DNA of 64,000 nt from Cercozoa sp. M6MM (Eukaryota; Protista; Endomyxa: Ascetosporea), in the NCBI GenBank assembly GCA_040357565.1, contig JBDODJ010000029.1; one strand, written 5' to 3'. The notes beneath the pieces are model-generated. The model made no database searches. It had not been told where the DNA came from and was given only the letters and a program-made list of their open reading frames with translations. Below, one piece after another: positions 1 through 64,000 of this stretch. Position 1 is the first letter of the stretch. Each line of letters starts with the position of its first letter. Made by a program: the position numbers and the translations under genes.

Positions 1-1114
1 TGTGCGACGAAAACGTTCGTCGCGTCGGAGGAAACGCCACTCTTTACATAAAGAAAGTGAAGAGGGTACAGGGGGGGGGGTATAAAGCATACTAGGAGCA
101 TGCTCGGAGTCGGTCGACGCCTGCTGCGCCAGAGGAACGACGCGTCGCTGCTGCGGCGGTGTTGCCAGGTGTGCCAACTGCACAGGGAAGGAGGGGGTAA
201 CGGAGAGGGAAGAACAAGGGGGGGGGGGGTAAAGTTGCACCTGGTAAAGAAAAGCGTGACAGATTATCTCGTCAGAAAACGGACGTTCCGAAGGATCGGA
301 CAGTCGTATACCAATCCACTGCGAACATAGAAAGTAAAGTGGGTAAAGAGGACAAGAGAGGGTAAAGGGGAGGGTGGAGGGGTAAAGACAAAAAGAGGCA
401 AGTAAAGGGTAGGTGAGGGTAGGGGTAAAAAGTAGGGGTAAAAAGTAGGGGTAAAGTGTAGGGGTAAAAGCCTACTAGAGGTTGGTCCTGCAAGAAGACT
501 CTCGTGCAGAGGTCGCTGCGCAGACGTGCCTCCGTGCATCTCCTCTCTGCACATACAAACACGGGCATGTTTACCCCTCTTACCACCTTACCCCCCCCCC
601 CCGTTCATACCACTGTGCGCACAGCAGGCGGCCTCGGCACACGCGTCGTCGTTCAGCGTCGCTTGCACCTGCTTCCTCCTCTCCTACGGGAGGGGGTAAA
701 GGGAGGGGGTAAAGATAGAGTTAAAGATGAAGGGACAAAGCAGTGCTACCAGAGCAACAGGCGTCCAGCAGAGCTCGCGCACCACGACGTCACGCAACGC
801 ATTTCCGTTCACTTCGTCATCTACCCAGAGGTGGTAACGGGAGGGGGGGGGGTAGGAAGGGACAAAGGGTTTTAAAATGCAAACAGCGAGCAAACGGCTA
901 CCCAAACGGCAAAGTTCGGCGACAACTTCGTTCAACAATTGACGCAGGCGTTTCAGAACTACAAAAAACGCGTGTAACCACCTCGAAGCAGTCCGCTTCC
1001 GGGTATCCTCGATCTTACTGTCGGATCGACGATGAAACTCCGGCTCCTCGCTCACACAATCGTGTGTATCAACCGGTCCTTCCCTGCAAGCATACCGTCA
1101 CTGGATAAAGACAT
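1..1114 (-). CDS. Multi-exon hypothetical protein, 3' end beyond window start; start codon uncertain
   Basis: GC-rich exon-like blocks (e.g. VLKRLRQLLNEVVAELCRLGSRLL, DDEVNGNALRDVVVRELCWTPVAL, RRCTEARLRSDLCTRVFLQDQPL) alternate with GT-AG introns that are TTTACCCC-rich on the minus strand. No family recognised. Confidence 0.55.
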
Positions 1115-1428
1115 ATCACACGTCGATAAAAACCTCCGGTACCGGTTGTGCGCGTGACCCGATAGGATCGCAAAACGTACACGACGCTCACACTCTTGAA
1201 CCATTATTTATCGTGCGTCTGCGCGTGATAATACTTGTGATGACACAATTCGGGCTTGCTTGCGTCGCTTAGCTCCCTTGAGTCCGCAAGAACTCAAGAT
1301 TTTTCTATATTTAAGGCTGCGATGCTTTGTAGCCAACTTGCCGAAGTTGGCAAAAACTCGCGCTGCTTGGCACGACTTTCGTGCCCAGCCTCGTGTTGCA
1401 GCAGTAGGAGTGGCATTTTTGATCATAA

Positions 1429-4400
1429 ATGAGCGGAGGACCCCCGGGCCAAGCACGTGGTCGCGGTGGCTGGCACCCGCGCGGACGAGGTCGGGGTCGC
1501 GGCGGCTGGCGTCCGCGTGGACAGGGTCGTGGCAATTGGCGTCCCCGCGGACGTGGCAGAGGCCGCGGTGGCGGTGGCGGTCCGCGCGGCGGCGGCAGTC
1601 ATGGCACGGTGCACTCGCATTGTTGTTGTTTGTTTTGTTGTTATATGTTCACATATGGTTATTTTGCGTATTTTCGTAGTATTTTGTATTCCCATTTTCG
1701 GGTTGTTTTTTCCTGTTTTGTGTTTTCGTATTTATTATGTTTTGCCAGAACCCGGCGGAGGCGAAAAAGACGCGCGAGAATCTCCTGCGACTGCTCGAAC
1801 TGGAGCGACCGGCGGCGCAGCAGGGCATCGTGCGCGTCGCCGTGCAGGTAGGACTGTCAGTCGGGGGGGGGGGTAAACAGAGGATAAACAGGGGGTAAAC
1901 GGGTAAAACAATATGTGGTGTTTAGGGATGTGGACACGGCCAACTGGACCACATTTACGAACTCGTGTTGGAACGGTACTCTTACTCCTTCACCCACTTA
2001 ACCCACTTAACACACTTAACACTTAGCACACTTAAGCCCTCTAACCCCTCTAACCCCTTTACCTCTCTCCCCCGACAGAGAGCAAAAGGAAGGAAAGCGC
2101 GTCGATCTCGTTTGCATTTGCGGCGATTTTCAGGCCATCCGCGACCTGGTAATTTCGCAACTTTACCCATCCCTTTTTTATAACCTCCTTTACCCCCCCC
2201 CCCCATTTACCTCCCCCTTACTCACTCTATCTCCTATCTTCCTACTTTCACCCCTTAACCCTCGTTACCCCCTCTTTACCCTCCCATGTTAGGACGACAT
2301 GCTGTGCGTGGCGCGACCAGAGAAGTACCACGAACTTGGACACTTTTGGGAGTACTACCAGGGCCGCATGCGTGCACCCATTGTATCTTTACCCCTCTTT
2401 ACCCCTTTACCCCTTTACCCCCTCTTTACCCCATTCCAGCCTACGGTATTGATCGGCGGCAATCACGAGGCAGCCACGCACATGTTCGAACTGTTCCACG
2501 GTGGTAGTTTTACCCCCAACCTCTTTACCCCCTTACCCCTTACCACCTTACCCCTGTACCCCAGGCTATGTGGCACCTGACATGTACTTTTTGGGACACG
2601 TCGGTTGCGTCGACTTTGCTGGACTGCGCGTTGCTGGTACAATCAACCCACCTACCCTCATCCATCTCTTTTCCCTTTTACCCTTTACCTCAACCCAACG
2701 TGCACACAGGTATCAGTGGAATCTTCAAAGCGTACGATGTGCCACGCGGCTACTTTGAGCGTTTCCCTCTCGATGAGTACTGTTCTTTACCCCCCTTTTA
2801 CCTTTACCCCCCTTTTACCTTTACCCCTTACCTCCCCGTACAGTCACGACAAGCGCTCCTTGTACCACCAGCGCGAGTTCGACGCACGCCGTATCGCCAA
2901 GCTAGGTACCCTTTACCCCCTTACCTCGTTTTGCCCCTTCCTTTGACTCTCCCCTTTACCCCCCTCCCCCGGATGTAGGCGTGGAGAGACAAAACATGCC
3001 GCGCCGTCGCGTGGATTTGTTCCTGTCGCACGACTGGCCCACGATGGTGACCAACACGCGACTGATGACGGCACCGTCAGTGGTACCGTCTGACTCGAGT
3101 GCTGATGCCGAGAAGACAACCGTCAGTGAGTCGACCACGTGCAGCGATCACACCGCCGACAATGGCAACGGTGTCACTGGTGATACCACTGGTGCTGATG
3201 ATACCACTGGTGCTGTTGATGCCACTGGTGATACCACTGACGGTGTGACCGACGGTGCCACTGGTGATACCGACGGTGCCACTGGGAAGCAGAACCGTGT
3301 GACGGTGCAGGGCGACATCGAGGACCTGCTGCGACGCAAGCGGCACTTCGCCGACCAGGTGCGGCGGCACGACTTGGGCTCGCCGCTGCTGGACCGCCTG
3401 CTGCAGACCCTGCGGCCGCGGCGGTGGTACCCCCCCCCCCTGCCTCCACCGTGTACACTCAAAGTGACCCCCCGTAGGTGTGCCGCCCACATGCACGTGC
3501 GCTACGTCGCCAATGTCGACTTCCATCGTATATAATTATGTGTACATCTACATATGCATTTCTACACACACACATATATATATAGATATATATATATATA
3601 CATATATTTAGATATATATATATAAAGATATATTAAGTCAATGTATTTGTCGATGTACGCATGGGGGCAGAACACAAGGAACGCACCGAGTTTCTTGCAC
3701 TCGGTAAGTGCTGCGGCAGACGCCAGGTGCAAGAATACCTGTACCGTGTAGCCATCCCTCTCTATGTTTGTGTCCCGAATGGACGGTACATTTGGACGAC
3801 TATGTGTACGTGTGGCTACACAGTGATGTGCTTGAATTTGAGGTCGCCGACGATGCCTCTCGTGTTTTGCGCTTCGACGAGGAATGGTAGTACCTCCTTA
3901 TCTCTCCTCTCTTTTCCCTTTTTTACCCCCTTGTACCCCCTCTGTATTCACCCTCTTTACCCCTCTGTACCCCCTTTTTTAACCCCTCTTTGTCTCACAG
4001 GCTTGCGGTGGTCAAGCAGACGGCTGAGAAGGTGCCGCTTCCGCGCTACAAAAACGATCTGCCGCAGCAGGACGAATTCGTCGCTCCTGTCACGCCCGAG
4101 ATGGTCCCTTTTCCTTTATTCCTCTTGCCCCCCCCCCCCCCCGCCCCGTTCTATCCTACCCTACTGTACCCCTTCCCGTTATCCCTTACCCGTTGCACAG
4201 ATCGATGAGGTGCGGCAAGCGTTTGGAGGTGCCACGGGGCAGTCCGACAGTCAGTACGTGCTCAACCCGGACGAGTGGTTTGTCGCTTCCAAGCCGCCAG
4301 CCGACCAGGTACATCTCGATCTGTCTGTGTCTATACACACTCACACATTTCTGTATATATACACATATATAGCAAGACCGACAGCAGGCACGATCGCCGC

Positions 4401-4856
4401 CCTTCGTACAGAACCCGCAAACGGCAAAACTGCTGCGCACGCTTGGTATGCATATATATATATATATATATGATGCATGTTGAATTGTTGGATTATTTCA
4501 TTCTGTTTCGTGTTTTAATTAATTTATTATTTGAATGTATCGCTTTGTGTATGAGTTGGCCTGTGTCTCTGCAGGTGTTGCTGATGTGATCGCGCAGCGG
4601 CACTGCCCCGAGATGCTCGTGGCCGCAACACGTGCACGCGAGGAGGCCGCGGTACTGCAAGTTGTTTAACCTGGTGTGTTTCTGTTGGTGACACTACACA
4701 ATAACACAGAACCCGGAGGAGGTGTCGCTCGACTTTAGCGATGACGACAGCGACGACTCGGTAGGAAGCTCGGTCTCTGTCCTGTGTCAGAGGTAGCCAG
4801 ATTCCCTACGTACTCTCCCTCAGGAACCCTCCGTCAAGAGGCAGCGTGTCGATTAG
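1429..4856 (+). CDS. DBR1: RNA lariat debranching enzyme with N-terminal RGG extension
   Basis: Spliced motifs VRVAVQ-GCGHGQLDHIY, CGDFQAIR, IGGNHEA, GGYVAPDMYFLG, RVAGISGIFK, SLYHQREFD, FLSHDWP, AAHMH, TEFLALGKC, LRFDEEW, C-terminal NPEEVSLD. Stop TAG at 4854-4856. Confidence 0.95.
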
Positions 4857-5386
4857 TTTGTGCGACAAGGTGCGTTGTCACTCGAGATGTGTTGTCGCTC
4901 GGGCACGGATAGGAAGCGCCTCGCCTGGCACACACACACACACACACATACACACGCACCTGGGTAACCCCACGACGGCACTTTGAACAGAACAGCGCGG
5001 GCCGAGTGTCATGCCCGTCCGCTGTCTACAGTGTCCGCCGAGAGCTCTCTTTTCGAGAACATGCACCCCTGAGTTGCCAACTGGTGTTCGTGTGTGCTGT
5101 TCCAGAGCGCGCTTCCTTCCGCGCCCGAGTGTTTGCTTGTCTTGCACTCGCTGCTTCCTCTCGATTCGTGTGCTTTTGTGTTAGACTCGCTGCTCCTGTC
5201 TACTTGGGCTGCTGACTTGACGCGACCTGACTTGACGTGAACAACCGAGCGACCACGGGCCTGACACGCCAATCGAATCAGTCATTTAGTGTACCGCCAC
5301 CGTGCAATCAATCGCAGTCTTTGTACAGCCGTCATGTCGCTGCTTATCAATAGAACGGAATTATACTTATCGGCAGTGCCCTGGTG

Positions 5387-6680
5387 ATGATGACTGATCT
5401 GGTCAATCAAACGGCTGCCCCAGTGAGTCGTCTCTCTGCGGCGCGTGCAGGATCATTTTGACATCTGAAAGGAGGCTAAAACCTCTGCATACGTGCTGTG
5501 TTGGTGTGTTGTACCATCCAGGCAGCGCTAGTGCATAGTGAGTTGCAGTTCAGTCCTCCTCCATATAACTTTGTTTTTTTCCTGGTTTGTGCATTTGTTG
5601 TTTGCCAAGCAGACATTTCGGTACTGTGACCAAATTACCGACTGACTGGCCGCTATCTCGGTGTCGTTCTATCGGATGCGAGACGAACAGGAGCTGGCGT
5701 AAGTTTGTTGCTCGTGTGTGCAAACCACTTGCATGTGTGGTTTCCAGCGGTATTCAGGCACCCAACCAAGAAGAAGCACAGCCACCTTTCCAGTCCGTCG
5801 AATCGCATGAAAAAACTGTAATTCGCTACCTTGATCGCAGTTGTGTGCAAAGTGCAGTGTGTACTTGTGTATTTGCAGTACGTTGTGACGGCAGCTGGCT
5901 GGGGCAGGACGAACATTGTAGTGGGTGATGACCACACGAGCACGAATATCATGCCCAAGCCGTACCGATAAATTTACTTCAGTTTTTAAGCTGATATATA
6001 TCTATATATACCGTGGTAGGTACGTTGAGCTGGAGGAGTACTGGCCCTCGGTGGTCTTGGTGCTACTTTCAGTCATTCTGGCCGCGACGGGTCTCGCCGT
6101 TAACCAGTATTTTATGACAGCAAGATTGTACTGCAGAGCGTTTCTTTTGATTTTTAAAACATAACACATAGATGGAGCACCGTGGACGCTTGCGTACGAG
6201 GAACTGAGGTGTCTGAAGCTGCGATTTACTGACATGTATTGCTGAGGCAACTGTGTTGTTTCCGCAGGAATGCAAGACACTGCACGCAGGACTTGATTCC
6301 ACGTTCGACGGCGTCAACAGTTCCAAAGTGTAAACTGAAAATCGTCTGGACACAAGTCTTTGCTTGTCATTGAGTGTGCATTTTGAGTTCAGCTTGATTG
6401 GTCTGGGTGCCGGCATTTACTTCCTGTATATTCTGCTACTCCCCGTTGTGCTTGTATGTGTGCTCTTGTATGCACCATGTGAACTTAGTGCTGTGATTGT
6501 GTCGCTGCTGGTGACATGCTGCCTGCTCAACAAGAGTCAGTCTGTGCGCAGCTTCGTTGCCATGTACCCCCCCCCCCCTCTGTGATATTTTACCCTTCCA
6601 CTTTACGCGCTATTGTGTAGTCGCCCGTGGCTACTTTTGCTTGGAGCCATCGGTTTGATCGTTGGCTGTAATATTGTTTG

Positions 6681-6729
<49 letters not shown>

Positions 6730-6739
6730 NNNNNNNNNN

Positions 6740-6788
<49 letters not shown>

Positions 6789-7907
6789 TTGAACTCCTGC
6801 CAAGATGTAAGTTACCCTGTCGTAGTCTCACGACGAGTGGTCTGTGCGAGTTCAACACGACGGCGCTTCCAACGCCATCGGGCAGTTCCTCGCGCGACTT
6901 TTCCGTGCGTGCGCGTCGCAGCAATGGCACTGATGGCTCGGTACGACTCGCTCTGTTTTATATGTTATCTGTATTTTCTGACTTTTCTTTATGGTCTGTC
7001 TATCTGTTTGCGTCTTTCTATATATGAGGAACAACTTGATGTCTGACAGGGTGACTATATCTTCGAGGACAACTGGGAGACACTCACGTTCTCGACGCAG
7101 TCGCTGCCACAGTATGACGCCGATAATCTGTGTGCCGAGGCGTCTGTGCAGTTCTCGATGCCGATGGAGCCCGGTTTGAATGGTTACCAGGTACCACGCA
7201 AGTTGTTTGTGTGCTGAGTGTCTTTGTAATAGCTACGCAAATGTGCTGTCTTGTCTAGATCGAGACTCTGTCGAAGGACGATGTGCTGAGCGGCACGCCG
7301 TGCCAGCAGCTCAACGGACCGAGCGGCGGCGAGACGCGCTGCTGCTACCTGGGCGCCACCAACCAGGCTGCGACGAGTGTTGCGGTATCACATATTGTCA
7401 GGACTTGTTGCATGTACATGCATCTCCTTCGCTCCGTGTGCAGGGAACGGCCGACGCCGAGATGATTGACCTCGTGATGACGTGTGTGCCTCGTATTACT
7501 TGCTTTTGTTTGTACAACCGCCTGTGCTTTTGTGCTGTTTATGGTCGTGTTACCCATAAAGCCGATGAGGTCAAAATGAACTCGATGACTCTTCTGCAAG
7601 CCGACACGCCGCCGCCGTGCGAAGAAGACACGGACGAATTGTACGATAACTTAAACATCAACCTACGCACATGTAAATTCTCAGTATCAACTATAGGACG
7701 ATTGACGGCAACTGTCTCGTTGTCGAATCTGGACTTGGACCAACAACACAAATTGCGATCGCTGTATCGTTTACTCTCATCAACAGTGCTCATGGTTACT
7801 TTTTAATTTCCGTGTGCGAGGTGCAGGCATCTGTGTTCGCCTTTGCTGGCGGTGTCATGTTTGTCGTTGGACCGCGACTAAAGGGACATAGCGTGCCAAC
7901 ACACTAA
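5387..7907 (+). CDS. Hypothetical multi-pass membrane protein with Cys-containing luminal/extracellular region
   Basis: Hydrophobic exons (YWPSVVLVLLSVILAATGLAV, LIGLGAGIYFLYILLLPVV, PWLLLLGAIGLIVG, ASVFAFAGGVMFVVG) separated by GT-AG introns. Last exon ends in TAA at 7905-7907. Start is tentative. Confidence 0.55.
6682..6786. repeat. (CA)n microsatellite with assembly gap; representative of many intronic dinucleotide repeats (also ~19990, 23170, 24150, 28480, 41650, 42960, 58514, 59805)
   Basis: Directly visible repeats, several interrupted by N runs. Confidence 0.95.
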
Positions 7908-8211
7908 CGCATTCGCCCCTCTTGGCTCCCGTCGTGCCACAGAGCTCGAGAAGTTCCAACTGTAAGCGGAGGATCATAATTCGATTGTAAATGAAACGAA
8001 GAGCGCGTGTAAATTTTACGTGTAAATTTTACTTCGCTTCAGTTTACTCTTCCCGTCCGTTCAGTTGCAATTGAAAGGACGGAACTACATTTTTGGTTTC
8101 TTAGTAGACGGACAGTTTTTCGCCCGCGGCGGACGCCAGGGAACTCCGTAAAGCAACTTAGTTTGTTTAGGTCCGGTGCGGTCAGCGCAGGCAGCGAGGG
8201 AGACGATAGAA

Positions 8212-11088
8212 TCAGCGTGCGCGGGCCCAAAAGTCGCCGCCGCGGTGTCCATAGTAGCCCAGCAGAGGTCCGTCCAGGAGCGCCGCCGTCTGCAGTGCGT
8301 TCTACAGAGCAGATTCAAAGTATCACAAAGGTGGGTGGCTGGATGTGTGACTGTGAAGTACATCGGCATCGGTGGTGCAGCGCAGGAAGACCTCGTCATC
8401 GTGCTCCTGCGGCGATTCGACGTTGCTGTTGGCAGTCTCAACAGGCGTGCCCAGCAGGTCATCCACGATACTCTGCACCAGAAAGCGGTGCGATCCGCCT
8501 CTCCACTGTACACACACTGTATCTTTTCCCCCTATACTACTTACTCCTCACACTCCTCCCCCCGATAGCCGCTATTATTCCCCTAAAGCCTTTGCCCCCA
8601 CCTGTGTGGGCGCAGAGCCGAGACGCCACTCCTGGGCACTCTGTCCGTGCAGTCGGTACTGACAGGGCGCGTCGCTGTCAAAGAGAGCGATGCGGGCCAT
8701 GCCATGTGCACCGGTGATTTCCAGAACGTCGCACTGCTCCTGCTCCGGCGCCATCGAGTCGAACACTGTTCTCGCATTCACATCAGGTTTTGCCCCCTTT
8801 CCCTCGTCCACTCACTCCTTCCTTACTCCACCCCACAGAGACAACTCACAGATGCTGCCGACGATGCCGCCTTGCGTCAGAAACGACGCGCACACGGTTG
8901 TTTCCACTTGCCACTCGGGTGCTAACTACAGTGAGCGAAGGGAGTAAATGCGGTAAACGGCGGGTGGAAGGGTAAACAAGGCAAGAGGTGGGGTGGGGGG
9001 GGGGGGCAAAGCACCTGTTCCTGTGACTGCTCAGTGATGACGCCAGGTGCGCGCACACAGTGACCGTCCAGTTGCGAGAGCACATCGTCCTCCGGTAGCA
9101 AGTAGCGCACTACGTCCAGCACGTGCGGGGCTGCGGGAGGGAGTAAGAAGGGTAAGGGGTAAGGGAGGAGGAGGAGTCCCTAGGGATAGGGCAGGGGTAT
9201 GGGGGGTAACACAGGCAGCCACACCGTACTGCATCCAGAGGCCGGCGCCGGCACAGCGCGCGTTGAGTCGCCAGTCGGCCGTGTCGCACACTCGCGCCGC
9301 CGTACTTCGGAAGCGCCAGGTGACGGCGTGCAGCGGCGCCAATACTTCGCGGCACACGCGACGCAGCTCCTGCACCCGCGGCTCCAGTCTCCTCTGGTGC
9401 GCTCTGTGAGGAGGGATGGGCAACGTCTCAATTGTAGAGAGATATGAGGTAAACACAACGAACTCACACAAACACCGGCGCATTGTTCTTTTCAAATTCG
9501 CGAAGCACCGCACGTGTCTCTAAGAAGCTACACAACGGGGGGGGGGTTAAAGAGGGATAGAAGGGTAAGGAAACGCACCTGCGCGCAAAAGGCGCTTCGA
9601 CGAGGCACGGAAGCTGCGCCGCCGCCAGACGCTCCGCCACGGCGGCGTGAGCGTCTGGTCGCTGCGTGTGTAAATTGTTAAGTCCTTAAAGGGGCATATG
9701 TTTAGGGGCATGTTGTTTAAGTGGCGTGTTGTTTAAGGGTCTGTTGTTTAAAAGGGTAGATAAAGAGTGGCTACAGTGGCTACATAGACGGCATCGACGC
9801 GACGATCCGCCAGCAGTTCGTCCAGTGACCTATAGGCGCGAATGCCTTCGACCACCTGGGAAGGGAGTAGGGGTGAAGGACAAAGCGAAGGGGCGTAAAG
9901 GGGGTAACAAAGAGCAAGGGGATAAAGGGGTAAGAGGGGTAAATCCCACCTCATCGGAGACACCGTGTGTCCGCAACGAGTCGCGGAATTGCGACACTCG
10001 CGTCGCCGACGTGGACAACACACCCACTAGAGTGCTGTTCTCTGCCTGTCCACGGAGGAGAGTAAGGGGTAAAGGGCGGTTTAACAGGGGAGTACATGGA
10101 GGAAGGAGACGCCACTGTGCTTGATGACAACGTTGCCGCACCCGATGATTGCCCCTGCATGTCTGAGGTAAGAGCTGGGGTAAAAAAAGAAGGCGTGAAA
10201 AAGTCACATCGAATCGGCGCCTCGTGGCGTGTGCGTTGTCGACAGACGCGCGGCAGGTAGCTCTGGCGCAGCACCTGCTCAACGTCGACCTGCTCTGCTG
10301 GCTCCTTGTCCTTGATGGCGTCCTCGGTGTGCTCCTTGTCGTCGTCGCTGAAGGTGTCGCTGCTGCTGTCCTCTTGCTTGCTGTCGGTCGGCTCAAATGA
10401 CTCTATCGACTCGTTTGACTCTGAATCTGTCGGCTCTGTTGGTTCTCTCGGCGGACCTTCGATCTGTTTAATTTTGTAAATCGGTTCCTGCAGTCGGTGA
10501 CACTGACGCACGTGCGACCTGGCGGGGGAGGGGAGAGGAGGGTAAAGGGCAAAGGAAGGTATGGAAAGAACAGACAAGGAACCAGTAGTTGCGCCAAAAC
10601 TCCTGTTCGGACAGTTCGTCAGGAACCAGGCGGGCGAACCACAAGGCAACCCTCCTGCAAGGTACTCAGGTCAGAGGCAGGACAGGTAGAAGGGTAGACG
10701 GGTGTGACTACTTGTCATGCTGCAGCAGACCCTGCACGCGCGGCATGAGCTGTTCGATCTGAGAGTCCGAGTCTTCGGTAGTCGGTGCGTCCTCTGGCTC
10801 GCCACGGCGCGTCATGAAGGCGATGCGACTTTGCGACAGCGACAGCACGCGCCTGCGGATCGCTGCCTCCGTGGCAGGCGGGTACTGCAGGCACATTCGC
10901 CCCTTTACATCTACCCGACACACTCCTTCAGAGAAAAGCGTACCTCCTCGCCTAGGTGCGCATTCTCGTGCGACCACGGATACAACTGGCGCCCTAACAG
11001 TCCGATCAAGATATTATTGTGAGGTGGCACACTATCAAGTGCTGCAGCGTTGCTTACCTGTTGCAACTGTGCTTTGTTCTGCGCCCAT
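8212..11088 (-). CDS. N-myristoylation-like start + BSD domain + Gfo/Idh/MocA-family oxidoreductase fusion
   Basis: Start MGAEQS. BSD motif LLQHDKRVALWFARLVPDELSEQEFWRNYW, acidic linker, then AIIGCGNV, YRSLDELLADRRVDAVYVAT, LVEAPFA, WRLNARCAGAGLWMQYG-PHVLDVVRYLL and C-terminal LLGYYGHRGGDFWARAR*. Confidence 0.85.
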
Positions 11089-11488
11089 TATGTCACAATT
11101 GGTAAGCACACACAGGTGCCCGCAGTTCTTAGGGCGTTAACGAGCAGTTTGGCAGGATTGCTCCGTTTGGGCTCGTCGAGCCCGAATGCATCCGGATGGG
11201 CTCAAATTCTCGTCTCCTCTAACTCTCAACGCCGACCGCGGGGTGCGCGTTCCACGACTTGTCTGTGGCTAATCCACCACGTCTGTGTCTTAAAGAATCA
11301 GTTTTCGCGAGCTTATCGGGTCAGTTTATCAATGTCGGTTGGGCCTGAGTGTTGATGCACACTAGACTTCCACAAAAGACCTTCGCAAGGAGTGACGAAA
11401 CGATGTGTCTGTGGTGTGGGCAGGTGTGACAGTGTCCGAAGGTCCGAAAGTGAGATGTCGAGCACGAGCAGCAGCGAAGTCAGTGTTG

Positions 11489-13065
11489 ATGAGAACTCGT
11501 CGCCGACGGCGAGTTGTGTCTCGGTAAATTGCTGCTACGCTGGTCAAAACGCATCGTTCTCAATGAGTTTGCTGTGCTGTCTCGCGTTTGTTCAATTTTT
11601 ATTTGTTGGTTGGAACTTGAGTTGTTTTTGATTTGGATGCGTTTTGTGTTTATTTTTGGAGAAACTAAGACTGAGACTGCAGAGTTTTGGCTACTGCCTT
11701 TCTTTGGCCCACGTGCTGGTCCGTGGTGCAGCCGGAGTTGCACTATTACATGCGTGCTAGTGCACCCAAAAGTGCCGCTTTCGGCAAGGCTCGGTTTGTG
11801 CAGAGTCAGTCGACGAGCATCCCGATGACGAACGAGAAATATCGCGAGTTGTACGTCCGCGCGGACGAACATGACAGTCGTTTCGAGTTTGAGCAGTACT
11901 TTGATCCTCACTTGAGTGGTTCAACCCTGATTACGTTTCATCTAACTCGTAGAGCACACCAGGTACTGCATGAGGCGCGTCAGGAAGACGCGTCATTGTG
12001 TACGTTGTGTGAAACACATTGACAGGAAGGAATTGTGTGTTTTTGCACCGTTTCTTTGGGCTTAGTGCTGTGCAAGGAGTTCGTGTTGCGGTACGTGCGT
12101 GGCAAGGTGCGAATCTGGGACCTGTACGCTAACGACAGCGCCGAGCACAAGGCTCTCGTGCTGGAGGCGCGCGATTTGATGGAGCCGCTCATCCAGGTGA
12201 GTGTAGTCTTGAGATACGAATGTTACCGCTTGTTATATCTCCCTCTGGTGCGATTGGGCAGGAAATTGAAGAGCTGCAGAAGCGCGGCCAATTGGAGGCA
12301 GTGGAGCACGCCGAGCACACCGATCCGAATGCGGACGAGACGGCTCTGTCGTGGGTGCGCTTCACGTACGTGCTCGGCTGCGTCGTTATGGGACAGGCCA
12401 TCGACTTGGTGCGTTGCTCTGACTTCTTTCTTGCCCTCCCTCTCCACCTGTTTCTTATCTCTGCCTTGCTTTGCAGGTGGGCAGCACAGAACAGTTGTCG
12501 CTGGCGGCAATGACGCATCGACTCGGCAAAGCCGCGATTCGCAGCTCGCCTGGACACCCACTGCCACTCTACGTCATGTCGGTCTGGACCTACGGTACTG
12601 TTTGTAAGCACGGCACAGTGGTCCATTTGTACAACAGCGGTCCGACTCCCGGTTGTTTTGTACAGGCGTGTCGCAATTGTTTTGGCCGATCCGAAAGCTC
12701 GTGATGTCGATGTGCAAGGGGGACGTTGTGCTTGGTTTCGAAAAGGCGCTTGAGTGGAGTCACGCCGCTGCCGACGCCAGCGTCGAAGGTCCCTACTCTC
12801 TGACGCACACAAGTGCGTGTCCTTTGCGGTATGGTATGTGTGTGCTGATGCAGACGGCGATGAGGCCAACTCGGAGAACACGTCGGTGATTGTGATGAAT
12901 CTTGTCGTGCGCGGCAAGATTCTCTACAAGCTCGGACGTAAGGCCGACGCCAGAGAGCTCTGGCAACAAGTGGTCGAGCTCGACGAACGCATGATGCGCT
13001 CCGGACTGGACCGCAAGGCGCGAGACGAGGCACGCAGCATGCTCAGCGGCGGCAAGGTTAAGTAA
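11489..13065 (+). CDS. Regulator of microtubule dynamics (RMDN)-like TPR protein
   Basis: C-terminal pattern PLYVMSVWTYGVSQLFWPIRKL...GFEKALEW...NLVVRGKILYKLGRKADARELWQQVVEL...ARDEARSML resembles RMDN/RMD1 TPR proteins. Start is tentative. Confidence 0.65.
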
Positions 13066-13177
13066 GACTAGATCGATGAACCACGGCCTGGCAACATAAC
13101 TTTACAAACCCAGTTCAACCCTATTTGTCCGATTTGTCGTCCATCACGGTAAATGCTAACTGAACGTACAGTCCGTC

Positions 13178-14841
13178 TCAGTCTGTCTCCGCTGCCTGAT
13201 TTGCCAGATGCGATTTTGCGTCGGCAAGCCGCCGTTCCTGCCGTTTGACCTGTTCCTCCACCTGCGTTCGGTTAGGTAGTGCCAAGCGGTCAATCAGCCC
13301 GCCCATCAGAGTGATGCAAAAAGAAACACACCTGCCGATCGAACTCTCGTCTGAGACGTTCGCCCCTGTCGTCCTTGAGTTGCATCCAGCGTTGTCTGCG
13401 TGCATGCTCATAAGGAAGCGCACAAGAATGGACACAGGGATCCCAAAAAACTGGAGATACCTTTCCACAGGCTGACGTGTGTAGCCACAGGCAGTATCGG
13501 CCAGGTCGGCCACTTGAGCAAGCTGCGACAGGTCGGCGGCACCGCATGGTAGGTAGCGCACCAGACCTGCGGTGAGAAACAGGTACAAAATCACCTAGGT
13601 GGAGGGAGACAAAGAGTCCTACCACAGTCATTGATGACGTCGCAGATGCGATCGTTGAGTCGATCGAAGCGCTCGTCGGTCTCGTCGTACTCGTGCACAT
13701 TGGTGTCACCAGCACGCAGCCAGTCGGCCAGCATGCGGGCGTCGGCCATGTCGGCAAGCTCCTCGAGAGGTACCGATGGGGCGTGTGCCCGCGACGATGA
13801 CACCAAGTCCGCCTTGGAGAAGACTGTGTCCCACAACAAGACTCTTTTGCGGTAGCTCAAACACAACGAGACAGGACCGGCTGTCAGTATACCATTGATG
13901 TGCGGCAGTTCAAGGTGCGTCATTGCGAGCAGTGACAGCAGCGATGCTGATACCTTTCGCGGAGAACCAGAAGGAGTAAATGGGGAGGTAAGGGGCAAAG
14001 GGTAAATGGGGGGGGGGTAAAGGGTAAACGGGGGTAAAGGGTAAATGGGGTAAAGGCTGCGGTAAGGTACAAAGTGCGAGGCATCTGTGCACAGCGAGGC
14101 ATCGACGCAGTTGACAGCGACGAGTTGCACACCCCACTGGTCACGCATCCTGTACGCACACACTCTTTCTTTCGTCATGCAATTTTCCAAGTTGGCGGTA
14201 CTCTGCAATGAGGTCGCGCAGCGAGTGATGGTGCGTCAGTAGCTCGGCTTGTCCAGGCAGGTCAAACTGGGACACATGTGCAGACATGCACACTGGCTAC
14301 ACTGTGTAACATACCAGGAGAAACGTGTCGTCTGAAAGCAGTCGCAATTGTTCACGTAGCCACTCGCTGTTTCGCTGCAGTAGGTCCACTGCTCACGCAC
14401 GAGGGGGGGGGGGGTAAAGGTATGGAGGGTCAGAGAAGTAGGGTAGGCTACCACAGTAGATGAGACCTCCGTTGGGTCCCAATTCAAGCGACTCCATCTG
14501 CAAAAACGACGGTTCTTTTGAACATAACAGCCCCCTAAATGTGACATCTGTTTGCCCCCTTCATCGAATCGCGACATCGACAGTACCACATCCTCAAGGG
14601 TGACGAGTTCCTCGATATCAACGTCGCTGACGTACGGTGTTGTCTCGTTCGCCGGGTCCAAATTCACGATGGCCACCTTTCTTCAGGTTGAACCCATACA
14701 CAAACCACATAACGGTACCGAGCGACGAAAGTTAACGGTCAAGTACCGGCCCATTGCGCGCAGGAACATAGCCATGCTGGCAACATAGGTCGTCTTTCCA
14801 GACCCGGGAGCGCCAACAACCAGTTGGCCATACATTGGCAT
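13178..14841 (-). CDS. GPN2: GPN-loop GTPase 2
   Basis: MPMYGQLVVGAPGSGKTTY, VAIVNLDPANE, LELGPNGGL, FDLPGQAELLTHH, LELPHIN..SKADL. Confidence 0.93.
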
Positions 14842-15048
14842 CACGCACGTGCTCACACACTCTACTAACTACCAGGCGAGGCTAGATTTGCGCAATGTAC
14901 AGCAAGAAGGCCGAGACTTGAGATCTATTGAACGTTTAAAGGGGCGATCCATCAGCAGTGCTGCATAACTGCCTTGAGGCAGCCGGATAGCATAGGTGCA
15001 CACAATAACTCAGCGCAATCAACGTTGCAAGCTTGAAGTTCAGTCGGT

Positions 15049-18000
15049 TTAATCCCAGTCCGAGTCGCTCTCGTCGTCGCTCTCGTCGTTGCCGACGACA
15101 AAGTGCCGGTACTTGCTCATCGAGTCTTGCATCATCTCGAACATGTCCTTGGGCTTCTCCTGCGGCGGCGGACGCGTCACCGACGCGCGCTGCACAAGTA
15201 TACATGCACATACATGCATACATCTATTTATATCAGCATATGGTACATATGTATATATAGAGATATGGTACAGGCGATCCCGACGCCGAGCGCAGTTGTC
15301 GGCCAGCGCGGATGGCGGCGAGCAGCGGGTTGGCGGCGCCGTCGTCATCGTCGTCGTTGACCGCAGCAGCAGGCGCCGGGGTGGCCGCAGCGGCCGGCGG
15401 CGGCATCGGCGGTCGCGCGGTCGCTGCCACCGGAGGCTGTGGCATTAATATGGAGATATGTAGATGCATACATACACAGTATACATATAGGAACAGCATT
15501 GCATGTACCGGCATGGGCGGTCCAGACGCCAGCACGGGCGCAGGCGGCGGCGCGCCCATCGCAGCAGGCACCGGGGCCGGAGGCGGCACGCCCGGACCTA
15601 TACACAGACACATGTGAGAGTGCCCCTTGGCATACTTCCAGCTCCACACATACCGACAGGCGCCGGAGGCGGCACACCCGGCACAGGCGCTGGCGGCGGT
15701 CCTGCCGCACCACTCGGCATCGGCGCCGGCGGCGGGCCTATACAGGACATACATTCAAGCAAATAATATATATTACACATAAGTATGGGATCAGGGTACC
15801 GGCAGAGGTAGGCGCCGGCGAAGGCACGCCACTCGTTGGCACAGGCGCCGGCGGAGGCGCACCACTCTTGGCCTGCACACATACACATGTTTAACAGACA
15901 TACCTATGCACAAAAAAAGAGAGGTACCGGAGTCGGCGGGCCAGGAGGACCCGGCGGCGACGGCGGTCCCGGTGGTGACGGTCGCGAGGCCTGGACGGGG
16001 GAGGGTAAAGGGGTGGGGTTAAGGCACGGGACAGCAAAGACTATACAGAGACAACGGGTGTCGGTGGCTTGCTCAACTGCGCAGGTTCCGACGTCACCGG
16101 CATCTACGCACAGCATACAAACATACATACAAACATACAAACATACAGAGTCACACATACACAATACACAGGGGGGGGGGGTTATACCGAGATCTCGGGC
16201 TCCTCGTCGGCGTCTTCCATGAGTTCGCGCATCGGATCGCTGTCCTTGCTGCCGGGCACGTCGACAGCAGCGTCCAGTTTCACCGACGACGTCGAGCCGG
16301 CCAGATCGAACTGGTCGCGTCGGCGTCGGTGCGCGCTCTTCTTGAGGATCGTCGCCTCCAGGCCCTCGTCAGGCGTCGGGTGCGCCGTCTTGGACTACAG
16401 CAGAGGAGGGGGTAAGGTAACGCACAAACAGGCAGGGTAGGGGAGGTGTAAGAGGTAGGGGAATGAACGGGAGGGACAGGGCAGGGGACGCACCTGCTCC
16501 TGCGCGTACTTGTTGATGAGACGCGCCCAGATTCGCGCCGACTCGGTTGTACCGCAGCGCGCGTCAAAGGGCGACAGGCCGCTCGACGAGTTCGGGAAGA
16601 CACGGAAGCCCGTCTTACCGTCGACGTCGATCAGCTCGGCCTTGACGCCGTTCAGCGCAAAGGCGAGCTTCAGCTGTTGTGGTCACGAGCAGAGGTAAAG
16701 GAAAGAAGAAAACACAGGGGGGGAGGGTCAATAGTGCGACAGTCTACCTTGGCCGACTTCATCTGACGCGGTCGCGTCACGACCATCATGATGTCATTGA
16801 AGAGTAGGAAGAGGTGCGACTCCTTCTTTGTGCCCATCATCTTGAGGTCCTCCTGACGCACCATGATACGGTTCGGTGTCACCAGGTCCGCCTTGTTCTA
16901 TTCACAAGGAGGAAAGGCATGCTTAGGACTGACACACAAGAGGAAGCACACAAGAGGAAGAACAGAGGGGAGCTACCTTGAAGATGGCGTGCTGGATGGC
17001 GAACACAGCCTTTCGGCCCTTCTCGAGCTTGACGGCATCGGCAATGTTGTCCATCTGCTTGTGCACGGCAAAGAGCGCGCGCTTGAGTGCCTCGCTGTGT
17101 GAACGGACATTTTCGTATGTCTACCGAGTGATACAAAAGGAAGGAAGGAAGCAGTTGTACGCCTCGCCGCTCTGCTTGGTGTCCGGGTCCCACATGTCGT
17201 AGATCTTGGACAGCAGCTGCACGTACTTGGGCAGTCGCTTCACCGGCGCCATCAGCAGCTTCTCCAGCGTCGAGCCGCACACGCTCTGTAAAAACGGGCA
17301 AAGGTGAGGGAGGGAAAGAGAGAGGCAACAAGGAAAAGGGCTACCTCCTCAAACAGCACGAAGCGACGCAGGTCCTTGTTCTTCTCCATGAGCTTGTTGA
17401 GGAAGGCGATGCTCGTGTTGTTGTTCGTGATGTACGTCGAGTACAGCTTGAAGTACGGAATGTAGTTGCACATGATGTTGCCAATCTGCTGCACCAGCAC
17501 CGGCGGGCCTGTGCATACACAGCGAGATCACGGGGTGGGGAGAAAGGTAACGAGTGGGGAATACCGCCCATGGCAGCGTTCATGAGGTCACGCAACATCA
17601 TGTCCTGGAAGTCGTAGATCTCGCGCAAGTTCGAGAACACCTGACGGATTGAGGACATCGACATGACCTCCTTCTTCTTGTTGTCCACCACGGCCAGCAG
17701 GCGCGCGCGCACATCGTACTCGAGCACACGCAGCTGGTTGCGCACCTGCGCACACAAGCATACACCGGTTGGCTATCATTGAACCTCGTGTCTGCTAGAG
17801 AAACGCAGCATACATAGTTGTGCTCCGACTTGACAAAGTTCAGTGCTGCACGCGCGCACGACACCGCTGACGGCTTCGGCTGCACATAATTTCCATACAA
17901 AAGCCCAAGAACCCGCCAACCCGATCAGAAACCAAAAAGCATAGAAACTGCTTAGATCATCGCCTGTTCTACCCCCAGGCTCTGGCAAATGCACTGTGTG

Positions 18001-18079
18001 CATGGTGCAGAACACCCGAATCGGGGTCACACAACACATGATGCTTCTATACCTTTTCTTTTAGCTTCTTATCAGTCAT
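15049..18079 (-). CDS. RhoGEF (DH-PH) - polyproline - WH2/central/acidic (WCA) protein
   Basis: DH: NFVKSEHNYVRNQLRVL, IRQVFSNLREIYDFQ, PYFKLYSTYITN, LEKLLMAPVKRLPKYVQLL. PH: RIMVRQEDL..HLFLLFNDIMMV..ARIWARLIN. Several Pro-rich exons. WH2: NPLLAAIRAGRQLRSA. C helix: DMFEMMQDSMSKYRHFV. Acidic end: NDESDDESDSDWD*. Confidence 0.9.
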
Positions 18080-18282
18080 TGCGTTCGCCACACAGATAGC
18101 GGCAGCTAGTGTAGTTTCACACAGCTGTCTAGCGGCCGGCAGAGAGAATATTTCGGCAAAATCCCCTGGTGGTGGTCGCTGAGTGCCGTTTTTTAAGTTA
18201 ATAGTTTTTGTGCAGTATCGATACTGTTCCAGTGTTCATAGGGATATTAGAGCGCTTTCGAGGGGTGCCTGCACTAGTTCAA

Positions 18283-19989
18283 ATGATCAAGCGCCTCAAG
18301 AAGCTGCGTCTGTCGAAACCGATCGACAACCAGCAGCAGGTGGGTCAGGCTGTGACACCATGTTCTGGATGTGGGCTGAAGTGTCTCTGTATGATCTGCT
18401 TAGCTGGCGGTCGAGAAGATGCAGCGCGACTTTTATCGCCTGCAGAAAGAACTGCAGGTACCATGCCAAAAACACAAACTTAGCAAGTTTGCATCTCTGT
18501 GTATACCTTGTGTCGGCGGACAGCTGCAAAGCATGGAGCAGGCGCGTCTGGAGCAACTCAGCGAAGCCGAGCGCGCCGCACTCTTTCGAAATACTGATCT
18601 GAGCGAAAAGGAGCGCGATCGATACCGCACTGCGCTCGAAAAACAACGGTACTTGTCTTCTGTCGAAAGTTTACGTGTACTGTACTTTCCTTAGCGAGGC
18701 GGAAGAAAAACGCGCACGCGGACTCGTCGATGTTCACATTCTCGCCGAGACCAGTAGGCTTCTTTTCTTTCTGCATCTCCCCTTTACACCCTCTACCCTC
18801 TTTACATTCCTTACACCCTTCCCCCCTCCAGTGGTACCGTCAATCGAGACGGCGGTGCCGACGCGCAGTCGGACCGAACTGGTGACGGTGCAGCTGCTGG
18901 CGGGTAGCACTCTACACGAGGTTAAGGATGAACTGCTGCGCTTGTGTCCGCCCATGTCGGGGACGCCGTTTCACTTTGTGGTAACGTTGCACCTAGAGAC
19001 ATACATGTGCCGCCTCCTGGGCATGTCTACGTGTAAGTGTAGGACACCGCTGCCGCCCCTGTGGACGACTCCCTGCTACAGGAGAGCGAGCGTGCTCAAG
19101 GTTTCCCGTTGCAGCAGGCTATTCACCCGTTGCAACTGCTGCGGCATAGGGTACATCAGGCCTCTGGGCGGGGATGTGATATAAAAATTGTCTGGCACGT
19201 CTGCAGGTAAAGGACCTGCCGAATCAGTCGGCTGTGATTCGCGCCGGCGCTTACGAACAGCAGGTATGGCTGTCTAGAGATATGGAGGGGGTAAGGAAGG
19301 ACTTTGTTTGTATGGGTACAGGAGGAACTGGAACGGCAACGAGAGGAACTCAAGAACGAACGTGAGGCCGCGGCACTTGTACCCGTGTTTGTCCACACGC
19401 TCACGCACACACACCCTCAGTTTTTTCTGTATCGTCCCTAATGTTCAGGAGGAACGTCGCAGACAGCATGTGCATCAGAGCGGCGGCAACACCAGCAGTG
19501 ACACGTCCAACAGCAAGCGGTTGCACAGCATGACTGATGTACTGCCTGTTCCTCATGTCCTTAGGTCGGTTTAGAGAGATCGTTTTGCTGCAGGAGGAAG
19601 TGGCTGCCGAGTTCCGCCGTCGTCTAAACGAGACATCGCCCTGGAGGTGTGTGTGTGTGTGTCTGTTGTATTTCAAGAACAGAACCGAAGCATTGCGGTG
19701 TGTACTTTGCAGGGAAGCCACGGATCAGTCGACCGGCCAAGTTTACTTCTTCCGACAGGTGCTTTTCGGATCTACAACACGAGTCATTCTACGATATTTC
19801 TGTCTGTGTGTGCAGGACACTCAACAGACTCAGTGGACTGAACCTCGTGAACACCAGCTTGCTGTACCTGACACATACATGCACACGCTACTTTATGATG
19901 ACTTTCGTGTATGTGCGCAGAAGCAACGCATCGTAGAGCAGCTGAAACGCGATCGTGCTCGTGAAATCCACGAGGTATCCTGTACTCTG

Positions 19990-20044
<55 letters not shown>

Positions 20045-20294
20045 TATGTGTGTATGTGTGTGTGTGTGTGTTCAACTTCACTTCTTGTTGGCCCAGCTGC
20101 GCGAGTCTTCAGCACCCACGGTCATTGCGTCCAATACACTCGCGCGCAACCGCGCCAAGCAGCAGAAGGCCGCGCAGCAGCGTCAGGCACCCGTAATTCG
20201 CATCTTCATTAATCTATTACATATAGGTATGTGTCTGTGTGTGCGTATGTGTGTGTGCTGTGTGCATGTGTGTGTGTGTGTGCGTGTGTGTGTG

Positions 20295-20336
<42 letters not shown>

Positions 20337-20385
20337 TGAGCAGAAGCTCAAGCTTACGCTCAACAAGCCAAAACCGACTTCGTAA
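18283..20385 (+). CDS. Coiled-coil protein with a WW domain and a possible ubiquitin-like segment
   Basis: Spliced WW motif SPWREATDQSTGQVYFFRQDTQQTQWTEP and charged helical exons. Stop TAA at 20383-20385. May have an additional upstream exon. Confidence 0.7.
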
Positions 20386-20825
20386 ACGGCATAGCGTTTC
20401 TCAATCAAGTTGTCATCTGACTATTCGTCAGCACGGACGATCAAATCTGAGCCAGTATGTACTGTTAATAGTGAAGGATTTTGTTTTGCTAGACCTGACT
20501 TCCTGGCTTGGGTCAAGCTTTCTACAGCTGATTTAAATGACTAGGGCCTCCAAGCTTTCGACCACGACCTTTTTCTACAAGGTCGTATTCGATACCCGAC
20601 CGTAGTTGCTAGTTTATACCGTAACATATGTATGCATGAGAAACTGAATCGAACGCGAACGGAACTATCAGTTCAGCAGGCGCTACACGACAGTCGAGTG
20701 GGTCAAGACTCAATGTCTCAATCTAACGTAAACAAGAGAAGGCTACGTTGCATCCGTACCGTACGTACGCCTTGCGCTGCGATGACTGGACGGAGGTGCT
20801 AGCCGGTCATGCAGCGACCGGACAT

Positions 20826-22175
20826 TCAGTCGCTGTCCGAGTCGCTGTCGCTCTCCTGGTAAGCGACGAGCGCGCCCTTTTTCTTTTTGAGCACACGACG
20901 GCGTTTCAACGGCGGCTCTTCCTTTCCATCCTCTTGCTTATCCTCGTCCTGTAGTTTGTCTTGAGCTTCACTCTTGTCGTTATCTTCTATGGTACAAGGT
21001 GGGGTAACTGGGGGTAATAACGAGTGATAGGGGGCGATAGGAGTAAGGGGGGGTAAAGATACGATCAGCCGTGTCGACAATGTCGTCGGCCGTCTTGCGG
21101 AAGAAGCGGCGTCGCGGCAGCTCCACTCCCTCGGTCTGAGTCAGATGTAGCAGTTGAACCCGCTCTTCCCATCGTCTACTCCAATACAGACCAGTTTACA
21201 TCGCCTGCAGCCACAGCATGCGCCTCTGTTCGCAGGCGACGTCTCTGCGAGGGAGTATAGCAAGAGGTAATAGGGGGTAGAGTAAAGGGGAAGAGGTGCA
21301 GCTACCTGCTCGGCCAGTCGTTGTCGCACCTGCTCCAGTTGGTCCATGTCACGCATGCGCTGCGCCAGCTTGGCCTGCGCTCACAGGAATCGCCGCCTTC
21401 GCCCCCTCCCTCCCTCCCCTTACTCTCATTTGCCCCGTATTACCTCAGCCTCTCGCGCACGCAGTTGCCTCAGAAAGGCGGCCTGCACATATACTCATGG
21501 ACAGCGGAGGGTAAAGGTAGGAAAAGCAAGCATTTACATCAGTCTCATCGAGTGCACGCAGACCGCCATCTGCACACACAAGGTAACGGGGGCGGTATGT
21601 GTTAGAAGCTAACAGTACGGTCTTTTTCGGCCTCGGCTTCCAAACGCGCTTTCTCACGTTGCTATTTAAACGAGGCAAAATAATAAAGGGTATGGGGGTG
21701 GGGGTAAAAGTAAAAATAAGGGGAAATGGGATGGAGGTAAAAGGGTGTTAGTGGGGAGTGCCTGGGGGAGGGGTAAAGAAGGTATGCCTCGGCCAGTCGT
21801 GCGGCCAACGTGCGCCGGTCGCCGTCGGGCACCATCCAGGGCGCCTTCTTGCCCTTCTGCTTTCACATAAACGCGTGTACACACGTACACAACCCTCGAA
21901 AACACTGCCATAAACCGTGTCTTCCTCGGGTCGATCGAGTTCCTCTTGGTCCCACTGTTCAAACACACACTGAAATGTCGACACTTTGGACAGCATGGCA
22001 CGCGGTACGGTCATTCCGTCGTCTTTCGACTCCACAACGGCTGCAGCCGACCCTGCCGGATAAAACACACAGACCAAAATCAAACTAGACGGACCTGTCC
22101 CTTGAACACGAAAAACCAACCGAAACGCGACTCAAGAGAGCGCTCCGTGATTCGACCGGCAACATCACGTTCCAT
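20826..22175 (-). CDS. FAM192A: FAM192A/NIP30/Fyv6-like protein (second-step splicing factor, PA28gamma interactor)
   Basis: DGDRRTLAARLAE...GLRALDETDAAFLRQL matches the FAM192A N-terminal motif (DxRSLYERL...RGLDEDExxFL). C-terminus LVAYQESDSDSDSD*. Confidence 0.75.
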
Positions 22176-22547
22176 TGTCGGCGTGGGAAGCTAATTTCAC
22201 AGTCCTGTCTACTCCACCCGTGTGTAAACACCAAAAGCACGCGCCCAATACCCGTCTGCGGCTTTAGAAGCACTGCTCGATTAACTGAATTAAAGGGCAA
22301 CTATTATTTTGTACAGTAGTACTGTACCAAAGTAATCGTCGTCCGAAAATAATTCGATTTGCCGCGCCACTACGGTGCAGTACAGTAGTCAATCGATTAC
22401 TTGAGCGTACGTAGGTAGGCTAGAAAAAATCGACTACTGTACTACTAGATTCTAATCCAGTCTGCGCTACACTATATCTACCCGTACCCGACCGTGGACC
22501 GACTGCACCGACGCTCAGTTGAATGCAACTCGACGCAATCGCGCCGA

Positions 22548-23168
22548 TTAGACCGCGGCAGGTGCCTCGGCCGGCGGGGGCTGCGACTGGTGCTCAGATG
22601 CACTGCCAGTGAACATGTTGTCTAGTGGCGACTTGCTCTTGGGAGACTGAGAGCTCGCAGGGTTGCCGTCCTGAGGGGCCTGAGCCTGGCCACCCGAGTC
22701 GGCGGCAGTGGCGTTGGCCTGGGTGGGAGCGTAGGGCGACAGGATCTGCGTAGGTTGCACGGCGCCGCCCGAGGAGGCCGTCGGTGCCGCCGGCGCTGTC
22801 GAGGACGCCGACGGCACGGCAGCCGCCTCGAAGCCGCCGACGTCGGAGTGCGCAAGTAGCTGTCCGTGTCGTGCCATGCCTTCGAAAAAGTGCAGGTCGG
22901 CGTCCAAGTTTCCGACACCTGTGAGTACTTGCTGTAGACAAAGTGCGAGTGGGATAGAAAAATGTACCCTGCGAGGCCAGCAAGGCATTCATCGACGCGT
23001 TCGGCAGGAATCCCTGACCAATCTCGGGAATGACGGGGATGGCCGAGCCCGAGCCGAGACTGCGCTCATCCTCCTGCGACATCTCGGACCGCGCGCGTTT
23101 TCTCGCACTGCTCTGGCGTGGCTGCAATTAAGGGTAAAGGGTGATGCACAGACGAGGCAAAGCAGCAA

Positions 23169-23217
<49 letters not shown>

Positions 23218-23227
23218 NNNNNNNNNN

Positions 23228-23281
<54 letters not shown>

Positions 23282-24216
23282 GCAGGAGCCTACCACGTCG
23301 GCCGTGGAGGCGAGACTGCCACTGGCGAGACCAAAGGTCGGGTCCGCGAAGAGAGCCATCGTGGCCGGATCCATGTTGGCCAGCGCACTCGCGTCCAACA
23401 TCGAGAGAGATGCCATGCTGCCGCCGCTCTACACAAGGCGAGGGACAAGGTCAGGTCAGGTGAGATAAGAGATAGGAAGAAGAACGTGAGAAGCGAAAAA
23501 CTAAGAGACAAGAACACACATTGTCAGTGCTGGCCGCCCCGAGACTCGGCATGAACTGCGCCGGCATCGGCGCAAAATTGCCTGGGATGGCTGACTGCGC
23601 GAGCGAGGCGACCGGGCCGAGCGACATCAGACCAGCCGCCGTGGCCGGTATCGACATCAAGCCGCTCTGTGCGTTCATCATGGCGATCTGCAGCGACGCC
23701 GCCGAGTTCGGCGACAACGAACCACCCGACGCCTGCGAGCTCCGTCTGCGCCGGTACTTCTTCTTGTGCACATCGGGGTCCACCTGTACATATGTCCGGA
23801 GATAAAGGAGGCAAAAAAGAAAGGCAGGGATGCATAGATGGAAGCTGCTAACAGGGCAGAGCAAAGCAGCGACGGGTACCTGCAGCGACTTGTATCGCTT
23901 GCAGTAGCCATTTTGCGAGATGACGCCTTTGACGTACTGGAATAGCGGCGACGACTCGCTCACACCCTGCCGGTGCCGATTCACCTTCAGAGAGCGCCCG
24001 TTCTTGCGCGCCTTCTCCATGCGACGGATGCGCCGGATCGTGGAATTCCACCTGTTCTTGATCGCGTTGTCGGGACGGCCAGGGATGTACTTGGCGATTT
24101 GCGTCCACTGATTGCCATAGACCTGTGCACATCATACATATACACACACCCATCACACCCACACCCACACCCACACACACCCACACACACACACCTACAC
24201 CCCCACACACACACAC

Positions 24217-24261
<45 letters not shown>

Positions 24262-24925
24262 ATACACAAGAATGATATTTCAGTCAAACTCGGAAAAGGC
24301 ACGCCACCTTATGGTACTTGATCAAGAGCGCGTCCTCCTCGTCCGACCAGTCAGCGCGCTTGATTTTTGGGTCCAGCGTGTTACGCCACCGCTCGCGACA
24401 CTGCTTGACGGTGCGGCCCGGGATGGAGCGCGCGCAGTCCTGCCACTTGGTGGCACCGTGCTTGTTGACGTGCGCCTGCAGCAGCAGTTCCTCGTTCGTG
24501 GTCCACTTGCTGCGTGTGCCGTCCGGACTGCTCGGCTCGTCCAGAAAGCTCACACCCGACAGGTGATCACCATTGCTCAGTGCGAGACTCTGCATGCCGC
24601 TCGGCATCATCATGAGGTGCTCCTCGCCGATCATCAGAGGAGCCGGTGCACCCGTCTGCAACATCACTGCGCCGCCATGCTGCAATAATTGCTGCTGCTG
24701 CTGCTGCGAAAGTTGTTGCTGTTGATGTTGCTGTTGCTGTTGCGTAAGCTGCTGTTGTTGCTGCGAAATCTGCTGCTGAACCAGTTGTTGCTGTGAAAGG
24801 TGCTGCTGTTGCTGCTGCTGCGAAAGGTGCTGCTGGCCTTGCTGCTGCTGCCGCAGCTGTCTTTGTTGTTGCTGCTGTTGCTGCTTTTGATCATAGGCTA
24901 ACTTTTGAAGGTAGGTGTTCGCCAT
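22548..24925 (-). CDS. R2R3-type Myb transcription factor with poly-Q N-terminus
   Basis: [48 protein letters not shown] and [43 protein letters not shown]. Further 5' exons may lie at 25750-26060. Confidence 0.93.
24689..24887 (-). repeat. CAG/CAA-rich poly-glutamine tract in Myb
   Basis: Interrupted Q runs ([29 protein letters not shown]...). Confidence 0.9.
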
Positions 24926-26928
24926 TTTCTCTTCGCTTGGCAAGTCATTTTCGCGCTTCTCACCCTGCACAGAAGTCAAGGTAAGCAAGATATCCACAAG
25001 CTCTGAAAGGAAAGCACTGACAATTTCACTTTTTCGCAGAGAAAATAAAATAAACTGGCCCGAGCAAACCAGCGAAAAAGGGAACCCCGCATTAGACAAG
25101 GTAACTTTTGAAACAGCAAAGGACACTTGAATGAAACGCACAGTTTTGTACTTACTGCTTACTGCGAGAGCGTTTGTGGAAAAATGTCAATATATCGCTC
25201 ATGTCATGTACCAACGTGAAAAATCTCACCCTCCTCGCAAACTTAGAGAGTGACAAACCAAAGCATGTTCAATTTGGAGAAACGAAACCCTAGCTTCGGG
25301 CCCTGTCGGTCCATCATTCGTCGGAAATCAAAGTGGGAGAAACTCCAAGCCCATTTGACATGAAACGCACCAGTGCTGTCTGAGATTCGTTCGCTGACAT
25401 CCTTTTGCTCGCACTGATGCCTTGCAGGGCACCACAACTCTCTGACTTTTGAGGACGGCATTCGTGTCACACTCGCGCCTGTGCGAGCGGACGCATCACA
25501 ATTATACCAAAAACCAAAGATACCAAAACGACGGTGCATACCAAGATATTAAAGTCCGCCAAACAACTAGAAATAATTGAAGCACACATCGGCACTGATC
25601 TATTCATGTGATCAAAAATACCCGCACTCAAGGTNNNNNNNNNNNNNNNNNNNNNNNNNNNNNNNNNNNNNNNNNNNNNNNNNNNNNNNNNNNNNNNNNN
25701 NNNNNNNNNNNNNNNNNNNNNNNNNNNNNNNNNNCAAGTTTTGTCTTCCACTGCCACAGCACACAGATATGAGTGAGTGATCGGACTCGAGGAAGTAGCA
25801 TTCATGGCCGAGCGGTCCAAGAACTCGAGTAGAGTAAAGCAGGGGAGAATCCCAATCGGCAGAAGAAACTACCTTCATGGTGGCGTAGTAGTGCCGGCCG
25901 GCAGGATTCGCTGAAGTTCCGCGGGTCGGCGTTCGTGTCCATGTTGGACTGCCCATGGCACACAGCACAAGTGCAACAACAACAACAACAACAACAACAG
26001 CAACACCAGCTACTCAAACATAATCACGAGCCGGAGTGACTAGACTGCAAGCACCATGGTCTCGTTCGTTGTTTGTAAGTCTTTTCTGTCAAACAAGGCA
26101 AAATTCGAGTTCATCTCGAAAAAACGCGCCACAACACAAGACTCAGAACAGAAAACAAAAAACACGCGCACCTCAGGGCGTGACGCTCGCTGTCGGCGGG
26201 CGTGTTCTGGCGCTTAGTTAACTCAGTAGTTATCCTATACAACTATCCTAACACAAATCGGTTGTGGTTTGGGCGTTTGCCGGTGTGCACATTCTGACCC
26301 GTCTGCTTTGAGGCTGCTGCGGTCACTGACCCGGCGGTTTCTGCGAAGGTTTAGGCCTCTAGGACTCGCGACAACCACAATGCCTGATGCGGTTTCGTGC
26401 GTACAGATTGCTGATGCACGAATTGTGGCGATTACAGCACGCCAGAATTGCCGAAATGCGCAAAATTTGTCTAAGTGGAGAACACTGATCTCGAGAAGAA
26501 CAGTGCCACCCAGACACTGGGCAGCGACATTTCTCGCTTTCGCTCTCGCAGTACGTTGTGTACGAGCGAGTTTAAGCATACCTAATGCAATATCAGTTAA
26601 CACTGCATTCTACCAATGCTATCGTATACTCTAAATAGGCACTCTGCGGCCGAGTTGTTTTTGCGTTAAAGCCGTGCCCTGTGTTCTGGCCGGTTTTACA
26701 CTACGTAGCTGTGTGTGCACCAAATGTAGCGCTAGTGAGTATACTCGATAGACGCATCAAACGCTTCTGTGTCTTTTCCGGATGTATGCTTGATCAGCGC
26801 ATGCTCGGGCCGAAAGAGACACCGAATCAAGCCGAGCCAGGCTACAGTACGCCACGGTTATGCAACGGAACGAGTGTAAACAACGACTGGCAACAGCCGA
26901 GTTATGGCATGACGGCAGGGCGAGGAGC

Positions 26929-28477
26929 TCACACGACATCAGGCGTGCCAGAATGATGGAAGTCGCGCTTGCCGCCGGTCTTCCAGAGCAGTCGCGTGTC
27001 TCGCACCACGATACGAGCACTGAGTGCCTTGGTCATGTCGATGGCCGCCTGCGCACATGAGGAAAGACATACCTGCCCTGTCCTCGCCTCGAACAGAGAA
27101 GAGCTCCATACCAAAGCAGCCATGGAAGCGCCGACAAAGGCTTCCATTTCGACTCCCGTGCGATGCGTGGTCTTGACAGTGCAGTCGATGGCGATGTCCA
27201 CAGTGCCATCCGAGACAACACCGTCAGAGGGTGCCGAAAGCACATGCACCGCAAACCCGACCTTGTCAATCGGCAGCTGGTGACAAAACGGCAGCAGCTG
27301 CCAGGTCTGTTTGGCTGCCTGCTCAAACAGTGATTTCACCCAGTGTATTGCCACACAAACACGCACTCAAAAACTTCCAATGCACCTGGGTGCCGGCAAT
27401 GATTGCAGTGGCAAAGACGGGTCCCTTCTTGCCGACCAGTTCGAGCTGGCCGTCCTGATCGTCTCCACCCAGGTGCTCGAACACGTGCCGCGGCAGCGAC
27501 AGCACCGAGCGCGCGCAAGCTTCGCGCACCGTGTCTCTCTTCTGCGAAACGTCGCTGCACTCACAACCAAATCCCGTTTGGACACCATCCACATCCTTAA
27601 GCACTAGTACAGTCCACGTACACCATGGTCGGCAATCCGGTAGTAGCGTCGACGTGCGTAAGACCGGTGCTGTTCCTGTCACTGATGAGGGTACTATTGT
27701 CACTAGAACGCGCGTCACCACTACTATCACTGCTACTAATACTGCTCGCGATCGTGCTGACTGGTGCCGCCCACTGGTTCAGCCGCCGATCGTGATCATA
27801 GGACGGTTCTTGCTTTGCGCAATCACCTGCATGCCTTTCACACAGTCCGTAGCATACAGTCCGTAGCATAGACAGCAGGAGGGAGAGGAGGGCGCGCCCT
27901 AGGGCAGAGCGGGAAGGAAAATATACCGGCATGCCCAGGTGCCTTGTTGTTGACGGCAGCGTCGATGATGTGCAGCAACTCGCTGTCCGAGCTTCCAAGG
28001 CGCATGGCATCGCGTAGCGACACCTCGTCGCTGCCAAAAAGACAGGTCTTGAGCGCACCGTCGGCCGTCAGTCGCAGGCGCGAGCAGCCGCCGCAGAAGG
28101 ACTTGGTCTGCAACAACAGCATAGGGTAGGGTAACATGAAAGGTAGGCCGCGGGCTTATTTACGAATAACGGTACCATGCTGCTAATGAGGCCGATACGA
28201 CCGGACCACTCGGTACCGGTGTGCACGTCGCGCACCTTGTACACGCGTGCCGTCGAGTCAGCCGCTGTCTGCTCGGGCAGAATGCTGCAGCATGGCAAGA
28301 GTAAAGGTGCAGACAGGGCGAACACATAGAGCAACGGTACAGACGCTCGCCGTCGCCGCCGACCAAACGGTGCCGACGCAAATGCGACAGCAGCTCGGCG
28401 TGCGGCACCATGGTGTGCTCGTGCCACTTGTTGCTGTCGAACGGCATGAACTCAATGAAGCGTACCTATAGCAACAG

Positions 28478-28528
<51 letters not shown>

Positions 28529-28538
28529 NNNNNNNNNN

Positions 28539-28586
<48 letters not shown>

Positions 28587-29595
28587 GAGGTCACGGAGGA
28601 ACCTACATGGATTGGGAGGGTCTCAGCCAGTGCCGCGAATGCTACATAAATTGTGTGCATTCACAGAGACACAAATGCGCACACACGCATGCACACATGC
28701 TACAAGCAGCCTCGTCGTCGTTGATGCCCCTCATAACGACATTGTTCAGTTTCAGCGAACGCAGGCGACCTTCATGTACCTACAAGAACCCTCCCGGTGC
28801 AACAGTACATTGTCACCAAGGCAAGCGAACACACGGCATGCACTGCATCGTCGAGGGCCGACATGATCTTGCCGTGTGCTGCACGAGGCCGGCGCGACAT
28901 CTGTTCGAACCGGTCAGGACGCAGCGTGTCGAGCGACATGTTGATACCGTCCAAACCAGCGTTTAGCAGGGCGTCCTATCAAGTAACGAGTAGCCACATC
29001 ACATGGTATGACAGAGGGGTAAGTGGCACAGAGAGTGTCTATACCAAGCGACGTGCAAGAACGACGCCATTCGTGGTCATGGCGATGGTCTCTACGCCCT
29101 CTGACCTCAGGTCGTTGATATCGCTGACAATGTCGCACAGGTCGCGACGCACCAGCGGTTCTCCTCCTGTCAGTCGGATCTGCTTGCACAGGCATGGGTA
29201 CCCACATCATACAGGTCAACCAACCGATTGGGGTGACACACCTTTTGGACGCCAGCAGAGACAAAAAGACGCGTCAATCGACTTAATTCGTCTCTCGTCA
29301 GTAAATCACCTGTCTGCACAGTAACGACATAAATACACCAGGGTGTGCCAAGTAAGGAAAGCAATACAGGCGTCAAGTCCACGCCCTGCTCTGGCATGCA
29401 GTAGCGGCATCGTAGATTGCATCGCTCCGTCAATGAGATGCGCAATGAGTCGTGAAACCGTCCGTGCGTGTCTTGCAGCACGTTCTACACCAGAGAAATC
29501 CAGCCATCAGCCGAAACACCAGCTGAACAATGAACAGTGCGAAATCATTGGCACACCGAGAATGAGCGCGCTCCACGCCGCACAACTCCTCGCAT
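26929..29595 (-). CDS. MOCS1: Molybdenum cofactor biosynthesis protein 1, bicistronic: MoaA (29595-27779) followed by MoaC (to 26929)
   Basis: Arg-rich leader [13 protein letters not shown]. Radical-SAM motifs [49 protein letters not shown], ending [10 protein letters not shown]. MoaC motifs [41 protein letters not shown]. Confidence 0.96.
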
Positions 29596-30018
29596 CTCTG
29601 ACAGGTAGTGCGGAGCCACAACAACAGCAAGCACTCCAGCACTGCCAGTGGGACCGCCAGAGAAAGAGAAGAATAATAAACACTCAACAACAGCCAACCA
29701 AATTATCATCTTTGTCAACTTCAAGTTGGATTGTGAACAACAGCTTGAAATTGCCTCTGCTTCAAATTATGCACTCTGACTGTGCTGTGTTTTCGTTGAA
29801 TTTCGCACCGAACCTCCAAAAGTTGACTTTTCGAAACTGTAGTTGAGGAGAGAATTGTAGCTATGAGACAGGTAAAGGACTATTGCAAGCAGCGACGGAG
29901 AGGGAGCGGCGACAAGACGACCGAAGAAGAAATAAATCGAGTGTATGTACAAAGGTCTCGTCCGTTCAGGTTGCCGTGCGTCACGCAGTGCGCTGAGTTC
30001 AAAGTGAATGAGGCTGTC

Positions 30019-30492
30019 TCATTGCGGCGCCACCGAGGTGCCGTTGGAGTCCTGCTGGGTGGCACGGGTTCGCGCGCGGCGTCGCTCCTCGCGAAGTGCC
30101 TGGCGCTGCTTGTAGAGTTCGACCGGCGACGCGATGTCGTCGTTGTTCCAGTAGTTGTGGCCGTTGTGCCAGTCGCCTGCACAGAAATAGTAAGTTAAAG
30201 GGATACAGTAAAATTTTAGTTTCCGTGCACTGTCCACCTGTACAGTCAGCAAGTGCTGTGCTGTACACTGGCAGGAAAAACGATCGATACCCTTCCAGAC
30301 GCCGACCTGCTGGCAGCCCACGAAGAAAGCGACTGTGAAGACGCATGTCATGGCGTAGCCCACCTTCTTGCTGGTCTGCACACAGACACACGTCGCCATT
30401 GCTGCATGCACACTCAGACACTGCAATCACTGCAGTCGTTGTGATTCGCGAGTGCGAGAATGGACGGGTTGAATTACCTTGTAGCTCAACAT
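30019..30492 (-). CDS. Small (85 aa) single-TM protein, copy A, 3 exons
   Basis: MLSYK|TSKKVGYAMTCVFTVAFFVGCQQVGVWKG|DWHNGHNYWNNDDIASPVELYKQRQALREERRRARTRATQQDSNGTSVAPQ*. Two GT-AG introns keep the frame. Confidence 0.75.
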
Positions 30493-30825
30493 GGTGTCGG
30501 TGAGGAGTAGTGGTGGTGTGATGCGAAGTGAGTGGAGTGACCGAAGCGTTGTTCGATACACCAAAGCGCTGTCAAGTGTGTGAAAACACGAGAAAACAGA
30601 AAACAAAGTTGTGTGTGAGATTCGCTTTGCTCGGCAACGGCGACTTTCCTCCAAAAACTGCCGGTGATCTCCGAAACTCTCCGATCGGAAATTCCCCGAC
30701 TGGCACACGTGCCACCGGCCGTTTCATGATCAGACGGAATCGCTGTCAAGTCGCGGCTGTTGTGTGCACGGTGCACAACGCAAGTTGATCTGAGATGCTC
30801 TTTGCTGGCTTGCCAGGCGTTTGCT
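30019..30825. repeat. Left arm of ~800-bp inverted repeat
   Basis: Reverse complement of 33384-34189 with only scattered substitutions and at least one 1-nt indel. Confidence 0.95.
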
Positions 30826-30992
30826 TTGTTTTGCTATTAGGCAGCCTGACAGTAATTTAGCGTGCAATTGTTCTCGACTGTCAGTTTTTATGCGGACAAA
30901 GTGTACCCAACAACGCTGAACCACCAAATCGACCAAGGCTAATTAAGGCAGTTAATGTGCTGGCAAAAGGAGACTTCGCCTGGCGCGATCGG

Positions 30993-33088
30993 TCAAGACT
31001 GCTCTGTACGGTGCGAGCGTGCGCGGGTTAGAGTCGCGGTCTGACGCTGCTGCGACAGCGAGTGTTGCCGCCCAGCGAACCGTTGCTGCCGCTGTCGTTG
31101 GGTTTGCCCGCGTGGAGGCGAAGACTGCGACTGACCCTGGGGGTGGTAGAGGGACTGACCTGGCGCCTGCGGTAGACTCGGATTCTGGATCTGCGAGGCA
31201 GTTCGCCGCTTTTTCAGGTTCACGCGCTGGCGCGAGACCTGCCAACTCGTGACGCAGTGCTCTGTTTTGAAAGTGTAAATTCTGTCAGCAGGGTCCAAGT
31301 AGTACACGCGGAGAAAGAGGGAAGAGGGGGAGAGAGAGAGAGAGAGAGAGAGGGGTACCGACTTTGTGGCGAAAGAGTTCCGTGAGAGAGGCGACACGCG
31401 TCTTGCAGTACACGCACTGCATGCGCGCAATCTCGACCTGCTCGTTGACGACGTAGCGCATGCCGTCACAGTACATACGCGCGAAGAACCAACACGCCAT
31501 CTGCGACAGCAGGTTCGGTGTGCGGTCGGCCGAGACGCCGCTGTGACGGCACAGGCGGCGCGCCACACGCTCGTCCAGCACGGGTGACACCTCGAAGCGC
31601 TTCTGCTCTTGCGTATAAAGTTACAATCTAGTTCACTGGCAAGCGGGATTGTACCTGCATTTCGAAAAAGAGACGCGAGGAGATGCCAGTGAGGTGCCGC
31701 TCCAGCTCGAGCAGCGTGTCGAGCAGCGCCTGCTCCTCCATGCTGCGTACCTGCGCTTTGACCTCTGGCCGCAGCAACGTGTGCGGGTCTGCTGGTGAGG
31801 CCTGAGAGGACAGCGACGACTGCGACGACGGGTGCGTTCGCTGGCGCTTGCCGCTCGACTGCGTTGATGACCTGAGCGTTTCAATGTGGATTGAGAGACA
31901 TACTGTAGGGCAGGGGTCCCGAGAGATACTCATACCGACTACCGCCGCTGCTCTGGTTGTTTGGAGTCGAGTGCAACTGTTGCCGTCGCGACTGCGAGTA
32001 GGACACATACGAAGCCGAGCGACCTTGTTGCTGCTGCGAGCGTTGCTGAGAACTCAACTGCGACTGCAGCTTGGCGCACTGTGCCGCCTTGTCGTGCAGT
32101 TGCTGGCGCAGCTGTTGCAGCTCAGTTTGCTGTTGTCGCAGCGTCTGGCACAACTGCTCGGTCGCGTCATGCCGCTCGGTGAGAACGCCAACTTGGTCGC
32201 GCAACTCGTGCATCAGGTCGAGCATCTCTTGCTGCGCCTTGCTCTTCCTACGAGCGGTACAGAGCAACTTGAAGAGTCGATGGCAAAGCTGGATGTTCAA
32301 GAGAGTGAGATTTACCCGAATACACTGACCGACGCGGCCGCGTCCAGATCGTCGTCGTCGAGAGGAAAGTCGGACACGCAGTCGAAGCGCGGCGAGGCAC
32401 CTCGACTCAGCTCGCCATCTTGCAGCGAGACGCCATCGCTGTCGCCAAAGTTGCCATGCTGTGCACCGGCACCACCGCTAATGGAAGATGACTTGCGCGG
32501 TCGGAAACTGCGTGCGTGGCTCTGTTTGGACTCAACTTCGTGATTTAACTTACTAACCGCCGAGTTGGAAGTGGTGTGCTCAAGCAGATTGAGCGACGCG
32601 ACGGCAAAGGCCTCCTGGAAGGTGGCCGGTACCGTAGAGACGGCTGTCGTTGTCACGGGCGGCACGCTCGTTGCGACACTGTCTGCTACGTACGTATCTT
32701 GTCTCTGACTGTGCTGTCCGGGCATACCAGTCTGCCTTTCCAAGGCGGATTCGGAGCCTTTGTCATGGCTGTGCTGCGACGAGCGCTGCATCCTTACTGC
32801 ATCGGACTGCTCGCGCGACCACGTGGAACTGTTGGAGCGGTTTTCGTCACCGGCGGAACTCTTGCACTGCTGTTGTGCGAGTATTCTCTCCTGACTGCTC
32901 AGCAGGACACCCGTGCGTCCATGTGACGTCTGAGAGGAGTTCTGGTTCGGCTGGCATGGTGTCCCTTGCTCCGACTGTGACGACTGCCGTAAGGATAAGA
33001 TCTTCTCCTCTGTCTCGGTTTTGCTTGAGTTTGCTTTTTTCCACTTCGCCAGACGGTGAGACACATTGCTGCCGCGTGAATCAAACAT
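30993..33088 (-). CDS. Low-complexity/coiled-coil protein with one C2H2 zinc finger
   Basis: Long Ser/Gln-rich exon, coiled coil (EQLCQTLRQQQTELQQLRQQL), and intron-split CVYC-x12-H-KVE-H (CVYCKTRVASLTELFRHKVEH). Confidence 0.7.
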
Positions 33089-33383
33089 CGCTCGCAAACG
33101 AAGCAACCCAAGCACAGAGAGCGCCAATAAGACTCGGCACTCACTCGGGCGTAGCTATGGTATGCTTGTGTTGCAGCAACAACTTGGAACTCAATTCACT
33201 CAGCAGAACCCACGAGGGCCGAGTGTCTACGAAGAATGCCAAGCCTGTTTACTGCTCTGGGAAGAAGTAATGGATAACCGAGTCGATCCACGCGGAGAAG
33301 CGAAAGTAGAAGAATAAATAAGACGGCTTCTGTGACTTTATTATGGAAACAAAGCAGCCTGCGCTATCGACAGCTTCAGTGAT

Positions 33384-34189
33384 AGCAAATGCCTGGCAAG
33401 CCAGCAAAGAGCATCTCAGGTCGACTTGTGTTGTGCACGGCGCACACAACAGCCGCGACTTGACAGCGATTCCGTCTGATCATGAAACGGCCGGTGGCAC
33501 GTGTGCCAGTCGGGGAATTTCCGATCGGAGAGTTTCGGAGATCACCGGCAGTTTTTGGAGAAAGTCGCCGTTGCCGAGCAAAGCGAATCTCACACACAAC
33601 TTTGTTTTCTGTTTTCTCGTGTTTTCACACACTTGACAGCGCTTTGGTGTATCGAACAACGCTTCGGTCACTCCACTCACTTCGCATCACACCACCACTA
33701 CTCCTCACCGACACCATGTTGAGCTACAAGGTAATTCAACCCGTCCATTCTCGCACTCGCGAATCACAACGACTGCAGTGATTGCAGTGTCTGAGTGTGC
33801 ATGCAGCAATGGCGACGTGTGTTTGTGTGCAGACCAGCAAAAAGGTGGGCTACGCCATGACATGCCTCTTCACAGTCGCTTTCTTCGTGGGCTGCCAGCA
33901 GGTCGGCGTCTGGAAGGGTATCGATCGTTTTTCCTGCCAGTGTACAGCACAGCACTTGCTGACTGTACAGGTGGACTGTGCACGGAAACTACAATTTTAC
34001 TGTATCCTTTAAACTTACTATTTCTGTGCAGGCGACTGGCACAACGGCCACAACTACTGGAACAACGACGACATCGCGTCGCCGGTCGAACTCTACAAGC
34101 AGCGCCAGGCACTTCGCGAGGAGCGACGCCGCACGCGAACCCGTGCCACTCAGCAGGACTCCAACGGCACCTCGGTGGCGCCGCAATGA
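33384..34189. repeat. Right arm of ~800-bp inverted repeat
   Basis: Reverse complement of 30019-30825. Confidence 0.95.
33716..34189 (+). CDS. Small (85 aa) single-TM protein, copy B, 3 exons
   Basis: Same structure as copy A. Differs by V17L and one A->T change near the C-terminus. Stop TGA at 34187-34189. Confidence 0.75.
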
Positions 34190-34538
34190 TCGTGTACCCA
34201 GTCGACGCAGGACTGCGCACGGGTGCATGTACATACACACCCACTTCACGATTTATCCCATCCCCACCCGCCCGCTGGTCGCGTACCCACACTGAACTCA
34301 GTTCTTCGCATTTCATTTCACCTGTTTCATAGCACACTTTTTACAATCTATCCCACTAAGTTGAGGACTTAATATTGAAGCCAAGTCGTGTCCGATCGTG
34401 TCGGTAGTAAGTAGACGGCGGCATAGGACCGCACACTGGCGTCGATTGTCGCTGTTGGTCCGAAGTCAGTTGTTTGTTTTCCGTGCAAGCACTGTGTAAC
34501 TGACACCGACCGCAGCTACTAGCCTAGTGCAGTTAAGT

Positions 34539-37056
34539 TCAGTAGCCACGAGCTCGCTTGCGGGTGCCGGGACGTGAGGTCACAGCAGCGGCGGGACCGT
34601 TGTCGTCGACGACGTTTACATTGTTGCCGACAGTCTTGCGCGACTGCAGACGCACCGGCGCGAAGCACGCGGCACCGACGCCGCCTTGACCATCGACCTC
34701 GCTGCAGGGAAAGCACACACACTTAACACACACCACAGACACAGACACAGAGCGTACGCGGCCAGGTCGTCGCCCAACAAGCAACGGATGGCTTCCAGGC
34801 GATCGGCAGACGGTGTTATCTGTCGGGATATTTGTATAATTTCTAGGATTTTCCAAGAGAGCACGTACCCTCGGTTCGTCAGCAGTGAGTACTCGCCACA
34901 GGGACGGTGCAGGGCCCGTGGCCCAGCTACACACAGACAAATCTATCTGGTATCTAATCTTGCAGGTTAGTGTCGACTTGGGAGTGTGAAACTACCTCGG
35001 CACACGACGCGACTCGGGCCAGCGCATCTCGTAGATTTCGCGCACCAGGCGCACCTGCACTTGAAAGTTACACGTGTGCACATACCTCATCCACCCGTGT
35101 GAACAAAAGGAAGCTACGACTTCAAAGTCCTCATGCGTTGTCATCATCTTCCACAGCGACTCACCCTGGGAGTAGGAGCAAATGGCAGAAGGATATCAGG
35201 AGTACTATGGTAGCAGAAGTGCAGTACTACAGCAGTACTGCAACTAGGTATAGTACCAGTGCAGCGATGCCAATGTCCCGCAGCGTCGGCGGTCCGCGCG
35301 ACAGCTGCAGCTGTTGCGTCAGCGACAGAATGCGCCTTGGTGGTCGGCGAACGAAGCGCAGTGTTTTGCTGTTGCGTGCATGTGTCCATGTCAGCACAGT
35401 CATAAACACGCAAGGTACCTCATACGTTTGGCACGCTCAAGCACGCGAGTCTGCAGTGCATCCGCCTCCTTGACCTTACCCATGGTACGCAACTGTGCGC
35501 ACACACAAGATACAACAACCTACATTGAGGGCACACTGGAACTGAGGCAGCTACATGCTTGATCTCTCGCACACGGTCGTGCAGTTCAGCGCGCATGATC
35601 TGGTCACACACGGAGAGAAGTAGAGAGGTAGAGAGGTAGAAACAGCAGGAGACACACATACACACACACACAATATATATTATATATATATTATATATAT
35701 ATATATATATATATTGTAGAAAGAGACCTTCTCGGCACGCTCATCGGCCTGCCCGGCCTGAAAAAGCTGCCACTGCTCGTCGTAGCGAATCTCGCGCCAC
35801 ACTTGAACCCAACTGCCAGAGAGGGTAAGGGTAAGGAAAAGGGTACAAGCAGCGGTAGGGTAGGGTAGGGCAGGGGTAGAACTAGGGGAGGGTAGAATAG
35901 GCTAGGGATATGCTAGGGGGCAGAGGGTGGTGCGGGTAGGGTTAGAGGTAGGGTACCGATGCAGCATCTGCCGCTGCACGGTAAGATCGGGCTCCATGGC
36001 CCACCACCTTCAGTCACCATCCATCACTCACAACCACAAAAACAACAACAACAGCAACAGCAACGGTAGGCAAAAGAGGCACACCGAGGCAGCCACTGCA
36101 GCGCCGCTGGTGCAGCACCCGTCAGCATGCGCACCAGCGCCTCGAACGCCGCCACTCGCACCTACCCAAGGGTGTAAGGATGGGTCCAGGAAGGGGTAAA
36201 ATTAGAAGTACCGAGGCAGGGTTCGACGGCTGCAGGTAACTCACGAAGTCGACGCCGACGTCGGCATGCCGCACCTGCAGATTGAACAGCAGCAGCGACA
36301 GCGCACGCAATGCACCGCAAGTGACCACATGGTCCTGCGACGGTTGGATCTGCGATCGTACACACACACAAACACAGTGAGTGGGTGGTCACACAGTGAC
36401 CGTTACACAGGGAAGTGCACCCGTTCATGCCGCAGCAGGTCGGTCAGTAGCGCCACGATGTGCCGCAGCACGGCGCGCGTGTCGTCCGCCTCGGCCAGCG
36501 GCGCCGTCTCGCCCGTCGACACTCTGGGGTAGAGGGGTAGGGGGTAGGGGTAGGGGGTAAAGGAGGATGGGGTAAGTAGGAACAGGTACGCCTGGTCGAG
36601 GTCGCCCGTGTTGACACTAGCAGCGGCAGGGTCGGCACTGGTTGGTTTGGAAGAGGTCATGCCAATGCCCAGGAAGTCAACTCGGCGTCGCTTGATTGGT
36701 GTGTCCTTGACTGAACATAGGCACATATACAGACATACATCATACATACCTATACATATATACGTATAGAGATCGATAGCAGTAGCTAAACTACCGATCT
36801 GCGAGGTGAAAGCGTCGCGCAGCTGCTCGAGTCGCGTCGGCGTGCGTGTCTCTGCAGGCGTGGCTCCAACTGCCGACGCCGACTGCTGCTGCTGCTGCGA
36901 GAACTCCCGTTCCATGGCACGCTGCAGTCCGAGGTCGTCGTCGCCTGGAGTGGCTGCACATACATATACACATACATACACATACATGCACACTGACATA
37001 GATAAATAGATAAATAGATATATGAATACATAGACACAAATATATAGATCCTAGAT

Positions 37057-37087
<31 letters not shown>

Positions 37088-38561
37088 CCTATAGATAGAA
37101 ACATAGACACATAGATACAACAGACACATACAGACACAACCCCTTAAGTACCAGATTTGGAGGCTGCTGACTCTGCTTGCAGTGTCTACTCCCAAACATA
37201 CCACACACGTGCACACACGCATGCCAAACTAACACACAGAGAGGAGGGTGGTGGATACACTCAGCAGGCGCGACGGTGCGCGCATGAAGGGCAGTGGTTT
37301 CGCATCAAACCGGACCGTACCGAGTGCCTGTCGGTTTAGACAATAAGTGTGTACACACAGACACAGACACAGACACACAGACACAGACACACAGACGTCA
37401 AAACTCTGGCGTGTACCATGCACAAGGTGGCGCGCCAAAAATCGTCGTTCGGCAGACGACCAGTGCCGATCTTTTCTGCAGCGAGGGGGTATAGAGGGGG
37501 TAAGAGACGGTAAAGAAGGAGGTTAATAGAGAGGAAAGAGGGGTGAACGGGTGGTACCGCGGTAGTTGTCGCGCAGCAAACGCAGCAGCAGAGTGGCCTA
37601 ACACACGTCATCGTCCGCATCCGTCAGTCAAGGGGCAAGGGGAGGGCAGGGGTGAGGGGCTACCACCGAGATAGGCGTCGTGTGTGATAGCGTTTCCATC
37701 GTGGTCAGTGCACGCACCAGTCCCTGTCGAGGTACACACGGACGGACAGTCACGGTACAGATGGACACACACAGTACAAATGGGTACACACGAGTACAGA
37801 CAGACAGACACAAGGAGCCCTCACCTTGGCCAGCATCATCGAGGCCGGCTCGCGCAGGAATTCGACGTTGTTGCGCACGCGACCGTCCTCGCAGCACAGT
37901 CTGCCACGGGGAGGGATAAAGGGGTAAAGGGGTAAGGGGCAAGGGGTAAGGGGCAAGGGCAAGGGGGAAACTAAAACTACGACGTCAGCGCATCAACGAG
38001 CGTGTTTTTGACGGCATCGCGCACACCAGAACCGCCTGCAAACAATTATCAAGATATACAAACATTTATACATCAGTAAATATAGATAGAAATGTATTAA
38101 AACAATTTAAAAAAACATAAATACCGTAAATACATTCATTTAGATATGAGCATATAAACACATCAATATATAAAATATATAAATCCATACAAACGTGCAT
38201 TAATATACATATTTGAAAAATATAAATGCATAATCTTGGCATACAGACACACACAGATAGAGCGTACGTAGTCGCGCCAATGCCAGAGCCGCACTGGTGC
38301 GCACACGCACAAAGTCTGCCTCACGGGGGGAGTAAAGCGGGTAGGGGTACACGGAAGGCAGAGAAAGGCTACTCGAGTCGTCATTGATGGTGTCGGCCAA
38401 CAGAGCGCCAGCGGTCTCGTCTGCACCACAGTCACGCACGTGTCCAGTCAGTGGTCACCTCAGGCAATGATCAGCGACTACGTGGGTAGAGACAGGAAGG
38501 TACCATCCAACGCGCCGAGTGAGCACACAAAATCGAGGTGTGCCACCACGTCCTTCCGACT

Positions 38562-38614
<53 letters not shown>

Positions 38615-39031
38615 TTTGTTAAAGGGAGGAACACAAAAGGACGTACATCTTGGGATCGTGAAAGGACCGGTGCTGCTGCTGCAGGTAGCACACCTGCCGC
38701 CACACGCACACATAGGGGAAATAAAAGGGGTAGGGGTTTAAGAGGTAAAGGGGTGGGTAAGAGGGTAAGAGGGTAAGAGGGTCAAGGAGGTCAAGGGGTA
38801 CAGGCAGGAACACGCGCAGCGCAGTGGTCGCCAGAGCCACCTCCTGTCTCGCACACATGCACATGCACACGTGACCACCCAGTCAGTCAGAGTGACCGGT
38901 AGGTCAGAGTGACCACTCACTCAGTCAGAGTGACCACAGTAAGGACAGAGGGGGGTACAGGGTCCACGCGGAGAAAGTTGACGGCCGTGTCGTTCTCGGT
39001 TCGCACCGAGAGCGAGTTGCGCCACTGACGA

Positions 39032-39062
<31 letters not shown>

Positions 39063-40215
39063 TGGTCATACCCATCAGTCAGCCACGGTGGTCAGGCAGA
39101 CACGTGGTCAGGTCGGACACGTGGTCAGGTCAGACACGTGGTCAGTCACTGCGACGGTGATACCTGGTGCAACGACAGGTCGCGCGGGTTGCCCATGCCA
39201 CTCGCCTGAGACACAAAGGCAGTTAGACCCCCCCATTTACCTCCTTAATTCCCTCAGTACCAAGGTGGACAAGGCAGTCGACGCATCCGTCGTGCTGCAG
39301 AAAATACGGAAAATCGCACTGGATAAAAAAAGCAGTTCACAAATCCAACTGACACGTTGACTCGTTCTTCGTCCTCCTCCGCATTGCTCTGCCATCGGGG
39401 GATAAGAGGGGGCAAAGAGAGTAGAAGAAGGCAAATGGAGTAGGAGGGGTCGAAGGGAGTAGGGGGATAAAGGGAGTAGAGAAGTAAAGGGGCAAGAGGG
39501 CGTATAGAGGGAAAAATGGCACACCCGTCTGCCGCGGTAGGCCGTTTTCATGGCGCGAATCTCGAAATCAATGCGATCGCCACCAAAGCCCTGGGGAGAG
39601 GTGTAAAGAGGAGGGTAAAAGAGGAGGTAAAGAGGGTGGGGGCAAATGGGGCCAAGCGTAGAATAGGGTGGGGGTAAAGCCAGTACCTCCAGCACAGAGC
39701 CGCCGTAGATGCCAACGCCAGCCTTTTTCTATCCGAGAATAACAAAGATAACAATCCAAGGGACTTATTTGCATTCATACACGTCCGCGCGGACGATTGA
39801 CGATGCCGCCATCAGCAGCAGAGACGCCGGCCGTCTCCTCCGGCTTGACGTGGGTCACCTTGCTCGCGTCGCTCAGCACGCGCGTCTCCGTCACCTGAAC
39901 AACACCGGGCTTTCCTTTTCTCATGAATCAATACACACACACACACACGCACGCACACACACACACACACACACAGTACATATGAGTACCGAGATACAAG
40001 GTAATAATATACACATATCTAAATGTATATACATACACACATACACACACACACATATATATATATACCTATCAATCATTTGTGATACATATATTATATG
40101 TATATGCATACGCATATATATACACACCGATATACACACACACACAGATATACACACACAGATATACACGCACACACAGATATACACACACACACAGATA
40201 TACACATATATATAT

Positions 40216-40248
<33 letters not shown>

Positions 40249-41648
40249 AATCAATCATCTGTGATACGAATCGTTCGTGCTCGCGGAAGTCTTCCAACTC
40301 GTGTACACGCAACTACGCAGCTCACAGACACATGACCCTTGATCTCCCTCTACCCCTACCCCTAGCCCCTCGGAAGGGTACCAGCACGGGATAGCGTGCG
40401 TCGTGTCCACTGACGCCAGTGACGCCGAAGCGACACAGCTTGGTGTACGGCAGTTCGTCGCTCTTGTGTCGCACGTAGACCACCATGCGATTGGCGTGAT
40501 CTGCATGCAGAAGAAAACTGTCTCTTGTGTGGGAAAAGGTAAAGGTTATCGGGTGCACGAACCTTGCTGCTCGACGTACTCGACGTCGACGTCGAACATG
40601 GCGAAGAAATGTCGCTCCGTGACGTTGCGGAGCAGAGGAACGACGGTGTGCGCCACCGATAAATCGAGACGTTTCTCCAGAATGAGCTGCATCTGCTCAG
40701 CCGCGCGTTTGCGCTGTCGCTTGTCCTGCGTCAGCAGTTGCGCCACCAGGGCTACCGTGTTCGACGTGCCGACACGTGCCTAATGCACACACTCTGGCTA
40801 CACTGGCTACACTGTGTACGGTAGGTCTGTACCTCCAGCATGGACGCAATGGCACGTGCAGTACGTCGCACAAACACGCGTCTTGTTGACTACACACACG
40901 TATTATGTCTATAAATATATATATATATATAGTAAGATTGTATGTATGTTGTATATAGTATAGGCCCTACGTAGAAGGAGGCAGGGTGCGACGACGGCCA
41001 CGACAGCGGCAGTTGCTGCCACTGAAGAGAGGTAAATGGTAGGGGGGTAGTAGGGCAAAGGGTGGGTGGGGGTAGACTAGAACAAGGACAGCGCACATGC
41101 AGCGGCGCCTCTGCCTCGGGCGTCAGGCGGAAACGAAACCGCGAGCTTTCGCACAGTGCCTACACACACACACACACACATTGGTACCCTTGTCACATGT
41201 CACAGGTCACAGGTCACATGTGGCCTGCAACCTGTGCGTGTGTACCTCGTTGAGGCCGGAGCAGGCGCGCACGTAGTAGCCGCACAGCACGGAAGCGACC
41301 ATGTCGACGCACCACCAGTCGCGCACGTTGCGCAGACGGACCTGCTGCTGCGCCCACGAGCGACAGAAGGCGTCCGCCACGGCCCGTCGCAGCGAAATTA
41401 CTGCGGAACACTCAGGGAACATTCTGGGAACCAGGGAGGACACGCAGAATACCGAGATCGAGACCAGCGTCGCCACTGTGCGTCCATCTGAGGTCACACA
41501 CACACACATGCACACACATGCACACATGCACACACATGCACACATGCACGCATGCATGAAAGCACGTCAAGTACGAGAGGGTACCCTTCATCCAGCACAA
41601 TGACCGAGGCAAAGGCACCTCCCTCTGCGTACACACACATGGTGTAGA

Positions 41649-41689
<41 letters not shown>

Positions 41690-41789
41690 NNNNNNNNNNN
41701 NNNNNNNNNNNNNNNNNNNNNNNNNNNNNNNNNNNNNNNNNNNNNNNNNNNNNNNNNNNNNNNNNNNNNNNNNNNNNNNNNNNNNNNNN

Positions 41790-41857
<68 letters not shown>

Positions 41858-42968
41858 GAGGCGAGGTGTACCGAGTGCATCGAGCGACTCGGAGAACCAC
41901 ACGTTGCCGCGCACCTGCCGACTGGGCAGAAAGACCACCTGCAGACACTCAAACGGGTACTCGACGTGCGCGCGCTCCTCTAGCGACGACGAAGTGCGAG
42001 TCAGTGCTGTCTCCAGGGAGAGTAAGGGAGAGAGAGAGTAGGAGAGGTAAAGAACGTACCTTCGTTGAGCACAGTGCGTACGGACTCGTATGCCAGCGAC
42101 TGCACACGGGAGTGATGTTCGGCATGCACACAGAGACAAGGACGAGCATACCAGTCGGTCGGTCGAATGCATGGCAATCTCCTTGGTCACTGGACTAGAC
42201 CGATCGCGTTTTGGCAGCCACACGCGCGTGCTACAACATGCGCATTGTACACATACACTGACACAGAGCACACTTGCGGAACAGTCAGTTCGTACGCCGG
42301 TGTGTGGAGTGTCATGTGACCGTGCGAAACCAGGTCACCACACGCCCAGAACACATGCGCTGGCGGTACCTATTGCACGGGGGGGGGGGGTTAAAGCGGT
42401 AGGGTAGGCAAAGAGTTAACATAGTACTTGGTGTTCTTCATCCAGAACGAACTGACAGATGCGCCTCGTGTCTGTGCAGACATTCACACAATGAAGACAC
42501 ACATGCTATATCTACAGGCCGGTTTGTGTAGGTGTGAGTGCGTGCAGTGGTACCTTGTATCTGCACAAAGACGCCGACGCCACTGCAGACGACTCTCCAC
42601 TGACATCGACATGGAAGCAAGAGTAACAAGAGGGAGCAAAGGGTCGACACGGGAAGATACGTGGGCAGGCAGGTCAAAGGTCAGCTCGAACGCACTCCGA
42701 TCGCACAGGTTGTCCACGCAGGGCAGCCACGAGCAGTCGGACAGACCGCCCAGACCGGCCACCGACAGCTGCACACACATGCATCGACATACATATATGT
42801 ATACATTCGTATATACATATAAATATATATATATATATATAAATATATATATACAGACAGAATGGAGGGACATACTATGCCGCCGGAGTACTGCAGTCCA
42901 GGCAGCGCGTTTCGCGGACTCTCCCAGGCCTCTGCCTCGCTGCCAAACAACAATCCTTCCACACCACA

Positions 42969-43048
<80 letters not shown>

Positions 43049-43972
43049 GGCACAGGCGAATTTACCCAGAGACCACACGTGCGCCAAATCGTTTGCCATC
43101 ATCGCATAGTCGGTAATGCACCTCGGCCTGGTGCACATTAAAGAAACATGTGTCACACTGCCAGTCAGTTTGACCCCCCAGGACCATACCAGAGCAACGG
43201 CGTTGGTTTGCAGCATGCCTTCCCACATGCCTGGCGGTAGGTGGATCTACGTCGACCGACAAAAGCTCGTTCTTTGAGGAGGACAGCAGTTCAACTCGAG
43301 AGAGCGTCTACCAGGAGATCACCGGCGTCCCAGACTTCGAGTCGCTCGTCGCACAGCACGTCAAAGTTGCGCAGATCGCGCACGTGCCGTTCGTTCACCT
43401 GCACACGCAGTCGGCGACACAGTGCACGGCACGTTCGTAGTTTCCACAGGAGCAAGAAAGTACGTGATTCCGTTGGAACAGTTTCGGTCTGCGACTGTGT
43501 TGCACTTCCTGAAAGCAGGCAAACCTCATGTCAGACACCGTTTCACTCATCGCAGCGGACTGCACCTGTCCGTTGACTGTGACCTTGGTGATTGATGCCG
43601 ATCGGTGATCCTGCACGGCACTCACATGGTCTGGATACACGAACACACACACACACACACACAGTGCACTTGATAGTTTGCAGACTTATACCGGGAAATT
43701 GAGCGCCAGATGGGCACAGTGCGGCAGAGCATCCGCAGAGACCTTTGAACGCAGAGAACTTACTCGGCGCATAACAAGTGAACATAGCACTTTCTGTGTA
43801 CCTGTATAGCCTCGAACTCAATCAACACTACAGCTAGCACCTCGACGGGCCCCGCTCCCGCATCCGCGCGGATCGACACCGAGTACCTATGCAATCAAAA
43901 ATCACCCACCGACAAATGCAATATTGGCCAACAGACGCACCTTAATGGCTTAAATGGTGTCTTTCCTCGCAT
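34539..43972 (-). CDS. TAF2: TFIID subunit 2 (aminopeptidase-like fold), many exons
   Basis: ITKVTVNG, SWLPCVDNLCDRSAFELTF, EYPFECLQVVFLP, VRDWWCVD..GLNE, MQLILEKRL, FLRVDP, FVRVRTSAALAL, DDFWRATL, PSQDHVVTCGALRAL, VRVAAFEAL occur in the TAF2 order. The 3' end assignment is less certain. Confidence 0.8.
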
Positions 43973-44310
43973 ACTACGCTATACGAGCACACTGGTGCTT
44001 AGTGTAAAGCCCAAACAGAGGGTTCTTTGACCGACATTTTTGGATTGGTGGCTATCGTATCAAAGGCGATCGTTGTTCAGTGCTACAGTAAGTCAATTGC
44101 GATCCCCCCCCCCACCTTTTTCCCAACAACAACCGAACTGCTCGTGCTGCCTCAGCATCTTGATTGTAGCGGGGTGTTGCGTCGTCAGGACTTGCTGATC
44201 GCTTCAGTCGGAATAAAATCTTAAAAAAGGCCAAGCGATTACGTGCGCGCACTAGTAGAAACCGGATCGCAAGTCGACGGTCGTCCCGAAAACCGGCGGG
44301 TTCACCAGGA

Positions 44311-46442
44311 TTAAGCACCAGTGCGGTTGCGCTTGCGGAAGGTGAGGGCACGGTCGGCGTACGGCTTGCGGCCGACGATACTGCGCAAAGGAAAGGTTAG
44401 TTGCAAAACTGAGACAGTTAAGGGACGAGTCTACCCGCCCATGGACTCCATCTCACGGCGCAGCGGAAGCAGCTCCGTCACCGTGGCGTGACGCATCAGA
44501 CCGCATCGGTCTCTCACGCGTACCTACAGGAGGTGCATTTGCCAGACCTGGGGGAGCATAGATAACAGAGGTAGGCAGGATACATGCGGGCCGTCGCGAG
44601 GGTTGCTCTTGGACAGATCGACGATAGCGACGTCATGCCGCATGGGCGACGTGGCTGGAATGCCCGGAATGCACTTACCACTGCCGGGACCCCACTTGGG
44701 CGCGTGCCACAGTGCCACCTGAGATACAGTCGAACACATACAGTAACATAGGTAACACTTGATCTTTAGAAGGCGCGGGGTACCAGGTCCTTGCGGCGAA
44801 GTGTGCTACGCGAAGCACGTCGCACGTCGAGCTTCTCCGAGTACCGGCGAAGGATGCCTACCAGCCAGGAAATGGAGAGTGGTCGGGTCAACTGGGGTGT
44901 CAACGAAGCACTCACCGTGCACGTCCGCGCGGTTGGGCTGCATGTGACTCTTGCCGGTCTCCCAGTCGTAGCCCTGCAGTGGGTACACCTTCTGCGGGTT
45001 GATGTCGTTGGCGCCGCGAGCGCGCTCCACCATGAACTGGATCGACAGGTCGAGTTCCACACCTATCGCAGGAGGTTAACACTCTTCTCAACCAGGACAG
45101 GACAGGACACACACACACACGCACAGAACGAGAGACAGAGACTAAAGACATACCTTGTCGCGTGAGGTTGTCGATCTCGTGACCATCCTCGATGATGGCC
45201 TCCACCTGTCCACACACAACACAGCATCTCCTATATCTCCCCACCCATAGGAAACCAACTGGTGCTGTCCATTGCTACCATGCGCTTCTGCAGACCAAAG
45301 GTGCGCGACAGTCGCTCGACCGACCAGTTGTTGGGCTCCCACTTGTACCTGCACAGGAGGAAGGTTGATGTAAACAAACTTAAGGGTGTACACCATATGA
45401 AACTCGGCTGTACATATGGTAGATGGCCATTTGCGTGCCAAACTTGAGCACCGGCATGCGCGTGTACATCCACCTGCAGACAAGGTAAAGTAGTAGTGGG
45501 AGGGGGGTAAAACAAGAGGTTACGTGTGTGTGCGTCGGTCAAAGACGACAGGAGCGCGCGGGTCCTTGTACAGCACGGCCTGCTTCTCGAAGGTGGCCGA
45601 CTCGGAGTCGTCTTTAAGGCGATGGCGCATATCGGTCACCTCCTCTTCAAGTGGCTTGCTTCGCGGATAGAACCGACGCCAAAAACGCTTGTTCTCCAAG
45701 TGCTTTCGCATGGCTTGGTCCGCCCTGCGCACACATATCGACATCGCGCATGGGTTGTAAGGCAGGGGGGTATGACTCACATTGTCTGGTGTTTTTGGGG
45801 AATCAACTCGTCCAGCTCCGCTTGCTCGCGCTCTTCGCTCAGTTTGGCCACTTGTTTTTGGAACTGAGCACACAAGGCGATGTACAACGGCACCATGCTG
45901 GACACACGAAAGGCAACATGATTGGTACCTCCGCCTGAGGCACAAAGGCCGCCGTAAACGCCCTGCCCGACGAAGTGTAGCTCTTCTGCTCCATGCTCGG
46001 CTTCTTCTCGACGTCGATTTCCTTCGACAGATCGTAACCCTCTGCACCATTAAAACAGACATACGCACGATTACGGAGTAAGCACAAGCACCGAGTACCG
46101 AGAATCGGCGGCATCAGCGTCTCTTTGGCACCAGTGACCTGCAGCTTGCCGATCTTGTCCGGTGTATACTTCTTCTTTGGCCTGTGACTGCCCTGGTAGC
46201 GCTCCCGCGCCGCCAGACCTCGTCGTCCTGCACAACACAATTCGATCACACAAACGGAACAACTTCGTAGTGAAAAACATCGCTAGAGCCAAACAAGTGT
46301 AAAATCGACTGCTTGGTAGTGCATGCCAAAAACACGGCGTGCTCATCCATGCGGGATCTAGCCGCAGGCTGCGATTCGAAGCGAGTGACTTACCGAGACC
46401 TGACAAAGCGCGCGTCACAGCGCGTGCATTAACCGCCGACAT
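44311..46442 (-). CDS. Mitochondrial ribosomal protein mS45 (Bot1p/yeast Mrps35)-like
   Basis: Mitochondrial-type leader MSAVNARAVTRALSGLGKSL. Motifs IYHMYKWEPNNWSVERLSRTFGLQKRMVEAII and VRVRDRCGLMRHAT..E. Confidence 0.7.
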
Positions 46443-46617
46443 CTCTCACGAGATACTGTCACACGCCGGTGAGTAGTGCTCTGGCGCGCGGTGTAGGTGC
46501 TGATCGACCTGCGGACTTAAGCAAAAACACTTAAGGTTGCGTTACAATTCTGCGGTACATACACTGCACTTGACACCGGCGTACAAACGTGAGTGTTTAA
46601 AATCAAGAACATATAAA

Positions 46618-47120
46618 ATGTCGTTTGCCGCGACTACTCAGCTGTAATTCCCATTGCAGGTCAATGTGGTCTTGTATTTTTGTGCGGTTTTATTCTCTGC
46701 GTGCTCGTGCAGGATTGGAGTGATCGGCGACAAGGACATTGTGGCAGGTCTGCTGCTAACCGGTATTGGGCAGCGTGACCGAAATGGCAACACCTCGTGG
46801 TTCACCGTGGTACTGTTGGCTACGACCGTCTGGCAGTCCTTTATCTAGCTATATATATAAACAGGAAAGCAGCACGACAGACGAGCAGTTGGAGCAAGCG
46901 TTCCGGCAACTCAGCTCGCGCTCAGATATTGGCATTCTGCTGGTGACGTTCCCTGTGGCCGATCGCATCAGACATCTGATCGACGCATTCGAGGTACATC
47001 TGTCATTGAGTGACCTGAGGGTTCTGTTGTGCATGTACCAAACGAGCAGGCTACAACGCCAGTGGTTCTCGAAATCCCCAGCAAGGACGCCAAGTACGAC
47101 CCGTAGGCTTTCACTGCGTG

Positions 47121-47171
<51 letters not shown>

Positions 47172-47235
47172 GCACGTCTGCTGCAGGAGCGCCGATCCCG
47201 TGTTCCAGCGCGTGCGTGCACTGCTCGGCAAGTGA
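46618..47235 (+). CDS. ATP6V1F: V-type H+-ATPase subunit F
   Basis: LIGVIGDKDIVAGLLLTGIG, AFRQLSSRSDIGILLV, PVVLEIPSKDAKYDP..DPVFQRV. Confidence 0.96.
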
Positions 47236-47816
47236 ATCTGGGCTGTTCCGCCCAGCGCTACCGTTTTCATTTGCCGACATGTGTGCGGTGCTAGGTGGGC
47301 TGCTCTGCTCAGTCTGCACTGGACTCCTGCGACCTGCCTACGGCAAACATCGAAATTTATCGTAGTTCGCGTGATGATGCGTTCCGTTCCATGAAGCTAA
47401 CATGATATACCTGCTAGTTTTGTACGTATACCCTTTGGGAAGTTGAACCACAAGTTTAAATTCACATGCTGGCCCGTCTGGAATCGGTAAATGCGTGATG
47501 GCGCAAATTGCGCTCATTCCGTCTTGAATTCGAAGCGCACTTCGCTTGTTTCATTTTAAGCCCACTGGCAGGTCTGTATTGTTCAACTTCCCAGAACCCA
47601 ATGGCCCGCGCCACCCGAAGCGGGGCGGTGGGCCACCCGCGCTTATACCCCAGGACTGGTACAGGGAAACTACATAGTTAGTTTCTTAGTAAACTGAACT
47701 AACTTCACAGAACCTAGCCGAACGAAGTTTCCGCGAAGAGCTTCAGTTTGACCCTAAATCGGAAGATCGGTTCGCGTCGGAACGTACGTAACTCGGAATA
47801 CCGCCTGAAGACCGGC

Positions 47817-49157
47817 CTAGACCGCAAGCGACTTGAGCCGTGACGCAATACCCGACGTCGCCGTCTCTGTCTGTGCAGAGAAATCATGCTACACGGGAAG
47901 GAGCGAAGGTAAGAAGGGACAGAGTTACTTTCTCAGGCAGTGCTGAACCGGCTTCGGGCACATGTCCTGGCATGGGTTCCAGCGCACTGTGCTCGCACTG
48001 ACCCTGGTACCTGTTCCATAGGGAGAATACTGAGGCAGAAACAACAGATACAAAGGCGAAGCAAGATATACATTGGCGACGGGTACTCGCAGAGTGTTGT
48101 CGGATCGTAGGCAGCCAGCGGGTTCTCCACTACATGGATTGATTCATACGGGGCAAGCAGCAGGTGCACGGACAGAGAAACAGGGTCACCAGCAGGCAGA
48201 GCCTCGGGGTTCGCAAAGCCGTCCATCGTTGGCGACGTCGACAACTCACTCTGCTGACACACGTGTACATACTCAAATACATACACCCACAGACATACAC
48301 CCACAGACATACACACACACTGACACAGATACAAGTACACATATCGACTAGTACAGATCCATGCGGCTGCTGGTGATGCTGCTGTCGCTGCTGCTGTCGA
48401 CGCGACAGTTTCTCGTTGCTGCTCAGGTCGAGCGACGGCATGATGCTCTGTAAACATACAACACAGATAAAGCATGTACACACCCTATGCACACCTTAAG
48501 CATACTTATACAGACACACACACAGGGCTGTGTTACGCGATTCATGCCGCCCACGGGTGTCTTCCGCGACAGCACGCAGTCGCGCATCATGACCGACGGC
48601 GACGGGTGCTGCACCGTCGGCAGGCCGCGATAGCCATCGCTACGAGTGTGGACAGGTAGGTGGGAAAAGTAAGCAGTGTGGTAAACAGGGCAAGTAGATA
48701 AGGGAGACGGGTAGGTAAGGATACTTAGGACTCGGCAGACCGCGGTGATTTAATGGCACCGACAGCTAGGTACGCATTCATGCCATAAAATAAACAGGGG
48801 GAGGGGTGTATGCATGTCCATGTGTCTGTACGGTACCGGGTGAGGATTGCTGTTTCCACTAATGCCACTGCTGCTGATGCTGGTGGGGCCACGCAGTGAA
48901 CGCATCGGCGAAAAGCCCGCGTCCGACGAAGTCGTGCTCGTGGGCCGTGACAGCGGCGGCCGTGAGTCTGACTGCTCGCACAGTGCATATGGCATGCACA
49001 CAGTCATCATAGCACCCTCCAAAAGAGCTGGTACTGGAACAGTGATCTGCAGTGGCGTCATCTTGTCGCCGCTACTCCGATTTAACACCTACTCCAGCAC
49101 ACCAAACACAATGCCTGGAAGCAATACTCGCCACACGGAAAGGTAGTGTACCTGCAT
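47817..49157 (-). CDS. Hypothetical Ser/Pro-rich low-complexity protein
   Basis: Consistent exon/intron alternation with (TG)-rich sense introns. Exons include SRPPLSRPTSTTSSDAGFSPMRSLRGP and SIMPSLDLSSNEKLSRRQQQ; last exon TETATSGIASRLKSLAV*. Confidence 0.55.
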
Positions 49158-49836
49158 GGGCGACCGCATCGGCGAACGGCGGGGCGAGAATTCGCGCGAC
49201 ATCGTGTCTGCCTATTGCTTCTTTCTGTACCGAAAAAGCAATACAGGTCGTGTGGCAAGCTTCGGAAAACCAAATTTGGGGAAGAAACCAAGGCGAAAAG
49301 ACCAAGGGCACCAAATGGTTTGGTGCAACTTAAGTTACGCGCACGTAATCAGCCCAAAGCACAATATCCAGCGCCTAACACCAGCTAGGGCACAAACACA
49401 CACCCACGCAGCTCATCTGAAAAAGCAATGAAAAAAAGACCGCTCTGATGGGGGCCGCAAGCGTGCAAAATAGGTTAAAGCGAGCGCACTCTGACACTTG
49501 TAGCACGGTCCAACGAGCAGAGAGGCAACAGACGAAAATGCAAAAAAGGGTCCCAGCTGAGTGATCTCCTCTGTCTTGTGATCCCGTATCAATCGAAAAC
49601 AATGAAGGCAACATCATCATCTTCTGCTGTCCAGTTGTACGTATCGGAGCCCATGTACATTGTGCTGACAGACCCCTAGAAGCATACAGACAGGTTCTCT
49701 GAGTGCTTGGGTGGTGCTGTTTACTTTCTAGGGCTGCGAGGGACAATCGTCCGGTTTTAGAACCAAGGCGCGGGTAAAATAGGGGCACTTTTTCAGTACC
49801 AAGTCCGACGCAGCCTGGGCGTGACATTGCTCGCCT

Positions 49837-52800
49837 ATGGGCAATCCCTACCGCACGCACCGTCGTTCGCGACAGACGCGTGGTCTGGATGACGACGAGT
49901 TCGCTCGATGGTACCCTGGAAACACCCTGAGTGATGCTAAAGGTGACATTAACGTTTTGATTTGCCAGGCGTACCCGCGGACGGAACCAGCCGCGCGGAA
50001 ACGGCGCCGAGGGAGATGAGCGTCGAATGACGGCAGCTGAGGAGAAACGCGCGTTTTTGGTGTCGAAACTCAAGCGCGACAACGCGCAGAACGACGCGTT
50101 CGGCTTTCGCGACTTTGCGACGCTCGGCGGCGCTGATGTCGACGGCGAAAGTACGCCGTTTGCCTCATTTCCCCCATCTGCCCTGAACCCCTTCGCTTTC
50201 TTCTCTTTTTACTCCTTGATTCCTGTTGTGTTCCCTTAAACCTTTCTGACTTTTACCCCTGCGCAGGCCATGAGCGCGAGGCCTTCTTGTACAACATGCA
50301 TGCGACGCATCTCATTGCGAGCGACGGCGACGAGAGTGCGCCTTTGCTTGTGCTTCGTTTTGCTCTCCTTTACTCCCTTCCTCTCTGTCCTTCTCTTTGT
50401 GCCTCACTTTATATGCCCTGCTAAACCTTTCCCCCTACCCGCCTACCACTGTCCCAGAGTGCACTGGCGATGTACTTCACCAACGACGACGGCGAAGTGT
50501 TCCGTGCCATTCGCGCCTTTCGTCCCTACCTGCTGCTGCGGTACGTTTGGACCACTGTCTTGACCGTTTAAGGAGACAACGTATCTTTGTTAAAGGTGCG
50601 TTGAATTTAATTTACTTCTTTTTTTGATAGGTGCGCGGAACCACTGATTCTGCAAGTGCGCTCGCTCGTCCAGGTTTGCTGTCTCTGATCTTTTTTTTTT
50701 AACCCCATACGCCCTACCTTCTTTACCCCTTTACCTCTTTATCTCTTTAATCGTTGCTCGTTTGGCCCCCTATTAAACAGAAGCAGCACGAGAAAGAGAT
50801 CGCCAGTGTCGAAATCATCGACCGACTCGACCTCGATCAGAAGGTGTGTGTGTGTGTGTGTGCATTGTATGTGTGTGTGTGTGCATTGTGTGTGCATACG
50901 TACCGTCCATTTGTACATGTATATCGTCCATCTGTACATGTTTATGTTTTGTGCGTACATGTGGACAGAACCACCTGAGTGGACTGCGACGTCGCTACCT
51001 CAAGATCAGCACGCTGAATCAGGAGCAGCTGTTGCGCGTGCGTCGCGCTCTGCTGCCGCTGGTGCGTTTTGTCCATCCCATCCACCTCTCCTCTTTCACC
51101 CGTGTCTTGTGTGTGTGTGTATGTGTGTATGTGTGTGTATGTGTGTGTGTGTTGTGCACAGATCGAGCGCAATCAGAAGGAGAAACGACATGAGGCGTTT
51201 GAGGTACTCAGCTTGGCCGCTGATTCACTTGGCCCCTTGCCTCTCTACTCCCGCCCCTTTACCTCTCTTACCCCCTTCCCAGGGCGAAGGAAGCGAGATC
51301 CGCAGCGCCGACGCCGCGCTGAGCACGCTCGCCGGCGACTTGACGCGCGCGCTGTTCGAATTGCGCGAGTACGACTACGACTACGTGGTACACATGGACC
51401 GTACGCATGGACTTACACATGGACCTTACACATGGGCCGTACACATGGACCGTGCTCATTGGCACATGCTCACCTTCTGTGTTTGTTGTGGTTGAACAGG
51501 TACGTGCGGCTATCGATCTCGACATTCGCGTCGGAAAGTGGTTCATTGTGCGACGCGACCCGGCGGATGAGCGGCAGGTAATTGGCCCCCTCTTACCCCC
51601 TCCTCCCTCTTACCCTCTCGTACCCCCCCCCCCCCGACAGGTACTGGTGTCGCCGCACCCGTCGAAGGAGATGCGACCGGACCTGCGAGTCATGGCCTTC
51701 GATATCGAAACCACCAAGCCACCTCTCAAATTTCCGGATGTAACCTCACTCCTCAGTTAACCCTTGGCCCTTGACCCCCCCCCCCGAGTAGCCGGAGAAG
51801 AACCGCATCATGATGCTGTCCTACATGACCGACGGCCAGGGATACCTACTGGTGAATCGAGAGGTACGTCCATATGTGTGTGTGTATGTGTCCATATATG
51901 TGTATGTGTCCATATGTGTGTCCATGTTTGTATATGTACCCTACACGTACAACAGGTGGTCAGCGAGGACATCAATGATTTTGACTACACACCTAAGCCT
52001 GAGGTAAAATTTCCCTGCCCTATCCCCCATTCCCATCCCCATTCCCCTATCCCCCATCCCCCATCCCCATCCCCCATCCCTCTAGTACCCGGGTGCCTTC
52101 ATCGTGCACAATCTGCCGACGGAGCGCGCGCTGCTGCAGCATTGGTTCGAACATATCCGCGAGGCGCCGCCGCTGGTAAATTGCGTTTTACCCCATCCCA
52201 CTCTTACCCCCCCCCCCACTCTTACCCCCCCCCCGTAGGTGTACGCGACGTACAATGGCGACTTTTTCGACTGGCCCTTCATCGAGCGTCGTGCCAAGGA
52301 ATACGTACCAACCCTTCTGACTGACTGAGTGACTGACTGAGTGCCTGACTGAGTGCCGGACTAAGTGACCATGTGGCTACCCTGAGTGACCACGTGAATG
52401 TGACCACCTGTAGGACATGGTGCTGCGCGAGGAGATTGGCGTCTGGTGCGAGAGTCGGCGCAGTGGCAACGCCAAGACCGGCAACCAGAAGGACGGCGAG
52501 TACATGGGCCGCTTCTCCGTGCACATCGACTGTCTCTGCTGGGTGCTTTACCTCCTACCCTCCTCCCTGATTGCCGCCTTGTTGACCCCCTTGCCCACTC
52601 CTTACTCCCTTACCCCCCTACCTCTCAGGTGAAGCGCGACAGCTACCTGCCGCAGGGCAGTCAGTCGCTCAAGGTGGTCACTGTAAAGAAACTTGGCTAC
52701 AATCCGGTACACCTTTTGTGCGGTCCATGTGTACCTGTATTTGTTAAGGGGGTGTTTTAATAGGTCGAACTCGATCCGGAACTCATGGTGCCCTACGCCT

Positions 52801-55290
52801 ACGAGAAACCGGTACGCTTTATTCTATTGTTTGTAGCTCCTTACCCTTTACCCCTCCCCTCCTGTACAGCAAGAGTTGTCGACGTACTCAGTGTCGGACG
52901 CATTGGCCACTGTAGTTTACCCCCCCCCCGCGGGGGGGGGGGGGGGGTGGGCCCGTGCCCCCCCCCCCCCATGTGAGCAGTACCACTTGTACATGAAGTA
53001 CGTCCACTTGTTCATCTTCTCGTTGTGCAACGTCATTCCGATGCCTGCTGCCGATGTGCTGCGCAAGGTGCCCACTCTCTCTTTACCCCTCCCCTTCCCT
53101 TTCCCTCCCCTTACCTTCCCCTCTCCTTCCCTTCCCCTCCTTACCTTCTCCTCCCCTTCCCTTCCCCCCCTTTCCCTCCCCTTCCCTTCCTCTCCCCTTC
53201 CCTTCCCCTCCCCTTCTACCTCCTCTTTCTCCTTCTTACCCTGACTGCAGGGCAGTGGTACACTGTGCGAGTCGTTGCTCATGGTGCAAGCGGCCGACAA
53301 GGAAATCGTGGCGCCTAACAAGCAGGTTCTGCCTCCTCCCAGCCCCCCGTCCACTCACTGCTTACCCTGTTTACCCCCCCCCCCCCACAGGTCGACACGC
53401 CATTCCAAATTCGCGACGGCCGAGTGCTCGAAAACGAGACCTACATCGGCGGCCATGTATGCCCTTTACCCTTNNNNNNNNNNNNNNNNNNNNNNNNNNN
53501 NNNNNNNNNNNNNNNNNNNNNNNNNNNNNNNNNNNNNNNNNNNNNNNNNNNNNNNNNNNNNNNNNNNNNNNNNCCCCCCCCCCCAGGTCGAGTGTATGGA
53601 GAGTGGCGTCTTTCGCGAGGACATGTACGTTTTACCCCCTTACCCCCCCCCCAGAACATGTGTTCCGGTGTACAGACCCATGCAGTTCCGAATCGTTCCG
53701 GCTGCCGTACAGGTACAGCAATGTGTCCAGATGGACGGAGTCATCTTATTGGTACTATGTTCATATGGACTGGACTGCCTACACAGGAACTGATGGACGA
53801 GCTGGACGAGTGTCTCAAGTTCACACTGGAGGTCGAGGAGAAAGTCGCGCTTGACACGGTCGCCAACTACGACGTAGCGCGGCTTTACCCCCCCCCCCCC
53901 ATCCACCCTCATATTCCCGTTGACAGGAGGTGTACAACAAGATACGCAGCGAGCTGCAATACATGCGCGTACTGTCTTCATCTCCCTCTTTGTCTCTATC
54001 TCCTTACCCCCCGTTGGTCGGCAGGACAATCCCAAGTGCACATGCACACCGTTGCTGTACCACCTGGACGTGAGCGCCATGTATCCCAACATCATTCTGA
54101 CTAACCGTCTGCAACCGGCTGCTATTGTAGCCTCTGCCTTTGTTACCACCCTTGCCCCGTACCCTTTTACCCCCCTGCCCAGGTGGACGACGAGACGTGC
54201 GCGCAGTGTGTCTACAACGACGACGTCGATGCTCACTGCAAGCGCGACCTCACGTGGAAGTGGCGCGGCAGCTACTACACCTTGGTGAGCTTTCCTGTTA
54301 CTCCTTTACCCCCTCCTACCCATACTCTTACCCCTCTTTACCCACCTTTTACCTCACCTCGTGTAGTCTAAAGGCGAGTTCAAGATGATTCGCACGCAGT
54401 TAATGACGGGTACACCTTGCTCCCCACACTACCCCTCCGTTACCCTGGCATGGTGTAGAGACCTTTCCGACCAGTACGATGCGACTGGACAGTGTGCGAC
54501 TCAAGGGTATTGGGGCCCCCCCCCCCCCGACACCCCCTTTTGCCTCCTACTCCTTCATATGTACAGAGGAGTACCCGACGACGATTCCGTATTTGAAACT
54601 GCCCGAGAAGGAGAAGCAGCGTCTGCTGCAGGTGCGTCTGTCCGTCTGTCCGCTCTATCCTCTTTGGACACCCTGTACAACCGGGCCATGTTGTACAATT
54701 GGACCCTTCGAATGCGTGTGGACAGGACCGTGTCAAAGCCTACAGTCAGAAGACCTACAAGCGCGTTACCAAGACTGTAACTTCACTTCCCCCTGCCCCT
54801 CTTACCCTCTTATTCATACCCCTTTGCCCCCCCCCCCCCCGAAGGAAGAGCGTTTGCGCACGTCGCGCGTGTGTCAGCGCGAGAACGCATTCTACGTCGA
54901 CACGGTAAGTCTGCCATGTGTCCGACTGAGAGTGACCACCTGACTGGACGATCATCTGACTGGATGATCAACTGACTGAGAGTGACGGTTTGTGCAAGTA
55001 GGTGCGCAACTTCCGCGACCGTCGCTACGACTACAAGAAACTCACGCGCACCTGGAAGATCGTACCCGACGCTTTGTTCTGTTCGTGCTGGTGGTGTATT
55101 TTTAGTGTGTCCGCGCGGACAGAAAAAGGAGGAGGCACGCGACGATCTTGAGAGTCGCGACTGCGCCAAGATGGTATGTGTGTGTGTGTCCATGTGTGTA
55201 TGTGTTTTATGTGTCTGTATTTGTGTATATATATGCGTGTTATATATACCTCTGTGCAATGCGTATATGCATGTGAGTATACATGTTTAA

Positions 55291-55323
<33 letters not shown>

Positions 55324-58300
55324 ACAGGTGACGCTGTACGACTCGCTGCAGCTGGCGCACAAGTGCATCCTAAACTCATTCTACGGTAGTGCTTACCCCC
55401 ACCCCTTCGACCCCCTCTTACCCCTCCCCGCCCTGCCCAGGCTACATGATGCGACGCGGCGCGCGGTGGTTCTCGATGCCGGCCGCTGCAATCACAACGT
55501 ACACGGGTACCCTGATCGTGTGTCCATTTGTACCCCGATGTGCATTGTTTGTACGCGTTGATTTAAAGGTGCCGAAATCATTAAGGACGCGCGTATTCTG
55601 TGCGAGCAATTGGTACGCTGGTGCTGTGTGTTTTGCAGTCTTTAGCCTCCTTTACCCTCTCCCGGTGTAGGGCCGACCGTTGGAACTGGATACGGACGGT
55701 ATCTGGTACACTCTTTTAACCTGGGGNNNNNNNNNNNNNNNNNNNNNNNNNNNNNNNNNNNNNNNNNNNNNNNNNNNNNNNNNNNNNNNNNNNNNNNNNN
55801 NNNNNNNNNNNNNNNNNNNNNNNNNNCCCCCCCCCCCCCCCCCCCCCGTCTATCTTGTGTTGTGTGCTTGCAGGGTGGCGTTGCCGAGTCACTTTCCGGA
55901 GGACTTTGTGTTCACGCTGACCAATGGTACTCTTGCCTCCCTTGCACCACCCAATCCCTGCCTTCTCTGTCTTATGTGTGCTTCCGGTAGGCAAGAAACT
56001 GAAGATCTCGTACCCGTGTTCGATGTTGAACGTACGAACGCATCGCAGGTACCCCTCTCGCGTCTGAGTTACCCCCCCCCCCCCCCTCTCTCTAGTGTTC
56101 TTGTGTAGGTTCAGCAACCTGCAGCACCAGGAGTGGGACCCTGTGGCCAAGCGATACCGTCGGTACTCCCGCCTGTCTTTTCTCTACCTGTGCTGTACCA
56201 TCGAAAGTATGCTTGTACAATTAGGGAAACACTGTGCACGATCTACTTTGAAGTCGACGGTCCCTACCGATGCATGCTTGTACACTGTCACTTGAGTACA
56301 TGTGCACGCTTATCAGTGATGTCTCTGTGGTGTCTGTCTGTGACACAGCTACCGGCCTCGCCTGAGGAAGGCAAGACGCTCAAAAAGGTACCTTCTCATG
56401 TGACCACACAGCCTGTGGCCACACTGCATAGATGTGAACATTGTGATGAAATGTCATCGAACAGCGATACGTCGTGTACAACCGCGATGGCTCTCTCGCC
56501 GAACTCAAGGGTATCTACGAGTATGCCTCTCACTGCAGAAAGGCCACGCTGGTGTTGAGTGCAGGCTTTGAGTTGAAGCGACGTGGCGAGTTGCAGATCA
56601 TCAAGCTCTTCCAGCAGGAGGTCTTCCCAGTTTTCATGCACGGCTCGACGCTGCTGCAGTGCTACGAGAGCGTCGCCAAGATCGCCGACCGCTGGCTCGA
56701 CATTCTCGTGCGTTTGCTTTCTCACTTTCCTGGTGTGTTTTTGCCGTAACATTTTGACGCTGTGTTGCACGCAGATCAAGCGCGGTTCTGGTTTGTCTAA
56801 GGAGCAGTTGTTCGAACTCATCGCCGAGAAGAAAAACATGAGTGGCAAACTGGCCGACTACGCGGTACGTCTGCCCTAGTCAGGTCCCTTAGTCTCGGTA
56901 GCATGACTATGTGCAGGGCCAACGCAGTACGGCCATCACATGCGCACGACGGCTGGGCGAGTGTCTCGGCGCTGAGATGGTACTCTTTATCTAGAGGGAG
57001 TCACCTTGCATTGTTCCGATCACCCTACGGGTTCTACCCTGTGCAGATCGCGGACACGAGTCGGCTGCAGTGTCACTTTATCGTGGCCGCCAAACCGCAT
57101 GGTCTGCAGGTCAGCGAGCGTGTCGTCCCACTGCAGATCTTTGACTGTACATTGGCGCTTTGTTGCATCTGCATACAGATAAGGACCTTGTGTGTCTGTG
57201 TCTGTGTATGTGTCTGTGTCTGTGTATGTGTGTGTGTGTGTGTGTGTGTGAAGGTGAACCCAAGAAGCGGCGTCATTTCTTGCGCAAGTGGCTCCAGGAC
57301 CCGGGCGCAGCTGACGATGTACAGTTCTTTCAATCGGTCATGTTAGCACATGCAATGCGCACGTGTTTTCTTCTCTCAGGCACTATCACCGCACGCCATT
57401 CTGGACTGGGATTACTACCTGCGTCGTCTCGGTATGCTGTGTTGACCATGACCAATATGTTGGTGGTGACTTGGCTGCTTGCCTTAGGTGCCTGCATTCA
57501 AAAGGTCATTGTTATCCCGGCCGCCATGCAGAAGGTACAGTTTGCACACGTTCCATACTATAGCTCTACACTGTGGCTCGAGCGATTTTCAGGTGAGCAA
57601 CCCGGTGCCGCGCGTCGAGTACCCGGCCTGGCTCGCCAAGCGACTGCGGTAACCTGTTTGCAGGTGTATGCTCGTGTCTGAGAAGTACGTCATGTGCGTG
57701 TGTGTGTGAGTACAGAGAGGCAGACGCAAAGTTTAAGCAGCAAACGCTGGGTGATCGCTTTGGCTTCAAGCGCATGAACAAGGTAGTTTTGACTTGTGGC
57801 CGCGTTGTTGGTTTTGTTTTTCTTTTTCCTTTGTATTTGATTTGTAAAGACTGACTCGAACAAGAAACGTTTTCTCGAGATCGAGGACATTGGCCGTGCC
57901 AAACGCGTGTCCAGCAGTGATACGGACAGTGTTAAAGCCGAAAAGAAGGTGCGTTTGATGGTTGTTCGGATTTTGCGCGCCACCGGCGTGACTTGTGTTT
58001 TTAGGAACTGGAACCGGTGAAACCGAAGAACGTGGCGTTCCCGCCATCGAATGAGGTGCATCCACTTTCCCTCTCTCGTTGAGTGCTGTGGGCTGCATTT
58101 TGAGCATTCTCAGTTTGTTGTGTTGTGCTCAGGATCATCTGAAGCAGTTGCGCGCACTGTGGGCGTTCCAGCGTGCACAGCGACGCTCACGTGTCTCGGT
58201 CGCTTCGTGCGTTTCCCTCTCTGTCTTGCGCGCGTTTCTCCGCGATTGTGCTTTTCACATTTGTGCGTTTCTCGTCTGCAGGAGTGACGACGTTTTCGCA

Positions 58301-58511
58301 GGTGCTGCCTCCGGCGCCGCAGGACACAAGAAACGCGCTCGCGCGGATGGCAGCAACGGTGGCGTTTCGCTCTTCTCGTCCGACTGGACGGTGCTCGGCA
58401 TCGTGCCCGAGCATCCGCGCGGACGTGAGAGTGGCGACTTTCTTTTCTTTGTCACGCTGGGCAACCACCCGTAACTCTTGATTCCTGGGGGCCCGGGTAT
58501 CTGTCGAGGGC

Positions 58512-58574
<63 letters not shown>

Positions 58575-59803
58575 TGTGTGTTGGGTGCAGTCGGATGCAC
58601 CGGGTGCGCGTGCGCGTGCAGCGTCAGTTCTACGTCAACACGGACGGCCAGCTGCCCGAACTCGCTGTACCTACTTGTGTCATCTGTGTTTAGCAGCCCT
58701 CCTGTGACATCCTTGGTGTACATGGTGTACAGGAGAGCGGCGAATTGGTGCGACACAAGGTCATACTTCCGCGCGGACGGCCGCAGCTCCACCTGCTGCG
58801 TTTCGACATGCCGGAGCAGGAGTTCCAGGCGGCCAAGGAACACTTGGCGGCACTGACACACAACCCGCACGTGGTGCGCTGTCTCTTCCTATCTCTGCCT
58901 GTACCTGTCTCGGAGTGTACATGTACCTGTGCGTGTATCTGCGTCTGCAGGAAGGTCTGTATGAGACGCGTGTGCCGCTCGATTTGCAGCTGTTGCTGCG
59001 CGTGGGTGCCAAGGTGCGCGTCGCACGCGATGTACTGCCTCCTTGCCTGCCTGTCTTGTCACATCTCTGCTGCACTCAGTTCTCATATGTGCGATGACAG
59101 GTCACACCATCCCAGCGACACAGACGGCACGGTTTCTTGCTGGACGAACTGACACGTGCCGGCACTGGAGGTACCCTGTCCTGCTGATATGCTGATATCA
59201 GAGAGGGCACTACGGGTGGCGTAGACACGGTGACACGTCGCTTGCTGACGACGGCGCAGTCTATCCTGGTGTGGCACACGCGTGTCACGCCGCTGATCTC
59301 GCTGACAACGGTGGCAGCAGTCAGGACCGACACTGACACCGACGGTGGTGCCGCTGATACTGCCGGTGACACTGCGATTGGTGAGAAACGCGAGCTGCAC
59401 GTGCATGTGGTGGTGACGGCCGAGCAGCGCGCCGTGTTTCGCAAGAGCTGGCTGCAGGAGGAACTCGAATCGGCGCGCTCGATGCGAACGCGGCAGTTCG
59501 ACGCGCTGCTTGCGGTAGGAGCTCTGCTTCCGCTTTCCCCCCCCCCCCCCCACACGCACACAGATTTCTGCTTGTGGTCTACAGGAGTCGGAGCAGATGC
59601 AGGACGATCCGCTGGACGAGCAGTTCGTGTCGTATGTCTTCTGCCTTGTTCGCTTGTGTTCACTGCCCCTGGTGGGAGAGTGTGCCGTGTGTGTGTTTAT
59701 GTGTGTCTGTGTTTATGTGTCTGTGTGTGTTTGTGTGCTTAGTGACTTGCGGAAGGTGCGCGCTGTGCTCGGCACTTTCGCTGTCGCCAATGTCAACGTA
59801 GCT

Positions 59804-59852
<49 letters not shown>

Positions 59853-59862
59853 NNNNNNNNNN

Positions 59863-59912
<50 letters not shown>

Positions 59913-62900
59913 GCACGCACGCACACACACACCTGCTAACCTTCTACCCCACCCCCACCCTCTAACCCTCTGGACAGGTAACACGTGCGGCTACGCAAGA
60001 GGAACGCACGGCGCACGTCGATGCAGCGTTGGCGGCGCTGGAGGTCGAGCTCGGTCTGAGCGAGGTCCAGTCGAGTGCTTCCCTGGTACCCTCTGTGCAC
60101 CTTGCTTCCCTTGCCTACCACACTGGCTGTACAGGTGGCTACTGCGAGTCGGCCAACCTTCTTGCTGCTGTTTGGTGATGGTACCGAGTGCACGTGCTAC
60201 TGAGTGAGTGAGTGGCTTACTGAGTGCATGTGCGACTGACTAACTGACTGATTAAGTGGGGTGAATACAGACACGTGCGTGTCGGCGCAGTGGCGGCAGC
60301 GCTGGCCGGTGCTGTTGCTGCCGCCGTCGCTGACGTCGTTGCTGCAGCTGCGTCTGCCCGAGGGCGCCTCGCTGGACCTGTGTCCCGACACTCGTACTGC
60401 CTGTGTTGACCCCCCACCCTAGGTTGCTACTGGTACATGTACCTGTAGAGGAGGACGTGCTGGGCGATGCCTCCGTGCGCGCAGCAGTACTGCACCTTTC
60501 TTTTCCCTTTCCTTCTCTCTTTACCCCCCTCCGCCCACACCCCCCCCCGCGTAGACCAAGAGGATGGCGCACGTGCTGTGCTCGTTGTTGAGTGTGGGTC
60601 GTCTAGACGACGATCTGTACCGTGCTGGTAACTATGTTTTGTCTGTCTTTCTGTCTGTCTGTCTACCTGGCTACCTAGCTACCTGTTCGTGTGTGTGTGT
60701 GTGAGAGAGAGAGAGTGTGTGTGTGTGTGTGTGTGTGTGAGTAGCTGAGGCAGCCGACAAGGCGGCGTTGCCGATCGGTCTGATGCCGCTGGGTTCCGAG
60801 GTAGCGACACTCCCCGACCTCTGTACTCCCTTACCCCCCCTCTCCCGCGCAGCGACAGGCGCGTGTGTGCGCCGACCTGGCATTGGCGAGGCAGCTGCAG
60901 TCGCAGCGTCACCTGCTCTGGTACGTACTGGGTGCGAACCCACTGAGTGACCACCTGTCACGTGACCCACTAACTGAGTGACCGTGAGTGCCCACGTGGA
61001 CAGGTCGTGCGCAACGTCGCAGGCGGACTTCTGGCAGGTGGGCGACCCGTGGATGACGGGCCAGGGCGCCGGCGGCCGCATGGACCTCGGCGGCACCGAC
61101 TCGCCCAGCGACTGGGTCACCGACGTGGCTACACTGTCCACGGTACAGATGGACCGCTTGCTGGACATGCACAGTACACACATACACTTTGTTCTTGCCA
61201 GGGCGGCGCTCTTGTGGACGTGACGCGACTCGCGCAGTGTGAACGCATGCAGCAGTCGCAGGGTAATTTACCCCCCCCCCCCCCCTCAACATACACATAC
61301 ACGCCCAATGCATTTGTGTCTGTGTGCGGCAGGTGCGACAAAGCAGCACATTGACGAGGAGATGGAGGACGTATCTCTTCTCTCTATTCCTTACCCCCCC
61401 CCCCCCATTGGGATGCTATGTATACAGGGCAAGCATGCCAAGGTCGTGCTGCACAGTGGCTCTGTTGTCTCTCACAGGTACAGTGCGTCACGTTCTTACC
61501 CCCTGTCCTACCCCAACCCTCCTTCGAGTGCAGCGGGTGCTACCGCCGCGTGTGCGCCGAGATCGCCGTGCGCGACCTGGCCGTCAACTGCGTGCTGCTG
61601 GCGGATGTGCTGGACAGTGTCGATACCGACGACGGTATGCCTTCCGCGCGGAGGCATGCTCAAGAACAACTACGTTTGTGTGTTGTGCAGACACTGAGGC
61701 AGCGGACACGGCCACATTGAACATGCACAGCATGCACGTGAATGCCAAGTACCCTCTACTATCCACCCGACTCTTTTTGACTGACTAACTGAGTGGTGTC
61801 AACAGGGAGGAAACCGTCTCAGGTCGCGCCTTGCGCAAGCAGACGCAAAAGTGGCAACAGGAGCAGCGAAAGCGAGGTAGTCATGACTTACCCCCCCCCC
61901 CCCCCCTGCTACCCATTGCGTGTGACCAGGAGCGTCGCTGGAGGCGCTGCTGCCGAGCGAGAACGCCGCGGCGGCGCTGCCGTCATTCGCGGCACTGCGA
62001 CTCGTGCTGCGTCGCTGGATGTGCGCTTTCTCCCCGTCCGTGTGTCCCGTCCATCTGTTCCGTCCATGTGTTCGTGTCCATTTGTGTAGGAAGAGACACA
62101 TCTCGTCCGAATGTCCGTTCTCGTTGCGACTGGTAACTCACGCACACGTATGTGTATGTGTGTATGTATGTATGCTTGTGTGTGTATGCTTGTGTTTATG
62201 TGTGTATATGTATGCTTGTGTGTATGTATGCTTGTGTGTATGCTTGTGTGTGTAGTTGCGGGAGTTCGCGCAGTGGCTACAAGGCGGCGCCGACGGCTGC
62301 TCGTGGCTGCAGGAACCGCAGCTGCGCGTCGTCGTCGAGCGACTGCAGAAGCGGTGTCTCTACCTGCTGGTCACGCAGGTACACTCACTCTGGGCACACA
62401 CTCTGCCTTTACCCCCCCCCCCCCTCAGTTGAAAAAACTCGGTGTGCGTGTGATCAATGCGACGTCGACGCATCTGTTGGTGGCCACGTCGCGCACTTCC
62501 GTAGCTTCCCCGTATCCCCCCCCCACCCCCCTCCCCCCCCCCCCCCCCGTGTAGTTGGAGGCGGCACAGCGCAACGTTGCGTTTTGTCTGAACGCGTTGC
62601 GGCAGCACGAGTGCTTCGCATGGCTCACGTTGGAGCCGCGGTAACTGTTTACCCTCCCCCGTAGTCCATGATATACCTGGAATGTACAGACGGTGGTACA
62701 CGTCGCTGGTGTACCTGGACTCGAGCAACTTTGGCGGTCTCTGCGTGTCTGACACTGATGGCGAAGGCACTCAGGAGACGGTGCTGCAGGGCACGTGGTC
62801 ACTGTGTGATCACTTTGATGCACCGTCCTGTCGACAGCAGTTCTTGCGCTGTCTCGATGTGTTCCTGCGCGATCCCTGCGATTTCCTGGAGTAGGCCTAC

Positions 62901-64000
62901 CCCCGCTGTTACTTTCTGAGTATCTCATGTGCCATTGTAGCAAGCTGGAAGCAGGCGACGAGGAGGCCATTGCGTCTGTGCCCAGTACATTTACCTACTG
63001 GGGAAGGTAGATAGTCGGGGGGATGAGAGGGAGTGGATGGTAGGGTGTACTGACCTGGTCATGTGTAGACCTGGCACTGTCGCTGCAGCAGCGCGCGCAG
63101 CACGCCGACGTGCTGCGACTGACGGAGCGCGACCGCGGCGCGGCGCTGAGCGAATTCCTGGGCGCCGTCTTCTGGCCGCAGTGGGCGCGCCGACTCACGC
63201 GCGTCGTCGATCTGCTGCAGCAGCGTGCCGAGGGTATCCTTGACCCTCCCCACCCCTCACCCCTCACCTTTACCACACACACGCACATGCGCGCACACAT
63301 ATATATATATATATACACCGTTAGACGACGAGAAGGACGATCTGCGCCGTCTGGTGGTGCTGCTGTGTCAGGTCATGTCGCTTGACACGGCGCTGCTGGA
63401 TGCGTGCTCGTCTGACAGTGGTATATGCGCGTCCTTTACCTGCTTTCCCCCTACGCCTTACCCCTCCCCCCCCCCCGTGGCAGAGCAAGAGGCAGGTGTC
63501 GAGGAGGCGAACACGGCGGCAGAGAGCGTCGATGTCGTGACGCAGCTAAAGGCATCGCTGCTGCGACTCATCGGACTCCGCATACACCAGGTTTACGCAT
63601 ATCGAATTGGAAGGAGGGGCACCTTCATACATACTTGTGTTTGCATGTATGTGAGTAGGCAGCGGCACGGTTCGTGTACCCGCCGGCGGCACTCAAGCTG
63701 CGTCATGTGCCGTGTCGTACGGTACCCTGTGCTGTACCCGCCCCCTCCCGCTGGTATACCTCCATGTTCCTTCGCCTGCACAGTGTGAGACAGTGGTGGA
63801 CCTGGCGCTGCTGCCGTCGAGTGCAAGCGACGCCGCCGCCGAGAGCGAGCACGGGTCGAGTGGACCCGTGTGTCAGGTGTGCCACTCGGCGCTGGACACG
63901 GAGCTCGTCGAGGATCGCCTGCTGCAGCTGCTGCGCGCCCTGATGGCGGTACACCCTATTGCTGTGTATCTGTGTGTCTGTGTGTCTGTGTGTCTGTGTG
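49837..64000 (+). CDS. POLE: DNA polymerase epsilon catalytic subunit A (continues past window end)
   Basis: Exonuclease [52 protein letters not shown]. Polymerase [19 protein letters not shown], Cys[53 protein letters not shown]-terminal [11 protein letters not shown]. 30 introns in the first ~4.7 kb. Confidence 0.98.

Follow-up and report, generated by a model that had tools for sequence, protein, structure and literature searches.

A candidate Arp2/3 activator joining a RhoGEF DH-PH module to a WH2-C-A tail in Cercozoa sp. M6MM

The window analysed here is a stretch of 64,000 nucleotides from Cercozoa sp. M6MM (contig JBDODJ010000029.1, assembly GCA_040357565.1). A coding span on its minus strand runs from a first ATG at position 18079 to a stop codon ending at 15049. 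A splice model built from the sequence divides this span into 16 exons (E1 to E16), separated by introns of 55-173 nt that all have GT-AG ends, and the spliced frame of 1881 nt encodes 626 amino acids with one stop, the terminal one. The domain order is DH-PH, a linker, approximately 150 residues of polyproline, one WH2 motif, a C helix, and an acidic tail containing a tryptophan. The span given in the original prediction is exactly the ATG-to-stop extent of this model, and all the peptides that it quoted lie on the minus strand where it had placed them. A divergent gene on the plus strand begins near 18283, some 200 bp from the 18079 end, and the next minus-strand gene begins near 14856, at a similar distance (~200 bp) from the 15049 end. 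The features of the gene are as follows.

15049-18079, minus strand: whole gene, 626 aa plus stop (16-exon GT-AG model, single terminal stop)
18053-18079, minus strand: exon 1, 9 codons with the start ATG, the least certain exon
17814-17879, minus strand: E2 (gene model)
17565-17745, minus strand: E3 (gene model)
17345-17508, minus strand: E4 (gene model)
17161-17285, minus strand: E5 (gene model)
16977-17094, minus strand: E6 (gene model)
16977-17861, minus strand: DH (RhoGEF) domain, E2-E6 (Pfam RhoGEF and hhalign to foraminiferan P0012)
16748-16897, minus strand: E7 (gene model)
16494-16673, minus strand: E8 (gene model)
16494-16897, minus strand: PH domain, E7 and E8 (homology to the foraminiferan family)
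16188-16394, minus strand: exon 9, acidic/basic linker after the PH domain (gene model)
16056-16103, minus strand: E10 (gene model)
15928-15990, minus strand: E11 (gene model)
15800-15872, minus strand: E12 (gene model)
15654-15737, minus strand: E13 (gene model)
15509-15597, minus strand: E14 (gene model)
15272-15436, minus strand: E15, end of the proline-rich region and WH2
15344-16103, minus strand: proline-rich region, E10-E14 and the first part of E15 (15436-15344) (composition)
15287-15343, minus strand: WH2 motif in exon 15 (Pfam WH2; also recovered in the whole-genome scan)
15049-15189, minus strand: E16, C helix, acidic tail, and stop
15094-15147, minus strand: C (connector) amphipathic helix in exon 16 (hhalign to the family C-terminus)
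15052-15093, minus strand: acidic region with penultimate Trp (direct reading; stop at 15049-15051)

The length of exon 1 agrees with the short N-terminus of the foraminiferan proteins described below. Similarity searches were run with single exons, and the joined protein was checked for frame, length, and composition only. Neither the window protein itself nor a relative more than 50% identical to it was found among 1.84 billion representative proteins.

Pfam placed exons E3, E4, and E5 on the RhoGEF profile at positions 16-61, 72-116, and 127-160, in profile order, with scores of 20.9, 31.0, and 24.2 bits; these sum to approximately 76, and one of the three pieces passes the cut-off of 27.6 bits alone. 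The co-linear matches bear out the RhoGEF domain that the original prediction had assigned to the gene. Alignment with hhalign places E2-E6 on residues 11-222 of the foraminiferan protein P0012 (E 2e-10 to 5e-2) with abutting junctions, and the E2/E3 junction restores the CR1 motif SEHNY|VRNQL, the foraminiferan counterpart of which is SEREYVENGL. By inspection, the CR1 glutamate is retained here (SEHNY) and in the relatives (SEREY). The closest solved sequence to exon 4 is FGD6, and in the set of 1.84 billion representatives the best relatives of this exon include a RhoGEF with a C-A end, Nonionella stella P0002. The N-terminal exons show RhoGEF only in Pfam, with no match to domains of the WH1, CRIB, WHD, or WAHD types, and the window gene therefore falls outside every named WASP subfamily.

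Of all the parts, the PH domain fares worst in a direct family search, and its support comes through homology. Exon 7 aligns with residues 223-271 of the foraminiferan family (hhalign, E 4e-8), and exon 8 matches residues 335-355 weakly (E 0.5). A direct Pfam search of both exons for PH returned nothing significant, and the FARP1 match at the DH-PH junction is weak (E 0.53). In the relatives, Pfam PH is found in the region homologous to E7, and the PH region of the AF2 model of P0012 forms a beta-sandwich and a helix. Of the predicted DH-PH pair, Pfam directly recovered the DH half, as RhoGEF; the PH half is putative and is supported by way of the E7 homology.

The proline-rich segment comprises 154 amino acids, 40% of them Pro, with eight runs of three or more prolines; the corresponding part of the foraminiferan protein P0006 gives weak tblastn matches to the window. 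In exon 15, the WH2 peptide NPLLAAIRAGRQLRSA occupies positions 15296-15343, and its motif LLAAIRAGRQLRSA is visible by eye in the correct position, 18 residues upstream of the amphipathic helix. The Pfam check of the predicted WH2 was favourable in E-value (2.7e-4) and slightly short in score (21.0 bits, under the curated cut-off of 23.1 bits). The helix peptide DMFEMMQDSMSKYRHFV sits in exon 16 (15189-15049), which aligns with the family C-terminal residues 597-630 (hhalign, E 4e-9). An invariant NYRxFV marks this helix in 13 relatives, and the window peptide has S, Y, R, F, and V in common with them. The protein ends in DESDDESDSDWD followed by the stop, an acidic terminus reading ...DWD. 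All of these parts (proline-rich region, WH2, C-helix motif, and acidic end with its penultimate Trp) are present in the order originally proposed. HMMER searches of PDB sequences gave no meaningful match to WASP-family chains for the C-A exon alone, and no match for a two-sequence C-A profile. Protein-language-model features place E16, without the WH2, nearest to short WH2-bearing clusters, one of them named WHAMM (score 0.90), which is a lead only. Because of its motif features and its position, the tail is called here a putative Arp2/3-binding C-A region.

The same architecture is found in Foraminifera, in a family whose members number at least 13 and come from Ammonia, Bolivina, Nonionella, and Reticulomyxa as well as from unnamed samples. 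Single-chain proteins of 631-1225 aa with DH-PH, a proline-rich region, WH2, C, and A occur in the first three genera, the members including Ammonia sp. MMETSP1384 P0016, Bolivina argentea P0011, and Nonionella stella P0002, P0006, and P0015. The relatives from Reticulomyxa filosa (RFI_01661 and RFI_18153) are partial models, deposited in public databases without a name or as hypothetical proteins. An MMETSP transcriptome label is attached to one family member, and others lie on contigs of 2.3-2.6 kb that barely exceed the single frame. In every member that extends to the C-terminus, a WH2 is followed by the C motif NLLQSTLxNYRQFV and then by an acidic ...W-D-D terminus. The invariant or nearly invariant columns of the 13-sequence alignment include residues of the WH2, the C helix, and the Trp, the tail Trp being nearly invariant. 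Pfam RhoGEF scores in the relatives are 78-90 bits. Across the five complete foraminiferan sequences, conservation of the DH part is high, and this part is modelled at a pLDDT of 85-94. The AF2 model of P0012 displays a DH-PH fold and helices at WH2 and C, with low confidence for the WCA, and a Foldseek search with it matched DH-PH tandems (E ~1e-11).

The window gene and the foraminiferan proteins share the order of their parts and have homologous DH domains, PH N-terminal halves, and C-A tails. Both have the C motif S-L/M-x-x-Y-R-x-F-V, the acidic run, and the Trp. Exons E2-E7 tile family residues 11-271 with a slack of at most one residue at the checkable junctions, counted where both sides align confidently (the placement of E2 is weak, E 5e-2), and tblastn matches with the family are co-linear and on the same strand. 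The differences are nevertheless considerable: the best window exon is only ~40% identical, and the WH2 is of the classical LLxxIxxG type in the window and of the MLAGIxGF type in Foraminifera. The conserved foraminiferan module after the PH domain (...VDLEKRLRKQKTS...IKEIEAWK) is not recognisable in the window gene, where exon 9 matches neither Pfam nor the foraminiferan family profile. With hhalign, exons 8, 9, and 15 gave no confident match to the family, exon 8 being the weak case noted above. Because the C-terminal half of the PH domain, the linker, and the WH2 exon fail the foraminiferan profile, the window copy is the diverged paralogue.

A search of the 23.6-Mb genome with the foraminiferan family profile revealed only four sites, in two genes, which speaks against a chance resemblance. 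Two of the sites are the DH exon E4 (E 8e-8) and the C-A exon E16 (E 8e-3) of the window gene, and the other two belong to one gene on contig C687. By the same profile, the C-A tail occurs genome-wide only in these two genes. The C687 paralogue encodes the PH domain, the post-PH module, and a proline-rich region in one uninterrupted frame of 285 codons, with two WH2 motifs and then C and A after it. It matches the conserved post-PH module (E 1e-11) and is nearer than the window gene to the foraminiferan proteins. A single-sequence search of the genome with E16 missed this paralogue, which was recovered by WH2 and profile searches. By these comparisons, Foraminifera and this genome are so far the only sources of the family. 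The genome also contains ARPC2, a subunit of Arp2/3 (143 bits), a fragment of CYFIP, and more than ten actin genes. The actin genes are all split by introns. A search of the genome for WH1 gave no match, a result made uninformative by the fragmented assembly and the short exons.

Since an ATG at 16103 opens exon 10, and the exon 9 donor reads GTA TAA in frame, so that read-through gives Val and then a stop one codon past the donor, the locus could formally hold two neighbours: a DH-PH RhoGEF that ends past exon 9 with intron 9 retained, and a separate proline-rich WH2-C-A gene of the 'WASP without WH1' type that starts at exon 10. WASP-like proteins of this type were proposed in the survey by Kollmar et al. 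(PMC3298513). We regard this arrangement as highly improbable. The spacer between exons 9 and 10 is just 84 nt, against flanking intergenic gaps of ~200 nt, and it is as TG-rich as the neighbouring introns, with GT...AG ends. Both halves reside in one chain in the foraminiferan relatives, the PH domain and the proline-rich region share one open frame in the C687 paralogue, and every C-A tail of this type in the genome lies downstream of one of the two family-type DH/PH genes. The single-gene architecture is supported because the exons follow the order of the single-chain proteins of Foraminifera, and because the paralogue joins PH and proline-rich parts in one frame. The predicted single gene with DH-PH, proline-rich region, WH2, C, and A is accordingly well supported by the comparison with Foraminifera and C687.

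We consider it probable that this one gene encodes a 626-aa member of the DH-PH-Pro-WH2-C-A family that is a putative class I nucleation-promoting factor, a factor that would probably be restricted to Rhizaria. In such a protein, membrane attachment would come from the PH domain together with the GTPase-bound DH domain, and the polyproline would gather profilin-actin and SH3 partners. The WH2 would hand over an actin monomer, and the C-A region, on binding Arp2/3, would activate it so that a branch begins.

Alternatively, the tail of the single gene might not activate Arp2/3, the WH2 serving to bind monomers, or the acidic-Trp end serving in PH/DH inhibition, adaptor docking, or non-activating Arp2/3 binding. 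The C helix of the WASP family usually has a basic pair, from which the NYRxFV motif deviates, and the C-A exon has no statistical match to solved WASP-family sequences. Autoinhibition of a PH domain by an acidic tail has a precedent in the polyD tail of Phafin2 (PMC9324892). Against this stands the full class I arrangement of a proline-rich region, WH2, spacer, Arg-bearing amphipathic helix, acidic run, and near-terminal Trp, whose WH2-C-A residues belong to the best-conserved columns in the family. The language-model lead, which puts the C-A exon beside WH2-bearing C-terminal fragments, points the same way, and we hold a non-activating tail to be unlikely.

A second alternative concerns the other end of the protein, which could be a true nucleation-promoting factor with a DH domain that lacks exchange catalysis and serves to bind a GTPase or to target the membrane, in the manner of WASP's CRIB, which would make the protein an effector rather than a feed-forward exchange factor. 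The CR3 helix of the Dbl consensus usually carries Q-R, and this position reads K-R here and A-R in Foraminifera; moreover, no subfamily-specific structural match points to a substrate. The retained CR1 glutamate, the strong conservation and confident modelling of the DH domain in the five complete foraminiferan sequences, and the ordinary RhoGEF scores of the relatives speak for a working domain, making a non-catalytic DH less likely still than a non-activating tail.

With a catalytic DH and an activating tail, the protein would combine exchange factor and Arp2/3 activator in a feed-forward loop, as the original prediction had suggested. Most likely, the DH domain would in addition charge a Rac/Rho-type GTPase with GTP at the same site, and this GTPase could then activate the SCAR/WAVE complex, producing local positive feedback. 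The DH-PH module would stand at the N-terminus where known families have WH1/CRIB, WHD, or WAHD, and may restrain the WCA until the membrane or the GTPase is bound. The complete proposal is an Arp2/3 activator class, probably specific to Rhizaria, with a Rho-GTPase exchange factor and a WCA in one polypeptide that creates a patch of Rac/Rho-GTP and branched actin that reinforces itself, perhaps drives the exploratory, actin-rich protrusions of reticulopodia or phagocytic uptake, and may have its C helix autoinhibited by DH-PH. We offer it tentatively, as a serious possibility that falls somewhat short of an even chance.

The literature searched contained no paper uniting DH-PH, VCA, and WH2 and no description of the family, and the DH-PH-WCA architecture is not mentioned in the surveys of the WASP family (PMC3298513) or of Dbl proteins (PMC5499878). 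The prediction of an undescribed family held in this literature. The architecture is not confined to this genome, and relatives were already public as hypothetical proteins. WAWH and WAML, families proposed from sequence alone by Kollmar, Lbik and Enge in 2012, likewise have VCA tails on other N-termini in protists, but GEF, Dbl, and PH domains are absent from that survey (PMC3298513).

Among known proteins, FGD/frabin resembles the window gene in that FGD6 is the best solved match of exon 4 and an actin-binding region is joined to DH-PH. Frabin has an F-actin-binding N-terminal region followed by DH-PH, FYVE, and a second PH domain, but is without WH2-C-A. Intersectin-1L and Tuba (DNMBP) offer a functional analogy, as Cdc42 exchange factors physically coupled to N-WASP, so that branching occurs at the site of GTPase activation. 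Their coupling is non-covalent, through SH3 domains on the proline-rich region of N-WASP, whereas the window gene would place both activities in one chain.

WASP/N-WASP, SCAR/WAVE, and WASH are class I nucleation-promoting factors downstream of Rho GTPases. The window protein resembles them in its proline-rich region, WH2, putative C helix, and acidic C-terminal Trp tail, and in having a family-specific N-terminal module that sets where and when these factors act. It differs in the absence of a sequence match between its tail and their VCA regions in the PDB, and in having DH-PH instead of WH1, CRIB, WHD, or WAHD. To our knowledge, all well-studied WASP-family proteins receive Rho GTPase signals via a separate exchange factor, and the molecular workings of the pseudopodial networks in Foraminifera and their relatives are poorly understood. 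The window gene is a real candidate for an actin-nucleation factor of a new kind; if confirmed, it would add a class beside WASP, WAVE, WASH, WHAMM, and JMY and offer a concrete molecular entry point into how these organisms assemble actin. The known factors act below Rho GTPases, whereas the window protein carries a putative upstream activator, and the joining of an exchange factor to an Arp2/3-activating tail would wire a circuit central to cell motility in a new way.

The open segments at 18079-15049 on the minus strand of the window change frame at short spacers, and were joined into a gene model of 16 exons (E1-E16) with introns of 55-173 nt, all GT...AG. The spliced frame comprises 1881 nt (626 codons) with a sole, terminal stop; in the final model the exon 6 acceptor is at 17094. 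The exons have a GC content of 65% (GC3 83%) and the introns of 32-61%, many of the latter being TG/TA-rich. Neighbouring genes lie about 200 nt away on both sides, a divergent one on the plus strand that begins near 18283 and a minus-strand one that begins near 14856. The latter (14683-14856) begins, as judged by eye, with a P-loop (GAPGSGKTT) of the GPN-loop GTPase type.

Domain searches were run one exon at a time, and the joined protein was used only for frame, length and composition. The Pfam RhoGEF profile matches E3, E4 and E5 at positions 16-61, 72-116 and 127-160 (20.9, 31.0 and 24.2 bits, respectively), and these matches constitute a single DH domain split by introns. No significant PH match was obtained when each PH exon of the gene was compared alone with Pfam; E7 matches FARP1 weakly at the DH-PH junction. 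The Pro-rich segment, from E10 to early E15, comprises 154 aa with 40% Pro. The peptides quoted in the original prediction were all recovered, the WH2 in exon 15 and the helix and ...DWD-stop in exon 16. The Pfam WH2 match of E15 has an E-value of 2.7e-4 and 21.0 bits against a cut-off of 23.1 bits, and the WH2 precedes the C helix by 18 residues. A comparison of the C-A exon (E16) with solved structures gave no meaningful match. Judged by its sequence, the tail appears to be arranged as a complete class I WCA.

A search of 1.84 billion representative proteins with E4 returned only five matches, with no copy of the gene's own protein among them. One is P0002, a RhoGEF of the foraminifer Nonionella stella (EukProt), whose C-terminus contains ...SLGNYRRYV... 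and, after it, Trp-containing acidic runs. The best representative match of exon 4, P0001 (1752 aa), combines four RhoGEF domains with more than one PH domain in a single chain (562 bits altogether). The family was gathered in successive searches, seeded first with P0002 and later with an alignment.

Members of the family
Ammonia sp.: MMETSP1384 transcriptome label
Bolivina argentea
Nonionella: three proteins
Reticulomyxa filosa: two partial models, annotated as "hypothetical" or "PH domain-containing"
Several further unnamed proteins: on contigs of 1.3-2.6 kb

Within the last group, the full-length proteins (631-728 aa) sit on contigs of 2.3-2.6 kb. Pfam detects RhoGEF and PH in the family, and all members that reach the C-terminus have a WH2-like motif, a helix NLLQSTLxNYRQFV and an acidic run to W-D-D or similar. 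In the 13-sequence alignment, the columns of the WH2, the C helix and the Trp belong to those that vary hardly or not at all, an indication that selection acts on precisely these motifs. In the Ammonia sp. protein P0016, a 33-residue insertion (alignment columns 714-746) duplicates part of the WH2-to-C linker and the C helix before diverging, and reflects either an artefact of assembly or an isoform.

In the AlphaFold2 model of the family member P0012, the DH bundle is confidently predicted, the PH sandwich ends in a helix, the Pro-rich stretch is disordered, and WH2 and C each form a short helix. Foldseek matches this model to DH-PH tandems, including those of collybistin, Vav1, P-Rex1 and Ephexin4, with E-values of ~1e-11 over ~350-380 columns. 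According to protein-language-model features, the foraminiferan tail and E16, which is without the WH2, both have short clusters that bear WH2 as their nearest neighbours, one of them named after WHAMM (score 0.90); this proximity is taken as a lead only. Directly after the PH lies a strongly conserved module of ~45 residues (...NPVDLEKRLRKQKTS...ITDPEKIKEIEAWK; ~355-400 in P0012), predicted as two helices and with no match in Pfam.

The exons of the window gene were placed on P0012 with hhalign.

Placement of the minus-strand exons on family residues
E2: 11-26, E 5e-2 (weak placement)
E3: 27-84, E 1e-4
E4: 90-140, E 2e-10
E5: 143-181, E 5e-8
E6: 186-222, E 7e-3
E7: 223-271, E 4e-8
E8: 335-355, E 0.5
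E16: 597-630, the extreme C-terminus, E 4e-9

At the five junctions from E2/E3 through E6/E7 the slack is at most one residue (the E2 placement itself being weak), which independently validates those splice sites. The Nonionella proteins align by tblastn in the same exon order on one strand.

The family profile found four places only in the whole 23.6-Mb assembly, two in the window gene (E4 and E16) and two in a second paralogue on contig C687 (its post-PH module and its C-A tail). The paralogue is located on the plus strand at about 272-1766 (locus L010, G000:C687:141-3200; likewise L014). Its PH, post-PH module and first Pro-rich stretch share one uninterrupted 285-codon frame, and downstream follow two WH2 motifs and ...SLANYRAFV...DDEDWD-stop. 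This contig opens within a long (TA)n(TG)n microsatellite, and the DH part is therefore lacking from the assembly. The C-A tails of the two genes are 50% identical, and the intron between WH2 and C is common to both. The post-PH module (~700-815 in L010) is kept in Foraminifera and in this paralogue, and is unrecognisable in exon 9 of the window gene.

That DH-PH and WCA belong to a single gene, as originally predicted, is supported by the exon co-linearity with single-chain foraminiferan proteins and by the PH-to-Pro-rich frame on C687. Two separate genes split between exons 9 and 10 would agree with the ATG that opens exon 10 (16103) and with the outcome of retaining intron 9 (16104-16187), one Val followed by a TAA stop; the 84-nt spacer, however, resembles the other introns of the gene and the comparative data strongly favour fusion, which makes a split very improbable. 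Based on these sequence comparisons, DH-PH and WCA are very likely truly fused, in an arrangement conserved in Foraminifera. Intron 9 retention would yield a DH-PH-only protein and, together with the exon 10 ATG, could let the gene produce isoforms that either have the WCA tail or lack it.

The genome carries ARPC2, a CYFIP fragment, a weak WASH-like locus and more than 10 actin genes; thus, the machinery addressed by a WCA tail is present. The WASH-like locus (L026/L027, C132, about 4191-4899 and downstream) matches the WAHD domain of WASH weakly but co-linearly, and contains further downstream a WH2-like NSLLAAIRMAG... and an open segment to ...EDVDWD-stop. With introns made of TG repeats, it is a candidate for a WASH gene. 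A search for WH1 found none, which is uninformative in such a fragmented assembly. The actin-family loci (C91, C127, C202, C134, C51, C70, C322, C49, C129, C39 and others) are in many cases interrupted at identical profile positions (about 85, 189 and 217), and these shared introns suggest a recent gene expansion. Further WH2 loci comprise L005 (C590), with GDLLAAIRKGNSLKKV and then a helix-like stretch of VASP/EVH2-like appearance, and L006 (C368) and L007 (C396), with two tandem WH2 motifs apiece.

The window protein is plausibly a nucleation-promoting factor with the DH-PH tandem as its N-terminal module. PH and DH would bring it to the membrane, the polyproline would supply profilin-actin and WH2-C-A would activate Arp2/3, although the tail may serve some other purpose. 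The DH, in which the CR1 glutamate is retained and conservation across the five complete foraminiferan sequences is high, would most likely also activate a Rac/Rho GTPase locally; alternatively, it may be a non-catalytic GTPase-binding module.

A WASP-family survey (PMC3298513) nowhere mentions GEF, Dbl or PH, an analysis of Dbl RhoGEFs in 175 genomes including Reticulomyxa (PMC5499878) nowhere mentions WH2, WASP or Arp2/3, and the family is absent from a rhizarian cytoskeleton study (PMC5455982). No paper combining DH-PH, VCA and WH2 was found in the literature searched, in line with the proposed novelty of the architecture. As far as searched, the family is undescribed, and its sequences are already public as hypothetical proteins.

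By its DH domain, the predicted protein is a Dbl-family RhoGEF. It appears to share its C-terminal layout with WASP, WAVE and WASH, but every one of their subfamily-defining N-terminal domains is absent, and the protein thus falls outside all named WASP-type subfamilies. It may be likened to the functional pairs intersectin-N-WASP and Tuba-N-WASP, with the difference that what is a pair in those systems would here be one covalent chain.
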